Shown: piece after piece, positions 1 to 64,000 of the stretch
How the letters are laid out: each line of letters starts with the position of its first letter
How positions within the stretch are numbered: position 1 is the first letter of the stretch
NCBI GenBank assembly: GCA_020353515.1
Contig: CP070695.1
Coordinates: 3,552,050 to 3,616,049, forward strand
Length of the DNA stretch: 64,000 nucleotides
Direction of reading: 5' to 3'
Source: Candidatus Heimdallarchaeota archaeon
GTDB taxonomy: Archaea > Asgardarchaeota > Heimdallarchaeia > Hodarchaeales > Hodarchaeaceae
The notes under the pieces: generated by a model
The model's database searches: none
Told to the model about the DNA's origin: nothing
What the model saw: only the letters and a program-made list of their open reading frames with translations
Program-made: the position numbers and the translations under genes

Positions 1-963
1 TGTAAGAAAAAAGCGAGGAAACGCTCAGCTTCAATTATTCCTGATAAAAAGAAAGGTTCACCAAAAGTAAGAAAATCTAAGTCTTCAAAAACTTTGAAAG
101 AATTAGAAACTAGAATTTTAAAGCAACAAACTTTGATTGAGAGCTTAAAATCAAAGAATGAAGAATTAGAATCTCAGACTTTTGAATTAATGGATCGTAT
201 TCGTGCCCTAGAATCAGGAACAACCTCAAAAGGAGCACAAGAAAAGATAGTTATTGCGTATTATTCATTTGAAAAGAAATATCATGAATTCTTCACTGCT
301 ACTCAAGTAACTGATCAACTACTCCTTAAAATGATCTTATTAATTGAGACTTCTCTAAATAGCGCAGAGCAGATTCAAGCGTTGGAAATTATTGGTAATA
401 ACTTCCTCCAAGATGGTAGGGCTACTCCAAAGGGGGATATAAGGGATTATATCCGTGTTTCAGCTGCTTCATTTACTAGATCATTTCTTCCTTTTAGCAA
501 TGATGGAATTAGAAATTTGGGGATACGATCTTTTCATTGCGAAATATTATTAGAAACTTACACTGAGGATTTAATTCCAGTATATACCCCAACAACTCTC
601 GGGGAACGATTCTTCACAATCAAATCAAATTATTTTAATCAGACACAAGTAATGAATAGAATAAAAACCTCTTTTGGAAGACACCTAATAACAAATAAAG
701 GAAGGAAATTATACAAGGTGATTTTTGATCATTACATTGAGAATAAAAGACCAGTTACACGTCAAGAATTGTTTAATAATTATAATCTTGGGAAATATGA
801 GATTGATAATTTTAAACACAATTTAATTGAAATAGGACTGATCAAAAAAGTACCTCTCCCAATAACAGAGAGGTATAATCAAAATCGTCAAATTCCACGT
901 AGTGAGATTCCCTTACAACCTCGTCATTTAACAATTCCACCAAAGGATCTGGCGGGATACTAG
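1..963 (+). CDS. Hypothetical protein, 5'-truncated by window edge; coiled coil plus C-terminal winged helix
   Basis: Frame 1 is open from base 1 (CKKKARKRSASIIPDKKKGSPKVRKSKSSKT) into the 94..963 ORF. Heptad segment LETRILKQQTLIESLKSKNEELESQTFELMDRIRALE; C-terminal wHTH-like RKLYKVIFDHYIENKRPVTRQELFNNYNLGKYEIDNFKHNLIEIGLIKK. Confidence 0.7.
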   Translation, partial: CKKKARKRSASIIPDKKKGSPKVRKSKSSKTLKELETRILKQQTLIESLKSKNEELESQTFELMDRIRALESGTTSKGAQEKIVIAYYSFEKKYHEFFTATQVTDQLLLKMILLIETSLNSAEQIQALEIIGNNFLQDGRATPKGDIRDYIRVSAASFTRSFLPFSNDGIRNLGIRSFHCEILLETYTEDLIPVYTPTTLGERFFTIKSNYFNQTQVMNRIKTSFGRHLITNKGRKLYKVIFDHYIENKRPVTRQELFNNYNLGKYEIDNFKHNLIEIGLIKKVPLPITERYNQNRQIPRSEIPLQPRHLTIPPKDLAGY

Positions 964-1004
964 GGATTAGTGATGTTAAAGAAGCTGCACAGTAAAAGAC
1001 AGGG

Positions 1005-2429
1005 TTAGTTTCTCTGACTTCTTTTTTTCTTCCATATCCCTGACACAAATAACGCAATTGGAATAATAATCACAAAGATATTAGGGAAAATTGAAGTTTT
1101 ATCTGCTGAAGTTGACACTGGTTCCGTTATGCCATGACTATAATAAATATCCATTTCATTCTCTCGACCATCACTCCATACTACATGGGGGAAATCTTTT
1201 GAGTCAACCTTTATGGTGAAATAATCCCCTGGTCGCGTGAAAGTACTTGAAGTATTTACACTAGCAATTGCAACTGGATCACTGTAGATAACTTCCTCTC
1301 CAGTTTCATTTGAAAATATAAGCATCCGATAATAAGGGCCATATGTATCTTCATGTTCATCATACCAAACTACATGAACCCTGCCATTAGAATCAATATC
1401 CATTTCAGGTTGCCATTGATTGCCTGCCCTCTTAGGATTCACTTGATAACGATCACTCCAATTCAAACCATAATCATCAGAATATCTGATAAATATATCC
1501 CATTCACCACCTTCGTGGTGTCTATCAGCCCATAATACATATAATCTATCACTCATGTCAAAACGGATGACTGGTAAGGTTGCTCGTGATGGTCTTTGAT
1601 CTAAAGTTGTTTCAAACGTAGCATTTTCAGATAATGGGTTGAGATCAATTTGTTCAGAAAATGTCTCTCCTTGGTCTTGGGAGGCAACAAGATAAACATC
1701 TCCCCAAGCAGTGAAAAACCATACCCAGGCCACATAAACATCATTATTACTATCTGTTGTCACATATGGCCCTAGATGGTCTTCAGGATGTGTTTCCGAG
1801 TCTATAATTACTCCAACTTCATCAAAGTTATCCCCATTATCTATTGAGCGAGTTAATCGCACAGTAGTGACATTTGTGTTGTAATTGATATCATCATACG
1901 CCACGTAAACAGTTCCGTCATTGCTGACAGTCATAGTTTCCTTATCTGCAAAACCTTCTCCATATGATGCTGCAACTGGGCTCCAAGTATCTCCCAGAGA
2001 AGTACTTTTTGCAACTGTTATCTGAGATAACTCATAAGAGTCAATAGAATATTCAAGATAGGCATAATATAGAATCTCATCATGCCATACTAACCACGGA
2101 TCTGACTGACCTGTGTTAATCCCTTTAAACATTGGCATATCAAATGGTTCTGACCAATCTTTACCATTATTAGTTGATTTTGAAAAACTAACCCTTACAC
2201 CAGGCCCATTATGACTAAAAGCATTTTTCCATCCCGCGAAAATTACATCATTCTCACTAATAGCTAAAGTGGGTTCAACATGATGGGTATAAGGAGAATC
2301 ACTTGTTGACAAGAGGATATTTTTTGAGAAACTTGTAATTAAATTTGAATCACTCTGCAAGATTCCATAAGAAGAACGGGATTGAATAATCATTATAAAA
2401 GCTATAAGTAATAGAATCCTGGTTTTCAT
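1005..2429 (-). CDS. Secreted, membrane-anchored BNR/Asp-box (sialidase-like) beta-propeller protein
   Basis: Signal peptide; five Asp-box motifs (STNNGKDW, STSLGDTW, SIDNGDNF, SQDQGETF, SDDYGLNW); C-terminal TM helix plus KKKR tail. Confidence 0.85.
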   Translation of the reverse strand: MKTRILLLIAFIMIIQSRSSYGILQSDSNLITSFSKNILLSTSDSPYTHHVEPTLAISENDVIFAGWKNAFSHNGPGVRVSFSKSTNNGKDWSEPFDMPMFKGINTGQSDPWLVWHDEILYYAYLEYSIDSYELSQITVAKSTSLGDTWSPVAASYGEGFADKETMTVSNDGTVYVAYDDINYNTNVTTVRLTRSIDNGDNFDEVGVIIDSETHPEDHLGPYVTTDSNNDVYVAWVWFFTAWGDVYLVASQDQGETFSEQIDLNPLSENATFETTLDQRPSRATLPVIRFDMSDRLYVLWADRHHEGGEWDIFIRYSDDYGLNWSDRYQVNPKRAGNQWQPEMDIDSNGRVHVVWYDEHEDTYGPYYRMLIFSNETGEEVIYSDPVAIASVNTSSTFTRPGDYFTIKVDSKDFPHVVWSDGRENEMDIYYSHGITEPVSTSADKTSIFPNIFVIIIPIALFVSGIWKKKRSQRN

Positions 2430-2667
2430 AAGGAAAAAGTGCTTATTTTGTTATTTAAAAATCTAGAGGTAAATGCAATTTATTTCCTCTACTTCTTTTC
2501 TTAGCATCTTAAACATATTCCCCTATCTTAGATATTTTAATTTATAATAACCATACAAAATTGTGTAATAAGTGCAATTCGTAAGGGTATTGGCTTGATA
2601 AAAAGTGTTTATATAATACATGAATCGGGTATCTGTTTATTCGAAAAAGTTTATTCCCAAAATCCTG

Positions 2668-3960
2668 TTAATCTTTGAATACTCTTAGAGTAAACAGCGA
2701 AGCACCTATTAAGAATATTAAGACTCCTCCAACGAGAGTGAAGATGATTTCGGTTTGGAGTTGGGATATGTCATGACCAGATAAGAGAATTAAGTTCTGA
2801 GCTCTTACTATTTGAGAGAAAGGGTTTAGATCCCAGAGTAGGAGTGCTCGAGTCTCCCCAATACTTGTTGGTAGAAAATCAGGTATTAACACTACTTCAG
2901 GCAAGGGTAAAAAAGCACCTGAAAGAAAACCTAATGGGGCCGATAAAAATGCAGCAATTCCTGATGCATTTTCCCCTGTCTTATCTATGGCTGCAATAGT
3001 CAAACCTAATCCCATCGCAGGAATAGTAGCTAAAACACCAAAGAAAAAAGAATAAATCGGATTACCTTTCCCTTGAAATCCAAAGATATAAGCTGCTACT
3101 AACATAACAGCAACTTGACAACTTAAAATAAGAATTTGACTAGCTGAAAGACCAGTTAGATATTCTATGGGGTTCAGTTTACTTATTCTTAACCTATCAA
3201 GAGTTCCATGAGATCTTTCAGTACCAACTATAAACCCTATACTTGCAGAACCAAGAATAACTCCGAATATTAAAAATCCAGGGATATAATAATCAAAAGA
3301 AGTAAATGCAATGCTTGTTACATCCTCTGTTTGAATTGCAAATTGTCCCCCAATGAAGTCAATACCGTAAAAATAATCTATAAATTTCTGTAAAGCATCA
3401 GAGATCTCGGTCTGAAGTTGTTGGTAGGTTTGGTAACCACTATCCCCCTGAATTTTAATAGATGTATTTATATTTGCTAATTGAGAATCAACCGATGCAC
3501 CTTCTGTTAAGTTAATCTTATAATTTAATCCAGAAAGGATACTATGAGAGAAGGTTCTAGGGATTATTAAACATAAAACTATCTTACGTGATTTAATATC
3601 GTTTGTAGCTTTATCTAAGGAAGAGTAATCGTGTACTTTTAATGGTGAACCAGTGATATTGATAGATGTTGAACCTTCTAGGCTAGTGACGAAATATTCC
3701 CCAAATCCTTTTTCAAAAATTTCTTTTGTATCTGAAACTATATACGGACCAAATTCATTCTTCCAATTTGGTTCAATTTGATCTTTGTTTAGAACACCTA
3801 TCTCCAAAGTGGTTGAACCTAAAAATTCCGTCCCACCACCAAAAATAAAAGCAAAAGAAGCAACGAAAATTAATGGAAAAGCAAGAATGAGCGCTAATTG
3901 AGCTGGAGACCGAATTACTTGTTTAACACTTCGTATAAAGACTTTGATTACTACCATCAT
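2668..3960 (-). CDS. ABC-2 type exporter permease
   Basis: N-terminal TM, large extracellular loop, 5 C-terminal TMs, ERSHGTLDRLRIS and SGAFLPL motifs. Start moved to ATG 3960 (preceded by GGAGAG) to avoid overlap with the upstream paralog. Confidence 0.88.
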   Translation of the reverse strand: MMVVIKVFIRSVKQVIRSPAQLALILAFPLIFVASFAFIFGGGTEFLGSTTLEIGVLNKDQIEPNWKNEFGPYIVSDTKEIFEKGFGEYFVTSLEGSTSINITGSPLKVHDYSSLDKATNDIKSRKIVLCLIIPRTFSHSILSGLNYKINLTEGASVDSQLANINTSIKIQGDSGYQTYQQLQTEISDALQKFIDYFYGIDFIGGQFAIQTEDVTSIAFTSFDYYIPGFLIFGVILGSASIGFIVGTERSHGTLDRLRISKLNPIEYLTGLSASQILILSCQVAVMLVAAYIFGFQGKGNPIYSFFFGVLATIPAMGLGLTIAAIDKTGENASGIAAFLSAPLGFLSGAFLPLPEVVLIPDFLPTSIGETRALLLWDLNPFSQIVRAQNLILLSGHDISQLQTEIIFTLVGGVLIFLIGASLFTLRVFKD

Positions 3961-3976
3961 TATACTCTCCGCTTTT

Positions 3977-5359
3977 TTAAATATCACCTGTAAATCGACG
4001 CTTTGAATATGCTGCAATACTAAATGCCAACAGCAATACATTTAGTACTGTTAAGAAGATTATTTCAGCAATAACATCTATTAAACTGAAATTATAAAGT
4101 AATACCGAACGTAAAGCACTGATAGCGTGTGTGGAAGGAAGTAAATCCCAGAGAGTAAAATCTCTTAATGCACCTGTAGCTGTAGGGAAGGAATCAGGTA
4201 TTAAAGTAATTTTTGGAGCATCCATGAATGCACCTGAGGCAAAAGCTAGGGGCGTTACACCAAAACCAATCGCCATACCAGCTGCGTCTGGTGATGTGAA
4301 AACTGCTGCAGCAACAAATGTTAAGCCAAGTGTAAAAAGTGTGGTTAGCCAACAAATGATAAATCCTTGAATAATGTCTCCTTCAGGTTGGAATCCTAGG
4401 ATGAAACTCATTCCCAACAACACAGCAATTTGTGCTGGTGAAATCACTAGCTGCAAAGTGCTAGCACCAACGATATATTCCCAGGGTTGAATTAATGAAA
4501 GTCGCAATCGTGAAATGGTTTTGTTTGGTGTCTGTATTTCACTGGATAAGAATGCAGATAAAATTCCAGCCTGTGTAAGGATTCCAAATATGATCATTCC
4601 AGGAAGAATGATATCAAAAACTGAATAATCCCGTACATTTATTGTTTCAGGCTCAATTGTAATCTCCACTGGATAATTTAATGATGATAATTCCTTTGCA
4701 TATTCACTGATAAAAAGAGTAACAATTTTTTCTACGATTTGGTAGTTTAAGTGCCCATTATCCCCAACAATTTCTACTGTTGTATTATCTCTTGTTGGAA
4801 ATGGTGGTCCAGTATATTGTAAAAATCCTCCAGATGCTTCAAGTATGGAATTATTTATTAATTCATGGATGTAGATTCCGTTTTGAATATAGAAAGCATT
4901 ATTTACCGCTGCCATTGTTGCATTCGAAAATCCTTTTGGAAAAACAATCAATCCATCAATTTCACGACTTTCTATGAGCTTCCTCGCCTCTTCTTCCTTC
5001 TCCTGTTCTGTTTGATAAACATTAAAAATTCGTATTTCTTCTCCTGGATAAGTTGTCGTATTCATTAATTCAATTAGGTCTACAGCGAATCCATTTTCAA
5101 TTGTTTCTTCTGTTAATCCTGTGGCATTAAAGTCAGAACTTAACACTCCCTTTATCTCCTCAGCTAATCCTCTATCATTATTTATAACTACAATATTGTA
5201 TGTTGTAGCCCCTGCGGTTCTGACACTCGAAAAAGCAAAGAAGAAAACGAAAATCATGAATCCTGGAAGCAGCAATAACATGATGAGAGTAAAGTGGTTT
5301 CTTTTCATCTCCCGCCATAACCGTTGCGTAACATACAAGAATGTTGGTAAGTTCATCAT
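3977..5359 (-). CDS. ABC-2 type exporter permease (paralog)
   Basis: Same topology; ILPGMIIFG, ISRLRLS, SGAFM motifs; lies between the ATPase and the second permease. Confidence 0.88.
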   Translation of the reverse strand: MMNLPTFLYVTQRLWREMKRNHFTLIMLLLLPGFMIFVFFFAFSSVRTAGATTYNIVVINNDRGLAEEIKGVLSSDFNATGLTEETIENGFAVDLIELMNTTTYPGEEIRIFNVYQTEQEKEEEARKLIESREIDGLIVFPKGFSNATMAAVNNAFYIQNGIYIHELINNSILEASGGFLQYTGPPFPTRDNTTVEIVGDNGHLNYQIVEKIVTLFISEYAKELSSLNYPVEITIEPETINVRDYSVFDIILPGMIIFGILTQAGILSAFLSSEIQTPNKTISRLRLSLIQPWEYIVGASTLQLVISPAQIAVLLGMSFILGFQPEGDIIQGFIICWLTTLFTLGLTFVAAAVFTSPDAAGMAIGFGVTPLAFASGAFMDAPKITLIPDSFPTATGALRDFTLWDLLPSTHAISALRSVLLYNFSLIDVIAEIIFLTVLNVLLLAFSIAAYSKRRFTGDI

Positions 5360-5368
5360 TTATACCCT

Positions 5369-6337
5369 TTAGTCTCTTAAAGATCTTCCTGTCAAATTTA
5401 TGAATACATCTTCTAATGTTGTGTTTCGTATTCCTAAGTGCTCAATTTCTACATTAAGATCTTCAATCACATTTAATAATGCAGCCATTCTTGGAATAAC
5501 ATCAAGACAGCGGACGGTTAATTGATTAGCTGTGATATTTATTTCTTGAACACCCTTGAAATTCGAAAGGGCTTCTTTGGCCGCCTCTAATTTCTCACTT
5601 TCATTGATTTGAATTTCTATAAGATCACCTTCTCCTACGGATGCTTTCAATTTGTCAGGAGTGTCCAAGACAAGTATTTTTCCTTTATCAATAATCGCAA
5701 CCCGATCACTTAATCTGTCTGCTTCCTCCATAAAATGTGTTGTTAATACAACCGTTTTTCCTTCTTTTTTTACTAGGTTTTGAACAAATTCCCATACAGC
5801 TACTCTAGATTGTGGATCAAGGCCAGGAGTTGGTTCATCACACAAAATAACTACTGGATCATGAATTATCCCCATTATTAGGTTCAAACGTCTTTTTTGG
5901 CCTCCTGATAATGTCCGTGCAAGTGATTTCCGTTTTTCTCCAAGACCAATTTTCTTAATCAGTTCATCAATACGATTTTCTGCAATTTCCTTTGGTAATT
6001 TGTAGGCATTAGCCATGAACCACATGTTCTCTTCGACAGTCAAATCTTGATAAATTGAAATATCTTGGGGAATAATTCCAATTTTACTCTTCAGTTCATT
6101 TCTGGAATTTCTGTCTTTGGGAGTCATACCCAAGATCTGAACCTCTCCTTTAGTTTGTTCTAGTAAACCAACCATCATTCGTAAACTAGTCGTCTTCCCT
6201 GCACCATTTGGGCCTAGGAAACCAAATAACTCACCCTTATGAATAGTTAGAGAAATTCCTCTGACAGCCTCAACAGCTGATTCACCTTTACCATACGTTT
6301 TATGGATATCGAATACTTCTATAGCAGGTATTTCCAT
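5369..6337 (-). CDS. ABC-2 exporter ATP-binding protein (DrrA/CcmA-like)
   Basis: Walker A GPNGAGKT, signature LSGGQ, Walker B ILCDEPT, H-loop TTH. Probable start ATG 6337 after GAGG. Confidence 0.95.
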   Translation of the reverse strand: MEIPAIEVFDIHKTYGKGESAVEAVRGISLTIHKGELFGFLGPNGAGKTTSLRMMVGLLEQTKGEVQILGMTPKDRNSRNELKSKIGIIPQDISIYQDLTVEENMWFMANAYKLPKEIAENRIDELIKKIGLGEKRKSLARTLSGGQKRRLNLIMGIIHDPVVILCDEPTPGLDPQSRVAVWEFVQNLVKKEGKTVVLTTHFMEEADRLSDRVAIIDKGKILVLDTPDKLKASVGEGDLIEIQINESEKLEAAKEALSNFKGVQEINITANQLTVRCLDVIPRMAALLNVIEDLNVEIEHLGIRNTTLEDVFINLTGRSLRD

Positions 6338-6566
6338 TTTCAATCCTCTATTCAAATAAGACGACTTTTTCTTACAATCGTCAATGAATACAACCAGATC
6401 TTCAGAAATCCATTACTCATAAGCTACAAAAAAAGTGGTTTTAAAGAAATTTTATTTAGAAATCAAAATGCAGATTAGATTTGAAACTTTTGCTTCAGAA
6501 CAGCGTAAAGATCTAGATAAAAAAATATAACAGAATAAAATGACTTTCCCTTTGAAAAAGCGTTTT

Positions 6567-8486
6567 TTATGAATTTTCTTCAAGGATTCGTCGTGCATCC
6601 TCTAAATATCTATAAACAGATAACTCTTTAGTGCTGCTTAATTGTTGGCCTTCTTGTTCGATTAATGCTATACTTTCAATTGCTTTAGTTTTTTGTCTAT
6701 AAAGGTGATAAGTATCAGCATCTTTAATGATTTCTGAATATAATTGATAAGCTTTATCGTAATTAGAATGGATTCGAGCTAGGTGGGCTTTCAATAGGTT
6801 ACATTCGAGAATAAAAGCCGATAATTTCTTCTTTTTAACTTCAGTTTCTAGTTTCTTTAAGAGTGCTTCAGCTTCTTTGAATGCTTGTTGATTCCCCGTC
6901 TTAGACATTTCCACGAGAAGTTCTATGTACAAGAATTCCTCAGTTAAAGCAGATGCCCCTATTTCTTTTATTTTTTCGAGGAAAGAATTGAAAGCACGCT
7001 TAGCTAAGCCATAATTCATTTCATGTTTCTCAATTAAACCAAGCAGATGATAGTATTTAGCCTGATCCCAATTGGAGATATTTTTTGCTTTTTGGTCATT
7101 TAATTTGGTCCTCGCCTCTTCTGCCCTATTTAATGCTAATAAAACGTTAATCTCGAACTTTAAGATAATCAACTCATTATAGGGCTCTTTTTGTTTCGAT
7201 CTCATCTGATCATTAAGTCTTCTAGCTTTTGCGATTGCAATTGAAGCTTTTTCCAGGTAATTTTGTTGATAATACAAATCACTAAACAATAATTGGATGT
7301 AAATCTCTAACCAATTAGCATATTCATACTGAGAATTTTGTGCTAGAGTATACGCTTTAGCCATAATTTCCTCTGCTTCTTTGAATTTTCCAGAAAATTG
7401 AAGAGTACGAGCATATTCAGAAAAAACACTAATCCGCTTATAAGAAGCAGGTTTCCTACCTTTCACTGAAATGTCAGGTTGTGTTTCAAAAAATTTTAGT
7501 AGTGTTTTCCAAATTTTGATAGCTTTTTCCCACTCTCCCGTTAAATGTCGTAGCTTACCGATTCCCCAAAGTGCATTGTGGTAACCCTCCTGATCATTTA
7601 CTTTTTTAAATTCCTTTTGAGATTCCTTAAACCATTTAACAGCTTCTGGATATGCACCTTGCCCTCTAAAAGCTATTGCTAATGCACGTTTAATTTCTGC
7701 AGATTGTTCTAATTTTCGTTCGCTCTTTGGTAAGATTTTTTCGTAATTAAGAGTTTTCTTCAGTAAATCAACTGCTTGATTGAATTCAGCCTTTTTTTCT
7801 AATAAGAAACTCTTTTCAATTTGGGATTTGATATAGTCTTTACTCTCATAATCAGGGTCAGTACAACAAGAGTCAATTACTTTAATGGCTTCATTAATCT
7901 TCCCCTTTTTTATAAATGCCGTTGTTAATTCTTCTCGTAGTGAGGTTTGTATTTCTCGTTTCTCTTTTTCTGGTAAATGGATTGCAATAGCAGGTAAGAG
8001 TCTTTTATCTATGTCCTGGAGGATTTCTATAGCTTCATCGAATGATCTCTTCTCTCTAGCATTTACTCCAGTCTGCTTTACTGATTTTATTATAGATTTT
8101 ATTCCTGCTTCATCAAGCTTCTTTTCATTCAATTCAATTTGTTTCGATGCCTGAATCTTCTTCTTTAATTCAGGAAGCTCGATTTTTATAGTTCCTAATT
8201 CCTTCTCGATTGTTTTATCTATCTCTTCAATCCAGGATTTATTTCCAAAAATTTCTTCAATTCGAACAATAGCCTCATCTAAGCCTTTTAACGACAATTT
8301 AAAACCTTGAGCCACATCTTGTTGCAAATCTCTTGAGAGATTCTGTTTTAAATCTTCCTTTAGCAAATGTATCTTCTTACTCGTTCTCTGGAGCTTTTCT
8401 TGGTAATCATTGATAGGTATTAGTTCTTCAGAGTTCTTCTTATCCATAACATCTTTACTAGGTTTAGGTATTTTAATAACCTCCAA
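6567..8486 (-). CDS. Tetratricopeptide-repeat protein with N-terminal coiled coil
   Basis: TPR-like units (ALAIAFRGQGAYPEAVKWFKES, ALWGIGKLRHLTGEWEKAIKIW, YHLLGLIEKHEMNYGLAKRAF). Confidence 0.8.
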   Translation of the reverse strand: MEVIKIPKPSKDVMDKKNSEELIPINDYQEKLQRTSKKIHLLKEDLKQNLSRDLQQDVAQGFKLSLKGLDEAIVRIEEIFGNKSWIEEIDKTIEKELGTIKIELPELKKKIQASKQIELNEKKLDEAGIKSIIKSVKQTGVNAREKRSFDEAIEILQDIDKRLLPAIAIHLPEKEKREIQTSLREELTTAFIKKGKINEAIKVIDSCCTDPDYESKDYIKSQIEKSFLLEKKAEFNQAVDLLKKTLNYEKILPKSERKLEQSAEIKRALAIAFRGQGAYPEAVKWFKESQKEFKKVNDQEGYHNALWGIGKLRHLTGEWEKAIKIWKTLLKFFETQPDISVKGRKPASYKRISVFSEYARTLQFSGKFKEAEEIMAKAYTLAQNSQYEYANWLEIYIQLLFSDLYYQQNYLEKASIAIAKARRLNDQMRSKQKEPYNELIILKFEINVLLALNRAEEARTKLNDQKAKNISNWDQAKYYHLLGLIEKHEMNYGLAKRAFNSFLEKIKEIGASALTEEFLYIELLVEMSKTGNQQAFKEAEALLKKLETEVKKKKLSAFILECNLLKAHLARIHSNYDKAYQLYSEIIKDADTYHLYRQKTKAIESIALIEQEGQQLSSTKELSVYRYLEDARRILEENS

Positions 8487-8701
8487 GAAGAAAATGAATC
8501 ATAAAATAATAGAAGCCAGTCATTAAATAGAGTACATGCAGAAAAAAATCTCTATTACGTTGACTTATCTTTGATGACACCTTTATCAATTATGAGCATA
8601 AATATTTTATCTTCTGGGCAAGAAAGAAAGTATGAAAGAAGTTTTTGATGAAATTTTCATTCTATAAAATGTAAACTGCCTGATATGTAATAGAGGCAAT
8701 A

Positions 8702-9661
8702 CTATTTTGGCTCCTTGAGGCCTAAATCGATTAATTGACCATATACAACGGCAACAGCATAATTAGAGAACAACTCATTATAGGAAACATCGCTTCTCTT
8801 TTTCATTTCTAGTGTAGCAAATTGTTCTACTACATATCTCGTTTTTCCTTTCTCAGAGTATTTATTTTTAACGAAATCACGGAAATAATTCGAAAAATCA
8901 ACATGTTCCATCAAAACTTTTTTTACTCCTTCTTGACCTCTAACTACTCCAGCATGTGCAAATCCAACATTGAGAGGTTTTAAATCAATTATTTTCCTCA
9001 GGCTTTCCATATAAATCTTAAAATTAAATTCTGGAGGCATTGAACTGGGAACTGTCACTAATTTTTGTGAATGCATTAATCCTCCTGCACACTCACCTAT
9101 ATAGACGAATTCATTTATTCCATTATTAGATACTGTTGGACAAACGTGATCAGAAGTATGTCCAGGTGTTGATATAAGCTTAAATTGTTTTTTCAATCCA
9201 GGAATCGGAATGGATTCATTCTCTTTTACAATCTTATACGCATCATCAGGTAAAGGTTTCATTATTCCTATATGTTTACCAAAGGTTCTTTTTGCACGTC
9301 TAAGATGTTCTTTGGAATCTTGTAATAGTCTCTTGGTTGTTTCTGTTGTAACAATTTTCACATCAGGGCTATATTCTTTGATTTTCTTCCATAATTTCCA
9401 ACCACCTCCAAAGTGATCAAAATGATGATGTGATGGAACAAGGTATTTGACTTTTTCAAGTAAAATATTATTTTCTGTTAAGAACGTGAGTATGGAATCC
9501 ACATCATCTGACGTTCCAATGTCCATAATTGTAATTGACTCAGGGGTCATTAATATATATATTGAGCAAGAACGTGGTAAGTTGTATTGTAAAATGTCTA
9601 AATGATAAATATCGTCTGTTATCATACCTGATTTTTTTATAATATATTCAGAATCCGCCAA
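8702..9661 (-). CDS. Metallo-beta-lactamase fold hydrolase
   Basis: HxHxDH motif SHHHFDH, TPGHT, FAH. Confidence 0.9.
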   Translation of the reverse strand: MADSEYIIKKSGMITDDIYHLDILQYNLPRSCSIYILMTPESITIMDIGTSDDVDSILTFLTENNILLEKVKYLVPSHHHFDHFGGGWKLWKKIKEYSPDVKIVTTETTKRLLQDSKEHLRRAKRTFGKHIGIMKPLPDDAYKIVKENESIPIPGLKKQFKLISTPGHTSDHVCPTVSNNGINEFVYIGECAGGLMHSQKLVTVPSSMPPEFNFKIYMESLRKIIDLKPLNVGFAHAGVVRGQEGVKKVLMEHVDFSNYFRDFVKNKYSEKGKTRYVVEQFATLEMKKRSDVSYNELFSNYAVAVVYGQLIDLGLKEPK

Positions 9662-9854
9662 ATATTGCCTCCTTTTCCTATTACAGACAAATGTAGGTTA
9701 TTCTGACTTCTTAATTAAAATTATTCCTCCAAAATTCAGAATATATCATATTGAGACAATCAATCAATAGAAAAAAAAGAATTTTAACTCCCTACTCCTG
9801 ACCCGTATAAGGTTAATTTCCTTTAGGAACGTCATCATTGCTAAGGTGGTAGGA

Positions 9855-10013
9855 TTATTCTGGAAATTTATCTACCATCTCTTTAATACACTGAAGTCTA
9901 TCAATAACGTCACCAAGACATTCTTTGAGATGTTTCACTCTTTCTACTTGGTTCATCTCTTCATGATGACCTTTCTCATGCTTTCCACAAGAACATTTTT
10001 TATTTTCTGACAT
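9855..10013 (-). CDS. Small Cys/His-rich protein (52 aa), not in ORF track
   Basis: Manual translation MSENKKCSCGKHEKGHHEEMNQVERVKHLKECLGDVIDRLQCIKEMVDKFPE*. Purine-rich upstream sequence (AAGTGAAGAAAA); fills the gap divergent from the HxlR regulator. Confidence 0.65.
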   Translation of the reverse strand: MSENKKCSCGKHEKGHHEEMNQVERVKHLKECLGDVIDRLQCIKEMVDKFPE

Positions 10014-10091
10014 TTTTCTTCACTTTTACAAATTTTTTTTGAACTTTAATAAAGTGATTAACACCAAAAAATAAAGCTTAATAAATCCTTT

Positions 10092-10109
10092 ACTAAACAC
10101 TTTGTTAGT
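10092..10109. promoter_or_regulatory. Imperfect inverted repeat ACTAAACA-CTT-TGTTAGT, candidate HxlR-family operator
   Basis: Lies between the divergent small ORF and the HxlR gene. Confidence 0.35.
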
Positions 10110-10129
10110 TTCTACGGTGGAATTAAGAA

Positions 10130-10531
10130 TTGGAAACTCAATTAGAAATGGTGCAAAAATGCTTACCAATTGAAATCAATGGTATTTGCTTAAAACCACT
10201 TACAAAATACCTGAAATCAATCAGTAAAAAATGGATGATTTTTATCATCATGATTTTTCCAATAGAACATAATGAATTTAGTGGTAAAATTGAAAGACTA
10301 AGATATTCAGAAATCAAAACAAGAATTAAAGGATTAACATCAGAAAAAATAAGTGACACAACATTATCTGCACGTTTAAAAGAGCTAGAAGCAATTAAAA
10401 TCCTTAAGAAAGAACATTTCGCAGAAATTCCCCCTAGAGTTGAGTATTATCTAACTCCACTAGGTATCCAATTGCGAAATAGTCTTCTACCACTTATTGA
10501 GTGGGCAGTCCACGCATGTCATGAAACATGA
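10130..10531 (+). CDS. HxlR-family winged-helix transcriptional regulator
   Basis: ISKKW, LRYSEIK, ISDTTLSARLKELE, EIPPRVEYYLTPLG; N-terminal cysteines as in redox-sensing HxlR/HypR members. Confidence 0.92.
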   Translation: METQLEMVQKCLPIEINGICLKPLTKYLKSISKKWMIFIIMIFPIEHNEFSGKIERLRYSEIKTRIKGLTSEKISDTTLSARLKELEAIKILKKEHFAEIPPRVEYYLTPLGIQLRNSLLPLIEWAVHACHET

Positions 10532-12075
10532 CGTTGATAGATTTTACTAAGTCTAGCGATTTCCTTGCTTTGTTTATTTGTTAATTGCTCCCATGTAAAA
10601 CGCCATTCCCAATTATGACTTTCAGTTCCAGGATAATTCATTCTTCCTTCAGATCCTAAACGAAGTAGATCTTGTAGAGGAATTATACTAATTTTCGCAA
10701 CAGAACTCCAAGCTAGACGAATTAAATCTCTAACTATATCTTCTCCATCAGAATTAAGATAGCTCAATACTTCTTGCTTAACTTCTTTAGGTACAGTTCG
10801 AAACCAACCGAGGGTTGTATCATTGTCGTGAGTACCAGTATAAACGACCGTATTAGGGATATAGTTGTGGGGAAGATAGTCATTTCCAATATATTCTTCC
10901 TCTTCAATTCCAAAGGCAAATTGTAATACTCTCATGCCTGGAAATCCAGTTTGTTGAAGTAATTCATCAACGGCAGGTGTGATTATCCCGAGGTTTTCAG
11001 CAATAACTGGTAAAAATCCACAGACTTTCTTTAAGGTTAAAAAGAGATTAATACCTGGACCTTTAACCCATTTTCCATTAATGGCAGTTGTTTCTTCAGC
11101 CGGTATCTGCCAATACGCCTCAAATCCTCTAAAATGATCAATTCTTAGAATGTCAACAAGAGAAAAATTATGATTAATTCTTTTAATCCACCATTTATAC
11201 CCATTTTTTTGCATTCGATCCCATCGATAAATTGGATTTCCCCAACGTTGCCCTGTTTCAGAAAAATAGTCTGGTGGTACCCCAGCGACGTATTCCATTT
11301 CTCCATGATTGTCTAGATAAAAAAGATGTGGATTAGACCAGACATCTGCAGAATCATAAGCAACAAAAATTGGAATATCTCCGATTATTCTCACTTTCTT
11401 CTTATGAGCATAGTTCTTAGCATCATTCCATTGCTGAAAAAAAAGAAATTGACTAAATTTATGAAATTCTATCTTTTCTTGATGGCTTTTTTTCCATGAA
11501 GAGATTGCAGAAGAATCACGTATTCTTAACGATTCTTCCCATGTGTTCCATGCACGTAAATCATGTTCCTCTTTGATTGACATAAAAAGTGCAAAATCCT
11601 CTAGCCAATAATTGTGGGTTTCTAAAAACATTTTATACTGTGTCTGGACTGAGGATGAAAGATTTTTAGTGAAATTCGTATACGCCTTATTTAAAATCTC
11701 TGATTTAAACTCAAATACTTTTCCAAATTCTACTTTGATTTCAGGGAATTTAGGGATATTTATTTCATCAAAAGAAAGTAACCCAAGGTCAATGAGTTTC
11801 TCAGGACTAATCAACAACGGATTTCCTGCAAACGTTGAAAATGACTGATAAGGAGAATTTCCATAACCAGTGGGTCCTAGGGGTAAAATTTGGAGAAGGT
11901 GTTGGCGACTTGAGTGTAAAAAGTCTATAAACCGATAGAATTCTGATCCAAGATCTCCTATACCATACTTCCCAGGTAAACTTGTAAGGTGAACCAAAAT
12001 TCCTCCCTTACGATATTTTAGGAAAGAGGTTTCTAACGAAAGATGATCAGTAGTTCGGGATGATTTCATCCTCAA
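10519..12075 (-). CDS. malQ: 4-alpha-glucanotransferase (amylomaltase, GH77)
   Basis: GILVHLTSLP, QILPLGPT, SPYQSFSTFAGNP, GDIPIFV, GVPPDYFSETGQRWGNP, LRIDHFRG, YTGTHDNDT. Confidence 0.96.
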   Translation of the reverse strand: MRMKSSRTTDHLSLETSFLKYRKGGILVHLTSLPGKYGIGDLGSEFYRFIDFLHSSRQHLLQILPLGPTGYGNSPYQSFSTFAGNPLLISPEKLIDLGLLSFDEINIPKFPEIKVEFGKVFEFKSEILNKAYTNFTKNLSSSVQTQYKMFLETHNYWLEDFALFMSIKEEHDLRAWNTWEESLRIRDSSAISSWKKSHQEKIEFHKFSQFLFFQQWNDAKNYAHKKKVRIIGDIPIFVAYDSADVWSNPHLFYLDNHGEMEYVAGVPPDYFSETGQRWGNPIYRWDRMQKNGYKWWIKRINHNFSLVDILRIDHFRGFEAYWQIPAEETTAINGKWVKGPGINLFLTLKKVCGFLPVIAENLGIITPAVDELLQQTGFPGMRVLQFAFGIEEEEYIGNDYLPHNYIPNTVVYTGTHDNDTTLGWFRTVPKEVKQEVLSYLNSDGEDIVRDLIRLAWSSVAKISIIPLQDLLRLGSEGRMNYPGTESHNWEWRFTWEQLTNKQSKEIARLSKIYQRHVS

Positions 12076-12130
12076 TTCTCCAAGATAAAGAAATTAATAA
12101 AGTTAATTTACCTTTAATCGTAAGGATACC

Positions 12131-12775
12131 TCAAAAGAACTCTTTTCTTTTATTTTGCTGTTTTTTGAGTATTACAAAAAATAAGCTTATTAACCCTAAT
12201 GTTAATTCAAATGAAGGTGTATTTATTGATTGTTTTGAGGAAGAAGAGGTTACTTCAGACGAAAGTTGTGTAGTATTTCTGGATGAGGTTATAGTTATTG
12301 TTGGTTTAATGAAAGGTCCAGTTTCATAAGGATAACCCGCATTTTTCCATGCATTAAACCCACTGTCCATATTGTTAACTTGGGTATATCCCAATGAGTC
12401 AAGGGTGTTACTGGCAGTGACAGAACGACCGCCAGATCTACAATAAACAAGAATGGGTTTAGATTTGTTTTTTGGAAGTTCATTTTCACGTGCTGAAATA
12501 TCATTCACAGGAATTAGGTAGGCTCCAGAAATATGACCATCCTCAAACTCCCATGGTTCTCGTACATCAAGAATAAATAGTTCGTCATTACTCTCAATTA
12601 AATCTTTTGCTTCAGAAACAGAAATCGTAACATAACTCCCTTTTGATATTATTCCAGTGACTGAATAGCATCCATAAGATAATGAAAGGAAGATAATAAA
12701 AAAAATGCAAACCAAAACCCAATTTTTTGTCATTTCGGCCTCTGTCTTCATTTTTATCAGCTTAAATAACCACAA
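12131..12775 (-). CDS. Secreted rhodanese-domain protein with C-terminal membrane anchor
   Basis: Hydrophobic signal segment; LDVREPWEFEDGHISGA; active loop YCRSGGRS; MDSGFNAW; S/T linker; TPSF + TM + basic tail. True start may be a downstream ATG (MTKNW). Confidence 0.88.
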   Translation of the reverse strand: MWLFKLIKMKTEAEMTKNWVLVCIFFIIFLSLSYGCYSVTGIISKGSYVTISVSEAKDLIESNDELFILDVREPWEFEDGHISGAYLIPVNDISARENELPKNKSKPILVYCRSGGRSVTASNTLDSLGYTQVNNMDSGFNAWKNAGYPYETGPFIKPTITITSSRNTTQLSSEVTSSSSKQSINTPSFELTLGLISLFFVILKKQQNKRKEFF

Positions 12776-12814
12776 AAGATTTCTTAAAGGTTTTTCTTAT
12801 GAACTCATAATGAA

Positions 12815-13831
12815 TTAATGGAAATATTTCATATGGGCTCTATAACGAATTTCGCTGTCGAATTTTTTAGGACATAATTTACACCGATATTTAATACAAC
12901 TATTTTTCCTTTCATGAAGTCGAAGATCAACTAGACGATCGAATTTTTTCCCACACCTTGCGCATTTCAAATTCTGTTTTTTTTTAACTTTTTTTGCAAT
13001 TGGAGGAGGTGAAGAATCAAGTTTTTTCCTATAGATCCTATGTCTTAGTGAAAAAACATCAAAACTCTCTTTAAAAGATTGAGGGAGTATTTCCGTTCTG
13101 CCTAGAATCAGGAAACCGTTAGGAACCAACAAATTATCGAATTTTCTAAATATTTCCTTCTGAATCTCTTTAGAAAAATAAATTATCACGTTCCTACAAA
13201 AGATTATATTTAATTTTGGGAATCTATAGTTATCTTTCAATAAGTCTAGGTATGAATAATCCACCATTTTTCTGATATTATATTTTACTCTTTTTCCCTT
13301 TGCAAAAGGTTCAAAGTACTTCACTAGAAATTCCTTTGGAATATTTTCTAAGATTTCTCCCTCATAGATACCTCTTCTAGCTATCTGAAGAAGTTCATCA
13401 TTGAAATCTGTTGCGTAGATCTTCACATCATATTTTAGAAAATGATTACCTAGAGTATGATGGACAATAGAAGCAATACTATAGGATTCAGATCCTACAG
13501 CACAACCTGCACTCCAAATACGAAGAGAAGGAGATATTTCTCTTTCTTTGATTTCCTTTACATAGAAACTTAGTATTCTTTGAACTTCTTCCCATGTATC
13601 TGGGTCACGAAAATATTTGGTAACATTAATTGAAAGGCTCTTCTTAAGTAAGTTAATTTCCTTATCATTCTGGATTAGAATATCATAATAATCCTCATAT
13701 GTTTTACAATTATGACCCCTCATTCTAATAGCTAATCGGCGACTAATATATTTGTCTTTGTAAGAACTGATGTCACATCCCCTTTTATAGAGATATTGTT
13801 TGATTAAATTAAGTTGTTGATCAGGAAGCAT
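12815..13831 (-). CDS. cheR: CheR-type protein-glutamate O-methyltransferase with two C-terminal zinc fingers
   Basis: SINVTKYFRD, RIWSAGCAVGSESYSI, IYATD, IIFCRNVIIYF, LILGRTE; C-terminal CARC..H..C and CKLC..H..H. Confidence 0.9.
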   Translation of the reverse strand: MLPDQQLNLIKQYLYKRGCDISSYKDKYISRRLAIRMRGHNCKTYEDYYDILIQNDKEINLLKKSLSINVTKYFRDPDTWEEVQRILSFYVKEIKEREISPSLRIWSAGCAVGSESYSIASIVHHTLGNHFLKYDVKIYATDFNDELLQIARRGIYEGEILENIPKEFLVKYFEPFAKGKRVKYNIRKMVDYSYLDLLKDNYRFPKLNIIFCRNVIIYFSKEIQKEIFRKFDNLLVPNGFLILGRTEILPQSFKESFDVFSLRHRIYRKKLDSSPPPIAKKVKKKQNLKCARCGKKFDRLVDLRLHERKNSCIKYRCKLCPKKFDSEIRYRAHMKYFH

Positions 13832-14026
13832 TTAGTTTCTTCTCAAGAATTCTTTGAATCATAACTTGGAAATCTTATGAAAGCTTATTCAAGAGTGAAC
13901 TGAGAGGTGGTTATTCTTACTGGAATATGAAAGTAAACAATCATCTATTACTTTAAAATATCAGCATTTAAATCATACAGTAAGAAAGAAATGATTCACG
14001 GATAGATCTAAGAAAGAATAGAAACG

Positions 14027-14374
14027 GTGAAATTTATGTCTAAAATTGAGGAGTTCAATTCATATAGAGAAAAAATGAATGAAGTTATTCTGAAAGAAGC
14101 AAATCTAGAGATTAAGAGGTTTTTTAATCTAGATTCACGTGCTTATAGTACAGGAGTTCTTTCCTCTAAGGTTAAAGAATTATTGGGATTAGTCGCCAGC
14201 CTTGTATTAAGATGTAATGATTGTATCACTTATCACATTCTGCAGTGCCATGAATTAGGTGTATCTAAAGAAGAATTTTATGAGGCATTCAACGTAGCAC
14301 TAGTTGTTGGAGGATCTATTGTAATCCCACATCTGAGAAGAGCAGTGGAAATTCTAGAAGAATGTTTTCAATGA
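14027..14374 (+). CDS. Carboxymuconolactone decarboxylase / AhpD-like protein
   Basis: LSSKVKELLGLVASLVLRCNDCITYH with CxxC; EAFNVALVVGG. Confidence 0.9.
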   Translation: MKFMSKIEEFNSYREKMNEVILKEANLEIKRFFNLDSRAYSTGVLSSKVKELLGLVASLVLRCNDCITYHILQCHELGVSKEEFYEAFNVALVVGGSIVIPHLRRAVEILEECFQ

Positions 14375-14442
14375 AATTTGTTATTTGTTAACAAACCACT
14401 ATTGTATTACCTTAAGAAAATAACAATTGGTTCTTTCTGGAC

Positions 14443-15777
14443 ATGATAAAAGTGGTAGGAATTACAGAAAAATTGCTAGAGTTTAAGCTTCTTGTTGGAT
14501 CAGAGTCAGAGAAGGGGTTCGTTTTCTCTCGCCATAAAATCTTCATTGTTTTTTGTTACTGTTTAAGCTTTATCCTTATTTTTATTCATTTTGCTACCTT
14601 ACCTGAGTCAGTAATCACTGATTGTAAAAATGCATATAGTGCAGGTCAAGAATGTAACCTCCCCAGTTCGGGATCATTGATTTTGGCAGTTTTTATCTAT
14701 TTATATATCTCATTTATGGCAATAGTAACAATATTTCGAAACGGAACCTTACCTTCTCGCTCCACAATAAGATTTCCTTCCCTGAGGAGGCGATATAAGA
14801 TATTAATTCTTTTTTTACTCTTTTTCTTTACTGGTTTAGTATTTGCGACCCTATACATTTCTATATTTGGCACTTTCCTTTTAGTTGTCTACTTGGGCCC
14901 TGTTATGTTCTATATCTGGATGATTCTGGAACCCTTCTTTTTATTAAGTGGAATTTTAGTATTTATTGACATTATTGACGCTGATTACCCCTTTCAGGGT
15001 TATACATCAAGAAATAAAAGATCTTTATGGTTTATTTTTATTATTGGATTCAATTTACCACTTTATTTCACTTGGTTCTTAATAAATAGAACAACCCCAG
15101 GAGACTTTGCAGAATTCGACATTTTAGGTTTAATAGATTTTTCTCTCTATAAACCTGGAGTAGTTTCATTTACTAGAACTTTCACCTCGGTTTTGACCTT
15201 AGCTCTCATTTTCATCACTCTGTGGTGGATAAAAGATCGATATAAGGTAAAATCAGCTTCAAGAGAACGAAAAAAAGGATTTTTACCTTGGTTTTTGGCA
15301 TTTACATTAATTTTCATTACTATAACTGTTGTACCTTTGATGATAAGTACAAGAGGTTCATTAAAACAAATTCAATCCATTTGGGACATATTAGGGTTAT
15401 TTACCGCGTTAATCATGGGTTTATGGCGTGTTTTAGGTCTAAAACACCGAGAAGAGCCCTTACATGGATGGGAACGAATAAATCCAAACCGAATTATTGC
15501 TCGGATTCATCCATATTCAAAAGCTCTTATTCTATTTGTGGTGTCGATTTTTGCATTCTTTGCTTCTATTCAAGCAGCAACCATTTCTGGAATCACTGGA
15601 CAACCTGATTCTCTTCAACTCTTGAGTTTATCTCTTTTGGCAGAATTCATTGGACTCTCCTTCATTATAGTTATCTGGCGTTATAAAGGGAAAGAAAGAA
15701 CATCTGATCCTGGATTTTTAAAATCTACTCAAAAACTTGTCAAAGACAAAGTTCAAAAATTCCGAGATTCTTTTTAA
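14443..15777 (+). CDS. Polytopic membrane protein of unknown function
   Basis: About 10 hydrophobic segments; no recognised motif. Confidence 0.75.
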   Translation: MIKVVGITEKLLEFKLLVGSESEKGFVFSRHKIFIVFCYCLSFILIFIHFATLPESVITDCKNAYSAGQECNLPSSGSLILAVFIYLYISFMAIVTIFRNGTLPSRSTIRFPSLRRRYKILILFLLFFFTGLVFATLYISIFGTFLLVVYLGPVMFYIWMILEPFFLLSGILVFIDIIDADYPFQGYTSRNKRSLWFIFIIGFNLPLYFTWFLINRTTPGDFAEFDILGLIDFSLYKPGVVSFTRTFTSVLTLALIFITLWWIKDRYKVKSASRERKKGFLPWFLAFTLIFITITVVPLMISTRGSLKQIQSIWDILGLFTALIMGLWRVLGLKHREEPLHGWERINPNRIIARIHPYSKALILFVVSIFAFFASIQAATISGITGQPDSLQLLSLSLLAEFIGLSFIIVIWRYKGKERTSDPGFLKSTQKLVKDKVQKFRDSF

Positions 15778-16553
15778 TAGTCTACTCTAAAGTAGTACCT
15801 TTGTCGAGTACCAAGTGTACGATGATCTTTAAGAAAAGAATAACCTTGATTTTGAAGATACTCTGTGAGGTTTTTATGTAATTTAGGAAGTGTGAGTTGA
15901 AAATAAACCTTTAGAGGAGCTTCAAAGCTTCTGATTTCTTCAATCAATCTTAGAATGAACTCATCACCTTCTTCTCCACCCACTAATTCGAGTTTTTGTC
16001 CAGCAAATCCTTTAATTAATGACTTTTTATGGAAATAGGATAGGTCATATTGAGGGGGATTACATATTATAGCATCAAATGTAGCCAAAGAATCAAAATA
16101 ACCCTTAAGAATCGAATTAGTATCTCTTACTTTTATTAACAGAATTTGAGATTCAAAATTGTTTTCTTTGATGTTATTTCTTGCACTTTGATAAGCAACT
16201 TCATCGAGCTCTGTTGCCTTCACATGACAACCTAATTTCGCTAGCATCATTGATAGAATCGCTGAAGCTCCTGTACCAACTTCTAGTACTTTCGAGGGTA
16301 TTTTCTCATGAATTATCCAACATACAAACTCCCATCTGCTACAAATCGTTGGAATGAGATATCCTGGTGGAACAGTAAAATCTAATCCCATGAAGTCCTG
16401 CAGAACTAGCCTATTATATAGTAGTAAGGCTTGACTGTTCCCTAAATCGATTTGATCACCATTGATTGCATATTTTCTTAGGGCTGGATATCGGGTAAAA
16501 GCTTCTTTGAAAGGAAGACCACACGGTTTTTCAGGGGAAAAAAGAGGGATCAT
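15774..16553 (-). CDS. RlmF/METTL16-like adenine-N6 RNA methyltransferase
   Basis: IDLGNSQAL, PPGYLIPT..SR, motif I LEVGTGASAI, ATELD, catalytic CNPPQY, GGEEGDEFILRLIEE. Confidence 0.85.
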   Translation of the reverse strand: MIPLFSPEKPCGLPFKEAFTRYPALRKYAINGDQIDLGNSQALLLYNRLVLQDFMGLDFTVPPGYLIPTICSRWEFVCWIIHEKIPSKVLEVGTGASAILSMMLAKLGCHVKATELDEVAYQSARNNIKENNFESQILLIKVRDTNSILKGYFDSLATFDAIICNPPQYDLSYFHKKSLIKGFAGQKLELVGGEEGDEFILRLIEEIRSFEAPLKVYFQLTLPKLHKNLTEYLQNQGYSFLKDHRTLGTRQRYYFRVDY

Positions 16554-16588
16554 GTTATATCAAGAAATATTCTCAAGTGTTTTTTTGA

Positions 16589-18028
16589 TTAGAGGATTGA
16601 TAAAGCTTTACTTAATGCCCTAATAGCATCATTTACTCCTTCTAAACCGACTGAATAACGAATAAGATTGTCTGAAACTCCCATTTTTTCACGCATTTCG
16701 GAAGTCATTTGTCCATGAGTCGTTGAAGCTGGATGACAAATCGTCGTATAGTTTCTTCCTAAATCAGCGACTTCTACTCCAAAATTAATAACTTCCACAA
16801 ATCGAACAGCTGCATCATACCCTCCAAGGATATAAAACGACAATAAATGACTGAATCCAACTGAATCATCTTCAAATCTCATTAATTTTTTAGCTAAATC
16901 GTGTTGAGGGTGTGAGGATAATCCTGGATAATTCACTTTTTCAATCTTATCATGCTTATCAAGAAAGTCTGCGATCTGAAGTGCGTTATCAGACATTGCT
17001 TTAATCTTTAATTGAAGTGTTACTAAATCATCCCAGATGGCTGCTGCAGATGGTGGATGCAAACAAGGACCCAAATTTCTAAAATGGCTTCTTTTTACCT
17101 TATTCACAAAATCCTCTCTCAAATCAGGTACTGATGTTGTTATATTCTTTTTTGCTATAATAGCTCCCCCAATAGCACGTCCACTACTTCCCATAACTTT
17201 TGAAATTGAATGAATTACAATATCAGCCCCATGTTCTAATGGCCGAAGGAGAGCGGGAGAAGCAACACTTGAATCGACAATAAGAGGAAGATTATAATCA
17301 TGAGCGAGCTTAGCAAGAGTAGGAATATTAGCAATGAATAAATTAGGGTTCGATGGGGTTTCTACATACAAAAGTTTGGTTTTTTGAATGATTTGTTCCT
17401 GCCAAGCTTCTACTGACCATGGTTCATGTACCCAATCAACAGTCCATCCCATTTTAGGATATGTTATGTTAAATAATTGTTCAGATCCACCGTAAATTTG
17501 ATTAGATGACAATATATGATCGCCTACTTCCAAAAAGGGCATCGTTGCCAAAAAAATCGCAGACATTCCAGATGACAAACATAAAGCTTGAGTTTCTTCA
17601 TCAATTGTCTTTCCTTCCAAAGCAGCTAATTTCATCGCTAAATGATCAATTGTTGTATTATCAATACGAGAATAGATTTTATTGGGATCATTAATTGTTT
17701 GAGAAGAAAGTAATAACGCCCCATCCAACAATGAATCAAAAGGCGCCCCTGTTGGGCTTGAAAATACTGGTAATGTCATAGATTTGAACATTTTCATATC
17801 ATCAGGACCATATAATCCCCACAAACTCACTGTATTGAATTCTTGATTTTTTGAGGAAAGTATTTGTTGTTGTCTTTGTATTAGTGTTTCAGCACTTCGC
17901 TTACGAAAATAATCCTCGTCAGATTTCGACTTTTTGAGCTTCTCGATTTCTCTTTCTAAATTGGTAATTCTCTTCTGAATATAAGACGAATTCTTTTTTA
18001 CTGGTTCTTGATTCATATCTAACACCAA
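16589..18028 (-). CDS. Cys/Met metabolism PLP-dependent enzyme (cystathionine gamma-synthase / acylhomoserine sulfhydrylase-like)
   Basis: YSRIDNTT, SSGMSAI, YVETPSNP, VDSS, PLP-lysine HSISK, YPGLSSHPQH, HPASTTH, LIRYSVGLE. Confidence 0.9.
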   Translation of the reverse strand: MVLDMNQEPVKKNSSYIQKRITNLEREIEKLKKSKSDEDYFRKRSAETLIQRQQQILSSKNQEFNTVSLWGLYGPDDMKMFKSMTLPVFSSPTGAPFDSLLDGALLLSSQTINDPNKIYSRIDNTTIDHLAMKLAALEGKTIDEETQALCLSSGMSAIFLATMPFLEVGDHILSSNQIYGGSEQLFNITYPKMGWTVDWVHEPWSVEAWQEQIIQKTKLLYVETPSNPNLFIANIPTLAKLAHDYNLPLIVDSSVASPALLRPLEHGADIVIHSISKVMGSSGRAIGGAIIAKKNITTSVPDLREDFVNKVKRSHFRNLGPCLHPPSAAAIWDDLVTLQLKIKAMSDNALQIADFLDKHDKIEKVNYPGLSSHPQHDLAKKLMRFEDDSVGFSHLLSFYILGGYDAAVRFVEVINFGVEVADLGRNYTTICHPASTTHGQMTSEMREKMGVSDNLIRYSVGLEGVNDAIRALSKALSIL

Positions 18029-18088
18029 TTATCTCTATTTCTAGATAAAAGTCCCATCCAAATTAACTTTCTTACAAATAAATTTTGA

Positions 18089-18724
18089 TTATAATGAGCA
18101 AAAATACGTCGTTTCGCCACTGATTTCTTTCATTCCTACAAAACCCATATTCTGAAGAATAGAAATGTTTTTTTCAGCTTCTGTAATCTTTTGTCCACTT
18201 TCTTGTGCAATCTCTTTAAGAGTTCCTTTCTCTAATGATATTAAAGCCAAGGCTGTAGATTGTAGTCGAGTGGGTAAGCTAAAAATCTCCGCAGTTCTGA
18301 GTTTTAAAGCAGGTTTAATTAATCTTGATTCGTCGATAACTGTTTCTTCTTGTACAATTTCGTGAATTTCTTTTTTGAAAGGTTCGAAAACGTTTAAATT
18401 GAAATCTCTCTGTGTTAATACATCCCCAAACTTCTTTATAAACCTTAATCCAATAGTCTGAATGATATTTTCTGGACTGTCGGGTACATCAGTAACTATC
18501 ACAATACGAATGGAACCAAACGATCTGGTATGATAAGAAAGACCCTCAATCTCAATAGAGTTGATTTCAGCGTCACTATCTGTCATTGCAGCCGTCATAT
18601 ATTGAATTGCGGTGAAAACTCCACCAAATAAAATACTATCTTTAATACCTTCAACAGATTGGAATTGTTCTGTTAATATTGTACGCCCATCGTCAGTTAT
18701 AACAAAGATTGCGTAGATAATCAT
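18089..18724 (-). CDS. Longin-like domain fused to C-terminal winged helix
   Basis: N-terminus MIIYAIFVITDDGRTI..LFGGVFTAIQ..INSIEIEGLSYH..IRIVIVTD..FIKKFG..FEPFKKEI matches the longin pattern; C-terminal GTLKEIAQESGQKITEAEKNISILQNMGFV is a wHTH. Confidence 0.78.
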   Translation of the reverse strand: MIIYAIFVITDDGRTILTEQFQSVEGIKDSILFGGVFTAIQYMTAAMTDSDAEINSIEIEGLSYHTRSFGSIRIVIVTDVPDSPENIIQTIGLRFIKKFGDVLTQRDFNLNVFEPFKKEIHEIVQEETVIDESRLIKPALKLRTAEIFSLPTRLQSTALALISLEKGTLKEIAQESGQKITEAEKNISILQNMGFVGMKEISGETTYFCSL

Positions 18725-19063
18725 TCTATTCGATTCCCCAAATTGATACCAATGTGTAGGATTTTAGGTAATAAAAACGTATCTCATAATACAAGAATCG
18801 TGGTTAGTTTCGTTTGACTTCTTTAGTTTTACTTAGAATTGTGCTTCATTCTTTCAAAACTTTTTCTTCTTCAAAAATATGAATATTAATAGTATCGTTA
18901 ATTCCCATCTTCATTATTTCACATAGAAAAAAGAAAAACGAGAAGTATTCAGAGGGTTAATAACTCTCAATAATTATTATTTAAATATGCATAATAGAAT
19001 AATGTAAGAAACGAATAGTTTAAATATATTGTATTTGAGTATATAAGTTAATTGGGTTTTATT

Positions 19064-19195
19064 ATGTCAAGAATTCAAAATCAAGACAGATTAAAATTAG
19101 TAGAAGTTACTCCTACTCCTCCCATTATACCCTTCGTTATTAGCCTTTTTATTGTTACTGGAAGATTTAGAAGAAGGAGAAGGAAAAAGTATTAA
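19064..19195 (+). CDS. Putative 43-aa membrane micro-protein, not in ORF track
   Basis: MSRIQNQDRLKLVEVTPTPPIIPFVISLFIVTGRFRRRRRKKY*: Pro/Thr segment, hydrophobic stretch, poly-basic tail; AT-rich TATA-like sequence upstream. Confidence 0.45.
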   Translation: MSRIQNQDRLKLVEVTPTPPIIPFVISLFIVTGRFRRRRRKKY

Positions 19196-19316
19196 AACAA
19201 TTAGAAGTTCCCTCATTTTTCATTTATTAGCTGTAACTAACTTCATCTCATTCAGACAGCTAATAAATTCTTAGGTACAAATCATACAAAGAACACATTT
19301 CAATAATGGTGATTTT

Positions 19317-19721
19317 TTGGTTGGAATTTCGAATTTAAAGACTTTGTTAAATTCAATGAATCCTAAATTAGTTGATGGTGAATTTGTGTTTTGTACAATA
19401 TCTGAATCTCGCTTTTCTAAACTTAAAATTATCCCCCTATTAATATTTAAAGAAGAAGAAGGGATCACGCTAATTATTAAACGCAATATGGCAGAATCAA
19501 ACTTTCTAAGTTATACCGAAATATGGGCCTGGATTATTCTGACTGTTCATTCTGATCTGTCAGCTGTTGGATTTTTAGCACGAATAACCAGTAAGCTTGC
19601 AGAATCTGGGATCAGTGTGAACGTGGTGTCAGCTTATTACCATGATCACCTATTTGTTCCAGTTAATCATGCAAATAGAGCAGTGATTCTTTTACAGGAA
19701 TTATCAGCATCAAAAATCTGA
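19317..19721 (+). CDS. ACT-domain protein (CASTOR/ACT_7-like)
   Basis: LLNSMNPKLVDGEFVFCT, FKEEEGITLI, ILTVHSDLSAVGFLARIT, ISVNVVSAYYHDHLFVP. Confidence 0.9.
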   Translation: MVGISNLKTLLNSMNPKLVDGEFVFCTISESRFSKLKIIPLLIFKEEEGITLIIKRNMAESNFLSYTEIWAWIILTVHSDLSAVGFLARITSKLAESGISVNVVSAYYHDHLFVPVNHANRAVILLQELSASKI

Positions 19722-19728
19722 GTTAATA

Positions 19729-20244
19729 CTACTTAATGATAGGTTTTCCTTTTAAAAGCTTATTTACTTCATCAGGATGGCTTTTAATAACCCGTCGGCA
19801 CGCTTTACGAGTGATGAATAGAGTTTTTTTATCATATGTATTTTTATCAAGCCACTTCTGAAGAGTTTTTATTACAAGGTTTGGATGTCGTCTAGAGATA
19901 TCTGCTGCAGTTTCTATCACTGGTAAAACGAAGATAAAGTTAATTTCCTCAAAACTGCAATTTCTAGCAATCAGAGATGCAAGATGTCTGACTTGCCAAC
20001 GACCGTTATTTATTAAAACTTCTAGTGATTGTTTTTTCACTGATATTGGGACTTTTTCTGCTATAATCTTTTGTCTAAGTTGACGTAAGGTCCAAACAAT
20101 ACCCTTCCCGATCCTCTGAGACTGGGGAATACTATCCTTGATCTTCTGAATCACCTCATATAGTGGTTCAGTATTTTTATCTACTAATAGACAATTGAAA
20201 ATATTATTCATTGACATTTTCTGTTTCTCAGGGTAAAAATACAT
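19729..20244 (-). CDS. Short HEAT-repeat protein resembling DNA alkylation repair enzymes (AlkD-like); possibly internally deleted
   Basis: WQVRHLA, ISRRHPNLVIKTLQKWL, FITRKACRRVIKSHPDEV; short for the family. Confidence 0.45.
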   Translation of the reverse strand: MYFYPEKQKMSMNNIFNCLLVDKNTEPLYEVIQKIKDSIPQSQRIGKGIVWTLRQLRQKIIAEKVPISVKKQSLEVLINNGRWQVRHLASLIARNCSFEEINFIFVLPVIETAADISRRHPNLVIKTLQKWLDKNTYDKKTLFITRKACRRVIKSHPDEVNKLLKGKPIIK

Positions 20245-20332
20245 TAGAAGGAAATTCTCTCAAAGTTATTTTGTCATAATTTTTAAGCATCCGATTAAAA
20301 TATCATCAAAAAGAGTTGCTTTATCATCTTTT

Positions 20333-21394
20333 TTGGTTGATACATTAGGAGTTTGTCTAGTGGGATCATTTGTACCTAGCGATTTGATTGAGTATCCAAT
20401 TATAAATTACTTCAAATATAGGAATAAAGGAAAAATTAAAGATAAAGATCTTTCTTCATCATTTATTTCAGAATATACTCAATATTATCGGAAGGATCCC
20501 CGAGACTTCTTTCTTGAGAACTTTAAGCCGAAAACTTTTGATATCAAATGGAATAACCCAGTTTTTCGAGGTAAATTCCATCGATCTACAGGTCAATTAC
20601 TTAGTCCATTCCAACCATTATCTTCGATTCTCCAAGAACAAAAATACTATCCAAATCTCAATATGGTAGCGCACCACTATAAATCTAAGAACATTAATAG
20701 TACAAATAAGCAGACTGTGGTTCTTTTCATCCATGGATACGCCGAAACAACTTTTATTTTTCATGAAGTGAGTTATTTTAAATTTTTCAATAAAATATTT
20801 CATAGTGATGTTTTTGCGCTCGAACTACCCTATCATTTTAATCGTCAACCAAAAGATTCACCTTTTTCTGGAGCTTATTACCTCAATGGTAATCCGATTC
20901 GAATGTTGGAAGCAATTAGACAGTCTATTCAAGAAATTCTTCTTACAACCCTTTATTTAAAGGAAAAATATGAACGAATTATCTTATTTGGCGTCTCTTT
21001 AGGAGGACATTTAGTAGCGCTAGCTACTCAATTTCTCAGTGAAGTGGATATGATTTGCGCACTAGCTAGTCCATTTATCTTTAGTTTGAATCCTAAAATC
21101 GTACCTATTTCTACTGAAATTGTCTCACAGTTGAAAAGGAGAAATCAGACCAAGTGGTATAGACTCCTTTTTGCATGTAACTTGAAATATTTTGCCCCTT
21201 TTACTACTAATCGTCATACAGCAGTTATTGGGGGCCACTACGATCGTATTGTCGCTTTCAATCGAGTTCAGAGTCTTGCGAGAATGTTGAACAAACCACT
21301 TTTTTCTTACCCAGGTGGGCATTTATCTCTTATTTTTTGGCTTCGATCTCTCCTCTGTCGTATAAATCAACTATTTGAAGAATTAAGAGAGTAA
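20333..21394 (+). CDS. Alpha/beta hydrolase
   Basis: FIHGY, ELPYHFNR, nucleophile elbow GVSLGG, YDRIV, YPGGH. Confidence 0.88.
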   Translation: MVDTLGVCLVGSFVPSDLIEYPIINYFKYRNKGKIKDKDLSSSFISEYTQYYRKDPRDFFLENFKPKTFDIKWNNPVFRGKFHRSTGQLLSPFQPLSSILQEQKYYPNLNMVAHHYKSKNINSTNKQTVVLFIHGYAETTFIFHEVSYFKFFNKIFHSDVFALELPYHFNRQPKDSPFSGAYYLNGNPIRMLEAIRQSIQEILLTTLYLKEKYERIILFGVSLGGHLVALATQFLSEVDMICALASPFIFSLNPKIVPISTEIVSQLKRRNQTKWYRLLFACNLKYFAPFTTNRHTAVIGGHYDRIVAFNRVQSLARMLNKPLFSYPGGHLSLIFWLRSLLCRINQLFEELRE

Positions 21395-21547
21395 ATTATC
21401 TCAAGATTGGATTAACTTCAAGGATTACATTATAACTTATAATTACCTCTTTCAGATATTTAAAAAATTATTGTGCTGATGATCCTATTTGCTAAATCTA
21501 CACTAAAACTTTAATCAAAAATGCTGGTCTAATGCTTAAAGAGAAGA

Positions 21548-24500
21548 ATGCTTTGTGGTAGTGAAACCGTGAAAATCCAGATAGAAGGTGCAAATGAAAA
21601 CAACCTAAAAAACATTAATGTTGAATTTGAAGACGGTTTAACTGTTGTAACTGGAATTTCAGGTAGTGGTAAAAGTTCCCTAGTCTTTTCAACACTTTAT
21701 CGTGAAGCCCGACGACGCTTTTCGGAAATTTTTGCTCAAGGGTCTAAACCCCGATTAGCTCCTGCTCATGTTCATCATATCTCAGGGTTAAGGCCTACAG
21801 TTGCAATCGAACAAAATGTCCTCAATCGTAATCCACTGTCAACGTTAGCATCAGCGTCAGGGTTACACCCTTTCTTCAGAATTTTCTTCATTAATTATGG
21901 CCAACGTCGTTGTTCTGAATGTGGATCAAAGATTAGGATTTATTCGGAGGATGAGATAATAAATCTGATATCCCAATTTCTAAAAAACAGTCCAATCACT
22001 CTTTATGCACCTCTAGTAAAGGGAATAAAAGGAAGTCATAGATCTCTCCTCCAAAGTCTTGTTAAGGAGTTTGGTAAGCAAGCCCTACTTGTGGATGGGA
22101 AAAAGTATCAACTAAAAGAATTGAATCCACAAGAGTCCCATGACATTGAAATTAAGACAATAAGGATTGAAGAACCTCTTTCAATTACTGAAATCAGAAA
22201 ATGTATTCAAAATATTGCAGCTCTAGGAACAAATGCGTTAAAGATTAAGTCTGGGAACCAAAATCAAAACCATTTAACATTATCATTTTCTAATGTCTGT
22301 CCAATATGTAATAGGTGGATCCAAGAAGTAAAAGCAAATATTTTCAATACATCATGTCCTTTTTGTAAACGAAAAGGGTGTGATAACTGTCTGGGAACAG
22401 GTTTACATCCAGAAGCTTTATCAATTACTTGGAACGGAATGAGCTTACCAGATCTCCTAAATTTGTCAGTTATTGAAGTTAATGATCTTTTCAAATATCC
22501 AGAGCTTCCATCGTCTGCAGATCGCTTGATTTTCGAGATACAAAAGCGATTAAAAGCATTATTAACAGTTGGATTAGGATATATAACGTTAAACCGTTCA
22601 TCCCCGACGTTATCTCGAGGAGAGTCCCAAAGAGTACGCATAGCTATAGCATTAATGAGTCGATTAGAAGATATGGTTCATGTATTAGATGAACCGACAA
22701 TTGGGTTAAGTATAACAGATGTCACTAAACTACTTCCAGCATTTCGACAACTTAATGGCCCAGTAATATTTGTTGAACATGATCGGATCGCAGCAGCCTC
22801 TGCAGATCAGGCAGTTGATCTTGGCCCAGGTGCAGGTATTAAAGGCGGAGATGTAGTATTCAGTGGAACATTACCTTCCTTATGGAAAACAGAAGGTTAC
22901 ACTGGTCGTTACTTCAGCCTGCAAGAAAGTGTGAGAATTCCAAAACATCGTTCTCCTCCTAATCAGTTCTTAGAGGTAATTCAAGCCAATCACCACAATC
23001 TAAAAAGGATAAACGTCAGAATACCAATTGGTCGTTTAACTGTGATAACAGGACCCAGTGGGAGCGGGAAGAGTACATTTGTAGAAGAAGTACTAAATTC
23101 ATCATTGAAAAATGGAAAACCAATTGGATGTAACAAAATTAAAGGATTAAAACTAAAACCTATTCTAGTAGATCAGTCACCAATTGGGAAAAATCCGCGA
23201 TCGAATCCAGCAACATACACAAATTTAGCAACAGTAATTCGAGATATCTTTGCTAAATTTACGAAGCTCTCCTCATCTCATTTCTCTTTTAATCGTGAGG
23301 AAGGTTGGTGTAAGAACTGTAAGGGAATGGGAGCAATTGAAGTTAAAATGAGGTATTTACCTTCAACTTGGATTCGATGTGAAATTTGTCAAGGAAAACG
23401 CTTTTCTGACGAGGTTCTTTCATCAAAAATAAAATTCAGGGAACAATCACTTTCTATAGCAGATTTTTATGAATTTTCGGTTGATGAGGCGTTTAAGTGG
23501 TTTATGGAAGGCACTAAAACTGCGATAACATCAAAAAGTCGATCTACAGCAATACGAATTCTGGAAGCGTTACAAGACATAGGTTTAGGTTACCTTCCCT
23601 TAGGACAACCGTCCCCAACTCTCTCTGGTGGAGAAGCACAGCGAGTAAAGTTAGCTAAATACCTCGGAAAGAAATCCCTAAAAGAACAGATGATTATACT
23701 TGATGAACCATCCACAGGCCTCCATCCACATGACATAACATGTTTATTAGATGTCTTAGATAAATTAGTTCGCTCAGGGGCAACATTAGTAGTTGTCGAA
23801 CATAATTCTGATTTTATTCGGGCAGCTGATTGGATTGTTGATCTTGGGCCTGAAGCAGGGCCTGAAGGAGGACAACTCATCTATAACGGCACTTCTCAAG
23901 GATTACTAAATATGAGTGAATCATTGACAACCCACGGCCTTCAGTATGAGGAAACCATACGTCCGAAGTCAAAGAAAATTCAACTTGATAAGAAGTCAAA
24001 CTCACTCCAGATCAAAAACGCTTCAGCTAATAACCTGAAAAATGTAACAATTAAACTTCCTAAACAAGCAATAACAGTTGTTACGGGAGTGTCAGGTTCA
24101 GGAAAATCAAGCTTAATTAGTGATGTGTTAAAAGCTGAAGCAGAAAGACGTTATCTCGAAACATTATCCCTCTATGAACGTCAGGGTTTAAAGGAAGGCC
24201 CAGAAGCACCAGTTGAAGCAGTATCAGGACTTGGTGTTACTATTAGCATTGACCCACGTCGAATAGGTAGATGGTACAATTATCGGGCAACTGTGGGTTT
24301 ATTAACAGAAATTTCTCACTATTTACCAATTCTATTTTCAAATCTTGGGGAATATCATTGTTCTGATTGCAATATATCTTGTCAAAAACATCAACAAGAA
24401 TGGATATGTCCTAAATGCGAGAAAAACTTTCCTATCCCTGAACCTAAGTACTTTTCACCATCAAATTATGCATCTGCTTGTACTAAATGTCAAGGAATAG

Positions 24501-26464
24501 GAACCCTTCAAATACCTAAACCAGAAAAACTAATTATCCATCCAGAAAAACCTCTGTGCAAAGGAGCGATGTACTCTCCAGGATTCTTTCCAAAGGGGTA
24601 CCTGTGCAAACGATATAATGGTGGGTATTATGTCATTAAAGCTTTAGCTGAACGATACAATTTCGATCCAATATCTACTCCTTGGAATGAAATGAGTACT
24701 GAAGCCCAACATGCTTTTCTATTCGGAGTAGAAGAACCACTAGAAGTCGCATTTGAAAGCAGGAGTAAAAGAATTGAAGATTATACTAGAACGATTAACT
24801 TTAGAGGTTTCTATGGGTGGATAGGGGATTGGGATGTCGGAGGAACCTATACCACCTCAGAATTGTGTCCTGAATGTAATGGGACAAGATTTAGACCAGA
24901 ATATCTTAAAGTAACTTTGAATGGTTACAACATTCACGAACTAAATGAGATGCCCTTTAATCATCTCTTGAGGGAATTAGAAAATCTATCATTACCTGAT
25001 ATACACGCAAACATTACAACATTTAGCTTGAAGACAATTCTTCATCGCTTAAAGTTTCTTAATCAGGTTGGGTTAAGTTATATCAACGCATCACGAATTG
25101 TTATGACGTTAAGTGCTGGGGAGGCACAACGTATAAGACTAGCAGGATTATTAGGAAGTAGTTTAACCTCTCTTACTGTACTAGCTGACGAACCAACCAG
25201 GGGGCTACATCCGAGTGAAATTGATGGATTATTAGCAGCTCTAAGTAACCTTAGAGAGACTAATACAGTTATTGTTGTGGAACATGATCCCCAAGTGATA
25301 AAAGCAGCAGATCACGTGATCGATGTAGGACCTGGACCTGGGCTTTCTGGCGGCGAAATTGTAGCACAGGGGACAGTTGAAGATGTTTCAAATTCCGAAA
25401 CTATAACGGGAATGTGGTTGAGAGGAAAACGACATTTCAAGCGTCCTAAAAAGTATGAATTCACTAGAAAGCCCAAAGGATGGTTAAAATTATACGGTGC
25501 TTCTCAAAATAACCTTAAAGGAGATCCAATGGAAATCCCATTAGGTACCCTTGTAGGTGTATGTGGTGTTTCTGGGTCAGGAAAAAGTACCCTTTTGATC
25601 GATACTTTGGGTCGCATCTTAGCTCCTAAAAAACACACAACTTCAGTTGCATATGAACCAATAGAGCCAGGCAAATATAACTCAATCGAAGGAGCTCCCT
25701 CAAGGGCAATGATTATTGACCAATCCAAGCAAGAAGTGAATACACCTTTAACCTATTTGAACTTGAAGAAACCACTCTTTGTATTATATGCTGAATGTGA
25801 TGATGCAAAAGCTCTTGAATTAGATGAAAAGGAATTATATAAGCAATGTACTGCTTGTAAAGGGAGGGGAAGAAGTCGATTGGACATGGGATTCCTTCCT
25901 GATGTATACACTCGATGTGATATTTGTCAAGGAACGGGTCTTACAGCAGAGGCGTGGATGGTTCGATTACATGGATATACATTACCAGAGTTATATGATT
26001 TAACACTTACTCAAATTTATGATCTATTTAAATATGATGAGAGAATTTCTAATCCATTAAAAGCAGCAAAAGAGGTGGGACTCGGTTATTTAGTTTTACG
26101 ACAACCACGTATCCACCTGTCAGGAGGAGAGTGCCAACGCTTGAAAATCGCAAAAGAACTCTGTAAAAAGAAATCTAAAACATCTACTCTTTATATCTTA
26201 GATGAACCTACCGTTGGTCAGCATTTACAAGATGTTTCTCGATTATTAAAGATTTTTCACCGATTAGTTGATGAAGGTAACACTGTTATAGTAATTGAAC
26301 ACCACCCCCATGTCCTTGCAGCCAGCGATTGGCTTATCGAAATCGGGCCTAGAGGAGGACCAGAGGGAGGTTATATAATCGCGAGTGGTACACCATTTGA
26401 AATATCTAAGGGAAATACACCCACGGCACAATATCTAAAGTCTGTGTTGGAGGGCCAATTATGA
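21548..26464 (+). CDS. uvrA: Double-length UvrA-family ATPase (four ABC nucleotide-binding domains)
   Basis: Four Walker A motifs (GISGSGKS, GPSGSGKS, GVSGSGKS x2), four signatures (LSRGESQR, LSGGEAQR, LSAGEAQR, LSGGECQR), four DEP Walker B, D.GP..G..GG motifs, multiple CxxC zinc modules. Confidence 0.93.
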   Translation: MLCGSETVKIQIEGANENNLKNINVEFEDGLTVVTGISGSGKSSLVFSTLYREARRRFSEIFAQGSKPRLAPAHVHHISGLRPTVAIEQNVLNRNPLSTLASASGLHPFFRIFFINYGQRRCSECGSKIRIYSEDEIINLISQFLKNSPITLYAPLVKGIKGSHRSLLQSLVKEFGKQALLVDGKKYQLKELNPQESHDIEIKTIRIEEPLSITEIRKCIQNIAALGTNALKIKSGNQNQNHLTLSFSNVCPICNRWIQEVKANIFNTSCPFCKRKGCDNCLGTGLHPEALSITWNGMSLPDLLNLSVIEVNDLFKYPELPSSADRLIFEIQKRLKALLTVGLGYITLNRSSPTLSRGESQRVRIAIALMSRLEDMVHVLDEPTIGLSITDVTKLLPAFRQLNGPVIFVEHDRIAAASADQAVDLGPGAGIKGGDVVFSGTLPSLWKTEGYTGRYFSLQESVRIPKHRSPPNQFLEVIQANHHNLKRINVRIPIGRLTVITGPSGSGKSTFVEEVLNSSLKNGKPIGCNKIKGLKLKPILVDQSPIGKNPRSNPATYTNLATVIRDIFAKFTKLSSSHFSFNREEGWCKNCKGMGAIEVKMRYLPSTWIRCEICQGKRFSDEVLSSKIKFREQSLSIADFYEFSVDEAFKWFMEGTKTAITSKSRSTAIRILEALQDIGLGYLPLGQPSPTLSGGEAQRVKLAKYLGKKSLKEQMIILDEPSTGLHPHDITCLLDVLDKLVRSGATLVVVEHNSDFIRAADWIVDLGPEAGPEGGQLIYNGTSQGLLNMSESLTTHGLQYEETIRPKSKKIQLDKKSNSLQIKNASANNLKNVTIKLPKQAITVVTGVSGSGKSSLISDVLKAEAERRYLETLSLYERQGLKEGPEAPVEAVSGLGVTISIDPRRIGRWYNYRATVGLLTEISHYLPILFSNLGEYHCSDCNISCQKHQQEWICPKCEKNFPIPEPKYFSPSNYASACTKCQGIGTLQIPKPEKLIIHPEKPLCKGAMYSPGFFPKGYLCKRYNGGYYVIKALAERYNFDPISTPWNEMSTEAQHAFLFGVEEPLEVAFESRSKRIEDYTRTINFRGFYGWIGDWDVGGTYTTSELCPECNGTRFRPEYLKVTLNGYNIHELNEMPFNHLLRELENLSLPDIHANITTFSLKTILHRLKFLNQVGLSYINASRIVMTLSAGEAQRIRLAGLLGSSLTSLTVLADEPTRGLHPSEIDGLLAALSNLRETNTVIVVEHDPQVIKAADHVIDVGPGPGLSGGEIVAQGTVEDVSNSETITGMWLRGKRHFKRPKKYEFTRKPKGWLKLYGASQNNLKGDPMEIPLGTLVGVCGVSGSGKSTLLIDTLGRILAPKKHTTSVAYEPIEPGKYNSIEGAPSRAMIIDQSKQEVNTPLTYLNLKKPLFVLYAECDDAKALELDEKELYKQCTACKGRGRSRLDMGFLPDVYTRCDICQGTGLTAEAWMVRLHGYTLPELYDLTLTQIYDLFKYDERISNPLKAAKEVGLGYLVLRQPRIHLSGGECQRLKIAKELCKKKSKTSTLYILDEPTVGQHLQDVSRLLKIFHRLVDEGNTVIVIEHHPHVLAASDWLIEIGPRGGPEGGYIIASGTPFEISKGNTPTAQYLKSVLEGQL

Positions 26465-27483
26465 ACTGGATACCATTACTCTTAGCGGATCCGTCTCCAT
26501 GTTTACGATTGCTAGTTTTAAAGGAACTTTTACATAAGAAGGAATCAGACCCAGAAATCCAAGAATTGAAAGAGATGTTGAACTCAGATCCCTTGATAAT
26601 AAACCTGATTTCATTCCAGCAATCTGATGGATCATGGAAAGAAATAGATTCATCTACTTATACAGATAAAATTACGTCAACTTCGATGGTGTTGTTGAGA
26701 TTCGGATTCTTAGGGTTTTCCTCGGATCATCCTACCGTTCAGAAAGGGATTGAGTTTCTATTTTCAAAACAATTAGAAGATGGTTCATGGCCTCTTCCTC
26801 TTAAGAGTCAGAAAATCGATGGAGGGTATGATATGATCCCTTTACAGACAGCATTTCCCTTACGTGCTATAGCAGCATGTGGTTATTCTACTGATAAACG
26901 AGCTGAGCGTGGGTTTGATTGGTTACTGACTCACCGTTTAGAAGATGGGTCATGGCCAGCAGGGACGAAAGCTGGGACAAGGGGTTTCATTGCTGGATAT
27001 CGAAAACTCGCTCATTCCCGTTGGGGATGTCGTACGAATACGACTGCAATATTACACTGCTTAGCTTTACATCCCCAACGTAAAACCAGCAAAGAAGCTC
27101 GCAAAGCATTAAGGTTACTCTTGGCTCGAGAAACTCGGGAGAAACACACTCTCGGATTTGAAGTTGCCCGGATAATTGGATTTGAACCAATGAGTGGATA
27201 TTTCACCCATTTTGCGAAATTTGATGTAGCATTTCTTCTTCAACTATGTTGGCGAATTGGGGCGAGTATTGAGGATGAAAGAATAGCTAACCTGTTAGAA
27301 TTCATCTTCGACCTACAGGGATCTTATGGGTTATGGGAATATTCCCCTTATCCTCCAGCTTCTCGTTGGGTGACATTTGATTTATTACGATCTCTCTCTC
27401 AAATAGATGATACGACAGATTGGATAAATTTGGAACCCCGTACTCCATTCAAGGCTTATCCCAAGATAACGAAACGGTTTTGA
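26461..27483 (+). CDS. Prenyltransferase/squalene-cyclase-repeat (alpha/alpha barrel) protein
   Basis: QW-like repeats QQSDGSW, QLEDGSW, RLEDGSW, QGSYGLW; no DxDD motif; ATGA overlap with the uvrA stop. Confidence 0.8.
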   Translation: MNWIPLLLADPSPCLRLLVLKELLHKKESDPEIQELKEMLNSDPLIINLISFQQSDGSWKEIDSSTYTDKITSTSMVLLRFGFLGFSSDHPTVQKGIEFLFSKQLEDGSWPLPLKSQKIDGGYDMIPLQTAFPLRAIAACGYSTDKRAERGFDWLLTHRLEDGSWPAGTKAGTRGFIAGYRKLAHSRWGCRTNTTAILHCLALHPQRKTSKEARKALRLLLARETREKHTLGFEVARIIGFEPMSGYFTHFAKFDVAFLLQLCWRIGASIEDERIANLLEFIFDLQGSYGLWEYSPYPPASRWVTFDLLRSLSQIDDTTDWINLEPRTPFKAYPKITKRF

Positions 27484-27496
27484 AAAAATGAAATAG

Positions 27497-28834
27497 TCAT
27501 TCTATAGTTGATTTAGTAACAGGAGTAGCAACTTCTTTAACAATTTCTAGAAGCTGTAGGATTTGGGACTGGTTATGAGCCATTGATAACGACCCCAAAC
27601 CATGTAATCCTATAATACCACGATTGAACAATGCAAGTTGGAGTAAAGATTCGCGTTTTCTGTCAGTTAATTCTATAATTTCCTTGATTGTTGGTTCCTC
27701 TACCCATTTTGACATGATGTGAAGCATTATGATCGATTTAAATCCAGTTGCTACAATTGGTAACATTTCTTCTCTGAAGAATTGATCCAATTCTTGTTGA
27801 AGTTTTGTCCCTTCGGTGTTAATTCGTTTATACTCCTCGTTTGATTCTTTCAATAATTCTAAGGTCTTTAATCCAGTAGCCATACTAAGAGGATACCCAG
27901 AAAATGTACCACCCCCAATTAGAACTTGGTTCTTCATCCCAGGTGTAGCAAGTGCAATAACTTCTTTTTTGCCCCCGACAGCCCCAATAGGTAATCCTCC
28001 TCCGATAATTTTCCCCATGGTTGTTAGATCGGGAAAAATTCTTAGATCGTTTTGAAGTAGTCCATATGAAAAGCGATATCCAGTAATAACTTCATCAAAA
28101 ATTAACAAAGCCCCACATTTTTCAGTTTCTTCCCGCAGTCTTTTTAGGAAATCAGTATCAACAGGAAAACCACCTCCCCCTCCTAGTACGGGTTCTAAAA
28201 TAACAGCAGCAAGATCAGTTGCATTCTTCTGAATGAAATTAAAGATTTCTCTACTGTTTATTGGAAAAGTAAAGACACCTGCTTCTTCTTTATCCAAGAT
28301 ACCTGGGGTATCTTTACCAACGATTATGCCACCTACATCGTAAAATAAGGTGTCATTTGCTCCATGCCACCCAAGTTTCGCTTTGGCTACTACTCTTTTT
28401 TTCGTAAAGGCTCGGGCTAACCGTGAAGCGTACATAGTCGCTTCGGTTCCACTAGTACAAAATCTTACCTTTTCAATACTTGGATTGTCTCGAATAAGTG
28501 TTTCTGCTAATTTAACCTGATTTTCTGTATTCGTTCCAAAGTGCCATCCATATTTAGATCGGTCTTCTATCACTTTTTGAATTATAGGATGGTTATGTCC
28601 TAGAATCATGGCAAAATGACCGTTCCAACAATCAATGTACTCATTTCCATCAACATCCATGAGTTTGGAACCTTTAGCAGAATGGATAAATGAAGGAAAA
28701 GCACCAATAGATGGAAGGCCAAAATTCCTGATATTATGAGAAACTCCTCCTGCTAATGATTGGAGAGATTTTTCCCATAACTGTTTTGATTTGGGCCGTT
28801 TTCTTTGATAAATATCAATTTCCTCTTTTAACAT
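27497..28834 (-). CDS. Class III aminotransferase, glutamate-1-semialdehyde aminomutase-like
   Basis: DVDGNEYID, RFCTSGTEA, WHG, ILEPV, LIFDEVITGYR, TTMGKIIGGGLPIGA, GGTFSGYP. Confidence 0.88.
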   Translation of the reverse strand: MLKEEIDIYQRKRPKSKQLWEKSLQSLAGGVSHNIRNFGLPSIGAFPSFIHSAKGSKLMDVDGNEYIDCWNGHFAMILGHNHPIIQKVIEDRSKYGWHFGTNTENQVKLAETLIRDNPSIEKVRFCTSGTEATMYASRLARAFTKKRVVAKAKLGWHGANDTLFYDVGGIIVGKDTPGILDKEEAGVFTFPINSREIFNFIQKNATDLAAVILEPVLGGGGGFPVDTDFLKRLREETEKCGALLIFDEVITGYRFSYGLLQNDLRIFPDLTTMGKIIGGGLPIGAVGGKKEVIALATPGMKNQVLIGGGTFSGYPLSMATGLKTLELLKESNEEYKRINTEGTKLQQELDQFFREEMLPIVATGFKSIIMLHIMSKWVEEPTIKEIIELTDRKRESLLQLALFNRGIIGLHGLGSLSMAHNQSQILQLLEIVKEVATPVTKSTIE

Positions 28835-28983
28835 GAAAAAAACCTTTAAAGTTTTAAGTTTACTTGAGTAAATGACTTTTAATCAAGTTTGGCTATTGCT
28901 ATTGTTTTTCTGACAGATAAATTTAGTAAATATTAATTTAAAGTGTATGATGATATAGAAAGATACTAATTATGTGACCTGAA

Positions 28984-29310
28984 ATGATCCCCCAAATTTC
29001 AATCAATGAAATGATTAAGAAAATAAAAAAGCCTTGGAGCCCAGTTGTGATTGCTAGGGTTAATGATCAAGTTATACGCCTAGCGATGTTCAAAGGTTCT
29101 TATCCAATGCACAAACATTCTAATGAGGATGAATTATTCTACGTTTACCAAGGGAAAATTTCAATCCAATTAGAAAAGGGCGAAAAAATTATTCTCAAGC
29201 AAGGAGAAATGACTGTGGTTCCCAAGGGTGAGAATCACAGTCCTATAAGCGAAGAAGAAAGCTTTGTCTTAATGTTTGAACCATCCATATTAGAAAGCAG
29301 AGGAGATTAA
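28984..29310 (+). CDS. Cupin domain protein
   Basis: HKHSNEDELFYV, VVPKGENHSP. Confidence 0.9.
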   Translation: MIPQISINEMIKKIKKPWSPVVIARVNDQVIRLAMFKGSYPMHKHSNEDELFYVYQGKISIQLEKGEKIILKQGEMTVVPKGENHSPISEEESFVLMFEPSILESRGD

Positions 29311-29340
29311 CACATATTTCCATAAATCTAAGCTACTTAA

Positions 29341-30609
29341 ATGGTATTTATAATGGACTTAGAAAATACTTTCTTTGAGTTAATTGATAAAGTAAATAAT
29401 GCTTTGGATAATACAACGCAAATTAATGCTAGAAAATATGCTTTAGAATTGATTACAAATCAGAAGAACTATTCACTTGAGAAAATCCCTAAAACCGAGT
29501 TAAAAGAAAAACTCCGACGTATTAAAGAAGATTGGCTTGATAAAATACCAGATTTATTAAAATTAGCAAAGCAAGGATTGAATTCTGTTGGGTGTGAAAT
29601 CTATTATGCCGAGACTCCAGATGAAGCACTCCAATATATAGAAAATATCGTGGGAAGCAAGAAATTAGTTGTGAAATCAAAAACAAATGCAGGATCGGAA
29701 ATTGGTCTTGTAAAATATCTTGAATCACGCAGAAATGAGGTTATCGAAACTGATCTAGGCGATCGGATTGTTCAGATGAGGAAAGAAAGAGGTACTCATC
29801 CAATTGCGCCAGCTATTCATGTTTCCAGAGAAGAAGTAGCTGAAATTTTCGAACTACCATCATCTGCAACAGTTGACGAAATTATAGCTAAAGCAAGAGG
29901 AGAAATTCGCAAGTATATTGTTGCTGCTGATGTTGGAATTTCAGGCTGCAATGCACTTGCTGCAGAAGAAGGTGCAATATTTCTTTGTGAAAATGAAGGA
30001 AATATACGATTCATATCGAATGCACCACCGATACATATTGCCATTTGTCCTTTGAATAAGATTGTACCAAACATTGACACAGCTTTCACTCAAATTAGAT
30101 TACTCTCTGTTTATGCAACAGGTCAAATAACACCTGTATATTTGTCAATGATTTCTGGTCCAAGCAAAACAGGTGATATTGAGTTTGATGTACGAAATGG
30201 AATGCATGGTCCAAAAGAAGTTCATGTGATATTGCTTGACAATCATCGAATAGAAGCTAGTAAGAGTCCTCTGAAAGAATCTCTACTTTGTATAGGGTGT
30301 GGTTCTTGTATTAATGAGTGTCCAGTTTATGAGCAATTAGGAATTGCCTTTGGAGGGCCAACATATGTTGGTCCGATTGGTATTGTTCACACAGCAGTTT
30401 TAACTGGGATCCAAACAGCAGTGGAATCAGGTCTAAATTTTTGTACAATGTGTAAGAGATGTGCCGATGTTTGTCCAGTTGATATTCCAATACCTGATCT
30501 CATCAAATATATAAGAGAATGTGCAACAGAAAAGGGATTCCTTTTACCTCCACTAGCAGACATTGAAAAGAGAATCGAGATGACTGGAAATCCATTTGGA
30601 AAAGTGTGA
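29341..30609 (+). CDS. lutB: LutB-like lactate utilisation Fe-S protein (LUD domain plus two 4Fe-4S motifs)
   Basis: VKSKT, ETDLGD, HPIAPAIH, ENEGN, GPSKTGDIE, GMHGPKEVH; CIGCGSCINECP and CTMCKRCADVCP. Confidence 0.88.
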   Translation: MVFIMDLENTFFELIDKVNNALDNTTQINARKYALELITNQKNYSLEKIPKTELKEKLRRIKEDWLDKIPDLLKLAKQGLNSVGCEIYYAETPDEALQYIENIVGSKKLVVKSKTNAGSEIGLVKYLESRRNEVIETDLGDRIVQMRKERGTHPIAPAIHVSREEVAEIFELPSSATVDEIIAKARGEIRKYIVAADVGISGCNALAAEEGAIFLCENEGNIRFISNAPPIHIAICPLNKIVPNIDTAFTQIRLLSVYATGQITPVYLSMISGPSKTGDIEFDVRNGMHGPKEVHVILLDNHRIEASKSPLKESLLCIGCGSCINECPVYEQLGIAFGGPTYVGPIGIVHTAVLTGIQTAVESGLNFCTMCKRCADVCPVDIPIPDLIKYIRECATEKGFLLPPLADIEKRIEMTGNPFGKV

Positions 30610-31316
30610 GAATAATGGTAGGAAATATTCTTCTATTTCATGGTTGTATGAACCGTTTCTATACCTCTCGAATTTCTGAAGCAACAGAAAAAATATTAAC
30701 AAAAGCAAAGGTTGAGTACATAAATTTAGACAACGAGGAGTGTTGTGGATTCATCTTATATGAAAATGGACAAGAAAAAACAGCAAAAGGATTAATGAAG
30801 AAGAATCAAGAGATTTTTTCAGGATTAAAGGAAGTCGATACAATTCTTACCAGCTGTCCCACATGTGCTTATATTTTCAAAAAACATTATCCAAAATATC
30901 TGAAAAATTTCGATTATAACATTATTCACGTTACAGAATTACTGGCAAGGTTAATCGAAGAGAAAAAAATTGATATTCCTAAGAAAAATATTAGTGTTAC
31001 TTATCACGATCCATGTCATCTTTTACGAGGCCTCCAGATCACCGAAGAACCACGGAACATTTTAAACGCTGTATTGGAAGGAAATATTATGGAAATGGAT
31101 CATTCTCGTGAAGCGTCAAAATGTTGTGGTGCTGGAAGTGGTGTACGCCTTTCATTTAGTCGAATTGCCCAAACTCTTGCACGAGATCGTATTGCAGAAG
31201 CAAAAAAAACTGATGCTTCTGTACTAGTAACGTCATGTCCCACGTGTATGCTTCATCTTCAAGAAAATGCAAAAATTCTAAAAGTAATAGATATTGTTGA
31301 AATAATTAATCTTTAA
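30606..31316 (+). CDS. CCG-domain Fe-S oxidoreductase subunit (LutA/GlpC/HdrD-like)
   Basis: FHGC, EECCG, TSCPTC, YHDPCHL, KCCGAG, TSCPTC; GTGA overlap with lutB. Confidence 0.88.
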   Translation: MRIMVGNILLFHGCMNRFYTSRISEATEKILTKAKVEYINLDNEECCGFILYENGQEKTAKGLMKKNQEIFSGLKEVDTILTSCPTCAYIFKKHYPKYLKNFDYNIIHVTELLARLIEEKKIDIPKKNISVTYHDPCHLLRGLQITEEPRNILNAVLEGNIMEMDHSREASKCCGAGSGVRLSFSRIAQTLARDRIAEAKKTDASVLVTSCPTCMLHLQENAKILKVIDIVEIINL

Positions 31317-31358
31317 CTTCCTTGAGGTTCATTCTATAGAGTAAAATGATGAACAGTT

Positions 31359-32228
31359 ATGGATTTCTTGTTAGTTCATTTGAGCAGTATACAACAAGTA
31401 GCTCGGTTATTATCTGAGATTTTAGCTTTTTTTGGCTTCTTTGGAATAGCTTTTTCCATTGGAATACTCTTACGAAATTATTTACGTACAAAATCCCTTG
31501 ATTATCTTATCGTCGCAGGTATATTCTTTTTCATGAGTTTAATCTTATTTATAGGTGTGTTTGCTGTTCAAATAGTCCCTCCGATATCAGAACCTTTAGA
31601 GAAAATAACTCTATTTATTGTTGCTATTCTTTGGGGTATTCTAATTTTTCTCATTTTTCTTCATGTCCTTAGATTGAAATATGATTGGAATTCAATTCCC
31701 AAAATTTTATGGTTTTTTACAGTCTTATGGTATTTGTTATATTCAATAGTCGCATTTCTCATAACTTCTTTGGAGACCATATCTGGAATAATCTATACTC
31801 TCTCTATTTTTGTAATATTTATGTCTTATTTGACGATTGGAGTTTTTTTAACATTTGTTTATATTTCAGTGACTCCTGTCAAACCAACTGATAGAATTGA
31901 ATTAGTCAGAAAAGTGTATATACTGTTTGGAATAATTATGATAATGATGAGCTTAAACCAATTTCTTTTTGGATCTCTTTTCATCATTACGAATGACATA
32001 AACCTATTGAGTTTAGCTATGGCAATTCAGAGTCTTCTTGGTATCATTCAGGGTTTACCTATCCTCTATATTTGTGTATTTTACCCTGAATTATTGTTGA
32101 TTTCTCATGTACAAATTCTTAGAGCAATAAAATTGTATAAGAAAGTAAAACAAATGCCTATTGAACACTTGAGAGGGGATAAATTACTCACTTATCTAAA
32201 TAGCATCCCTGAATCCTGCTTTGATTGA
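31359..32228 (+). CDS. Seven-transmembrane protein of unknown function
   Basis: Seven hydrophobic segments counted by eye, followed by a short soluble tail. Confidence 0.75.
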   Translation: MDFLLVHLSSIQQVARLLSEILAFFGFFGIAFSIGILLRNYLRTKSLDYLIVAGIFFFMSLILFIGVFAVQIVPPISEPLEKITLFIVAILWGILIFLIFLHVLRLKYDWNSIPKILWFFTVLWYLLYSIVAFLITSLETISGIIYTLSIFVIFMSYLTIGVFLTFVYISVTPVKPTDRIELVRKVYILFGIIMIMMSLNQFLFGSLFIITNDINLLSLAMAIQSLLGIIQGLPILYICVFYPELLLISHVQILRAIKLYKKVKQMPIEHLRGDKLLTYLNSIPESCFD

Positions 32229-32381
32229 ATTACTGTGTATTACCAAATGAGTTACAATCTTCATAGCATTCTTTTTATATGCTTGAATTTTATTCTGGGA
32301 AGCCTATCCGAAATAATGAAGGAGTAGGATACTTGAGATTAATATAATGAAACCTGAAATAATCAAATAAATATCGAGATG

Positions 32382-32996
32382 CTACCCTAATGATCGGAAC
32401 TGTTTCCTAAAATTGATTTCTCTCACTTGATGGTCAACACTGGTTTCTACCTCACGCATTGGAACCTTTTGAGGGGAAAGTACACCAAAAGAGCGACCAA
32501 ATCCAGTCTTACCAAGCTGAGCTAGGGTTCCTAAAGACAATTCTATTATTCCCAAAACGAGAAAAACGTCAGTAAAGGAGATTAGAATTTGTTGGAAGCT
32601 GAAAATGAGCATAAGAAAAAAGGAAACTAATATCGTAATAACTAGGAGAATGAATAACGGAAATAATAGTTTAATTCTTTTTATCTTTCCGTATTTTAAT
32701 TCCTCTTCCTTTAATGATTTAACACTGATTTCCCCTTCCAATGGAAATATTAGCAATCTGTCTTCTGGAAGCTGAATAGACCTAAAATATTTATTTATCC
32801 GCTTCAAAAGAAGGTAAAAGGATACATTCGAGATTTTTCCCTTGAGGAACCTTCTTTTCTGTTTTTCATACAACCTTTTCCATTCGTTCCAAGTCTTTTC
32901 TATATCTGTTCCAAAACTTAAATCGGAAAAAATGCTATCAACAGCTATTATAGCCAATTTTAGCGTCGAATCCTCTTCTGTAACCTCCACTGCCAA
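32382..32996 (-). CDS. Membrane protein; frame continues past TAG to 32304
   Basis: Soluble N-domain and two TMs; 25 further mostly hydrophobic codons follow the TAG in frame. Confidence 0.65.
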   Translation of the reverse strand: MAVEVTEEDSTLKLAIIAVDSIFSDLSFGTDIEKTWNEWKRLYEKQKRRFLKGKISNVSFYLLLKRINKYFRSIQLPEDRLLIFPLEGEISVKSLKEEELKYGKIKRIKLLFPLFILLVITILVSFFLMLIFSFQQILISFTDVFLVLGIIELSLGTLAQLGKTGFGRSFGVLSPQKVPMREVETSVDHQVREINFRKQFRSLG

Positions 32997-33014
32997 CTGA
33001 ATCAGCCCAAAGAA

Positions 33015-33482
33015 TTATAAGGGTTTCATATTCCACATCTTATACGTTTCATATATAAAAATTCCAGCTGCACTTAATGAGAATAGAAGAAATAAGAACT
33101 CGACTGGTGTGATATTTCCTTTAAAGAGAATGATTAAAATTGATAATAAAGACCCAATAGAAAAGAACGACAAATATAAAAGCATACGTGGTATCATCTT
33201 CCGGCCAATTTTGATATATAATCCCATTATACCCTCTTTCACTTCTGATTTCACAAGATACTTTCCTGTCTTTTCAGATTGAATTACTAGTTCTGCTTGG
33301 ACAAGTTTGTTTATATGGTATGAAACTGTGGAAGGAGAAGGGATCTTTAGTTCCTTTTGTATTTCACGAATTCCAGAACTACCATGAGTAAGAAGGTACC
33401 AATATATTTGAAGGGTTTTTCCTCTCAGAAGGTCTTCTGTGTCTCCACTCATAAAATCGTGCAGTAGTAAATCCATGTACAC
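33015..33482 (-). CDS. Membrane-anchored winged-helix (ArsR-like) transcription regulator
   Basis: LRGKTLQIYWYLLTHGSSGIREIQKELKIPSPSTVSYHINKLVQAELV followed by two C-terminal TMs. Confidence 0.87.
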   Translation of the reverse strand: MYMDLLLHDFMSGDTEDLLRGKTLQIYWYLLTHGSSGIREIQKELKIPSPSTVSYHINKLVQAELVIQSEKTGKYLVKSEVKEGIMGLYIKIGRKMIPRMLLYLSFFSIGSLLSILIILFKGNITPVEFLFLLFSLSAAGIFIYETYKMWNMKPL

Positions 33483-33548
33483 AAAAATGTTTTGTTAGAG
33501 GAAAAATTTGAAAAAAGAAGAAGAAAGGAAATTGTTCCTTCTAAAATG

Positions 33549-34286
33549 TCAAACTGGAAATGTTTCATAAATTAAATCTTCAAAACTTTGAATGGCTGTT
33601 AAGAAGAGTTGTGCATCAGAAAGGGGGAGAAAAACTAGATCGTCAAAATTGTAGGCAACATTTACAGTATTTATTCCAAAATGGGTATGTTGAGATAACT
33701 CCCAGGTCCCATTTAATACACTAAGGACGCTGTGTTCTTTTGAAAAAATAAGTGATAACGAAGTACCGTCTTCATATGCAATATCACAAATGAAAGAAGG
33801 TGGGAAAATGTCCATTATATCAGTAAGAGTCTGACTCGTATCATTTAAAACCTCAATTGCACCACGAAAATTGGCCATAACATCATTCAGATCTTGTTGA
33901 TTAATATCAGCTAATTCAGCTACTGGTTCATGAATCAAAGCCATTTTCGGGATATCATTTACTAATCCAACACGAATTCCATCAATATATAATGGAGTAT
34001 AGTGCATACTAAGATTAAAATTAACCCAGGTATTGTTATAACACCAAACATAAGAAATATTATCTTCAGAAGCAGCCATTCTAGCAGCAATCTGGGCACC
34101 TATTCCTCCCTCTGGTATTTCGCCATTGCCATTACCATCACCATTACCATTCCCATTCCCATTTTCATGATTCGTATCTTGGTTGTTTAATATATTGTAA
34201 GCAATGATAAAAGCACTAGTAGCGATAATCCCGCCGATCACAATTGCAATGATACCGTACTTTAAAATATTACCATTTAATGCCAT
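33549..34286 (-). CDS. Membrane-anchored extracellular protein with Gly-Asn linker
   Basis: N-terminal TM, NGNGNGNGDGNGNG linker, acidic globular domain. Confidence 0.78.
   Translation of the reverse strand: MALNGNILKYGIIAIVIGGIIATSAFIIAYNILNNQDTNHENGNGNGNGDGNGNGEIPEGGIGAQIAARMAASEDNISYVWCYNNTWVNFNLSMHYTPLYIDGIRVGLVNDIPKMALIHEPVAELADINQQDLNDVMANFRGAIEVLNDTSQTLTDIMDIFPPSFICDIAYEDGTSLSLIFSKEHSVLSVLNGTWELSQHTHFGINTVNVAYNFDDLVFLPLSDAQLFLTAIQSFEDLIYETFPV
34122..34163 (-). repeat. Degenerate 6-bp coding repeat encoding (Asn-Gly)n
   Basis: CCATTG CCATTA CCATCA CCATTA CCATTC CCATTC CCATTT on + strand. Confidence 0.8.
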
Positions 34287-34353
34287 AATTCAAAACATCC
34301 TTTGGTTAGAATCCAAGATATATTAAAAATGAATTATTTAAAAGGTTGTACAA

Positions 34354-34402
34354 TAGAACAAATTGTTTCTAATATAGAACATGATGTTCTAATGTAAGAA
34401 CA
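34354..34402. promoter_or_regulatory. Array of AGAACA-N3-TGTTCT operator-like sites with 21-bp period
   Basis: TAGAACA-AAT-TGTTTCTA (34354), perfect TAGAACA-TGA-TGTTCTA (34375), half-site AGAACA (34397); just upstream of minus-strand TATA-like TTTTAAATA (34335-34343). Confidence 0.7.
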
Positions 34403-34516
34403 AAGACCTAATATCACTAGTAATTAAAGAATTAATTATTTCAAAGAGTGTACATAAAAAAATAAATAAATTAAATTAGCTTTTTCATAAAATGTTGAAA
34501 TTTAATGTGAATAAAG

Positions 34517-35020
34517 ATGAATCCTAACAGGCAAGAAAGAAAAATCGGACCAATAATATCAAAAGAATTTCAAAATAGTTGGAATATGTTACGACAAGCC
34601 GTTGAAAATATTTCTGACGAATTTTGGTTAACCACGATTAATGAATGGTCGTTTTCATGGACCATATACCATATAATTGAAACAGCTGAGTTTTATAGTC
34701 ATAGTACACCTTTAGGAATGGAATGGGGAAAATATGCGGGAATTAATTGGGAAGTGGATTCGGAAGATGAAATTAACAAGAAAAAATCATTAATAACAAA
34801 AGAAGTCATTTTAAATTATCTTGAAGATATTGAGAAGAGAATTTCTAATTACTTCACTAATGTTACTGATTATGATTTGTTTGACACCGACGGATTTGAT
34901 AATGGTAATCTTTATGTTATAGAAAAGATGATATATTTATTAAGACATAATATGCACCACATTGGGGAACTGAATAAAGTACTAAGGGATTCAAACTGTC
35001 AACGAATAAGTTGGCGATAA
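34517..35020 (+). CDS. DinB/YfiT-superfamily protein
   Basis: WTIYHIIE and YLLRHNMHHIGEL metal-binding histidines. Confidence 0.88.
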   Translation: MNPNRQERKIGPIISKEFQNSWNMLRQAVENISDEFWLTTINEWSFSWTIYHIIETAEFYSHSTPLGMEWGKYAGINWEVDSEDEINKKKSLITKEVILNYLEDIEKRISNYFTNVTDYDLFDTDGFDNGNLYVIEKMIYLLRHNMHHIGELNKVLRDSNCQRISWR

Positions 35021-35075
35021 AACTACGATTATTTACCAAAAAAATAAAAGGAAGTGGAATAAAACGTCTTGGTCA

Positions 35076-35861
35076 TTGGAGGAACTGAAATCATTTCGGG
35101 AGCAAAATCATACTACTGAAACAATTCTAGATAAAATAAACTGGAAGTATTATGATATTGGAAATATGGGGTCAGATATTGCCATTGTTTTTTTACATGG
35201 AACTATTGGGAACGAAGAAATATTTTGGATTCAAATGGAGTCATTAATGAGTACCTATCGGATAATAAGCTTCGACCTACCTCCTATAATAGGAGTTGAT
35301 GCATTATCTCAAGGAATATATGAAATACTTAGCAAATTTAATGTAAAAAGAATAGTCTTGATTGGGACATCGTTCGGCGGATATTTAGCCCAATTTTTCT
35401 CGTTTAAATATAAGGAAATGGTTCAAAAACTTGTTCTTTCGAATACTTTCAAAACAACTCACCTTTACAACCAGAAATACAAAAGATTACTCATGCTTGA
35501 GAAGTTAATCCCAACTTTTCTAATAAAAAGATTCATGAGAAAAGGTCTGTTATCACTCGAACATGAACGAACTCGCGATTATCTTCTTAGCCAATTAAAG
35601 CATCAACTAACAAAAAAGACACTTATGGCTCGATTGAAGAGTTTTATTACAGACGTGGAACTCAACAATGCGCCAATAGACCAAGTACTAATCATCGAAA
35701 CAATAAAAGATCCATTGGTACCAGAACAATTACAAGATGAGTTAAAAAAGGCATACCCAGAAGCTTCTGTAAAGACGTTTGGAAAAGAAGCGAACCATTT
35801 CCCTTATCTTACAATGGGTGATGATTATACTCGAACTTTGATAGACTTTCTAGAGAATTAG
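35076..35861 (+). CDS. Alpha/beta hydrolase, maspardin-like
   Basis: WKYYDIG, VFLHGT, GTSFGGYLAQ, LVLSNT, DPLV, NHFPYL. Confidence 0.85.
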   Translation: MEELKSFREQNHTTETILDKINWKYYDIGNMGSDIAIVFLHGTIGNEEIFWIQMESLMSTYRIISFDLPPIIGVDALSQGIYEILSKFNVKRIVLIGTSFGGYLAQFFSFKYKEMVQKLVLSNTFKTTHLYNQKYKRLLMLEKLIPTFLIKRFMRKGLLSLEHERTRDYLLSQLKHQLTKKTLMARLKSFITDVELNNAPIDQVLIIETIKDPLVPEQLQDELKKAYPEASVKTFGKEANHFPYLTMGDDYTRTLIDFLEN

Positions 35862-35893
35862 GATTTTCACTAGTTAAAGGAAATGATTAATTT

Positions 35894-36859
35894 ATGGATC
35901 GAAGTGCTAGTATTTGTAAATCGGTCTTGGATGTAATTGGAAATACGCCAATAATCGAATTATCTCGATTAACAAAAGTTTTAGATGGCAAAATTTTAGC
36001 GAAGATGGATTATCTGAATCCAGGATTCTCAAAAAAGGATAGAATAGCTTTACAAATGATACAAGAAGCAGAACATTCAGGTGCATTAAAACCAAACCAA
36101 ACTGTAGTAGAGTTAACTAGTGGCAATACAGGGACAGGTCTAGCAATTGTTTGTGGGATTAAAGGATATCCATTCATTGCAGTCATGAGTAAGGGGAATA
36201 CAAATGAAAGAGCTCGAATGATGAGGGCACTGGGGGCTGAGGTTATTCTAGTTGAACAAGCTCCAGGATCAACACCAGGTACCGTTTCTGGGGAATCTTT
36301 GGAATTAGTAGAACAAGAAACAAACCGTATAGTAGAAGAATATGGAGCTTTCCGATGTGATCAATTTAATTTAAATGGAAATTTTAATGCGTGGTATTTA
36401 CGCGCAGCAAGGGAAATTATCCAACAGACAAAAGGTAATTTTGATGGTTTCTGTGATTTTATGGGCACCGGCGGAACATTTGCAGGATTATGCAGAGCCT
36501 TTAAGGAATTTAATCCCAAAATTCAATGCTATGTTATAGAGCCAATTAATGCTGCAGTTGTTGCAGGGAACAAAGTTCTAAGTAGTGGTGATCACAAAAT
36601 CCAAGGTGGAGGGTATGCAATGTCTAATTTAATGTTTCTTAAGAATTTATCTATCGATGGCGCATTACAAGTTACAGATGAGGAAGCTTATGCTATTACA
36701 AGAAGATTGGCCAAAGAAGAAGGGATTTTTGCAGGTCCTTCCTCTGGCGCTAATGTTCACGGAGCACTGCAGCTCCTTAAGGGACCATTAAAAGGGAAAA
36801 CAGTTTTTGTTGTACTCCCTGACTCAGGACTCAAATACTTAAGTACTGATTTATGGTAG
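35894..36859 (+). CDS. Cysteine synthase family PLP enzyme (CysK/CysM-like)
   Basis: IGNTPII, NPGFSKKDR, TSGNTG, DQF, GTGGT, HKIQGGG, EEGIFAGPSSGA, PDSGLKYLST. Confidence 0.92.
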   Translation: MDRSASICKSVLDVIGNTPIIELSRLTKVLDGKILAKMDYLNPGFSKKDRIALQMIQEAEHSGALKPNQTVVELTSGNTGTGLAIVCGIKGYPFIAVMSKGNTNERARMMRALGAEVILVEQAPGSTPGTVSGESLELVEQETNRIVEEYGAFRCDQFNLNGNFNAWYLRAAREIIQQTKGNFDGFCDFMGTGGTFAGLCRAFKEFNPKIQCYVIEPINAAVVAGNKVLSSGDHKIQGGGYAMSNLMFLKNLSIDGALQVTDEEAYAITRRLAKEEGIFAGPSSGANVHGALQLLKGPLKGKTVFVVLPDSGLKYLSTDLW

Positions 36860-36867
36860 ACATAAAT

Positions 36868-38172
36868 TCATACAGGTCTCAAATTGCCCCATTTTTTTAA
36901 GGCCTTCTGAAGTTCAGGATGCGATTTAGCCTTCTCTTCGAGCGTGATTTCTTCTTGCCATGCCTCAATCGCTTGAACTGTGGCTTTGGTCCCTGCAGGA
37001 GTACCTCCAGGATGGCCATGAATACCTCCACCAACCTGTAGAACCATATCAGTGGTTCCATATACAGTTAGAACTTCTGGAAGAACTCCAGGGTGTAACC
37101 CACCAGAAGCTACAGGTAAGGTGGGTTTAATTTGACCCCATGTTTGCTCAAGTCTTCTACCCTTGTCTTCAGTAATTTCCTGTTTGAGAAGAAGATCTCT
37201 CATATCTAAAACGTCCTCCTTCGGACTATCAAGCTTACCCACAACAGTTCCAATATGGATATTATCAACACCAATTAACCTCATCAATTTAGCTAAGAAG
37301 TACATACTTATACCATGCGTATAATGTTTAGTGAACGTTGCATGCATTGCACGATGTGCGTGTATAGCCATATCTAGATCGCCTGCCAGATTTCTAAGAG
37401 TCTGAACACTTGCAAATCCAGTTGTTACGACATCAACCATGAAATATTTAAATCCATGATCATGAATAACCTTTGTACGGTTTTCCATCTCATGAGTTTC
37501 AGCAGTTACATTAATGAGTGCATCTTTTATTTCACCAGTTTCATTCTCGGCCTTATCTCTAACTTTTGCCATCTGTTCAACACGTTTCTCGAAAACATTA
37601 AATGATTGAGAGGTGAGGTTCTCATCGTCTTTAACCAAATCACCACCAGCGCTCCAAAAGTCCCAAGCTATTTCACAATGCTGTTCTACTGTCATACCAA
37701 TCTTAGGTTTAGGGACGCATGCTAATAAGGGGCCTTCATTCTTTTTGAAGATCCGTTGAATTGCTTCAACTCCCATATGCGGCCCCTTTGATCCTTTAAT
37801 ATATTCTAAAGGAAGAGTCGCATCTATTAGTCTCAAATTCTTAACAGCCTTCATACCAAAGATATTGCCAGCTATCCCAGACATTAGCTGAGGGATATTA
37901 TCTTTTTCCCATAATATCAATGGATAAGCGATTTTTACTAAATGCTTATCATTCCAAAATGCCAATCCTCGCATATCAAATATACGATCATCTAATGTCT
38001 CTAAAGTGGTCCACGTACCAATAGAGGATTCCGAAGCTAACCTCCCAATAGTGTCATCAATTGAAACTTCATCTGATTTATCAAAATAAAAAAGTGCAAC
38101 CAAGTCTTTGTCTTTTGGTTGATAATCTCTCTTAATAAAATCGTGATACCATTCAATTTTCTCTTTTGTCAT
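36868..38172 (-). CDS. rbcL: Ribulose-1,5-bisphosphate carboxylase, form III
   Basis: ASESSIGTW, AGNIFGMKA, PKPKIG, GDLVKDDE, HAHRAMH, HIGTVVGKL, PVASGGLHPG, QVGGGIHGHP. Start taken at ATG 38172 (MTKEK). Confidence 0.95.
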   Translation of the reverse strand: MTKEKIEWYHDFIKRDYQPKDKDLVALFYFDKSDEVSIDDTIGRLASESSIGTWTTLETLDDRIFDMRGLAFWNDKHLVKIAYPLILWEKDNIPQLMSGIAGNIFGMKAVKNLRLIDATLPLEYIKGSKGPHMGVEAIQRIFKKNEGPLLACVPKPKIGMTVEQHCEIAWDFWSAGGDLVKDDENLTSQSFNVFEKRVEQMAKVRDKAENETGEIKDALINVTAETHEMENRTKVIHDHGFKYFMVDVVTTGFASVQTLRNLAGDLDMAIHAHRAMHATFTKHYTHGISMYFLAKLMRLIGVDNIHIGTVVGKLDSPKEDVLDMRDLLLKQEITEDKGRRLEQTWGQIKPTLPVASGGLHPGVLPEVLTVYGTTDMVLQVGGGIHGHPGGTPAGTKATVQAIEAWQEEITLEEKAKSHPELQKALKKWGNLRPV

Positions 38173-38284
38173 GATAAAACCTCTCACAGTTTAGGTTCTC
38201 TTTATTTTTTACTTACTTCAATAGTAAGCTGATTTTTTGTTTATTAATACAGATTATTCTAAGAAATTCTTATCTTTTAAGATG

Positions 38285-39511
38285 CTAAATAAACGGGAGT
38301 GTTTCATCGTTTTCAACTCCCTCAGCCTGTACCATGAACTTCCAGCGGGTAAGCAGACGCTGAAATGCTTCTTTTATATTTTCGTCTACAGATAAATGTG
38401 ATTCTCCTTGAAAATTAAATAAGCGAAGTATTTTTGACTTTGTTTCAAATTTTGCTTCCAATCTTCCAATAAAATCACCTGAGTAAAAGAGGGGATATAC
38501 GTAATATCCCCATACGCGATCTTTAGGCTTTTTATATACTTCCCACACATATTCATAACTAAATAACTTATTTAAAAGCTGTCTATCCCAAATAAGTGGA
38601 TCCAATGGCCCAATGACTCTCATCTCATCATCTAGCTCTTGTTGGCATAAATTTTCCCAATTTGATGGAACAATAAAGCCCAAGCCCTCATCTTCTAATT
38701 GAACAAGTGAAGGTAGAAGATCTTTGGTAGATTCTCCAATTAATAGTTTTTCGGGAGAAATAGCTATTCTTTTCCCAAATCTGATTTTTCCATCTTTCTT
38801 GATGGTTATTTTACCAGTAGGAGTCACAGGGAAACTTTTTATCTTGAGTTTGAGCTTCATAAAACGTTGTTCTTCCTCCGAGTAAGATTCCTTTTTCAAA
38901 TGTGATTTTTCGATATAGTTCTCAATCAAATCATACGTTTTTCGGAAGTTATTATCTCTTAATACAGCAAGTTTACCCATAGCCCACAGAAGTTCTAGAG
39001 CTGTTCCTGAATTCCGACTAGTCTTCCAGACTGCGTATTTTGGATCAGCTTTTCCTAATTCAGTTAAATCGGAACCCCGAGTAATACCATGAGATCTAAC
39101 ATACTCCAATACCTGATCAAGCATATCAGGGTGGGTTTCTTCAAGTATCTTCAATGCTCGACTGTAGTATCTTCCAAGTTGATCTCGCCCAAGCGTTTGA
39201 GAGTAGAAAAGAGGAAAAAAATCAACATGAATCGCGTTTAAATTATGAAAATATGATTCAAAAATTAATTTCTCTGAATAAGCAATTTTTTCATAATCTC
39301 CTTGCTGATAATCTTGTATCCGAGAACTAAAGAAATAGTCATGGTACCTACCAGCAGGATTAAGAGGATCAAGTTGAATTAAACCCTGTTCTTTAATGAT
39401 TTTTCTTACATCGTTACCTTGCCAACGATGGAGATGACATCCCACTATTAACAGGCGTTTCAGTTCTTTCTGGGTAATATGAGGAATCGATGGCATTACT
39501 AACGTCCTCAA
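38285..39511 (-). CDS. YcaQ/AlkZ-family (HTH_42) interstrand-crosslink DNA glycosylase
   Basis: QxD motif IQLDP, ALELLWAMGKLAV, GPLDPLIWDR, YVWEVYKKPKDRVWGYYVYP, FIGRLEAK. Confidence 0.88.
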   Translation of the reverse strand: MRTLVMPSIPHITQKELKRLLIVGCHLHRWQGNDVRKIIKEQGLIQLDPLNPAGRYHDYFFSSRIQDYQQGDYEKIAYSEKLIFESYFHNLNAIHVDFFPLFYSQTLGRDQLGRYYSRALKILEETHPDMLDQVLEYVRSHGITRGSDLTELGKADPKYAVWKTSRNSGTALELLWAMGKLAVLRDNNFRKTYDLIENYIEKSHLKKESYSEEEQRFMKLKLKIKSFPVTPTGKITIKKDGKIRFGKRIAISPEKLLIGESTKDLLPSLVQLEDEGLGFIVPSNWENLCQQELDDEMRVIGPLDPLIWDRQLLNKLFSYEYVWEVYKKPKDRVWGYYVYPLFYSGDFIGRLEAKFETKSKILRLFNFQGESHLSVDENIKEAFQRLLTRWKFMVQAEGVENDETLPFI

Positions 39512-39658
39512 TGGATCTCATATTGTTATGTTAACCCAGTTTTTCAACGGCTTAAAGTTGAGCTTGTTCATTCTCTCTTTATATTTTACCAATCCTCTTA
39601 TAATAATTGCATATTCTCTACTTACCTAACCTAAAAATCAAGTGTGAGAAGAAAAATC

Positions 39659-42061
39659 ATGGCTGAGGCGTGCAAAACTCCTAAAGATATCTGGAAACCA
39701 TCAGAAAAACTTAGTCCAAGAATAAAAAAACTTCGAGAGGAATACTTTTCTTTTTATGAAAGGTACGATAGATATACAAACGAAGTAAGGCCTTATACCA
39801 CGGGTCGAAAGTGGGATAATGTCTATTCGTTCTTTCATTGGGGAGTGACGCCTGAAGGCATTCCATTCTTTCCAGGATTTAAAGATACTTTACGAGTACT
39901 AGCAGAAGTTGTTCAATTTCCAGATGAATACTATCGACGAACAATTGCTGAAAGAAAAGCATTATTTTTCAACAAGGTTCTTGCAGATCATCTACCAGTA
40001 TTGATATTAGAAGGAGAGTTGATAGTAGGGAGTCATTTCAATACAGCACTAAGTAAAGTTTTAACTGAATCAGAAACAAAAAAATGGGATAAAGGTCAAA
40101 CAGAATTTTTTAAAGAACTAAAGTTTCGATGTGAAACAGGAGAATTTAACTACGGCGCAATCCCAGGTCATCTTGTTCCTAATTATCCTAAAGTTCTCGA
40201 GAAAGGCTTTTCAGGAATCCAGAAAGAATTAAAAGAGTTACATGCTCAAATAAAAAAACCAGAACAAAAAACATGGCTTCAAGCACTAATTGATTCGTGT
40301 GAGGGACCTCGAGTATTAGCTAAAAGGTATTCAGATGAAGCTAAACGATTAGCTAATAAAGAATCTGATCCTAAACGTAAGGAAGAATTGATAAAACTAT
40401 CAAGAATCTGTGCTAAGGTACCTTGGGAACCTGCAAACACCTTTTGGGAAGCAGTACAATCTGTTTGGATGACTCATGCATTAGTATTAGCTGCTGAGAG
40501 TTATCCAGGCGCTGGAACAAGTCCAGGACGTATCGACCAATTTTTCTATCCTTATTACAGGAATGATGTTGAAAATGGAACATTAACAAGGGAATTTGCC
40601 AAAGAATTACTTGAATGCTATTGGATAAAACATAATTATGCTTATGACTTCCAAGGCCAAATAGGTAACTCACAAGGTATTAATTCGAGCTTTGGACAGC
40701 TAATAACAATTGGTGGGATTGATGAAAACCACGAAGACGCTAGCAATGATTTGACATGGTTAATACTAGAAGTGATTGAAGAAATCAATCTCCTTGAACC
40801 AAAACCAAATATTCGCCTTCATGCGAAAACCCCTCAACCCCTTATGACTCGAGTCGCGGAGCTAATAGCAAAAACTCAAGGATCACCTTTCTTGATGAAT
40901 TTTGACGAACTTGCTATAAAAGCACTAGTCTGGCAAGGAATACCAAAGAAGGAAGTTTGGAATTATGCTCCAGTCGGTTGTCTTGAAAACACCATGATTG
41001 GAAATGATGTATCTGGAACAGTAGATGTGAATGTCAATATTGCTAAAGCTGTTGAACTTACTATGAACAATGGTAAGGATATGAGGCTAGATATGCAATT
41101 AGGACCAAAGACTGGAGATCCAATAAAAGACTTTAAATCTTTTGATGAATTTTTGACTGGTTTTAAAGTTCAATTACAAGCTCTATTGGATCGAGCAATT
41201 GAAGCTTATAATTTTGCAGATAAACTACGACTAGACTACGAACCTGTTCCATACGTGTCTGTTTTAGTTGATGGATGTGCTGAATCAGGAAAAGATGCGC
41301 GATCTGGGGGAGCAAAATATAACTTTACAACAGTAGAAGGATTAGGACTTGCAAATGCAGCTGACTCGTTGGCAGCCATTAAAAAATTAGTTTATGAAGA
41401 AAAAAAAGTGTCGATGGAGAATTTAGTGGCAAATTTACGATCAAATTTCGAGGGAAACGAGGAACTTCGACAACTATTGATTAACCATGCCCCTAAATTT
41501 GGTAATGATGATGATTATGTTGATGAATTAGCGCGAGAAGTATCACGATTTTGGGGAGAATATGTATTCAAGAAAAAGTCTCCAGCGACGGGTCGCCAAT
41601 ATCGAGGTGGATATCTTTCTTGGAATTATTTTATTAGTTTTGCGCCGAAAACTGCAGCATTACCAGACGGAAGACTTCAAGGAGGCTATTTATCTGGTGG
41701 TGTTGGACCTTATCAAGGAATGGACATTACAGGCCCAACTGCTTCCGCTTTATCTGTCGGAAAACTAGGATTAGAAGTTCATCCCAATGGTACTTCTCAT
41801 ACAATGAGTTTCTCTCCAGCGTCCCTACGTGATGAAGAACATATTGAAAAAATGATAGCATTTTTACGGACATATGCTAAAATCGGTGGAACAGCTTTGC
41901 AAACGAATGTAATAAGTTCTGAAACCCTCATTGAAGCTCAAAGGCATCCTGAGCAGTATCGAAATTTATTAGTCAGAGTGACTGGATACAATGCCTACTT
42001 CACAACTCTGGGTAAAGAACAACAAGATGAAATCATTGCTAGGGAATCACATAAGGTTTAA
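39659..42061 (+). CDS. Glycyl radical enzyme (PFL superfamily, not PFL), substrate unknown
   Basis: ELIVG, GHLVPNY, GRIDQ, QLITIGG, single-Cys loop VGCLE, PKFGNDDDYVD, glycyl loop LLVRVTGYNAYF, QDEIIAR. Start at ATG 39659. Confidence 0.93.
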   Translation: MAEACKTPKDIWKPSEKLSPRIKKLREEYFSFYERYDRYTNEVRPYTTGRKWDNVYSFFHWGVTPEGIPFFPGFKDTLRVLAEVVQFPDEYYRRTIAERKALFFNKVLADHLPVLILEGELIVGSHFNTALSKVLTESETKKWDKGQTEFFKELKFRCETGEFNYGAIPGHLVPNYPKVLEKGFSGIQKELKELHAQIKKPEQKTWLQALIDSCEGPRVLAKRYSDEAKRLANKESDPKRKEELIKLSRICAKVPWEPANTFWEAVQSVWMTHALVLAAESYPGAGTSPGRIDQFFYPYYRNDVENGTLTREFAKELLECYWIKHNYAYDFQGQIGNSQGINSSFGQLITIGGIDENHEDASNDLTWLILEVIEEINLLEPKPNIRLHAKTPQPLMTRVAELIAKTQGSPFLMNFDELAIKALVWQGIPKKEVWNYAPVGCLENTMIGNDVSGTVDVNVNIAKAVELTMNNGKDMRLDMQLGPKTGDPIKDFKSFDEFLTGFKVQLQALLDRAIEAYNFADKLRLDYEPVPYVSVLVDGCAESGKDARSGGAKYNFTTVEGLGLANAADSLAAIKKLVYEEKKVSMENLVANLRSNFEGNEELRQLLINHAPKFGNDDDYVDELAREVSRFWGEYVFKKKSPATGRQYRGGYLSWNYFISFAPKTAALPDGRLQGGYLSGGVGPYQGMDITGPTASALSVGKLGLEVHPNGTSHTMSFSPASLRDEEHIEKMIAFLRTYAKIGGTALQTNVISSETLIEAQRHPEQYRNLLVRVTGYNAYFTTLGKEQQDEIIARESHKV

Positions 42062-42063
42062 CA

Positions 42064-43011
42064 ATGATGACGGATATAATGGGTCATGTACTAAACATTC
42101 AACGGTATAGTACTGAAGATGGACCTGGCATTCGTACTACAGTTTTTTTACAGGGATGTTCACTCAGATGCAAATGGTGTCAGAATCCGGAGAGTTTTGA
42201 ACTACAACCATATTTAGTATGGTATAGCGATAGATGTATTGCTGCCAGACACTGCATTGAAGTATGCTCAGATGATGCACTTGAACTCACAAAAGAAGGA
42301 ATGCAGATAGATCGATTTCGTTGCACATCTTGTGGAAATTGTGTACAAATATGTCCAACAAAAGCATTTGAAACCCTTGGACGGGAAATGACTGTCGATG
42401 AAGTGGTGTCTCAATCTCTCCGAGATAAATCTTTTTATAAAGAATCAAATGGTGGAGTCACACTCTCAGGGGGAGATCCTCTTTACCAACCAAAATTTTC
42501 GCTAGCAATTCTAAAAGATCTCAAAGATAACGAGGTTCATACAGCCCTTGATACTAGTGGTTATGCTAACCAAGAAACTTTTGAAAAAATCGTGAAACTT
42601 ACAGACTTAGTTCTACTAGATCTCAAAGTTATTGATCCTAAAGTTCATAAGAATATCACTGGTGTTGATAATAAAACGATCCTTTCAAATGCTCAATGGT
42701 TAGGACAACAAAAAATTAAAGTTTGGATTCGGACTCCGATTATTCCATCATATACTGATCAAGAGAAAAATATCCAAGCAATTGCATCTTATATTAATAA
42801 AAATATGGCTAATGTTGTTGAGCGTTGGGATCTCCTATGTTATAACAATATGTGCATTTCAAAGTGGAAACGATTGGATTTATCTTATGAATGTGAAGAT
42901 CTTCCATTAATGTCAGAAACAAAAATCAAAATATTAGCAAAAAATGCTCAATCAGCAGGAGTACCAGTCACGTGGTCAGGTGTTGTTGATAAAACGTGGG
43001 TGAAATATTAG
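42064..43011 (+). CDS. Glycyl-radical enzyme activating enzyme (radical SAM with ferredoxin insert)
   Basis: DGPGIRTTVFLQGCSLRCKWCQNPES, CTSCGNCVQICP, GGVTLSGGDP, ALDTSG. Confidence 0.95.
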   Translation: MMTDIMGHVLNIQRYSTEDGPGIRTTVFLQGCSLRCKWCQNPESFELQPYLVWYSDRCIAARHCIEVCSDDALELTKEGMQIDRFRCTSCGNCVQICPTKAFETLGREMTVDEVVSQSLRDKSFYKESNGGVTLSGGDPLYQPKFSLAILKDLKDNEVHTALDTSGYANQETFEKIVKLTDLVLLDLKVIDPKVHKNITGVDNKTILSNAQWLGQQKIKVWIRTPIIPSYTDQEKNIQAIASYINKNMANVVERWDLLCYNNMCISKWKRLDLSYECEDLPLMSETKIKILAKNAQSAGVPVTWSGVVDKTWVKY

Positions 43012-43805
43012 TGAAACTACCTAAAACTGTAAAAGAAGCTTTTGCATTGGAATTAGAGGCAGCTAAATTTATGGCTACTCGTGATGCAAATGGAGTACCA
43101 AATATAGCAATGATCTCAACCATCAGTCCATGGGAGAAAGATGAAGAGCAATTGATTTTTGGTAATTTTTTGATGTGGCAAACAAAAAAGAATCTTGAGA
43201 ATGGATCACCAGTCTCGATTTCCGTGATGACCTTAGACTTCAAATCCTATGAGGTTAGAGGAAGATTTCTTGGTTTCGAGACTTCAGGGGAGAAATTCGA
43301 TACAATGAGTAGCAAGGATCTTTTTCGTTACTCTGCTATTGGTTTGTTACGAAGTGTTGGGACCATTGCAATTGATGAGATCTATCCTATCAAGCTAAGT
43401 ATGCTAGGTGTTGGAACGGAATGGTTTTTGGCAAAAATTGCTGGAAAAAGAATCAAAGATCTTGAGAAAGGAAAGGGTATAAATCCATTAGTAATGCAAA
43501 ATGTTGGTGTGCTTCAAGGATCAAAATTCTTAACAGTCTCACGAAAAGACCATATGGAACAATTTCCCATCTTAGGAATGAAACCTGTGGATGATTATGT
43601 TATTATCCGTTCAGATCTTCCATTGAAAGAAGGAGATAATATAGCAATATCAGCTTTCAATATGGAACTTAAAGCTTTCCAAATAAAAGGAGAATATATG
43701 GGAGTAAGACGGTCAAGAGGAGTAAAGTTTGGTTATATTAGAGTGAACAACGTTCTGACACAAACACCCCCTCTTGTTTCTCGAGAAGTTCCAACTGATA
43801 ATTAA
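42996..43805 (+). CDS. Tandem pyridoxamine-5'-phosphate-oxidase-like (split-barrel) domain protein
   Basis: KFMATRDANGVPNIA..QTKKNLENGSPVSISV..SYEVRG; second degenerate copy KFLTV..IAISAF..AFQIKG. Alternative GTG start at 43011 overlaps the activase TAG. Confidence 0.8.
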   Translation: MGEILVKLPKTVKEAFALELEAAKFMATRDANGVPNIAMISTISPWEKDEEQLIFGNFLMWQTKKNLENGSPVSISVMTLDFKSYEVRGRFLGFETSGEKFDTMSSKDLFRYSAIGLLRSVGTIAIDEIYPIKLSMLGVGTEWFLAKIAGKRIKDLEKGKGINPLVMQNVGVLQGSKFLTVSRKDHMEQFPILGMKPVDDYVIIRSDLPLKEGDNIAISAFNMELKAFQIKGEYMGVRRSRGVKFGYIRVNNVLTQTPPLVSREVPTDN

Positions 43806-44074
43806 CCATTGTTGTGGATTCTTTCTTATTTTCTTCTTCAGTTTTTAGCTTTATAAGCATTGGCCAGAAAATCTGAGTTATGATTATTTTTATTTCAGTA
43901 ATATTAAATGTTGATAATAACACTATAACTCCTTAATTTTTGAATAATACTAAACAATAAACTATTTAAACCCTTAATTTTTTATTTTATTTGATCAATG
44001 ATTTTTGTGCATTAGCTCTTTGCATTGACTCAAAAATTAAGTAGACCAATATATCGAACAAAAGAAGATTAAAA

Positions 44075-44224
44075 ATGATAAAAATAATAAAAAGTGTTAT
44101 TCCAACTTCATGGTTTCAAATAAAGCAAGATGATAAACTACGTCAGACAATTGTAATTGTTTCTTTGCTTATTGAAGTATTAAGTATACTTTTAATAGGA
44201 TTTTACTTAAAATCGTATATATGA
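44075..44224 (+). CDS. Putative 49-aa single-TM protein, not in ORF track
   Basis: MIKIIKSVIPTSWFQIKQDDKLRQTIVIVSLLIEVLSILLIGFYLKSYI*; fills an intergenic gap. Confidence 0.35.
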   Translation: MIKIIKSVIPTSWFQIKQDDKLRQTIVIVSLLIEVLSILLIGFYLKSYI

Positions 44225-44243
44225 TGAAAACTATTTCTGATTT

Positions 44244-45284
44244 TCAAACATAATTTTCATATAAAACATCGTATTGATTATTTGCTTTAAATACAATTGT
44301 TTTCACTTTTTTAATAATTAGATTTACTTCCTGTTTTGTTATAACAGGGAAATTATGGAGTTTATTTAAATATTTCAAAGGTTTATTTTGTGCTATTCTC
44401 TCTTGAACAAATTTTTCATGTCTTTTTAACCGATTTTCAATATATTCATTCGCAAATTCTACAAGATCTCTTATTCTAAGGTTTATTGTCTTTTCGAACC
44501 TAGAGTCGAGTTCATACCCAATACTATTTCTTCCTGAACTCATCGCTGCAAGAGTTGTTGTTCCAGTACCGAGAAAAGGGTCTAAAACAATATCTCCTTT
44601 AACTGAAAACATATTTATCAATCGATATGCCAAGTCAAACGCGAAAGCTGCGCTTCTTTCCCTAGTTTCATTATTCATAGCTTGAGATGTTCCTTTGATG
44701 AACCAGAGATCTGAAAACCAAATATTTCTTTCCTCCCAAAAATAAGAGCTTTCCTGTCGATTTAATTTCTCTGTGGCATTTTTAAACTCTCTTTTACCAC
44801 CCTTTCTTAGGATCAAAATAAATTCATGTTCTAATGTAATATATGCACCAGGGGGAAGCATTCCTGATCCCATGAATTTGTTTGGTGCATTGGTCGGTTT
44901 CCTCCAAATAATTTCTGGTAAAATACTGAATCCAAGTTTACAACAAAATTCCAAGATCCGTGAATGGTTTGCATAGAGGCGAAATTCTTTCCCAATCGTT
45001 CTAACAGCATCACCTACGTTAATACAAGCAATTCCTCCACTTTTAAGTACACGATAAATTTCTACCCATGTTTTATCGAGCTCTTGATGCATCAACTCAA
45101 AAGCTAAAGATCCATCTTGGACATCTAAAGCATTTTTAATCTCTGGACTCATTTTAGAAAACAAATTGTCCCACAATTCTATGATTGGATACGGGGGACT
45201 TGTTATTACTAAATCTATACTTTCTGTATCAATGTCCTCCATTTTATTGGAATTAGTAAACTTGATCTTGTGGTAGGTTTTCAT
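44244..45284 (-). CDS. Beta-class N4-cytosine/N6-adenine DNA methyltransferase, no adjacent nuclease
   Basis: Motif IV TSPPY precedes motif I VLDPFLGTGTT; IIWRKP, HEFILI. Confidence 0.93.
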   Translation of the reverse strand: MKTYHKIKFTNSNKMEDIDTESIDLVITSPPYPIIELWDNLFSKMSPEIKNALDVQDGSLAFELMHQELDKTWVEIYRVLKSGGIACINVGDAVRTIGKEFRLYANHSRILEFCCKLGFSILPEIIWRKPTNAPNKFMGSGMLPPGAYITLEHEFILILRKGGKREFKNATEKLNRQESSYFWEERNIWFSDLWFIKGTSQAMNNETRERSAAFAFDLAYRLINMFSVKGDIVLDPFLGTGTTTLAAMSSGRNSIGYELDSRFEKTINLRIRDLVEFANEYIENRLKRHEKFVQERIAQNKPLKYLNKLHNFPVITKQEVNLIIKKVKTIVFKANNQYDVLYENYV

Positions 45285-45391
45285 GACTGAATATTCACCA
45301 GAAATAATTGCTCAATACATAAAAAATACTGATCAACTGAAAAGACTTTGGGATATTCATCAGAAAAACATAGGAAACTGATAGAAATAAC

Positions 45392-45409
45392 AGAAAAGAC
45401 TTCTTTTCT
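45392..45409. promoter_or_regulatory. Inverted repeat AGAAAAGA-CT-TCTTTTCT in the divergent MTase/CDF intergenic region
   Basis: Perfect 8-bp arms; an overlapping alternative pair TGATAGAAA (45379) / TTTCTATCA (45405). Confidence 0.35.
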
Positions 45410-45564
45410 ATCAAAAGTTTTCGACAGTGAACATTTCCTAACTAGTGTTTCTAAATGCTATTAAATCTAACGGAAAAATTAATTTTAGACGTTTTATTCT
45501 GGAATGGGGACATTTGAAAGACATTAGTGAAACAACAAAACCAAAGGTGTTACAATTTTGGAAA

Positions 45565-46923
45565 ATGGATGAAAAAATATATGCAGCTTTTTCCTCAGTT
45601 ATTGCAGCGATCTTTTTAACCATAATAAAGTTTATTGTTGGGATTTGGAGTGGGAGTTTAGGTCTCCTTTCTGAAGCCCTTCATTCAGCCCTAGATCTTG
45701 CAGCTGCCGGAGTGACACTTATGGCTGTTCGATCGTCTTCAAAACCAGCTGATCAAGATCACCAGTATGGACATGGAAAAATAGAAAGCTTATCAGCCCT
45801 ATTTGAAACGATTCTTCTATTAATTACAATAATCTGGATCGTTTATGAAGCAACGCGAAGAATTTTACTTAATGAATTGGAAATCATTACTCACCCAATT
45901 ACTTTTGGAGTAGTGATCCTAGCTATTATTATTGATTACTCTAGGAGTAGGTTACTCTACAAAATGGCTAACAAATATGATAGTCAAGCATTGAAAGCTG
46001 ATGCCCTTCATTTTAGTACTGATATTCTAAGCTCTTCAGTTGTATTTATTGGATTAATTTTCGTCATGTTTGGATTTCCGTTAGGTGATCCACTCGCAGC
46101 TATTGGAGTAGCAATTATTGTTTTACTTATGACCATTAATTTGGGAAAAGAAACAGTTGATTCGCTTCTAGATCGTGCTCCCCCTGGAGAAAAAGAAAAG
46201 GTACAATTAGCAGCAGAACGCGTAGTGGGAGTAATTTCATGTGAGAAGATTCGAATACGGAAATCAGGGATGGTTACGTTCGTAGATCTAGCAATTATAA
46301 TAAATCCAAACATATCATTAGAAAAAGCTCATTCTATAGCTGAAAATGTCACAATAGAAATTCAAAAAGTCATAAATTACGCTGATGTGAGTGTTCACAT
46401 GGATCCAGCTTCAGAGGATCTTACTCCTTTAATTAAAGCCATAAGAAAAGAAGGTAAGCGAACTGAATGGATTCTAGACATTCAAAAAATATATGCTTTC
46501 GAATTTTTGGGGAAACTATCAATCGCTCTTCACATTGTAGTTGAGGCTGAAAAAAGCCTTGGTGAGATTTACCAAAGCTTAGAAGATTTTAAAGGAAGTC
46601 TTCGAACTATTGATCCACGAATTTCTGAGGAGTATTTAAATTTCCATATAGAACCTTCTGAAACAAAAAAACCTCTAAAACTTAACTTTAAAGAATTAGA
46701 AAAAAGAATCCAATTTTTAACAGAGGAAAATGAACTTCTTAATAATCCTCATGAAATTAAATTATATAAGATACCTTCAGGAGTTTTTGTTTCCCTACAT
46801 TGCAATACTCAGCCAATCTTATCTGTAGAAGAAGTTCATAAAGCTACAGTCATCTTGGAAGAAGCCATTTCGAGAGAAATTCCTGGTGATTCTCATATAT
46901 ACATTTTTGTAGAACCACAATAA
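45565..46923 (+). CDS. Cation diffusion facilitator (FieF-like) with repeated C-terminal dimerisation domains
   Basis: SEALHSALD, PADQDHQYGHGKIE, ALKADALHFSTD, DPLAAI, VHMDP, FHIEP, IFVEP. Start moved to ATG 45565. Confidence 0.92.
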   Translation: MDEKIYAAFSSVIAAIFLTIIKFIVGIWSGSLGLLSEALHSALDLAAAGVTLMAVRSSSKPADQDHQYGHGKIESLSALFETILLLITIIWIVYEATRRILLNELEIITHPITFGVVILAIIIDYSRSRLLYKMANKYDSQALKADALHFSTDILSSSVVFIGLIFVMFGFPLGDPLAAIGVAIIVLLMTINLGKETVDSLLDRAPPGEKEKVQLAAERVVGVISCEKIRIRKSGMVTFVDLAIIINPNISLEKAHSIAENVTIEIQKVINYADVSVHMDPASEDLTPLIKAIRKEGKRTEWILDIQKIYAFEFLGKLSIALHIVVEAEKSLGEIYQSLEDFKGSLRTIDPRISEEYLNFHIEPSETKKPLKLNFKELEKRIQFLTEENELLNNPHEIKLYKIPSGVFVSLHCNTQPILSVEEVHKATVILEEAISREIPGDSHIYIFVEPQ

Positions 46924-46939
46924 CATGAAATTTAAACGC

Positions 46940-48301
46940 TTATTGTGTACCTGTTGAGAAATTAACATCTTCAACAAGCATTGCAGGAGCAAAGGTCGGA
47001 ATAGTAACTTCAATCCACCATTTTATTTGTCTAACCTTGTTTTGTACTGCAATAATGTTTTTTACTAAATTCGGGAATGTCTCTGAGATCCGAAGCTCAC
47101 GAAGAGGTTCTTGAATCTCCCCATCCTCAATTAGAAACATCCCATCTCGGGGAATTGTACTGAACACGCCTTCAGCGGCATTGGTCATCGTTGTATACCA
47201 ATTAGATGTAACGTAGATTGTTGGTTTTTTGCACTCACTTATCATTTCCTCAAAAGAAAAATTACCTGGTTCGATCATGATGTTACTATTCTGGGGAGAA
47301 ATAATTCCTGCATTAGCAGTAGTAACTGTACCAGCTTTTTTTGCGGTACTTGTGTTTTGAATCAGATTTTTTAGAACACCATTCTCAATTATGAGTGTTC
47401 GTTGGCTTGGAACCCCTTCAGCATCGGCACAACGACTTCCAAGAGCATTTGGTATAGTAGCATCATCATAAGCTGTAAGAAGTTCTGATGAAATTGTTTC
47501 TCCAATTTTATCTTTTAACCAAGATTGCCCTATTTCAATAGTAAAAGGATTGGCTAAACGAACTGGATTTGCTATGATATCAGCAACAACTGTTGGTGAT
47601 AATAATGCGTCAAATACCCCATTTTTTCCTGGTTTCGCTCCTTTTGACTGAACTGCGATTGTTCCTGCATTATCTCCAGCTTGAAAAGTGTCTAATGTAT
47701 CAAGTTTACGTCCAATACTCATTCCTTGACCAGATTCAATAGGTGTTAGAAAAGAACGAATTAAGAATTCAAATCTAGATATGCTTTCGGTTGTATTCAC
47801 CCCATGATTTGTAAGTAACATGTTATTAGAATAGCCCCATTCAAGAATACCAGCGCTGTGATTTGCTCCAGACTCCATTGCAGAATTAAGCCCCTGTTCA
47901 ACCATATCTACTGCATTATCAGAAAAATTTATTATTTTTGGGTCATAAAGGTCTGGGACTGATTTATAGTTAAACGGTCCTTCCGCTATTCCACCGTAAT
48001 CTTCTTTCGGAGGAAGGACAGAGCTAAATTTCAATAAATCATCTAATGCGTTGTAAATAGAATCTATTGATGAGATATCTGAAATTTCCGTGCCTGCCAT
48101 TTTCTTGTTTTTTACATAAAAGAAGAACAATTTAACGTTTGCCCAACGCTTACTCACGATGATGTTATTTCGACTGAATCGAAGTTGATAATTTACTTGT
48201 TCGGTACCAGACACAATGACATCTTCAGGATTATTTTTTTCTAAATAAACTAATGATTTTTCTAAAACAGTGTTAAGATCTAATTCTTCAGTCTGTTTCA
48301 C
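46940..48301 (-). CDS. pmbA: TldE/PmbA family protein
   Basis: LRFSRNNI, DAEGVPSQRTLIIENGVL, TTANAG, FLIEDGEI; directly downstream of tldD. Confidence 0.9.
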   Translation of the reverse strand: MKQTEELDLNTVLEKSLVYLEKNNPEDVIVSGTEQVNYQLRFSRNNIIVSKRWANVKLFFFYVKNKKMAGTEISDISSIDSIYNALDDLLKFSSVLPPKEDYGGIAEGPFNYKSVPDLYDPKIINFSDNAVDMVEQGLNSAMESGANHSAGILEWGYSNNMLLTNHGVNTTESISRFEFLIRSFLTPIESGQGMSIGRKLDTLDTFQAGDNAGTIAVQSKGAKPGKNGVFDALLSPTVVADIIANPVRLANPFTIEIGQSWLKDKIGETISSELLTAYDDATIPNALGSRCADAEGVPSQRTLIIENGVLKNLIQNTSTAKKAGTVTTANAGIISPQNSNIMIEPGNFSFEEMISECKKPTIYVTSNWYTTMTNAAEGVFSTIPRDGMFLIEDGEIQEPLRELRISETFPNLVKNIIAVQNKVRQIKWWIEVTIPTFAPAMLVEDVNFSTGTQ

Positions 48302-48307
48302 AACTAA

Positions 48308-49750
48308 TCACCTAACCAAAATGTTCCGAATTCGAGTAGCTTTAGGCCCACCGTGCCACACAGGTGTACCTTGTACAGGGTCTCCCTTACCACACGTAGC
48401 TGCATCAAATTCTAATTTCTTACTCGCAGCATCAATCGAACTAAATAAATCGGGAGTAGTAGTCTCTAATACAGGTCTTCTAATTAATTCGTTTGTCAGT
48501 TCTCCATCACGAATTAAATATGCCTCTCTTCCAACATATTTGGATTGAAAACGTCGATCATCTATGTTCCACTCAGAATGATTTTTAATATAAATACCTA
48601 ATTTGATATCTTCAAGAATCTCATCAAAATCATAATCCCCTGCAGCAATGAAAGTATTTGCCATTCTTGGAATGGGTTCACGATTAAATGCAGAAACTCG
48701 AGCTGCTCCAGTAGATTGGGTATTTAAAAAACCTGCTGACTCTCTATTATGTAGCATCTCTTTGAAAATGCCATTCTTTATCAGATATCTAGGTTTACCT
48801 GGTATTCCTTCAGCATCATAGAGATAATAACCATATGAACCCGAAATGGTTGGATCATCAATTATAGTAACATAATCAGATCCTATTTTTTTTCCAAGTT
48901 TGTCAAGGCCGAGATAAGACTCACCTGCTTGAGCTGCCTCCCTTCCTAGGATCCTGTCAGCTTCTGAAGGATGCCCACAATTCTCATGGGCTATAATACC
49001 TGCAATATTTGGACCAGCGACGAAGTCTATTTTCCCTTTAGGGGATTTTTTGGACTCGGAAGCTACTCGTGTTAATATTTCAGCTTCCTTCTTCAGAAAA
49101 TTTACAATATCCCACTTTTCAATCCATTCATAACCTCCAGTGGCTCCTTTCTGAAAGTAAGCTTGCTCCATTGCTCCTTTAATTTGATCAACTGCAGTTA
49201 AAAGACCATAAAAGAGTATTCTAGGAATATCGTCCTCAATACGTGCTCCATCAGAGTTGACATAATATCTGTGGCTTATAGTGTCAATAAGTATGACTAT
49301 CCTGAAAGGAATCGGAAGATCAGATATATTCTTATCAATTTCAAATAAGATTTTCATTTTTTCTTCAGGATCAGTATCACTAGGTGATTGTACGACCTTT
49401 GCTGCATATTTCTTTTCGTAAGCTTTTTCCTCAGAAAATGTAATTGGATGTTTTCTTACTCTTGAACTTGCCTTTGCTAGTTTGATTGCTTGTGTAATAG
49501 CTTCATTCATCGAATTTCGGTTTAGAGTGTTAAATGACCCAAAACCCATAGCACCATCAACTAAGACACGAATACCTAGTCCTTTTGTTCGATCAAAAGC
49601 TCCCAGCTCTGGTACACCATTTTTCAAAACAAATTGGTTATTTTGAAGAGATTCAAACCGAGCTTCTACATAAGTAGCGCCTTTCTGTAATGCTAAATCA
49701 ATGGCTTTATCACATAATTCTTGTCCACTAACGCTCATAAACATGACCAC
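48308..49750 (-). CDS. tldD: TldD metalloprotease
   Basis: GLGIRVLVDGAMGF, HExxGH (HENCGHPSEADR), PIPRMANT, CGKGDPVQ. Confidence 0.94.
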   Translation of the reverse strand: MVMFMSVSGQELCDKAIDLALQKGATYVEARFESLQNNQFVLKNGVPELGAFDRTKGLGIRVLVDGAMGFGSFNTLNRNSMNEAITQAIKLAKASSRVRKHPITFSEEKAYEKKYAAKVVQSPSDTDPEEKMKILFEIDKNISDLPIPFRIVILIDTISHRYYVNSDGARIEDDIPRILFYGLLTAVDQIKGAMEQAYFQKGATGGYEWIEKWDIVNFLKKEAEILTRVASESKKSPKGKIDFVAGPNIAGIIAHENCGHPSEADRILGREAAQAGESYLGLDKLGKKIGSDYVTIIDDPTISGSYGYYLYDAEGIPGKPRYLIKNGIFKEMLHNRESAGFLNTQSTGAARVSAFNREPIPRMANTFIAAGDYDFDEILEDIKLGIYIKNHSEWNIDDRRFQSKYVGREAYLIRDGELTNELIRRPVLETTTPDLFSSIDAASKKLEFDAATCGKGDPVQGTPVWHGGPKATRIRNILVR

Positions 49751-49921
49751 AAAACAGATTTTTGTCTTAATATCTCGATTTTAGAGCTCTTCTTCTATTT
49801 ATTTATTAAACTCTGACTGTTCATGCAACATTAGCTGTCAAACTCAGGGTTTAAAATAGAAATGTCCTGATTAACAAAATGAAGATTTTCAGGTAAATTA
49901 AAAGATTAAGAGACGAAAATA

Positions 49922-51232
49922 ATGGCTTCGGAGGATATTGAAGAACTTTCAGCGGTTTCATCATCTATCTTTTATGCAATAAGAAATACTCCTGAAAATC
50001 AGAAATTATTACTAAATAATATAATAGTTCAGACTGATAAACGGGCACTAGCAACTTCTTCTGAGCAGTTGTCGGATATTGATGAAAAAGCTAAGGAAAT
50101 TCTTCCCATCAGGAAGAAAAAAGTAATGAAAATACTGCCTCTCTTCAATTTTTATTCAGAAATTCCACCTAGTAAAGAAGACAAACCTCCATTCAAGAAA
50201 AAGAAAAGAGAGAAAACGATTTCACCTACTAGACAGTTTCTTAGTACAGCTTTACAGGAGACAAAGAAGCATTTATCTCCACAACAGGAAACACCTCCAT
50301 CTAAACAAAGAACAATCTCAAAGAAAGAAAGAAAAATAAGAGAACGTAAAAAAATATATGATCAAACCATTAAATTAAATCAATTTATTGCTAAAAAGAA
50401 AGTTGAATTAAAGCCAGTCAAGAGAAAGGATATCAAATTACAAGAAACGAGTAGTACACAAGCAAATTTGGGGGTAGTTTTAGGTGATGAAGATCCTTTT
50501 CCATTCACTAACCTTTCTGAGTGGTTAATCTGGCATCATAACTACCCCGAATTAGCGTTTGTCCGAGAAGTATATGATCCTGAACAAATCCCAGACAAGG
50601 GGGATATAGAAGTGTTTTGGGTCAACATTATGAATGACCCTGAGTTTTTTAATCCCGAATGGAGAATTGCTGGATCAAGAATTGATATAGATACTATTAA
50701 ACAGCATAAGCGTCCTGATTGGGTACCAGAATGGGATATACTGTCATCATATACTGATGGTTTTTCGATTTTTCTTGAAGATGTATACCAACTTTTATCA
50801 AATTATCCAAAAGGCCTGAAGAATTATCGTTATCCTGTACTTCAGTTCGCATTAAAAGGGTTATTTTTGTTAGATTTGGTTCATAATGACAATGAAAGAT
50901 GGTTTAAAAAGGGAAAAAGAGAGGATCTCTCTCGACTTATAAAACTCGATCAGTTTATAACTGAACAAGATAGCCTCTCAACCTATCAACGACTCTTAAA
51001 CTCTGATGAAATGAAAAATGAGTGGTACCTCGGTTTAGTATGCTTTGATTTAATTATAATTCGCTCGTCTTTTCTCAAACAGTTTTCTCAGAATCAGCTA
51101 ACTGAAGATGAAAAGATTGAGGTTCTCAAAGAAGGAGATTTAAATCAAATCATTGGTAAAAAGCTTTCAACGATAGAAAAGCTTGAAAGAATAAATGTAA
51201 AGAATCTCAAAAAGAAACTCGGAGTAGGGTGA
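49922..51232 (+). CDS. Hypothetical protein
   Basis: 436-aa ORF with Lys/Pro-rich linker and aromatic-rich C-terminal domain; no recognised motif. Confidence 0.75.
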   Translation: MASEDIEELSAVSSSIFYAIRNTPENQKLLLNNIIVQTDKRALATSSEQLSDIDEKAKEILPIRKKKVMKILPLFNFYSEIPPSKEDKPPFKKKKREKTISPTRQFLSTALQETKKHLSPQQETPPSKQRTISKKERKIRERKKIYDQTIKLNQFIAKKKVELKPVKRKDIKLQETSSTQANLGVVLGDEDPFPFTNLSEWLIWHHNYPELAFVREVYDPEQIPDKGDIEVFWVNIMNDPEFFNPEWRIAGSRIDIDTIKQHKRPDWVPEWDILSSYTDGFSIFLEDVYQLLSNYPKGLKNYRYPVLQFALKGLFLLDLVHNDNERWFKKGKREDLSRLIKLDQFITEQDSLSTYQRLLNSDEMKNEWYLGLVCFDLIIIRSSFLKQFSQNQLTEDEKIEVLKEGDLNQIIGKKLSTIEKLERINVKNLKKKLGVG

Positions 51233-51261
51233 AAAGGTTAGAAATCAAAATTTGATCTATC

Positions 51262-52344
51262 TTACCGGGTGACACGAAAACTAAGAACTTGGTCTCTGAG
51301 ATCTCTTAATTTGGAATTCGATTCAAAAGCTTCTCTTACAGGGTGGATCATTTCATTCAAGTATGTTGCAACTGCGTTTTTAAGATCTGCAGGGTGAACT
51401 TCTCCCTTCATATAAGAAGTTTCTAAATCAAGATAAGAATTAAATTCTATATCTCCACCGAATTTAGAAGATCGTTCCACTTTAAGCCTATCATACTTCT
51501 CAAAAATGAAATATTGAGAATATTCAAGGATTGGATTTTCTTCAACAATTTCAGGACAGTATGCCTTTTGGATTTTTTTTCTAATCTGAGATTCATTATC
51601 AGTCATAAAAATTGCTGCGTCAGGATTAGATTTAGACATCTTTATATCTAGCAATTTCTCCTCGATGCTGGCATAAGATGCTTTCGGAGGATTGAGACCT
51701 CGAATCATGTGATGACTAACTACGATTGGTTTTGAACCAAATAGTTTTGGGCCTATTTCCCGTGCTAACATATTGACCTTACGTTGGTCCATACCTAATT
51801 GACATACATCTACCTCCATTTGAAAGATATCAGCGCATTGTAAGCAGGGATATAGGATTTGGGAAGCTTGAAGCGCTTCTGATTGTAATCGACCCATAAT
51901 TTGAGCAGTTCTAATAATACGTTTCAATGTTGAGTTCCGAGCAATTTGCATCACTTTTTTCCAATACTCATCATCTTTTACAAAATCCGAAGCCCAAAGA
52001 AAGTTCACATGTTTTAGGTCCATTCCAGTTAATCGCCATACTTCTATCAGGTATTTCCCAGCTGTTTGAATCTTGTCTAAATTTCCTCCAAGCTTGTTAT
52101 TGGCCCATCCATGCCAATCAGCGACTAGCATATTGAACGTTGCCCCAGCACCAATCATCTTGTTTACATTAATGGAGCGTAAGATTCCCTGAGCGATATG
52201 AATCTGCCCAGAAGGCTCAAAACCGTCGTAAGAGTAGAAGTTCTTCTTCGAATCTAATAATTCAATCAACTCTTCTTCAGTAACAACTTCTTCTCCAACG
52301 CTTCTGATAAGATTCAATCTTTCCTCGGTGCTCAATCCAATCAC
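51262..52344 (-). CDS. tyrS: Tyrosine--tRNA ligase (archaeal/eukaryotic type)
   Basis: YDGFEPSGQIHIAQ, ADWH, YPCLQCAD, GMDQRK, KMSKS, AYCP, HPADLK. Confidence 0.96.
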   Translation of the reverse strand: MIGLSTEERLNLIRSVGEEVVTEEELIELLDSKKNFYSYDGFEPSGQIHIAQGILRSINVNKMIGAGATFNMLVADWHGWANNKLGGNLDKIQTAGKYLIEVWRLTGMDLKHVNFLWASDFVKDDEYWKKVMQIARNSTLKRIIRTAQIMGRLQSEALQASQILYPCLQCADIFQMEVDVCQLGMDQRKVNMLAREIGPKLFGSKPIVVSHHMIRGLNPPKASYASIEEKLLDIKMSKSNPDAAIFMTDNESQIRKKIQKAYCPEIVEENPILEYSQYFIFEKYDRLKVERSSKFGGDIEFNSYLDLETSYMKGEVHPADLKNAVATYLNEMIHPVREAFESNSKLRDLRDQVLSFRVTR

Positions 52345-52560
52345 CTGTCGTTATAGATAGGGAAAAAGATTCATTTTGGTTAGTAACAATCTTTAAAGGG
52401 TAAATAAGGCTTCTTATTTCTTTTAATCCTGAATAAAGACTATCTAGAGCAAGATAAAAGACTCTGTTTTAGGTTTACGATATACTTTTTCAGCTAACTA
52501 AAAACTTTCAGAAAAACAAATAGCTCGATGAAAAACTAGCTTGTTGAGGTTATTTTATCT

Positions 52561-53256
52561 ATGAAGACAATAGGTCTCATCGGAGGAATGAGTTGGGAAT
52601 CATCCCTAGAATATTATCGAATTATTAATGAAACGGTCAAGGAACTTATTGGAGGGTTGCATTCAGCTAAGAGTATAATGTATTCTTACGATTTTGAAGA
52701 AATTGAGTCTCTACAACATCAAGGAAAATGGACCAAACTTATGGATTACATGATTGAAACGGCTAAGAGGCTTGAGAATGCTGGAGCGGAAATGATAGTC
52801 ATCTGTACTAACACAATGCACAAGGTAGCTGAAGGGATGCAACAGAATCTAAGCATACCAATAATACATATAGCCGATGCAACAGCAAGAAAGATATTAG
52901 AAAAGAAATTTCAGAAAGTTGGTTTACTAGGAACCAAATTTACGATGGAAGAAGGTTTTTACAAGGATAGATTGAAAAAAGAATATGGTTTAGAAGTAAT
53001 AATCCCGAATAATGATGAGCGGCAAATGGTTCATGATATAATCTACAAGGAATTAGTATTAGGGCAGCTAAAAGAACACTCAAGAAAGGTCTTTATTGAT
53101 ATTATCCAGCATTTAGCAGTTCAAGGAGCTCAAGGGATAATCCTTGGTTGTACTGAAATCCCTCTTTTGATAAAACAGGAAGATGTCGATATCCTATTAT
53201 TTGATACAACAACCATTCACGCTCGTTCAGCAGTAGAATATGCATTAAATGATTAA
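52561..53256 (+). CDS. Aspartate/glutamate racemase family protein
   Basis: IGLIGGMSWESS, ICTNTMH, ILGCTEI, FDTT. Confidence 0.93.
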   Translation: MKTIGLIGGMSWESSLEYYRIINETVKELIGGLHSAKSIMYSYDFEEIESLQHQGKWTKLMDYMIETAKRLENAGAEMIVICTNTMHKVAEGMQQNLSIPIIHIADATARKILEKKFQKVGLLGTKFTMEEGFYKDRLKKEYGLEVIIPNNDERQMVHDIIYKELVLGQLKEHSRKVFIDIIQHLAVQGAQGIILGCTEIPLLIKQEDVDILLFDTTTIHARSAVEYALND

Positions 53257-53366
53257 TAAAATAAATGAATTCCTATTATCTTTGAAATTACATATCAATC
53301 AGGTTATATTGTGTGATTTTCTTAGTATTCAAAAAATGTATTTAATTCGCTATTCAATTTAACATA

Positions 53367-56018
53367 ATGAGGTTCGTAGATATGTCAGTGTTTCAGCGAT
53401 TAGGGAAAGCTATCATATCTTCTTTCACACTTAAGAATAAAGAAATCAAAGTAGCTTGGATTATCATCTTAATTTGGTTAATCCTAGTTACTCCCGTTTC
53501 AGCATTATTCTCCGTAAGAGTGATGGAAAGCATGAGTACTGAATGGAGTTTCGTTCCTGCAGGATCTGAATCAGACATCGCTTTAGAGATCGTAGAGAGA
53601 GAATTTCCTCCGACTAACGAATCACTCATCGCTGTACTAAAATCTGAGACTGGTTTTACTTTTGATTCTACTCTGTTCAACAGTACCTTTCAAGCATCAA
53701 ACCAAACTATGGATGATTTAATCGATGCCACAATCGCTGCATCAAATGATAATTTCCTATATGGTTTATTTTTAAGTCTTGAGATCAATGAGTCTGTTTA
53801 TGAGTGGGGAATTGGAACGTTTGAGAATATTATTTCCCCTTTTGTACTCTTTCCAGGGTTAATTATGAGTTTTCCCAATCAATCAGATTTATGGGAAGAT
53901 TTTTGGACCCAAATGTTTTTTAATGACGACAAAGTAACTATGATTATCATAGGATTAGAAATTTCCAGTTCTGGCTTTTCTGCACTTGGTGTTGGAGAAC
54001 AAAATGCTTATTTTGAGTATATTCAGGAGCTAAGGGATTTTATTGCTGATAAATTACAGAAAAGAATTAATTTAGCCGCTGCTTTCCTTGGAATCGATGA
54101 TGTTAATCCTGATATAGAAACAAAAATTACTGGTTCACTTGCAATCTCTTACGATAGTCTGGAATCAACTGAAGCTGATCGGGAACGTATGGATTTTTTA
54201 ACAGTCGCCTTAGTTATCATCATCTTATTCATAATACTTCGGTCAATAATCGCTCCCGCGGTACCTTTGGTAACAATGGGCCCAGCTCTCCTTTTAGCTA
54301 ACACAATATTGTATTTTCTAGGAAATTATATTGAAATTGGTACATTTGCTCCAGTCATAGTCACAGTTTTAGGATTAGGTGTTGGGGTTGATTATTCTAT
54401 CTTTATTCTGACTCGGTTTATTGACGAAATAAAGGAAGGAAAAACTAGAGAGGAAGCAGTGGAAACTTCAGTTACGATGAGTGGTAGAGCAATTTTTTCA
54501 TCGGGTTTAGTTGTAATAATGGGATTTGGTGCATTATTGATACCAAATATCGAACTAATTCAAAGTATTGGATTGGGTGCTATTATTGCAATAATTTGTG
54601 GATTGTTATCAGCCTTTACATTACTCCCCTCCCTTCTTTATGTATTTGGTGAGAAAATTACCTGGCCAAGAAAAATTACAGTAGTAAAAACTCAAGAGGA
54701 AGAGAATGAGGAGTTCATAAAGGAGAGGAGTTCAAAGACAAATAATACAATTTGGGGTAAATTTGCACGATTTAGTATCCGTTTTGCGTGGCCTATCATC
54801 ATTATTGCTATAGCTATCACAGTACCTTTCGCTTTTTTGCTAGCCTCTTACCAACCATCTTATGATATATTATCTATGCTTCCTCCTAATGTTGAAAGCA
54901 GTGAAGCTTTTGAAATACTTGATGAGATAGGTATGACAAGTGAAATATATGGAAATAGTATGATTCTTTCAGGATTTAGCAGTTCAGAGGAATTATGGGC
55001 AAATTCTACACTTCATGCTATTGATCGGTTAGCTGAGTGGTTTACTAATACTGAAGCTGTACTAGACGTTGAAACCCTCACTCGGCCTTCATTAGGCCTT
55101 GTAAAGATCAATTTAATCAATGAAACTAGAATTAAACAAGGAATGGAAACACCATTCCTTTCAGTTTCGACTTTAAGATCCGCATTACCCCCTGAAACTA
55201 ACTTCGATATTATAGTGCAAAATTATGTCAATTGGAACCAAGCAAACAACACAGTGATCTTAAAATTAAAATTTGTTAATAATCCGATGGGAGTTAAAGC
55301 CATGGGTGATTTACGTTCACTTCGAGCTGAATTAAAAGATTTACAAAAGTTTGACCTTCCCACTAACGTTAATGGCTACATTTATGGTGGTTCCTCAATT
55401 AATGTTGATATGTCTAATGAAGTATATTCCGCTTTCCCCCTGATGATTCTATGGATCCTTATAACAATAATGCTTATACTAACATTTCTCTTGGGTTCTA
55501 TCACTGTACCAGTCCGATTAATTGTCACAATTGCCACCTCTGTAACGTGGACATTAGGGTTTTTAGTTTTGATGTTTCAATTTAACCTGGAAGAAATAAC
55601 AATTGCTTATCTCAATCCCCACATCAATATTGAAGCAGGACTTTATTGGATAATCCCCCCGATATTATTCTGTATATTATTTGGATTGGGTATGGATTAT
55701 GATATCTTCATAACTTCTCGAATCCGCGAGGAATATTTGAAAGGAAAATCAAACCATGAAGCTATTGAAGAGGGCTTGATGCATACAGCATCGGTCGTCA
55801 CATCCTGCGCAATAATCATGGCAGGCGCATTTCTTGCCTTATGGTTCTCCTATATTTTAATTCTGACAGAGATTGGACTTGGTATGGTGTTCGCTGTGAT
55901 TGTGGATGCCTCTATTGTTCGTGTTTTCCTTGTTCCATCGGCAATGGCTATTATGGGTGACAAGTACAATTGGTGGCCAGAGTGGGTGAATAAGAAGTTT
56001 GGAAAGTTCACTCATTAA
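53367..56018 (+). CDS. MMPL/RND family transporter
   Basis: Two RND repeats; LGVGVDYSIFILTRF, FGLGMDYDIFITSRIREE, VDASIVRVFLVPS. Confidence 0.93.
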   Translation: MRFVDMSVFQRLGKAIISSFTLKNKEIKVAWIIILIWLILVTPVSALFSVRVMESMSTEWSFVPAGSESDIALEIVEREFPPTNESLIAVLKSETGFTFDSTLFNSTFQASNQTMDDLIDATIAASNDNFLYGLFLSLEINESVYEWGIGTFENIISPFVLFPGLIMSFPNQSDLWEDFWTQMFFNDDKVTMIIIGLEISSSGFSALGVGEQNAYFEYIQELRDFIADKLQKRINLAAAFLGIDDVNPDIETKITGSLAISYDSLESTEADRERMDFLTVALVIIILFIILRSIIAPAVPLVTMGPALLLANTILYFLGNYIEIGTFAPVIVTVLGLGVGVDYSIFILTRFIDEIKEGKTREEAVETSVTMSGRAIFSSGLVVIMGFGALLIPNIELIQSIGLGAIIAIICGLLSAFTLLPSLLYVFGEKITWPRKITVVKTQEEENEEFIKERSSKTNNTIWGKFARFSIRFAWPIIIIAIAITVPFAFLLASYQPSYDILSMLPPNVESSEAFEILDEIGMTSEIYGNSMILSGFSSSEELWANSTLHAIDRLAEWFTNTEAVLDVETLTRPSLGLVKINLINETRIKQGMETPFLSVSTLRSALPPETNFDIIVQNYVNWNQANNTVILKLKFVNNPMGVKAMGDLRSLRAELKDLQKFDLPTNVNGYIYGGSSINVDMSNEVYSAFPLMILWILITIMLILTFLLGSITVPVRLIVTIATSVTWTLGFLVLMFQFNLEEITIAYLNPHINIEAGLYWIIPPILFCILFGLGMDYDIFITSRIREEYLKGKSNHEAIEEGLMHTASVVTSCAIIMAGAFLALWFSYILILTEIGLGMVFAVIVDASIVRVFLVPSAMAIMGDKYNWWPEWVNKKFGKFTH

Positions 56019-56131
56019 AAAGAAGATCAAGTAGAAGAAAACTAGTATTTTTCAAGTCCTAGTATTCTTAAACTAATTTAATCAATACAATATTTACAAC
56101 GTGTTAAATAGGAATAGCACCTCTACCTAGA

Positions 56132-57520
56132 GTGAGGATTATGTCAACCTCTTCAAGTCACGACATTAAGAAATATGGTCTCGAGTTTATTAATGACCTG
56201 GCAAAGGATCGGGAAGTAGCTGTACAGTCTCTCGGTGTTGCATTTAGTGCAATGAAAACAGAACTAAGGGAATCAAAGATTCTTACACGGAGTACCGAGT
56301 TCAAATATATTGACGACTTAATGAAACATTTCAGAGAAGAAGTCAATCGGAATTTTGAAAGTCAGCTTACTCGAATCACAATCAAATCTTTGGGGTGGAT
56401 TAAACGTGTTTTGCGGGGAGAACAGATCTTGGTCAAAGATGAATCCCGAGAAGAAGAACTTCAACAAATGATTAATGATTTATCCAGACAATTGAAATCT
56501 AAATCCGCAGAACTCTCTAAACTCTCAGAAATATCCCCTAGAATCCAAGCACTCGAATTACAAGTTGAAATCAAAGATCAGGAAATCCAAGAATTAAAAA
56601 CATTTAAGCTAAAGGAGATGCATGAACTTCAACAACAATTGCTTCAGGAGAAGAATCGGGCAGATAGTGCTTCTTTAGAAAATAAAAGCCTTCAAGAGGA
56701 GGTATTTGATTTTCAACTAGAATTAGAAGAGAGAATCAAACAAACAAACTCTTTAGAAGAACAAAATACCCAATTAAATAGTGAATTAATTGCTGCAAAA
56801 GGAGAGATTGCGAGAGTTACTTCTTCTCTTGAGCAAGCAAGGTCGGCTGTTGACCAAACAGATGAAGATGTCACAGCAGCTATGCAACAGTGGGCATTAT
56901 CTTACCAACAACAAGAAGAATATTTCCAGCAAACTCTCAAAGATACAAAAGAACAATATGAGGGAATGATAAAAAACAAATTAAAGGAATTAACTGATCA
57001 GCACCAAAAAGAACTCGGTAATCTAACCGAAAAACTTTCAGATCGGGATTCAAGAGGGAAAGAGTATCAAAATCAAATTTCAGAACTTGAAATGGAAAAA
57101 CAAACGATATCGGAAAGAAAAGAACAATTAGAGCTAGCAGTAGACGAGTTAACTCAAAAATATGAGGATAATCAACAAAAAGTTACAGATCTTAATCAAC
57201 AAGTTGAAAAATTACAGGTCGAACTTGAAGAAGAACGAACAAAAGAACCTGAAAGTATGGGACTTCAGTTACGGGACATTCAACTTACACGGGCGGAAAG
57301 TAAAGCAGAATGGTTAGAACAATGCCTATCTTACTCAAATTTTGCCCCCTTGACAATTCTAATTAGAATGGGAAATGAAATGACATTAGATGCTTTAGCC
57401 AAGAGCGTTGGGATGGATCCTATTGTCTTGGATAACCAACTTCAAGTGCTACATAAAAGGGACTTAATTGATATCCAACACGATGGTTTGATCGTAGCTA
57501 ATATTCCCACTACAGAATAA
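56132..57520 (+). CDS. Long coiled-coil protein with C-terminal winged helix
   Basis: About 290 aa of Q/E/L/K heptads; C-terminal MTLDALAKSVGMDPIVLDNQLQVLHKRDLIDI. Confidence 0.8.
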   Translation: MRIMSTSSSHDIKKYGLEFINDLAKDREVAVQSLGVAFSAMKTELRESKILTRSTEFKYIDDLMKHFREEVNRNFESQLTRITIKSLGWIKRVLRGEQILVKDESREEELQQMINDLSRQLKSKSAELSKLSEISPRIQALELQVEIKDQEIQELKTFKLKEMHELQQQLLQEKNRADSASLENKSLQEEVFDFQLELEERIKQTNSLEEQNTQLNSELIAAKGEIARVTSSLEQARSAVDQTDEDVTAAMQQWALSYQQQEEYFQQTLKDTKEQYEGMIKNKLKELTDQHQKELGNLTEKLSDRDSRGKEYQNQISELEMEKQTISERKEQLELAVDELTQKYEDNQQKVTDLNQQVEKLQVELEEERTKEPESMGLQLRDIQLTRAESKAEWLEQCLSYSNFAPLTILIRMGNEMTLDALAKSVGMDPIVLDNQLQVLHKRDLIDIQHDGLIVANIPTTE

Positions 57521-57605
57521 ATCTTTTGCAGTTATCTTATGTCGAATCGGATTTAAAAAATTATGCCGTAGCCTTATGCTAGGCCAGTAGATGGAAGAGC
57601 AGGAG

Positions 57606-57884
57606 CTATCTTCTTCCAAAAAATCCAAATAATCCTGCTCTAGTAGCTAACCGATAGTGAGCTTCTCTGAGATCTTTCAAATTGATGTGTTTCTCAATAA
57701 GGGCCTTATCTTGGAGTTGCCTCAAAGCAAAGTAAATTGTACGCTCTGCATAAGGTAACTCATTTTGAATTTCATGTACGGCCAGTGGAACCCTTTTTTG
57801 ATCTAAGAGAGTGAGGACTGCCCAAGCACTACTTGAAACTCTGATTTTTTCTACTGGATTGATATATGATGTTAAGTAGACCAT
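57606..57884 (-). CDS. Small winged-helix (MarR-like) regulator
   Basis: SAWAVLTLL..LAVHEIQNELPYAERTIYFALRQLQDKALIEK..DLREAHYRL. Confidence 0.85.
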   Translation of the reverse strand: MVYLTSYINPVEKIRVSSSAWAVLTLLDQKRVPLAVHEIQNELPYAERTIYFALRQLQDKALIEKHINLKDLREAHYRLATRAGLFGFFGRR

Positions 57885-58129
57885 ACAACCAACTCGAACT
57901 AAAGATTTATTTTTTAAACAGATAGGAAGATTACTAGGAATAGGAAGATCGGGTTAGGAGTGTGATTCCACTAACACAAACCAAGTTATTTATTTACCTT
58001 TAACCTATAAAAAAAATTTAGATATGTGCAATTTTTGCAGTAGTCACTTTATTGTAATCAAATAACGAAGTGATCTGAGTTTTAAGGTTAAAGAAATATA
58101 TTCACAATTTTATACCACAACGGTTTGTT

Positions 58130-59542
58130 ATGAGTAATTCTAAACACAGTTATGATGTTATTATCGTAGGAGCAGGCCCAGCAGGGATTTTTACAGCCTT
58201 ATTTTTGGTTCGATTTGCGATAAAAAAGAAACAACAGCCAAAAATACTACTTATTGAAAAAGGAACAAGTATTCAGGAGAGAATCAGAAATCGAGAAAAA
58301 GGTGACAAAGATATCTTGCATGGATGGGGTGGAGCGGGTGCATTTTCTGATGGAAAGTTAACCCTTTCTGTCGATGTTGGGGGGTCATTATCACGTTACA
58401 TTCCGATTAATCAACTGGAGAATGATCTTAAAAAAGTCGAAGAAATTTACATTGAATTTGGAGCGGATAAATCTCGATTGTTGTCAGGAACAAGCGAAGA
58501 AACAAACAAAATTCGAAAACAAGCTCTCCAGTATGGTATCCACCTCCTCCCTTATCGTCTTCTGCACATAGGAACAGATAATTCTGTTAAGATACTTGAA
58601 TCCTTTTATCAATACTTAAAAGATCAATCCAATGTAACAATACACTTTGGAGAAACAACTACTCATATTTTAACCGAGAAAAATCAAGTTATCGGTGTCC
58701 AGACTGACCAACAGAAGTATTATTCTAAAAATATCACAATGGGAGTTGGAAGAGCTGGAGCACACTGGCTACGAAAAGAAGCTGAAAGACTAGGGCTCGA
58801 ATTCCAAACGAATCCTGTTGATATTGGAGTAAGAGTAGAAGTTCCTGCTGAAATTACTTCACATCTAACAGATTTATTGTATGAATTCAAATGCCACTTT
58901 TATGCTCCTACATTTGATCAGGATTGTAGAACTTTTTGTGTGGTACCAAATGGAGAAGTTGTACGAGAAATTGCGTATGGGGAAGATGGGGAACAATGGG
59001 TTACGGTAAATGGGCATGCTTATGCAGCCAAAGATCGCCAGACTACAAATACAAATTTTGCCATACTTGTTAGTAGTAGTTTTACAGAACCTTTTGATGA
59101 TCCTATTGCCTTTGGTCGCTCTGTTTGTAAGTTAGCTAATCTTCTTAGTAATGGTGAGGTTATTATTCAACGCTTAACAGATTTAAAGAGAGGAAGGCGA
59201 TCTACTCCGTCACGAATAACGCGATCAATAATATCACCTACTTTAAAAAGTGCGGTTCCAGGAGATCTCTCCTTTGTCCTTCCTTATCGGCACTTAACGA
59301 GTATTTTGGAAATGATTAAGGCTTTAGATAATATAATTCCTGGTATCGATTCAAATAATACGTTTTTATATGGGATTGAAACAAAATATTATTCTAATCA
59401 ACTTCGACTAACTAATGAACTGGAAACAAAGATCTATGGATTATTTGCAATGGGAGATGGAGCTGGTGTAACACGATCTTTAGCTCATGCCTCTCTCAGT
59501 GGAATCATCGTTGCCAGGGCTATTACTTCACGATTAAAATAG
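58130..59542 (+). CDS. FAD-dependent oxidoreductase (COG2509-like)
   Basis: IVGAGPAG, GWGGAGAFSDGKL, HIGTD, VDIGVRVE, RTFC, VNGH, GDGAGVTR. Confidence 0.9.
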   Translation: MSNSKHSYDVIIVGAGPAGIFTALFLVRFAIKKKQQPKILLIEKGTSIQERIRNREKGDKDILHGWGGAGAFSDGKLTLSVDVGGSLSRYIPINQLENDLKKVEEIYIEFGADKSRLLSGTSEETNKIRKQALQYGIHLLPYRLLHIGTDNSVKILESFYQYLKDQSNVTIHFGETTTHILTEKNQVIGVQTDQQKYYSKNITMGVGRAGAHWLRKEAERLGLEFQTNPVDIGVRVEVPAEITSHLTDLLYEFKCHFYAPTFDQDCRTFCVVPNGEVVREIAYGEDGEQWVTVNGHAYAAKDRQTTNTNFAILVSSSFTEPFDDPIAFGRSVCKLANLLSNGEVIIQRLTDLKRGRRSTPSRITRSIISPTLKSAVPGDLSFVLPYRHLTSILEMIKALDNIIPGIDSNNTFLYGIETKYYSNQLRLTNELETKIYGLFAMGDGAGVTRSLAHASLSGIIVARAITSRLK

Positions 59543-59576
59543 AGGTTTTAATGTCGAAATCATTATTGAACTTAAA

Positions 59577-60149
59577 CTAGATTACTTTTGAAAGTTCACC
59601 CTTAACTGAGATCTTAAATATTGACTGAACTTGGAATCCAGTTTCCTGAATTACATTTTTTACTCCTTGATATTCTATTTTCTCTCCAATCACTATTATA
59701 TCTATTATTTCAGCTCCTATTCCTTGAAGTGCCTTTATCATGCCTATTAATGTTCCTCCTGTGCTTATAATATCGTCAATAATACACACACGATCACCGC
59801 GATTAATACCACAGATATATAATGTTCCTCTTGATAAGTATTCACAGGAGAATATTGAACTTACTTGATCTGCTAGCTGATTAGGATACCAACGTGCCAT
59901 CCCAAAAGGTAATCCAGATAAAAGTGAAACAGCTGCAACCAACACAGCTCCTTTATCTTCTTCAGTAATTAGCCTGTCATAATCAGCAATCTTCATATGA
60001 TCTATTAGAGCTTTTGCTGCTTCTTCCAAGAGTTGAGATGTAGTAGCTGGTACCTGTTCTGTAAGCGGGTTGAGAATAAAATTATAATTATTTACTTTAA
60101 ATAGTGGTTTTCTATCTAAAGCGGATCTTAACACTTCATAATGATTCAT
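59577..60149 (-). CDS. Purine (adenine or hypoxanthine/guanine) phosphoribosyltransferase, archaeal type
   Basis: PRPP loop CIIDDIISTGGTL; NPLTEQVP N-terminal motif. Confidence 0.88.
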   Translation of the reverse strand: MNHYEVLRSALDRKPLFKVNNYNFILNPLTEQVPATTSQLLEEAAKALIDHMKIADYDRLITEEDKGAVLVAAVSLLSGLPFGMARWYPNQLADQVSSIFSCEYLSRGTLYICGINRGDRVCIIDDIISTGGTLIGMIKALQGIGAEIIDIIVIGEKIEYQGVKNVIQETGFQVQSIFKISVKGELSKVI

Positions 60150-60376
60150 GAGTATCCCTACTCATTTTACTAATTTTAATCTTAAGATCATTTTCCATTT
60201 TATAACATTAAGATGATACTAAACAGTAATAAAATATGAGTAAGTTGAAATCAGAGTGTTGATGACTATTGATTCCTGTATGAATAGTATAAAAAATTGT
60301 GGATTTGAACAGGTGGGACTAAACCACGAATCAAGAAGCTAAATTTAATACCATTTCAACCAAAATATGGTTACGA

Positions 60377-63300
60377 ATGAACTTAGCGTTTAGTTTGGCT
60401 CGAAAAAATATTATCCGCTCAAAATATCGGTCTATCCTAATCGTTTTTGGTATATTACTCACCATTGCTCTAGAAACAGGGATTGTTATCACTATAGATA
60501 CTTTATATGACGATTTCATTCTCGATAATCGGAATAACAATTATACAGATATCACAGTGATCCCGATCACAAAATGGACAAACATTACAAATCTAAGAAA
60601 AATTGCAAAAGACGTCGAGTCAGTCCACGGAATAACTCAAGCCAGTCCTGTATATTCTCTTCAGAATAAGGGGATTCTACAGGTTGCATTTTCTGATTCA
60701 AAGATATTAATTTATGGTATTGATTCAAATTCACATCCAGATTTCTCTTCTTTAAACGTTACTGATGGTAAGAGATTGGTTAAAGGAAATACAATAATTG
60801 TGTCAAAAAATATTCTGAGGATGACTGGATTAAAAGTTGGGGAGAGTGTAGTAACGGAGTATTCTCCAACCACTGGATTTGAGGTTAATTTTACTATAGG
60901 TGGCGTAATATCTGATTTCAGCTTTTTTGGAAATAATATTGGATTTTCTTTCATTCTTGTAGACATCGAATCCTTATATGAGATTATTCCTCAAGAACAG
61001 AAAGAATTATTTCTGTCCCCTAAAATTGATGTTCAAGTGCAGAATCTTCTTGATATCAAAAAAGTCAGTGATAAGCTCAAAGATCATATGGGGACTGATT
61101 ATCATATCTGGGTTGAAAAAGGTATTTCGCAACTTAAAATCACTGGAATTAAGTCATATCAAGCCGCCATGAATGTAGTAATCCTTGCCTCATTTGTAGT
61201 TGAATTCTTATTTATTACAAATATTCTAGCAATTTCAATAAACGATCGTAGTAAGGAAATTGGAATTCTACGTGCAGTGGGCTCAGATTCTAAACAGCTG
61301 ATTGAAATTATAGCAATTGAAGTATTAATCTATTCAGTTATTGGCAGTTTCCTTGGTATAATTGGAGGGGTTGGTTTTGCTTATACTTTACTGGGGATAA
61401 TGCAGAATTTTTACCCTTCTTTAGTTATTGAAAAATTAACTTTGCATCCTACGTCTCTCTTGGCTACTTTTATTTCAGGTATAATTGTAGCAATAATCTC
61501 AGGTTTATACCCTATATTTATAGCAATATCAATGCCTATAATACAGAATATCCATTCTCGTATGCGAAGAGGGCAAAGTAAGTACTCTCAGTATTTCCCA
61601 GTTTATTGGAAGTACACAATTGGAATGGGCAGCTTGTTAGCACTCACAGGATTCATTTTGCAATTTTTTATTGGACCAAGTCAATTCTTAGCTTTTGAAG
61701 TTATTTCTATCCATTTTTTTGTCATTATTTTAGTCTTCCTGGGAACACTGTTTGTAGAAATTGGACTTGTGTTCTTTTTGCCGAGAATTGCTTTTAGGTT
61801 GTTAGTTTGGTTTGGTTTAGTTACACGTACTATTTCAATGAGAAATATTGCCCGTGAATTTCAAAAATCCTTGTTTACTATAATGACATCCACATTATCC
61901 TTGACATTCATTGTTTTAGTCGGATTGGTAAGTGCAGCTATTGTAGCAGGTGTTCCTGACTTTTTTGAAAGTCAATGGGGAGGTATTGATCTCATAGCTG
62001 AAGGCCAAGAAGGGTATTTACCCGTAATGGCTTTTTCAAATGAATTGTCCACTATTGATGGAATAGCAGAATCGTGTCTTATTCAAGAACAAAGAACGCA
62101 AATAGATAACAACATTAATTGTTATATTTTCGGTGTAAATTATTCTAAATACGAACCTTTTGCAGAAGAAGTAATTGATTCATTAATTTTTGGTGTACCT
62201 GCACATAATTGGCTTAATCAATCAGCTTATGGAACTCATAGAACACATGGAACATATACAGTCGTCTCACATCTTTTACAACAAAAGCTTCTGGTTTCAT
62301 TAGGATCAAATATCTCTGTGAGAATTGCATCTAATCTTACCGTGAATGTCACAATTGCTGCTGTAATCAAATCAAACGCTTTTTTAGAAAATGGTGAATA
62401 TCTGTATCTCCCAACAAATCGATTTCAAGAATTTTTCAATTCTACTGTTGCCAAATGGCTTCTTTGTGAGGTAAATGGTGAAATAGAGAAAGTAGTAGAT
62501 CAATTGTGGGAGTATCCCTATTTTAAAGAAATAATTAAGGTTGAATACTTTACTCAAATGATGGAGAGGAGCTTAATATTCCAATCAGTACTATTTCAAG
62601 TGTTATTCATTGAATCATTTATTCTAGCAGCTATTACTCAATTCATATGCATTTTAGTCTCCACTCTTAGAATGGAACGAGAAGTAGGGATTTTAAGAGG
62701 ATTAGGCTTACATAAAAAGGGAGTCTTGGCTATATTTTTAGCAGAATCAACAGCATTAGGAATTACCGCAGCATTTCTTGGCTTAATTGATGGGTTACTG
62801 GGATCTCTTCTTATGGGTTGGTATATTTCCCTATCAATTCCAATAAAAATTGAACTATCTTTGAACTATACCATTTTATGGATACTATTCTCGATTCTAA
62901 TTTCCCAAGTATCAGCTTTCATACCTTCTTATCGTAGTAGTAGAAGAAACATCGTAGCAGCTATTTCTGGAAGACCAATGATCAAAGAATATCGTGAATC
63001 AATAAAAATAAGAATTTTCATGAAAGAAAATTCGTCACAATTACTAGTATCTATTCTCTTCTTGCTTGGAATCGTTACCTGCATTTTTCTCTTCAATAAC
63101 TCATTAAAAATAATGGGATTATTACCCCTTGACCTAATTGTGTCAATATTTGTCTTTATCTTGGATTTAGAATTTATTACGGAATTAGATCTCTTTATTG
63201 CGATTGCAGGATTAGCTAGTATTGGTCCGCTAAGTTACTTGATCGTACATGAATCATTTCCTGATAATTTTGCTAGAGAACTAATTAAAAGTTTGATTTA

Positions 63301-63898
63301 TGGTTTAGTTGGTATCTTCATTGCTACATGTTGTTTTCTACTGATGTTATCAATCAACTTCAGTATAATAGAGTTTTTATCATTAGATATGATCATGATG
63401 GAAATAAGTGAGAAATTGGATTGGTTAGAAGGTAATATACTAATTAACCTTATTAGAGGAGCAATTATTATATCGTTTCTAGCTATTCTTTTTTTAGAGC
63501 TCATCATTTTTCATCGAATTTGGTCATTTCTTATTATTCGTGGATTTATGCCCCAAAAACCAGCGAGAGACCTTATATCGTGGATTATGAAAAAAAGTTC
63601 TAAAGGCCAATTTAGAATCTTAATGTTATTTCTTTGTCATTTAGGTGTTCAAGTATGCTTAATAGCTATAAATAGAGTCGTAACAGAAGTCTCAAATGAC
63701 CCCTATATCCTATATAAACATCCCCTGTTAACTTTACTCCATCCAATAATGTTTCTGATAACAGCTTTAATCGAAATTTGTTTCTTTTTACTCCTGATTA
63801 TTCTGCCAATTATCACCTATAAAAACCAAAATTTTGAGACATACTCTGCCGTTAAAAGAAACACCATTAATGGTTCATTCAGAACTCTTTCCTCCTGA
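60377..63898 (+). CDS. FtsX/MacB-type ABC permease (two repeats) with extra C-terminal membrane domain
   Basis: RSKEIGILRAVG and REVGILRGLG motifs, two extracellular domains, then about 290 hydrophobic residues. Confidence 0.9.
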   Translation: MNLAFSLARKNIIRSKYRSILIVFGILLTIALETGIVITIDTLYDDFILDNRNNNYTDITVIPITKWTNITNLRKIAKDVESVHGITQASPVYSLQNKGILQVAFSDSKILIYGIDSNSHPDFSSLNVTDGKRLVKGNTIIVSKNILRMTGLKVGESVVTEYSPTTGFEVNFTIGGVISDFSFFGNNIGFSFILVDIESLYEIIPQEQKELFLSPKIDVQVQNLLDIKKVSDKLKDHMGTDYHIWVEKGISQLKITGIKSYQAAMNVVILASFVVEFLFITNILAISINDRSKEIGILRAVGSDSKQLIEIIAIEVLIYSVIGSFLGIIGGVGFAYTLLGIMQNFYPSLVIEKLTLHPTSLLATFISGIIVAIISGLYPIFIAISMPIIQNIHSRMRRGQSKYSQYFPVYWKYTIGMGSLLALTGFILQFFIGPSQFLAFEVISIHFFVIILVFLGTLFVEIGLVFFLPRIAFRLLVWFGLVTRTISMRNIAREFQKSLFTIMTSTLSLTFIVLVGLVSAAIVAGVPDFFESQWGGIDLIAEGQEGYLPVMAFSNELSTIDGIAESCLIQEQRTQIDNNINCYIFGVNYSKYEPFAEEVIDSLIFGVPAHNWLNQSAYGTHRTHGTYTVVSHLLQQKLLVSLGSNISVRIASNLTVNVTIAAVIKSNAFLENGEYLYLPTNRFQEFFNSTVAKWLLCEVNGEIEKVVDQLWEYPYFKEIIKVEYFTQMMERSLIFQSVLFQVLFIESFILAAITQFICILVSTLRMEREVGILRGLGLHKKGVLAIFLAESTALGITAAFLGLIDGLLGSLLMGWYISLSIPIKIELSLNYTILWILFSILISQVSAFIPSYRSSRRNIVAAISGRPMIKEYRESIKIRIFMKENSSQLLVSILFLLGIVTCIFLFNNSLKIMGLLPLDLIVSIFVFILDLEFITELDLFIAIAGLASIGPLSYLIVHESFPDNFARELIKSLIYGLVGIFIATCCFLLMLSINFSIIEFLSLDMIMMEISEKLDWLEGNILINLIRGAIIISFLAILFLELIIFHRIWSFLIIRGFMPQKPARDLISWIMKKSSKGQFRILMLFLCHLGVQVCLIAINRVVTEVSNDPYILYKHPLLTLLHPIMFLITALIEICFFLLLIILPIITYKNQNFETYSAVKRNTINGSFRTLSS

Positions 63899-64000
63899 AA
63901 AATACTGATTATTTTAAGTAGTTTTAATTAGAAGACTAGAACAAACAATTATTAAAATGATCATTCCTATAAACGGACTTACAATATTTGTGGGATTAAT

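Follow-up and report, generated by a model that had tools for sequence, protein, structure and literature searches.

The window analysed here is a stretch of 64 kb (G000:C1:3552050-3616049) on the closed 4.94-Mb chromosome of an Asgard archaeon, and positions are counted within it unless a contig is named. At 12815..13831 on the minus strand it encodes a 338-aa protein, here called CheR-ZnF. The gene (338 codons plus stop) is the sole long frame at the locus in the list of open reading frames, and its start and end are common to orthologs at 65–84% identity. It lies among housekeeping genes, its neighbours encoding a rhodanese, MalQ, a CMD-family protein and an RNA methyltransferase. The CMD-family gene (AhpD-like, Pfam PF02627; 14027..14374, plus strand) is divergently transcribed and is given for context only. 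It adjoins type-i/ii orthologs of CheR-ZnF in seven genomes and on one metagenome contig, down to 48% identity, accompanied in some cases by the rhodanese gene, and the 195-bp divergent intergenic region between the two genes is conserved in seven genomes. Long-range synteny is also conserved around the type-i/ii orthologs. As the adjacency sits inside this general synteny of housekeeping genes, no functional link to the CMD-family neighbour was drawn.

CheR-ZnF starts with an all-alpha CheR_N domain (residues 6–55; 13667..13816, minus strand), which matches Pfam PF03705 with 42 bits (E 5.5e-11, cut-off 27), aligns to the N-domain of Salmonella CheR and carries arginines R31, R32, R36 and R38 in helix alpha2. 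The SAM-binding CheR methyltransferase domain with its beta-subdomain (residues 69–264; 13040..13627, minus strand) matches PF01739 with 170 bits (E 3.9e-50, cut-off 27). A basic, Pro-rich linker, SSPPPIAKKVKKKQ (residues 265–287; 12971..13039, minus strand), of variable yet basic sequence among relatives, leads to two zinc fingers. Finger 1 (residues 288–312; 12896..12970, minus strand) is a C2HC variant of the classical finger, C290-x2-C293-x3-F297-x5-L303-x2-H306-x5-C312, and finger 2 (residues 315–338; 12818..12889, minus strand) is of the C2H2 type with H-x4-H, C317-x2-C320-x3-F324-x5-Y330-x2-H333-x4-H338. The latter fits the C-x2-4-C-x12-H-x3-5-H spacing and the F/L core exactly, and the former fits them with Cys as the fourth ligand. 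The zf-C2H2 family PF00096 was matched with 28.4 bits, above its gathering cut-off of 25.2, with the best stretch at residues 315–338. TPR families were absent among the Pfam matches up to E = 1.

An AlphaFold2 model built on a 29-sequence alignment (mean pLDDT 81.9, pTM 0.70) predicts the CheR_N helices at residues 5–65, the beta-subdomain strands at 173–194 and, behind a disordered linker (pLDDT <50 at residues 280–285), two beta-beta-alpha units at 288–308 and 315–337 (pLDDT 71–86), with the helix of finger 2 at 327–337. The top Foldseek match to the model was 5FTW (E 1e-18, TM 0.85 on target). The protein is thus a complete CheR fold followed by a flexible basic linker and two classical zinc fingers. 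The original prediction had described this architecture from the letters alone; the linker and finger patterns it quoted are exact, Pfam and AlphaFold2 agree with it, and the structure prediction it had proposed as a check yielded both finger units.

Canonical CheRs, such as those of Salmonella (1AF7/1BC5), B. subtilis (5FTW) and P. aeruginosa (CheR1, 5XLY), have the two-domain fold and the beta-subdomain in common with CheR-ZnF, at 28% identity. CheR-ZnF retains the equivalents of R98 and Y235 as well as the WSAGCAxGxEPYS loop and the CRNVxIYF motif. It differs from canonical CheRs in its 74-residue C-terminal linker and finger pair, in its location outside a che cluster, and in its score of 134 bits for the NCBIfam CheR equivalog NF007902 (enterobacterial CheR), which is below the cut-off of 435.

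Conservation, origin and distribution of the fusion

In the CheR part, all 29 sequences compared, down to 35% identity, share R36, R75, D142, R213 and Y218, and 26 of them also have Arg at the position of R32. R75 and Y218 align with R98 and Y235 of Salmonella CheR, its key catalytic residues (PMC3447774). The invariance of all catalytic residues argues for a working enzyme. The tail residues C290, F297, H306, C317, C320, H333 and H338 likewise do not vary among the 29 sequences, down to 35% identity, and K322 is invariant in the alignment. At the fourth ligand position of finger 1, 18 relatives have Cys and nine have His (H-x3-H). The finger-1 helix, DRLVDLRLHERK, is the same in the ten closest relatives, and the recognition helices are nearly invariant among orthologs. 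Tail identities of 73, 71 and 63% were obtained for orthologs that are 75, 72 and 66% identical over the whole protein, so the fingers are conserved to the same degree as the enzyme.

The tail alone matched the designed six-finger protein Aart with E 5.5e-11 and ZNF568 with E ~1e-7, and the family profile matched ZNF568 with E 8.9e-29. Together with the invariant residues and the predicted beta-beta-alpha units, these matches establish that the fingers are no chance pattern. The tail profile also matched Krueppel-type poly-finger proteins of Asgard archaea, at per-genome E values of 1e-10 to 1e-6, and the Asgard pool of Krueppel-type fingers is the most likely source of the tail. An expansion of C2H2 fingers in the host genome was considered and rejected, as a PF00096 search of that genome returned CheR-ZnF and one paralog remnant (see below) and no further C2H2 finger.

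Archaeal C2H2 fingers have been called poorly characterised, and Krueppel-type arrays are reported to be the part of Asgard TniQ proteins that binds DNA (preprint 10.1101/2025.07.27.667033). The fingers of CheR-ZnF are of the same type as those of the TniQ-C2H2 proteins of archaeal Tn7-like elements (10.1101/2025.07.27.667033) and of the Asgard poly-finger proteins encoded at loci L071–L074. Whereas those arrays comprise 7–8 fingers with TGEKP linkers, attached to TniQ or to an unassigned C-terminal domain, CheR-ZnF has two fingers, the first a C2HC finger, a four-residue spacer and an enzyme as fusion partner. Krueppel-type fingers are barely characterised in Asgard archaea, and CheR-ZnF shows them in a second enzymatic setting. 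The proteins at L071:1427-2578, L072:1371-2528 and L074:19-1443, of ~385–475 aa, have 7–8 Krueppel-type fingers with canonical HTGEKP linkers and a C-terminal domain of ~150 aa that returned no Pfam match; such proteins occur in genus g9 of family f4, in 19 of 25 genomes. The protein at L073:1316-3007 (minus strand; G160:C148) is 563 aa long and has seven C2H2 fingers joined by TGEKP linkers behind a Cys-rich N-terminal part, which by eye looks like the TniQ-C2H2 proteins described in the preprint on Asgard Tn7.

Among the 5.8 billion proteins searched, ~30 clusters (90% identity) covered the full query including the tail. All named ones are Asgard metagenome-assembled genomes, mostly labelled Hodarchaeales or Hodarchaeota, with single Thor-, Odin-, Hermod- and Promethearchaeota labels; the next matches were ordinary CheRs, with query coverage of at most ~80–90%. 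The 1.84 billion representatives at 50% identity were also searched exhaustively with a profile. Giant eukaryotic poly-finger proteins crowded part of the output, and only ~9 clusters matched over the full length, including a variant in which a long Lys/Arg linker precedes just one finger. A word-based search with the tail alone recovered close orthologs only. Other Asgard CheRs, the Lys/Arg-rich tails of which aligned to the finger region, proved fingerless on inspection. Full-length matches were present in 10 of the 22 genomes of one genus-level group, to which the host genome belongs, and nowhere else among 400 species genomes of the phylum. Our literature search for CheR with zinc fingers, or for C2H2 in archaea, returned nothing that describes a CheR–zinc finger fusion. 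The fusion is real, conserved, undescribed and confined to a small lineage; a widespread or already characterised fusion, named at the outset as an outcome that would overturn the original prediction, was not what we found.

In a tree built on the CheR domain only, with the tail columns dropped, 29 fused proteins and one truncated record formed one clade with a support of 99. This clade is nested in a group of Asgard CheRs that includes the two other CheRs of the host genome. Since the fused proteins form a single clade, multiple origins were rejected: the fusion had one origin, after which at least five subfamilies diverged. Two family members (P0020 and P0022) carry a degenerate second CheR_N copy at the N-terminus. 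The third CheR of the host genome (521 aa; G000:C1:4197823-4199388, plus strand) has two extra N-terminal repeats, which are CheR_N-like. Many Asgard CheRs of 460–520 aa (P0033-P0037, P0051, P0077) end in fingerless, Lys/Arg-rich C-terminal tails of ~200 aa with the shared motif LxELKNFR..FEERK..W, and basic extensions seem to be a general trait of CheRs in the lineage.

Chemotaxis genes and the CheD-associated sister subfamily

The original prediction had called CheR-ZnF an orphan, as it saw no gene for MCP, CheA, CheB or CheW in the 64 kb. This absence was confirmed, every match to these families lying outside the window, and within the window the term holds. It does not hold for the genome, which encodes three CheRs, four MCPsignal matches and one CheA. 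A che cluster at C1:3496800-3508850 comprises CheB, its own CheR, CheC, CheA, CheY, a protein with six CheW domains, CheW and a second CheB, and a cheC-cheD pair is located at 1.215 Mb. CheR-ZnF is not encoded within or next to the chemosensory cluster, which ends 43 kb ahead of the window start and 56 kb from the CheR-ZnF gene. CheR-ZnF is no orphan, given the full set of chemotaxis genes in the genome and the CheD gene that adjoins a sister subfamily.

A genome-wide check for chemoreceptors and archaellum genes had also been proposed, and its two halves turned out differently. Chemoreceptors are present; the methylation helices of the two full-length MCPs that we read are canonical (EE/QQ), and neither protein has a pentapeptide at its C-terminus. 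Searches of the closed genome for archaellin (PF01917), CheF (PF04283), Arch_fla_DE (PF04659) and FlhA of the bacterial flagellar export apparatus (PF00771) returned no match. The genome thus combines a complete Che pathway and three CheRs with no recognisable archaellum or flagellum.

MCP and CheW genes were found in 12 of the 22 related genomes. The fusion is present in 8 of these 12 che-positive genomes, four of which lack it, and in 2 of the 10 che-negative ones; as the genomes are related, these figures should be read as a simple count, not as a statistical test. The two che-negative carriers, G066 and G077, yielded no MCP, CheW, CheB or second CheR, and at 71% (1.4 Mb) and 80% (2.4 Mb) completeness they are the least complete assemblies among the carriers.

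The type-v subfamily is 35–38% identical to CheR-ZnF. In G066, G075, G068 and metagenome contig SDBT01002690, the type-v gene lies 22–29 bp downstream of a co-oriented gene for a CheD-like protein of 179–183 aa. These divergent CheD paralogs are encoded at L052:9052-9603, L053:4043-4594, L025 (G068:C97:756-1034) and L077:7424-7963. CheD is a receptor glutamine deamidase. The paralogs of the three genomes match CheD (PF03975) above the cut-off, with 32–40 bits, and the GSC and AH motifs are kept in the G066 and G075 copies, which are available in full length. The copy of SDBT01002690 was assigned by sequence comparison: it shares 49% identity with the proteins of G066 and G075, and the GSC and AH motifs recur in it. 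On this contig the flanks are unlike those of the other loci, and the cheD/type-v pair is only 43–49% identical to the others. The pair is a free-standing deamidase–methyltransferase pair outside che clusters, at four loci with two different flanks. Its conservation argues that the family still acts on receptor-type Gln/Glu sites. The pairing with CheD was found only in the type-v subfamily and not in CheR-ZnF's own subfamily.

Putative role of the finger tail

The 64 residues of the tail carry a net charge of +16; the CheR core is basic as well, as are the other CheRs of the lineage. Two of the four positions that canonically contact bases, +2 and +6, carry mostly hydrophobic residues in both recognition helices (V/I and L/I in one helix, I/V and A/V/I in the other). 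Such residues are unusual in base-reading fingers, so the partner might be a protein or RNA. No TGEKP-type linker connects the two fingers, as the spacer after C312 consists of four residues (IKYR); the relatives with H-x3-H have spacers of 8–10 residues with a loose likeness to TGEKP.

The conserved catalytic residues and helix alpha2 arginines, the mostly che-positive carriers and the pairing of type-v with CheD are evidence that leans towards retained receptor-type chemistry. We tentatively prefer the reading that CheR-ZnF is an accessory, catalytically competent protein-glutamate O-methyltransferase of the CheR family, found in one Asgard (Hodarchaeales-type) lineage, with the fingers as a putative tether. 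The enzyme would still methylate Glu/Gln methylation helices of the MCP type, belonging to the few chemoreceptors of the host or to a receptor-like protein, and would work beside the CheR of the che cluster. It is known that CheRs can acquire additional means of tethering, for example TPR repeats or the binding of a pentapeptide. The basic finger module may play the role of the pentapeptide tether or C-terminal TPR domain of other CheRs and may localise the enzyme on a polyanionic partner, which could be a nucleic acid or an acidic protein surface. Several findings count against this accessory role: the gene lies outside the che cluster among housekeeping neighbours, the NF007902 score is below its cut-off, no MCP, CheW, CheB or second CheR turned up in G066 and G077, and the CheD pairing is limited to type-v. 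Docking on chemoreceptors is not known for any zinc finger.

A close parallel to such an arrangement is offered by the CheR-TPR proteins (WspC, FrzF; PMC3447774), which likewise have conserved catalytic residues and a short C-terminal interaction module, often of two repeats, behind a variable linker, and which usually occur as one copy per genome besides plain CheRs (PMC3447774). CheR-ZnF differs in that its module is a C2H2/C2HC finger pair, no multidomain response regulator cluster is associated with it and its host is an archaeon. No description of a classical zinc-finger tether on a CheR was found in the literature searched.

The original prediction had instead proposed that the enzyme is retargeted, with the fingers binding DNA or RNA and bringing a glutamate methyltransferase to nucleic-acid-associated or other non-chemotaxis substrates. 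We consider this rather unlikely, although a number of findings speak for it: the fingers belong to the classical type that binds DNA, with matches to Aart and ZNF568, the tail is strongly basic, the single-finger family member has a long Lys/Arg linker, and TGEKP-linked Krueppel-type arrays occur in other Asgard proteins, being reported as DNA-binding in Asgard TniQ (10.1101/2025.07.27.667033). In addition, three CheRs stand against one CheA and four MCP matches in the genome, and G066 and G077 carry the gene with no other che gene found. The incompleteness of these two assemblies weakens the last point, however, and the features of receptor recognition are kept, while type-v pairs with CheD, a receptor-modification enzyme. 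The hydrophobic +2/+6 positions, and the presence of only two fingers with no TGEKP linker, further argue against retargeting. The specific proposal that C2H2 fingers deliver a glutamate carboxyl-methyltransferase to DNA- or RNA-bound proteins in an Asgard lineage likewise appears doubtful.

If the fingers do bind nucleic acid, a covalent modification of the receptor type would be linked to DNA or RNA. The Asgard archaeal lineage is often placed closest to eukaryotes, and the order of parts in CheR-ZnF parallels that of eukaryotic PRDM proteins, which combine a PR/SET methyltransferase with a C-terminal C2H2 array. Whereas PRDM proteins have a SET lysine methyltransferase, the catalytic domain of CheR-ZnF is a class I Rossmann CheR fold for carboxylates, and no homology is implied. 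Retargeting, if true, would mean that the 'methyltransferase plus zinc-finger array' mode of targeting chromatin enzymes has a precedent among prokaryotes, and that CheR-type enzymes have a new class of substrates. With its 63-residue tail and soluble enzyme, CheR-ZnF would offer an easy entry for biochemistry.

It is improbable that CheR-ZnF is a bifunctional regulator, in which the finger pair would bind specific DNA and control transcription, with the CheR domain mainly a sensor of SAM or of the receptor state that sequesters and releases the protein. The near-invariant recognition helices of the orthologs would fit one fixed target, and the conserved divergent intergenic region shared with the CMD-family gene is a further point in favour. 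Yet the general synteny can explain the conserved neighbourhood, no DNA motif was identified in our analysis, and the invariant catalytic residues argue for a working enzyme.

Paralog remnants and damaged copies

That the fusion is a decaying or functionless product of one lineage is very improbable: type-v is reduced to a 3' remnant in four genomes, an ortholog and a second copy elsewhere are damaged, and four che-positive genomes are without the fusion, but CheR-ZnF itself is intact and 65–84% identical to intact orthologs, and its catalytic and zinc-ligand residues are invariant across the 29 sequences.

The G075 ortholog (L046:8001-9023, G075:C120), which is 84% identical to CheR-ZnF, carries one in-frame TAA, and a second copy in G073 (L054:4777-5881, G073:C104) is broken over three frames; a pseudogene or an assembly error is possible in both cases. 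In the host genome, a 107-aa two-finger open reading frame at G000:C1:4698160-4698483 (minus strand) is the 3' remnant (residues 259–361, the last 103 codons) of a type-v paralog, the cheD gene and the catalytic part being gone. It occupies a slot between an Eco57I-like methylase gene and a gene for a YdjM-like membrane protein. Shorter type-v remnants with different breakpoints occupy the same slot in G071, G074 and G076 (remnant loci L070, L067, L068 and L069). The remnants are 59–82% identical to the intact G075 copy, and it is the 3' end of type-v, just upstream of the YdjM-like gene, that has been repeatedly retained.

Follow-up and report, generated by a model that had tools for sequence, protein, structure and literature searches.

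A clade-specific tandem split-barrel partner of an orphan clade of PFL-like glycyl radical enzymes

A stretch of 64,000 nucleotides from a Candidatus Heimdallarchaeota archaeon (the window) carries a three-gene locus that is best explained as a self-contained operon whose oxygen-sensitive enzyme belongs to an uncharacterised, PFL-like clade of glycyl radical enzymes (GREs). A clade-specific tandem split-barrel protein was shown to be inherited one for one with the GRE of this clade. No studied enzyme of the GRE class has such a partner, and a literature search found no paper that describes the trio of GRE, activase and split-barrel protein. The favored reading, with a probability of roughly 0.55, is that the GRE is of a new dehydratase or lyase type and would act together with its own flavin-type subunit or redox partner.

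Layout and surroundings of the operon

Three ORFs on the (+) strand, spanning window positions 39659–43805, encode a GRE of 800 aa, an activase of 315 aa and a partner of 264 aa. The GRE gene (39659..42061; P0001) runs from an ATG at 39659 to a TAA at 42059–42061. A gap of exactly 2 bp separates it from the ATG at 42064 of the gene for the GRE-activating radical SAM enzyme (42064..43011; P0002), which ends in a TAG at 43009–43011. The gene for the tandem split-β-barrel partner (43011..43805; P0123) starts with a GTG at 43011 whose first G is also the last base of the activase stop (TAGTG). Database entry P0123 and homologues have the same start; an alternative GTG at 42996 would give a product of 269 aa (P0003) and a 16-nt overlap with the activase. 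A sequence-only reading had proposed this arrangement, 2-bp gap and overlapping third gene included, and all three ORFs were found where it placed them.

The upstream intergenic region (39512..39658, + strand; 147 bp) is AT-rich and, as read from the sequence, is probably an archaeal promoter region, with a TATA-like TTTATATT about 75 nt 5' of the GRE start. A sigma-70 scan of the locus, a method not applicable to archaea, returned sites no more numerous than in shuffled sequence. An Rfam search of the operon and its flanks gave no family match and no riboswitch. Directly 3' of the partner stop, a T-rich stretch (43806..43850, + strand) reads as a possible archaeal oligo-T terminator, and the 438 bp beyond it hold no convincing ORF, only chance-sized ones of 49 and 61 aa.

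The operon neighbours are an AlkZ-like glycosylase, type III RuBisCO, a CysK-like enzyme, a DNA methylase, a cation-efflux CDF transporter and TldD/PmbA. No gene of small-subunit size was found in or beside the operon, in keeping with the earlier claim that subunits of the Bss/Hpd type are missing. The neighbour gene list likewise confirmed that microcompartment, substrate-transporter and aldehyde/alcohol dehydrogenase genes are absent near the operon.

The glycyl radical enzyme and its activase

The GRE matches PF02901 (E 1.9e-151) and, at residues 679–782, PF01228 (E 8.8e-29). It scores 524.7 against the TIGR01774 subfamily model (cut-off 678.2), and 487, 471, 406 and 118 against the HypD, HpsG, CutC and PFL models (cut-offs 1100, 1000, 1050 and 994); every NCBIfam equivalog score is less than half its cut-off. 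As a positive control, a second GRE of the same genome was recovered as a HypD equivalog (1287.8, above the cut-off of 1100). With all equivalog scores below their cut-offs, the view that the GRE does not cluster with a characterised class was upheld. It is an orphan clade of the PFL-like/PFL2 group, and a position outside every class characterised in NCBIfam, the PDB or a 2026 review is supported.

The AF2 model of the GRE (pLDDT 88.6, pTM 0.91) superposes on PD, GD, HypD and CutC with a TM of about 0.80. Its identity to the solved eliminases and isomerases is 25–31% throughout, and none is a favourite by TM. The top PDB sequence match is B12-independent glycerol dehydratase of C. butyricum (1r8w/1r9d; 433 bits over residues 160–798 only, TM 0.80); together with 1,2-propanediol dehydratase of R. 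inulinivorans (5i2a/5i2g; 406 bits, TM 0.80) it gives the best matches in sequence and fold. Both are only about 31% identical to the window GRE, whose N-terminal 160 residues cannot be aligned to them by sequence. The N-terminus had been singled out as unusual, which is true of its sequence, as the first 165 residues are clade-specific, but not of its fold, which is ordinary: the model aligns full-length to other GREs (TM about 0.80).

The VGCLENT loop of the GRE has a single Cys and no Cys–Cys pair, as the sequence-only reading had noted. This loop, G440-C441-L442-E443 (40976..40987, + strand), carries a CXE motif as in 1,2-eliminases; C441 and E443 align with C433 and E435 of 1r8w and are predicted to be the thiyl-radical Cys and the general-base Glu. 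His171 (codon 40169..40171, + strand) aligns with His164 of glycerol dehydratase and His160 of HypD, as judged by HMMER alignments to 1r8w, 5i2a and 6vxc, and is invariant in 209 of 209 family members. His164 is the proposed general acid for the leaving hydroxyl (PMC13450708). The glycyl radical motif R773-V-T-G776-Y777 (41975..41989, + strand) falls within the PF01228 match, and in the family R773, T775, G776 and Y777 each reach 95% conservation or more.

In total, 216 positions are at least 95% conserved among the 209 sequences, whose identity goes down to about 45%. They include H171, E280-S-Y-P-G284, N326, Y329, D330, G346, Q347, N414-F-D416, D456, N458, R649, Y652 to Y657, and V439 to T445, the last stretch being invariant. 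The segments YTTGRKWD (residue 46), ESYPG (280), HNYAYDF (325), NSSFGQ (342) and GGYLSWNY (650) are nearly invariant, and the distinctive segments quoted earlier are all among the near-invariant ones. Judged by these alignments, the family has one conserved active site.

Both dehydratases share with the window GRE the CXE loop, the His that precedes strand 1 and an Asp close to the D447 position, and have a similar activase with a ferredoxin-like insert. The residues that we take to contact glycerol in glycerol dehydratase, H281/S282 and Y339, are replaced by A285/G286 and G346 in the window GRE, and therefore the substrate is not readable from the sequence. The window GRE also has a Tyr-Pro insertion (Y282-P283). 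Its locus lacks a 1,3-propanediol dehydrogenase or microcompartment context. The two dehydratases lack a third protein. HypD (trans-4-hydroxy-L-proline dehydratase, 6vxc; 396 bits, TM 0.80) has the CXE loop and the equivalent His (H160) in common with the window GRE, but the position aligned with its D278, presumably an amine contact, is Ala or Pro, and neither the window's genome nor the five multi-GRE genomes have a partner gene for HypD. The isomerases YbiW and PflD (1,5-anhydrohexitol-6-phosphate; 8id7, 8id0) apply CXE chemistry to a polyhydroxylated substrate, and near the aligned active-site segments the window GRE likewise conserves chiefly Asn, Asp, Tyr, Ser and Gln, with one invariant Arg (R649). 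Nevertheless, they match with only 335 and 314–322 bits and have no partner protein.

The activase scores 335.2 bits against TIGR02494 (cut-off 174.35), falls below every activase equivalog cut-off, and matches PF04055 and several Fer4 models. Its translation shows the radical-SAM cluster motif, C32-x3-C36-x2-C39, and two more groups of Cys (residues 58–68 and 87–97) inside a ferredoxin-like insert.

The split-barrel partner and its linkage to the enzyme

The third gene had been credited with two split-barrel domains, and the AF2 model (pLDDT 92.7, pTM 0.90) folds in this way. Foldseek and VIA searches with it returned FMN-, F420- and heme-binding split barrels, and BLASTP of the N-half against the C-half gave 22% identity over 88 residues (E 3.8e-6). 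By model secondary structure the N-terminal barrel (43053..43391, + strand) covers residues ~15–127 of P0123. Its conserved positions in the column profile are K19-F-x-A-T23, P30-N31, F50-G51, [KQ]57-[TS]58-x-x-N61-L62 and R106-Y107. The C-terminal barrel (43512..43760, + strand; residues ~168–250, strands 170–250 in the model) is without the [KQ][TS]xxN motif. From its likeness to the first barrel it is read as an ancient internal duplicate, and it is absent in some lineages with forms of 136–161 aa (L028 and L029).

The N-barrel matches Swol_0183 (3in6; Z 17.6), HupZ (5esc, 7kpz; 17.1), FMN-bound YviC (7eg5; 14.5) and the D. vulgaris FMN-binding protein (1axj; 14.3) over about 115–126 residues. 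The window partner scores 23.7 bits against Pfam PNPOx_N, below the gathering cut-off of 28.1. A search with the family profile gave E 7e-10 for HupZ and E 5e-9 for the FMN-binding protein Swol_0183; by sequence the nearest solved relative is HupZ, which binds heme. The column profile of the partner family contains no conserved Cys or His. ATxDxxGxPN and KTxxN segments are common to the N-barrel and the small FMN-binding split-barrel proteins. Likeness in fold and sequence to these proteins makes the partner a putative flavin protein. They are single-barrel homodimers of about 120–150 aa, whereas the partner has two diverged barrels in one chain, of which only the first retains these segments. 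We know of no link between these small proteins and GREs. Benzylsuccinate synthase (β, γ), HPAD (γ) and 1-methylalkylsuccinate synthase (δ) also have a dedicated, clade-specific extra protein. Those subunits, however, are small Fe–S or rubredoxin-like proteins; the partner, at 264 aa, has two split barrels in tandem and lacks a conserved Cys. The large subunits of these enzymes are distant from the window GRE (236–260 bits).

Among 81 loci with at least 2.2 kb of DNA downstream, the partner adjoined the GRE in 72 by tblastn and in 2 more by clustering (about 90%). GRE and partner occurred together in 20 of 21 Asgard loci. In some Asgard genomes 6–20 kb separate the two, and a few loci (L060, L061, L063, L108) have GRE and activase without the partner. 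Five Asgard genomes with 8–11 GRE paralogues each encode 3, 1, 1, 1 and 2 partner genes and 3, 1, 1, 1 and 2 clade-type GREs, respectively, on the same contig in 8/8 cases. None of the 37 other GRE matches in these genomes, some of them fragments, had a partner. Within the window's genus, the partner was found in two of 21 other genomes (G060 and G076), the only ones among those 21 with a full-length GRE of the clade type. Where the activase is elsewhere, the partner remains with the GRE (L026, L030, L115, L120).

Identity matrices for 41 trios correlated with r of 0.93 for GRE and partner, 0.87 for activase and partner and 0.85 for GRE and activase, all inflated by shared ancestry; mean identity was 33% for the partner and 57% for the GRE. 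No fused forms were found, and the loci compared had no recurrent downstream enzyme or transporter hinting at a pathway. In five loci, on two separate tree branches, the module has a glycerol kinase gene next to it. Both the linkage and the one-for-one counts show that the PNPOx-like gene is strongly conserved beside GRE homologues. Since the GRE is in no characterised class and its partner is conserved, neither of the two observations that the sequence-only reading had set against itself was made.

Proposed reaction and competing readings

In the favored reading, the activase would place a radical on G776, and C441 would abstract hydrogen at a carbon that carries, or lies next to, a hydroxyl group in a small, polar, probably polyhydroxylated metabolite. 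E443 would deprotonate the hydroxyl while H171 protonates the neighbouring leaving group, and the outcome would be a 1,2-elimination (dehydration or C–O/C–N lyase) or a ring-opening isomerisation. The two-barrel partner would be a pseudo-dimer, probably with one flavin (FMN-type) site, in the N-barrel. We infer a role alongside the GRE itself: the two-barrel protein may be an accessory subunit, or a redox partner that exchanges electrons, in either direction, with the reaction or its product. A general role in helping activases is not the reading that we favor. The sequence-only inference of a new radical reaction served by a flavin or F420 protein is thus partly supported, and the novelty may lie either in the chemistry or in an elimination of known type on a new substrate.

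The partner might instead be a dedicated electron donor of the activase, a flavodoxin substitute unconnected with the GRE's own reaction, which would reduce the activase [4Fe–4S] cluster and enable SAM cleavage. Its fold resembles small FMN-binding, electron-carrier-like proteins such as that of D. vulgaris, flavodoxin serves the E. coli PFL activase in vivo (PMC13450708), and the usual gene order is GRE–activase–partner with start/stop overlap of the last two. Nevertheless, we consider this unlikely. The 6–9 further GREs in the same genomes have activases that would need reduction too, and partner numbers follow the clade GRE only, which counts against a donor. The partner also follows the GRE immediately where no activase is in reach, its divergence tracks the GRE better than the activase, and flavodoxin-domain proteins, candidate activase reductants, are encoded in the window's genome (G000). 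A narrower version, in which the partner serves only this clade's activase, is possible.

Somewhat more doubtful is a non-redox accessory, either a structural or regulatory subunit or a ligand- or heme-binding protein, with no cofactor chemistry and a role like that of the small subunits of benzylsuccinate synthase or HPAD in a different fold. Accessory subunits control radical transfer in some other GREs (PMC13450708), and the heme binding of HupZ, the fast evolution of the partner and its dispensable C-barrel would all suit such a role. However, [KQ][TS]xxN-L and other N-barrel residues common to FMN-binding relatives are conserved, a His or Cys for ligating heme or metal is not, and fusions, which would have pointed to a permanent complex, are missing. 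It is very improbable that the GRE is a divergent glycerol/propanediol dehydratase, pyruvate or 2-oxoacid formate-lyase or alkyl/benzylsuccinate synthase beside an unrelated gene, even though the two dehydratases head the PDB matches, glycerol kinase adjoins some modules and genome papers labelled Asgard PFL-like genes 2-oxoacid formate-lyases or Ass/Bss. The missing Cys–Cys pair and the low PFL score speak against a formate-lyase. Small subunits are lacking, and of the PDB matches BSS and MASS rank among the weakest. The glycerol contacts named above are lost, all equivalog scores are far too low, and the partner's one-for-one inheritance across phyla is not what an unrelated neighbor would show.

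Partner-bearing taxa comprise Asgard archaea, Actinomycetota, Chloroflexota, Desulfobacterota, Spirochaetes, Planctomycetes and Thermoplasmata. The trio is not unique to the window's genome; it is a widespread module of archaea and bacteria, many of them uncultured anaerobes.

Operon layout and conservation of the gene trio

The operon is a real, widespread and uncharacterized glycyl radical enzyme (GRE) system, and its conserved partner is of a new kind. The source genome is closed (4.94 Mb) and belongs to the Asgard archaea. Three same-strand ORFs occupy 39659-43805 (+), bearing out the three-gene arrangement proposed in the sequence-only reading. The first encodes the GRE (800 aa), which matches PF02901 (E = 1.9e-151, 506 bits) and PF01228 (E = 8.8e-29, 100.6 bits). 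The activase gene (315 aa) begins 2 bp past the GRE stop, and its product scores 335 bits with TIGR02494 against a cut-off of 174. The third gene, for the partner protein (264 aa), starts with a GTG at 43011 (+) that has one base in common with the activase stop and is the start used in the database entry and the homologues; an alternative GTG at 42996 (+) lies 16 nt within the activase gene.

An AT-rich spacer of 147 bp with a TATA-like box lies 5' of the GRE gene, and the operon is followed by a T-rich stretch and then 438 bp without a credible gene. An Rfam search at the operon matched zero families, and a sigma-70 promoter and terminator scan is uninformative for an archaeon. The flanking genes in the window gave no pathway hint; they encode an AlkZ-like DNA glycosylase, a type III RuBisCO, a CysK-like enzyme, an N6/N4 DNA methylase, a CDF cation exporter and TldD/PmbA. 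The glycosylase gene (38285-39511, -; PF06224, E = 1.5e-26, no NCBIfam match) is the divergent neighbor of the operon, while that for RuBisCO (36868-38187, -; TIGR03326, 540 bits, cut-off 497) is two genes upstream on the opposite strand.

The activase carries the CX3CX2C cluster motif (C32-x3-C36-x2-C39) and a ferredoxin-like insert holding two more Cys groups. The BssD activase model scored 249 on it, below its cut-off of 496. Judged by its sequence, it is the cognate radical SAM activase of the GRE.

Conservation of the PNPOx-like gene beside GRE homologues, on which the sequence-only reading had been staked, proved to be deep and to extend through Asgard archaea, bacteria and Thermoplasmata. 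Partner-like genes were detected in 172 of 400 genomes of the phylum, and homologues found by database search carry the labels Promethearchaeota, Hodarchaeota and Thorarchaeota. Where both hits were listed, the partner gene was on the same contig and strand, following the GRE after an activase-sized gap or about 100 bp, and these GREs were 45-85% identical to that of the window. Gene maps of 21 Asgard loci showed the order GRE-activase-partner in 17 and GRE-partner in three, with no shared genes beyond the trio. A further 80 loci, fetched with a bacterial homologue as query, came from Actinomycetota (Geothermincolia), Chloroflexota, Desulfobacterota, Spirochaetes, Planctomycetes, Acidobacteriota and Thermoplasmata. 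Two apparent gene clusters in GC-rich bacterial loci (c3 and c5) were rejected as antisense ORF-calling artefacts, and a tblastn count was used instead of those maps. This count covered those 81 of the 100 fetched loci whose sequence runs 2.2 kb or more past the GRE and gave all three genes in 68, GRE and partner in four, GRE and activase in five, and GRE alone in four; two of the apparent partner misses hold a partner too divergent for the tblastn query.

With a threshold of E below 1e-30, the partner family comprises about 150 representative clusters. The representatives are all about 250-300 aa, the shorter ones resembling fragments or single-barrel forms, and no fusion to GRE, activase or another protein was seen among the 150 best. 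Some lineages have the first barrel only, as in two Asgard loci of family f14 (L028 and L029; 136-161 aa), and in two f9 genomes (G002 and G004) such a single-barrel partner gene lies 20-25 kb from the GRE.

Class and predicted chemistry of the radical enzyme

The PFL-like ten-stranded barrel domain is present (PF02901; the predicted model matches many solved GREs over its full length, TM ~0.80), as is the C-terminal glycine radical motif RVxG[FWY], here R773-V-T-G776-Y777. The model (pLDDT 88.6, pTM 0.91) superposes equally, at TM ~0.80, on the propanediol, glycerol and hydroxyproline dehydratases, CutC, YbiW, HplG and the A. fulgidus enzyme. Scores with the NCBIfam equivalog models were all less than half of the cut-off: HypD 487/1100, HpsG 471/1000, CutC 406/1050, indoleacetate decarboxylase 331/1100 and PFL (TIGR01255) 118.4/994.2. 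The PFL2-3 subfamily cut-off was missed too (525/678), because the first 165 residues of the GRE do not match. Among solved structures, glycerol dehydratase is the best relative (433 bits, residues 160-798), and the eliminases and isomerases in the PDB score 273-433 bits at 25-31% identity. Equivalog-level likeness to GD, PD, HypD, CutC, HpsG, HpfG, IslA, YbiW, PflD or HplG was not found. Assessed by curated HMM cut-offs and PDB scores, the enzyme is placed in no studied class, in agreement with what the sequence-only reading had claimed.

The second GRE of the genome, outside the window (C1:889333-891687, corresponding to L122:1492-3855, -), served as a positive control for class recognition: it was recovered as a trans-4-hydroxy-L-proline dehydratase equivalog (HypD; 1287.8 against 1100). 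Its own activase gene lies directly upstream, and it has no split-barrel partner. Most genomes of the phylum contain matches to the query as strong as that of this second GRE (E about 1e-120 to 1e-135). Should those matches prove to be of its type, HypD-type enzymes may be widespread among Asgard archaea. According to reviews, every characterized PFL-like GRE is bacterial.

The only Cys of the active-site loop is located in an invariant VGCLENT sequence (C441, E443). C441 is aligned with C433 of glycerol dehydratase (1r8w) and is invariant in 209 sequences. Together, C441-L-E443 form a Cys-x-Glu (CXE) motif, invariant in the family, which has been assigned to all 1,2-eliminases and isomerases (PMC13450708). 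H171 is aligned with His164 of glycerol dehydratase (1r8w) and His160 of HypD (6vxc), and with the corresponding residue of propanediol dehydratase (5i2a), whereas this position is Asp in CutC and Glu in HpyG; the match of H171 to the GD and HypD histidines places the predicted active site nearest to the C-O-cleaving dehydratases. Elimination or isomerization via Cys, Glu and His is thus the predicted type of chemistry, and it is reasonably supported by these residues.

Several established activities were considered as identities for the GRE. B12-independent glycerol dehydratase was rejected, since the glycerol-contacting residues H281, S282 and Y339 of 1r9d are not retained: their counterparts in the GRE are A285 (a position occupied by Pro or Ala across the family), G286 and G346. 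The glycerol-contact loop also has an extra Tyr-Pro in the GRE. A pyruvate or 2-oxoacid formate-lyase was dismissed on the lack of a Cys-Cys pair (a single Cys in VGCLENT) and on the TIGR01255 score. An X-succinate synthase (Bss, Ass, Mas) was likewise discarded, as no small Fe-S subunit ORFs were found in or beside the operon and the scores with 4pkc and 9o8u were 236 and 260 bits.

Fold and role of the partner

By alignment-based structure prediction (pLDDT 92.7, pTM 0.90), the partner consists of two beta-barrels linked by a helix. The N-barrel matched Swol_0183 (3in6; Z 17.6), HupZ (7kpz; 17.1), FMN-bound YviC (7eg5; 14.5) and the D. vulgaris FMN-binding protein (1axj; 14.3), with a Foldseek probability of 1.0 for the split-barrel fold; its matches to F420-dependent reductases ranked lower, at Z ~12-13. 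At the sequence level, the family profile found HupZ (E = 7e-10) and Swol_0183 (E = 5e-9), and the N- and C-halves of the partner are homologous to each other (E = 3.8e-6). The predicted structure assigns the partner to the PNPOx-like/FMN-binding split-barrel fold. Of the two PNPOx-like domains described in the sequence-only reading, the two split barrels were recovered by model and fold search; the Pfam PNPOx_N (PF01243) hit on the window protein was sub-threshold (23.7 against a gathering score of 28.1). The same model reached 30.8 for one bacterial member and is carried by 41% of the nearest Atlas cluster.

Conserved residues of the N-barrel comprise K19, T23, P30-N31, a [KQ][TS]xxN-L segment that is common to the FMN-binding relatives, and R106-Y107. 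Across 56 partner sequences, no position holds a Cys or a His in the majority, which argues against Fe-S clusters or a His-ligated heme. This also sets the partner apart from HPAD gamma, BSS beta/gamma and MASS delta, which have Cys-ligated Fe-S or rubredoxin-type iron sites. The pattern of conserved residues is compatible with a flavin. The cofactor may alternatively be F420, since the genome encodes CofD outside the window (C1:729170-730075, +; 301.6 against a curated cut-off of 257.45), although CofG is absent (36.6 against 213.35).

The question of which protein the partner serves was addressed in five Asgard genomes of family f20 (G162, G174, G241, G169 and G211) with 8-11 GRE matches each. 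These matches fall into several score classes, in what amounts to a large expansion of radical enzymes. GREs of the window type, defined here by more than 1100 bits and a matched N-terminus and referred to as the clade, numbered 3, 1, 1, 1 and 2 in the five genomes, and partner genes likewise 3, 1, 1, 1 and 2. The partner was always on the contig of a clade-type GRE, adjacent or up to 20 kb off. No partner was found for the 37 other GRE matches, which aligned only from about residue 140-170 onward and include some contig-end fragments. Within the genus of the window, two of 21 other genomes (G060 and G076) contain the partner, and they are the only ones with a full-length clade-type GRE; in G061 such a GRE is present solely as a fragment at a contig end, and a weaker HypD-like match is all that most of the remaining genomes have.

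These paralogue counts, together with loci in which the partner directly follows the GRE without a nearby activase, favor a role for the partner in the GRE's own reaction over that of a general activase reductant. Pairwise divergence points the same way (partner-GRE r 0.93 against 0.87 for partner-activase, all values being inflated by shared ancestry), as do the ordinary flavodoxin-domain proteins that the genome also holds. The partner may, less probably, be an electron donor specific to the clade's activase. A bolder version of the favored role in the GRE reaction, which we consider rather improbable, is that the partner is an obligatory flavin subunit. The GRE would then be the first PFL-like one to need electron transfer, for example in a reductive dehydroxylation or some other conversion of a widespread polar metabolite with a net redox change, and the system would have an ancient history in Asgard archaea, with exchanges between them and subsurface bacteria. 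Class III ribonucleotide reductase, which requires a reductant, offers an analogy for an electron-needing GRE.

Substrate clues, evolution and significance

More than 3000 database proteins match the GRE. An alignment of 209 sequences, about 45-100% identical, has 216 positions with conservation of 95% or more, and the odd GRE segments singled out in the sequence-only reading are all among them. Because of this conservation, a single substrate is likely throughout the clade. In segments matching the active-site strands of known GRE structures, conservation falls mainly on Asn, Asp, Tyr, Ser and Gln, with one Arg (R649), a composition that would fit a small, polar, hydroxylated substrate.

Pfam tallies over 371 neighboring proteins of the module loci gave no common pathway theme. 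The only neighbors to recur encode an ACAD-like protein (18), glycerol kinase (5), MFS transporters, B12-radical SAM, GH51 and GNATs. The ACAD-like hits come from two bacterial lineages: in many Geothermincolia and Dehalococcoidia loci, a gene of divergent acyl-CoA-dehydrogenase fold lies within the operon, either immediately 5' of the GRE or behind the partner (L041-L046, L051, L053, L061-L063, L067 and L070; for example L063:4918-6033, +). In L061 and L063 it follows the activase, and the partner was not found. Its product matches well in the N-terminal and middle domains only, its best NCBIfam matches being prolyl-carrier-protein dehydrogenase and acryloyl-CoA reductase (~135 bits), and it has no close counterpart in the genome of the window. 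The glycerol kinase GlpK adjoins the module in L084, L100, L101, L102 and L111 (for example L102:300-1823, -; 734.6 bits against a cut-off of 590.35), on two separate tree branches, a Dehalococcoidia/Thermoplasmata clade and one Acidobacteriota MAG. Both contexts are regarded as leads, not evidence, for the substrate. Among 110 neighbor proteins of the Asgard loci L021-L040, GNAT acetyltransferase domains were the commonest Pfam match (8 members, counted over these loci together). Upstream of the GRE in L021 there is a tandem array of seven ORFs, each ~170 aa.

In a FastTree phylogeny of the GREs rooted on the HypD paralogue, Asgard sequences form several groups, among which those of bacteria and Thermoplasmata are nested, and four label changes are needed. 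As reconstructed from these sequences, the tree shows transfer between domains; no donor or direction is named, since rooting on the long HypD branch is unsafe.

A 2026 review covering all characterized GRE classes lists accessory subunits in HPAD, BSS and MASS only; it states that a function is known for no archaeal PFL-like GRE and that whole clades lack validation (PMC13450708). A literature search, covering few subscription journals, turned up no description of a split-barrel partner for any GRE. The one case it did bring up is tangential: LssP, a PNPOx-like protein without an assigned role, is encoded in a limonenylsuccinate synthase operon. In genome papers, Asgard PFL-like genes are usually read as pyruvate/2-oxoacid formate-lyases or alkyl/benzylsuccinate synthases. 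Neither reading appears to fit the clade, which lacks both a Cys-Cys pair and small subunits, and Asgard metabolic reconstructions that count such genes as formate-producing steps would need checking.

Large and very well conserved, the clade spans many Asgard lineages as well as several bacterial phyla that inhabit anoxic sediments and groundwater. A GRE linked one-for-one to a flavin-type protein would give this enzyme class a novel type of component. As a practical handle, co-expression of all three genes may be required for activity. Identifying the substrate would extend anaerobic carbon turnover by one reaction.
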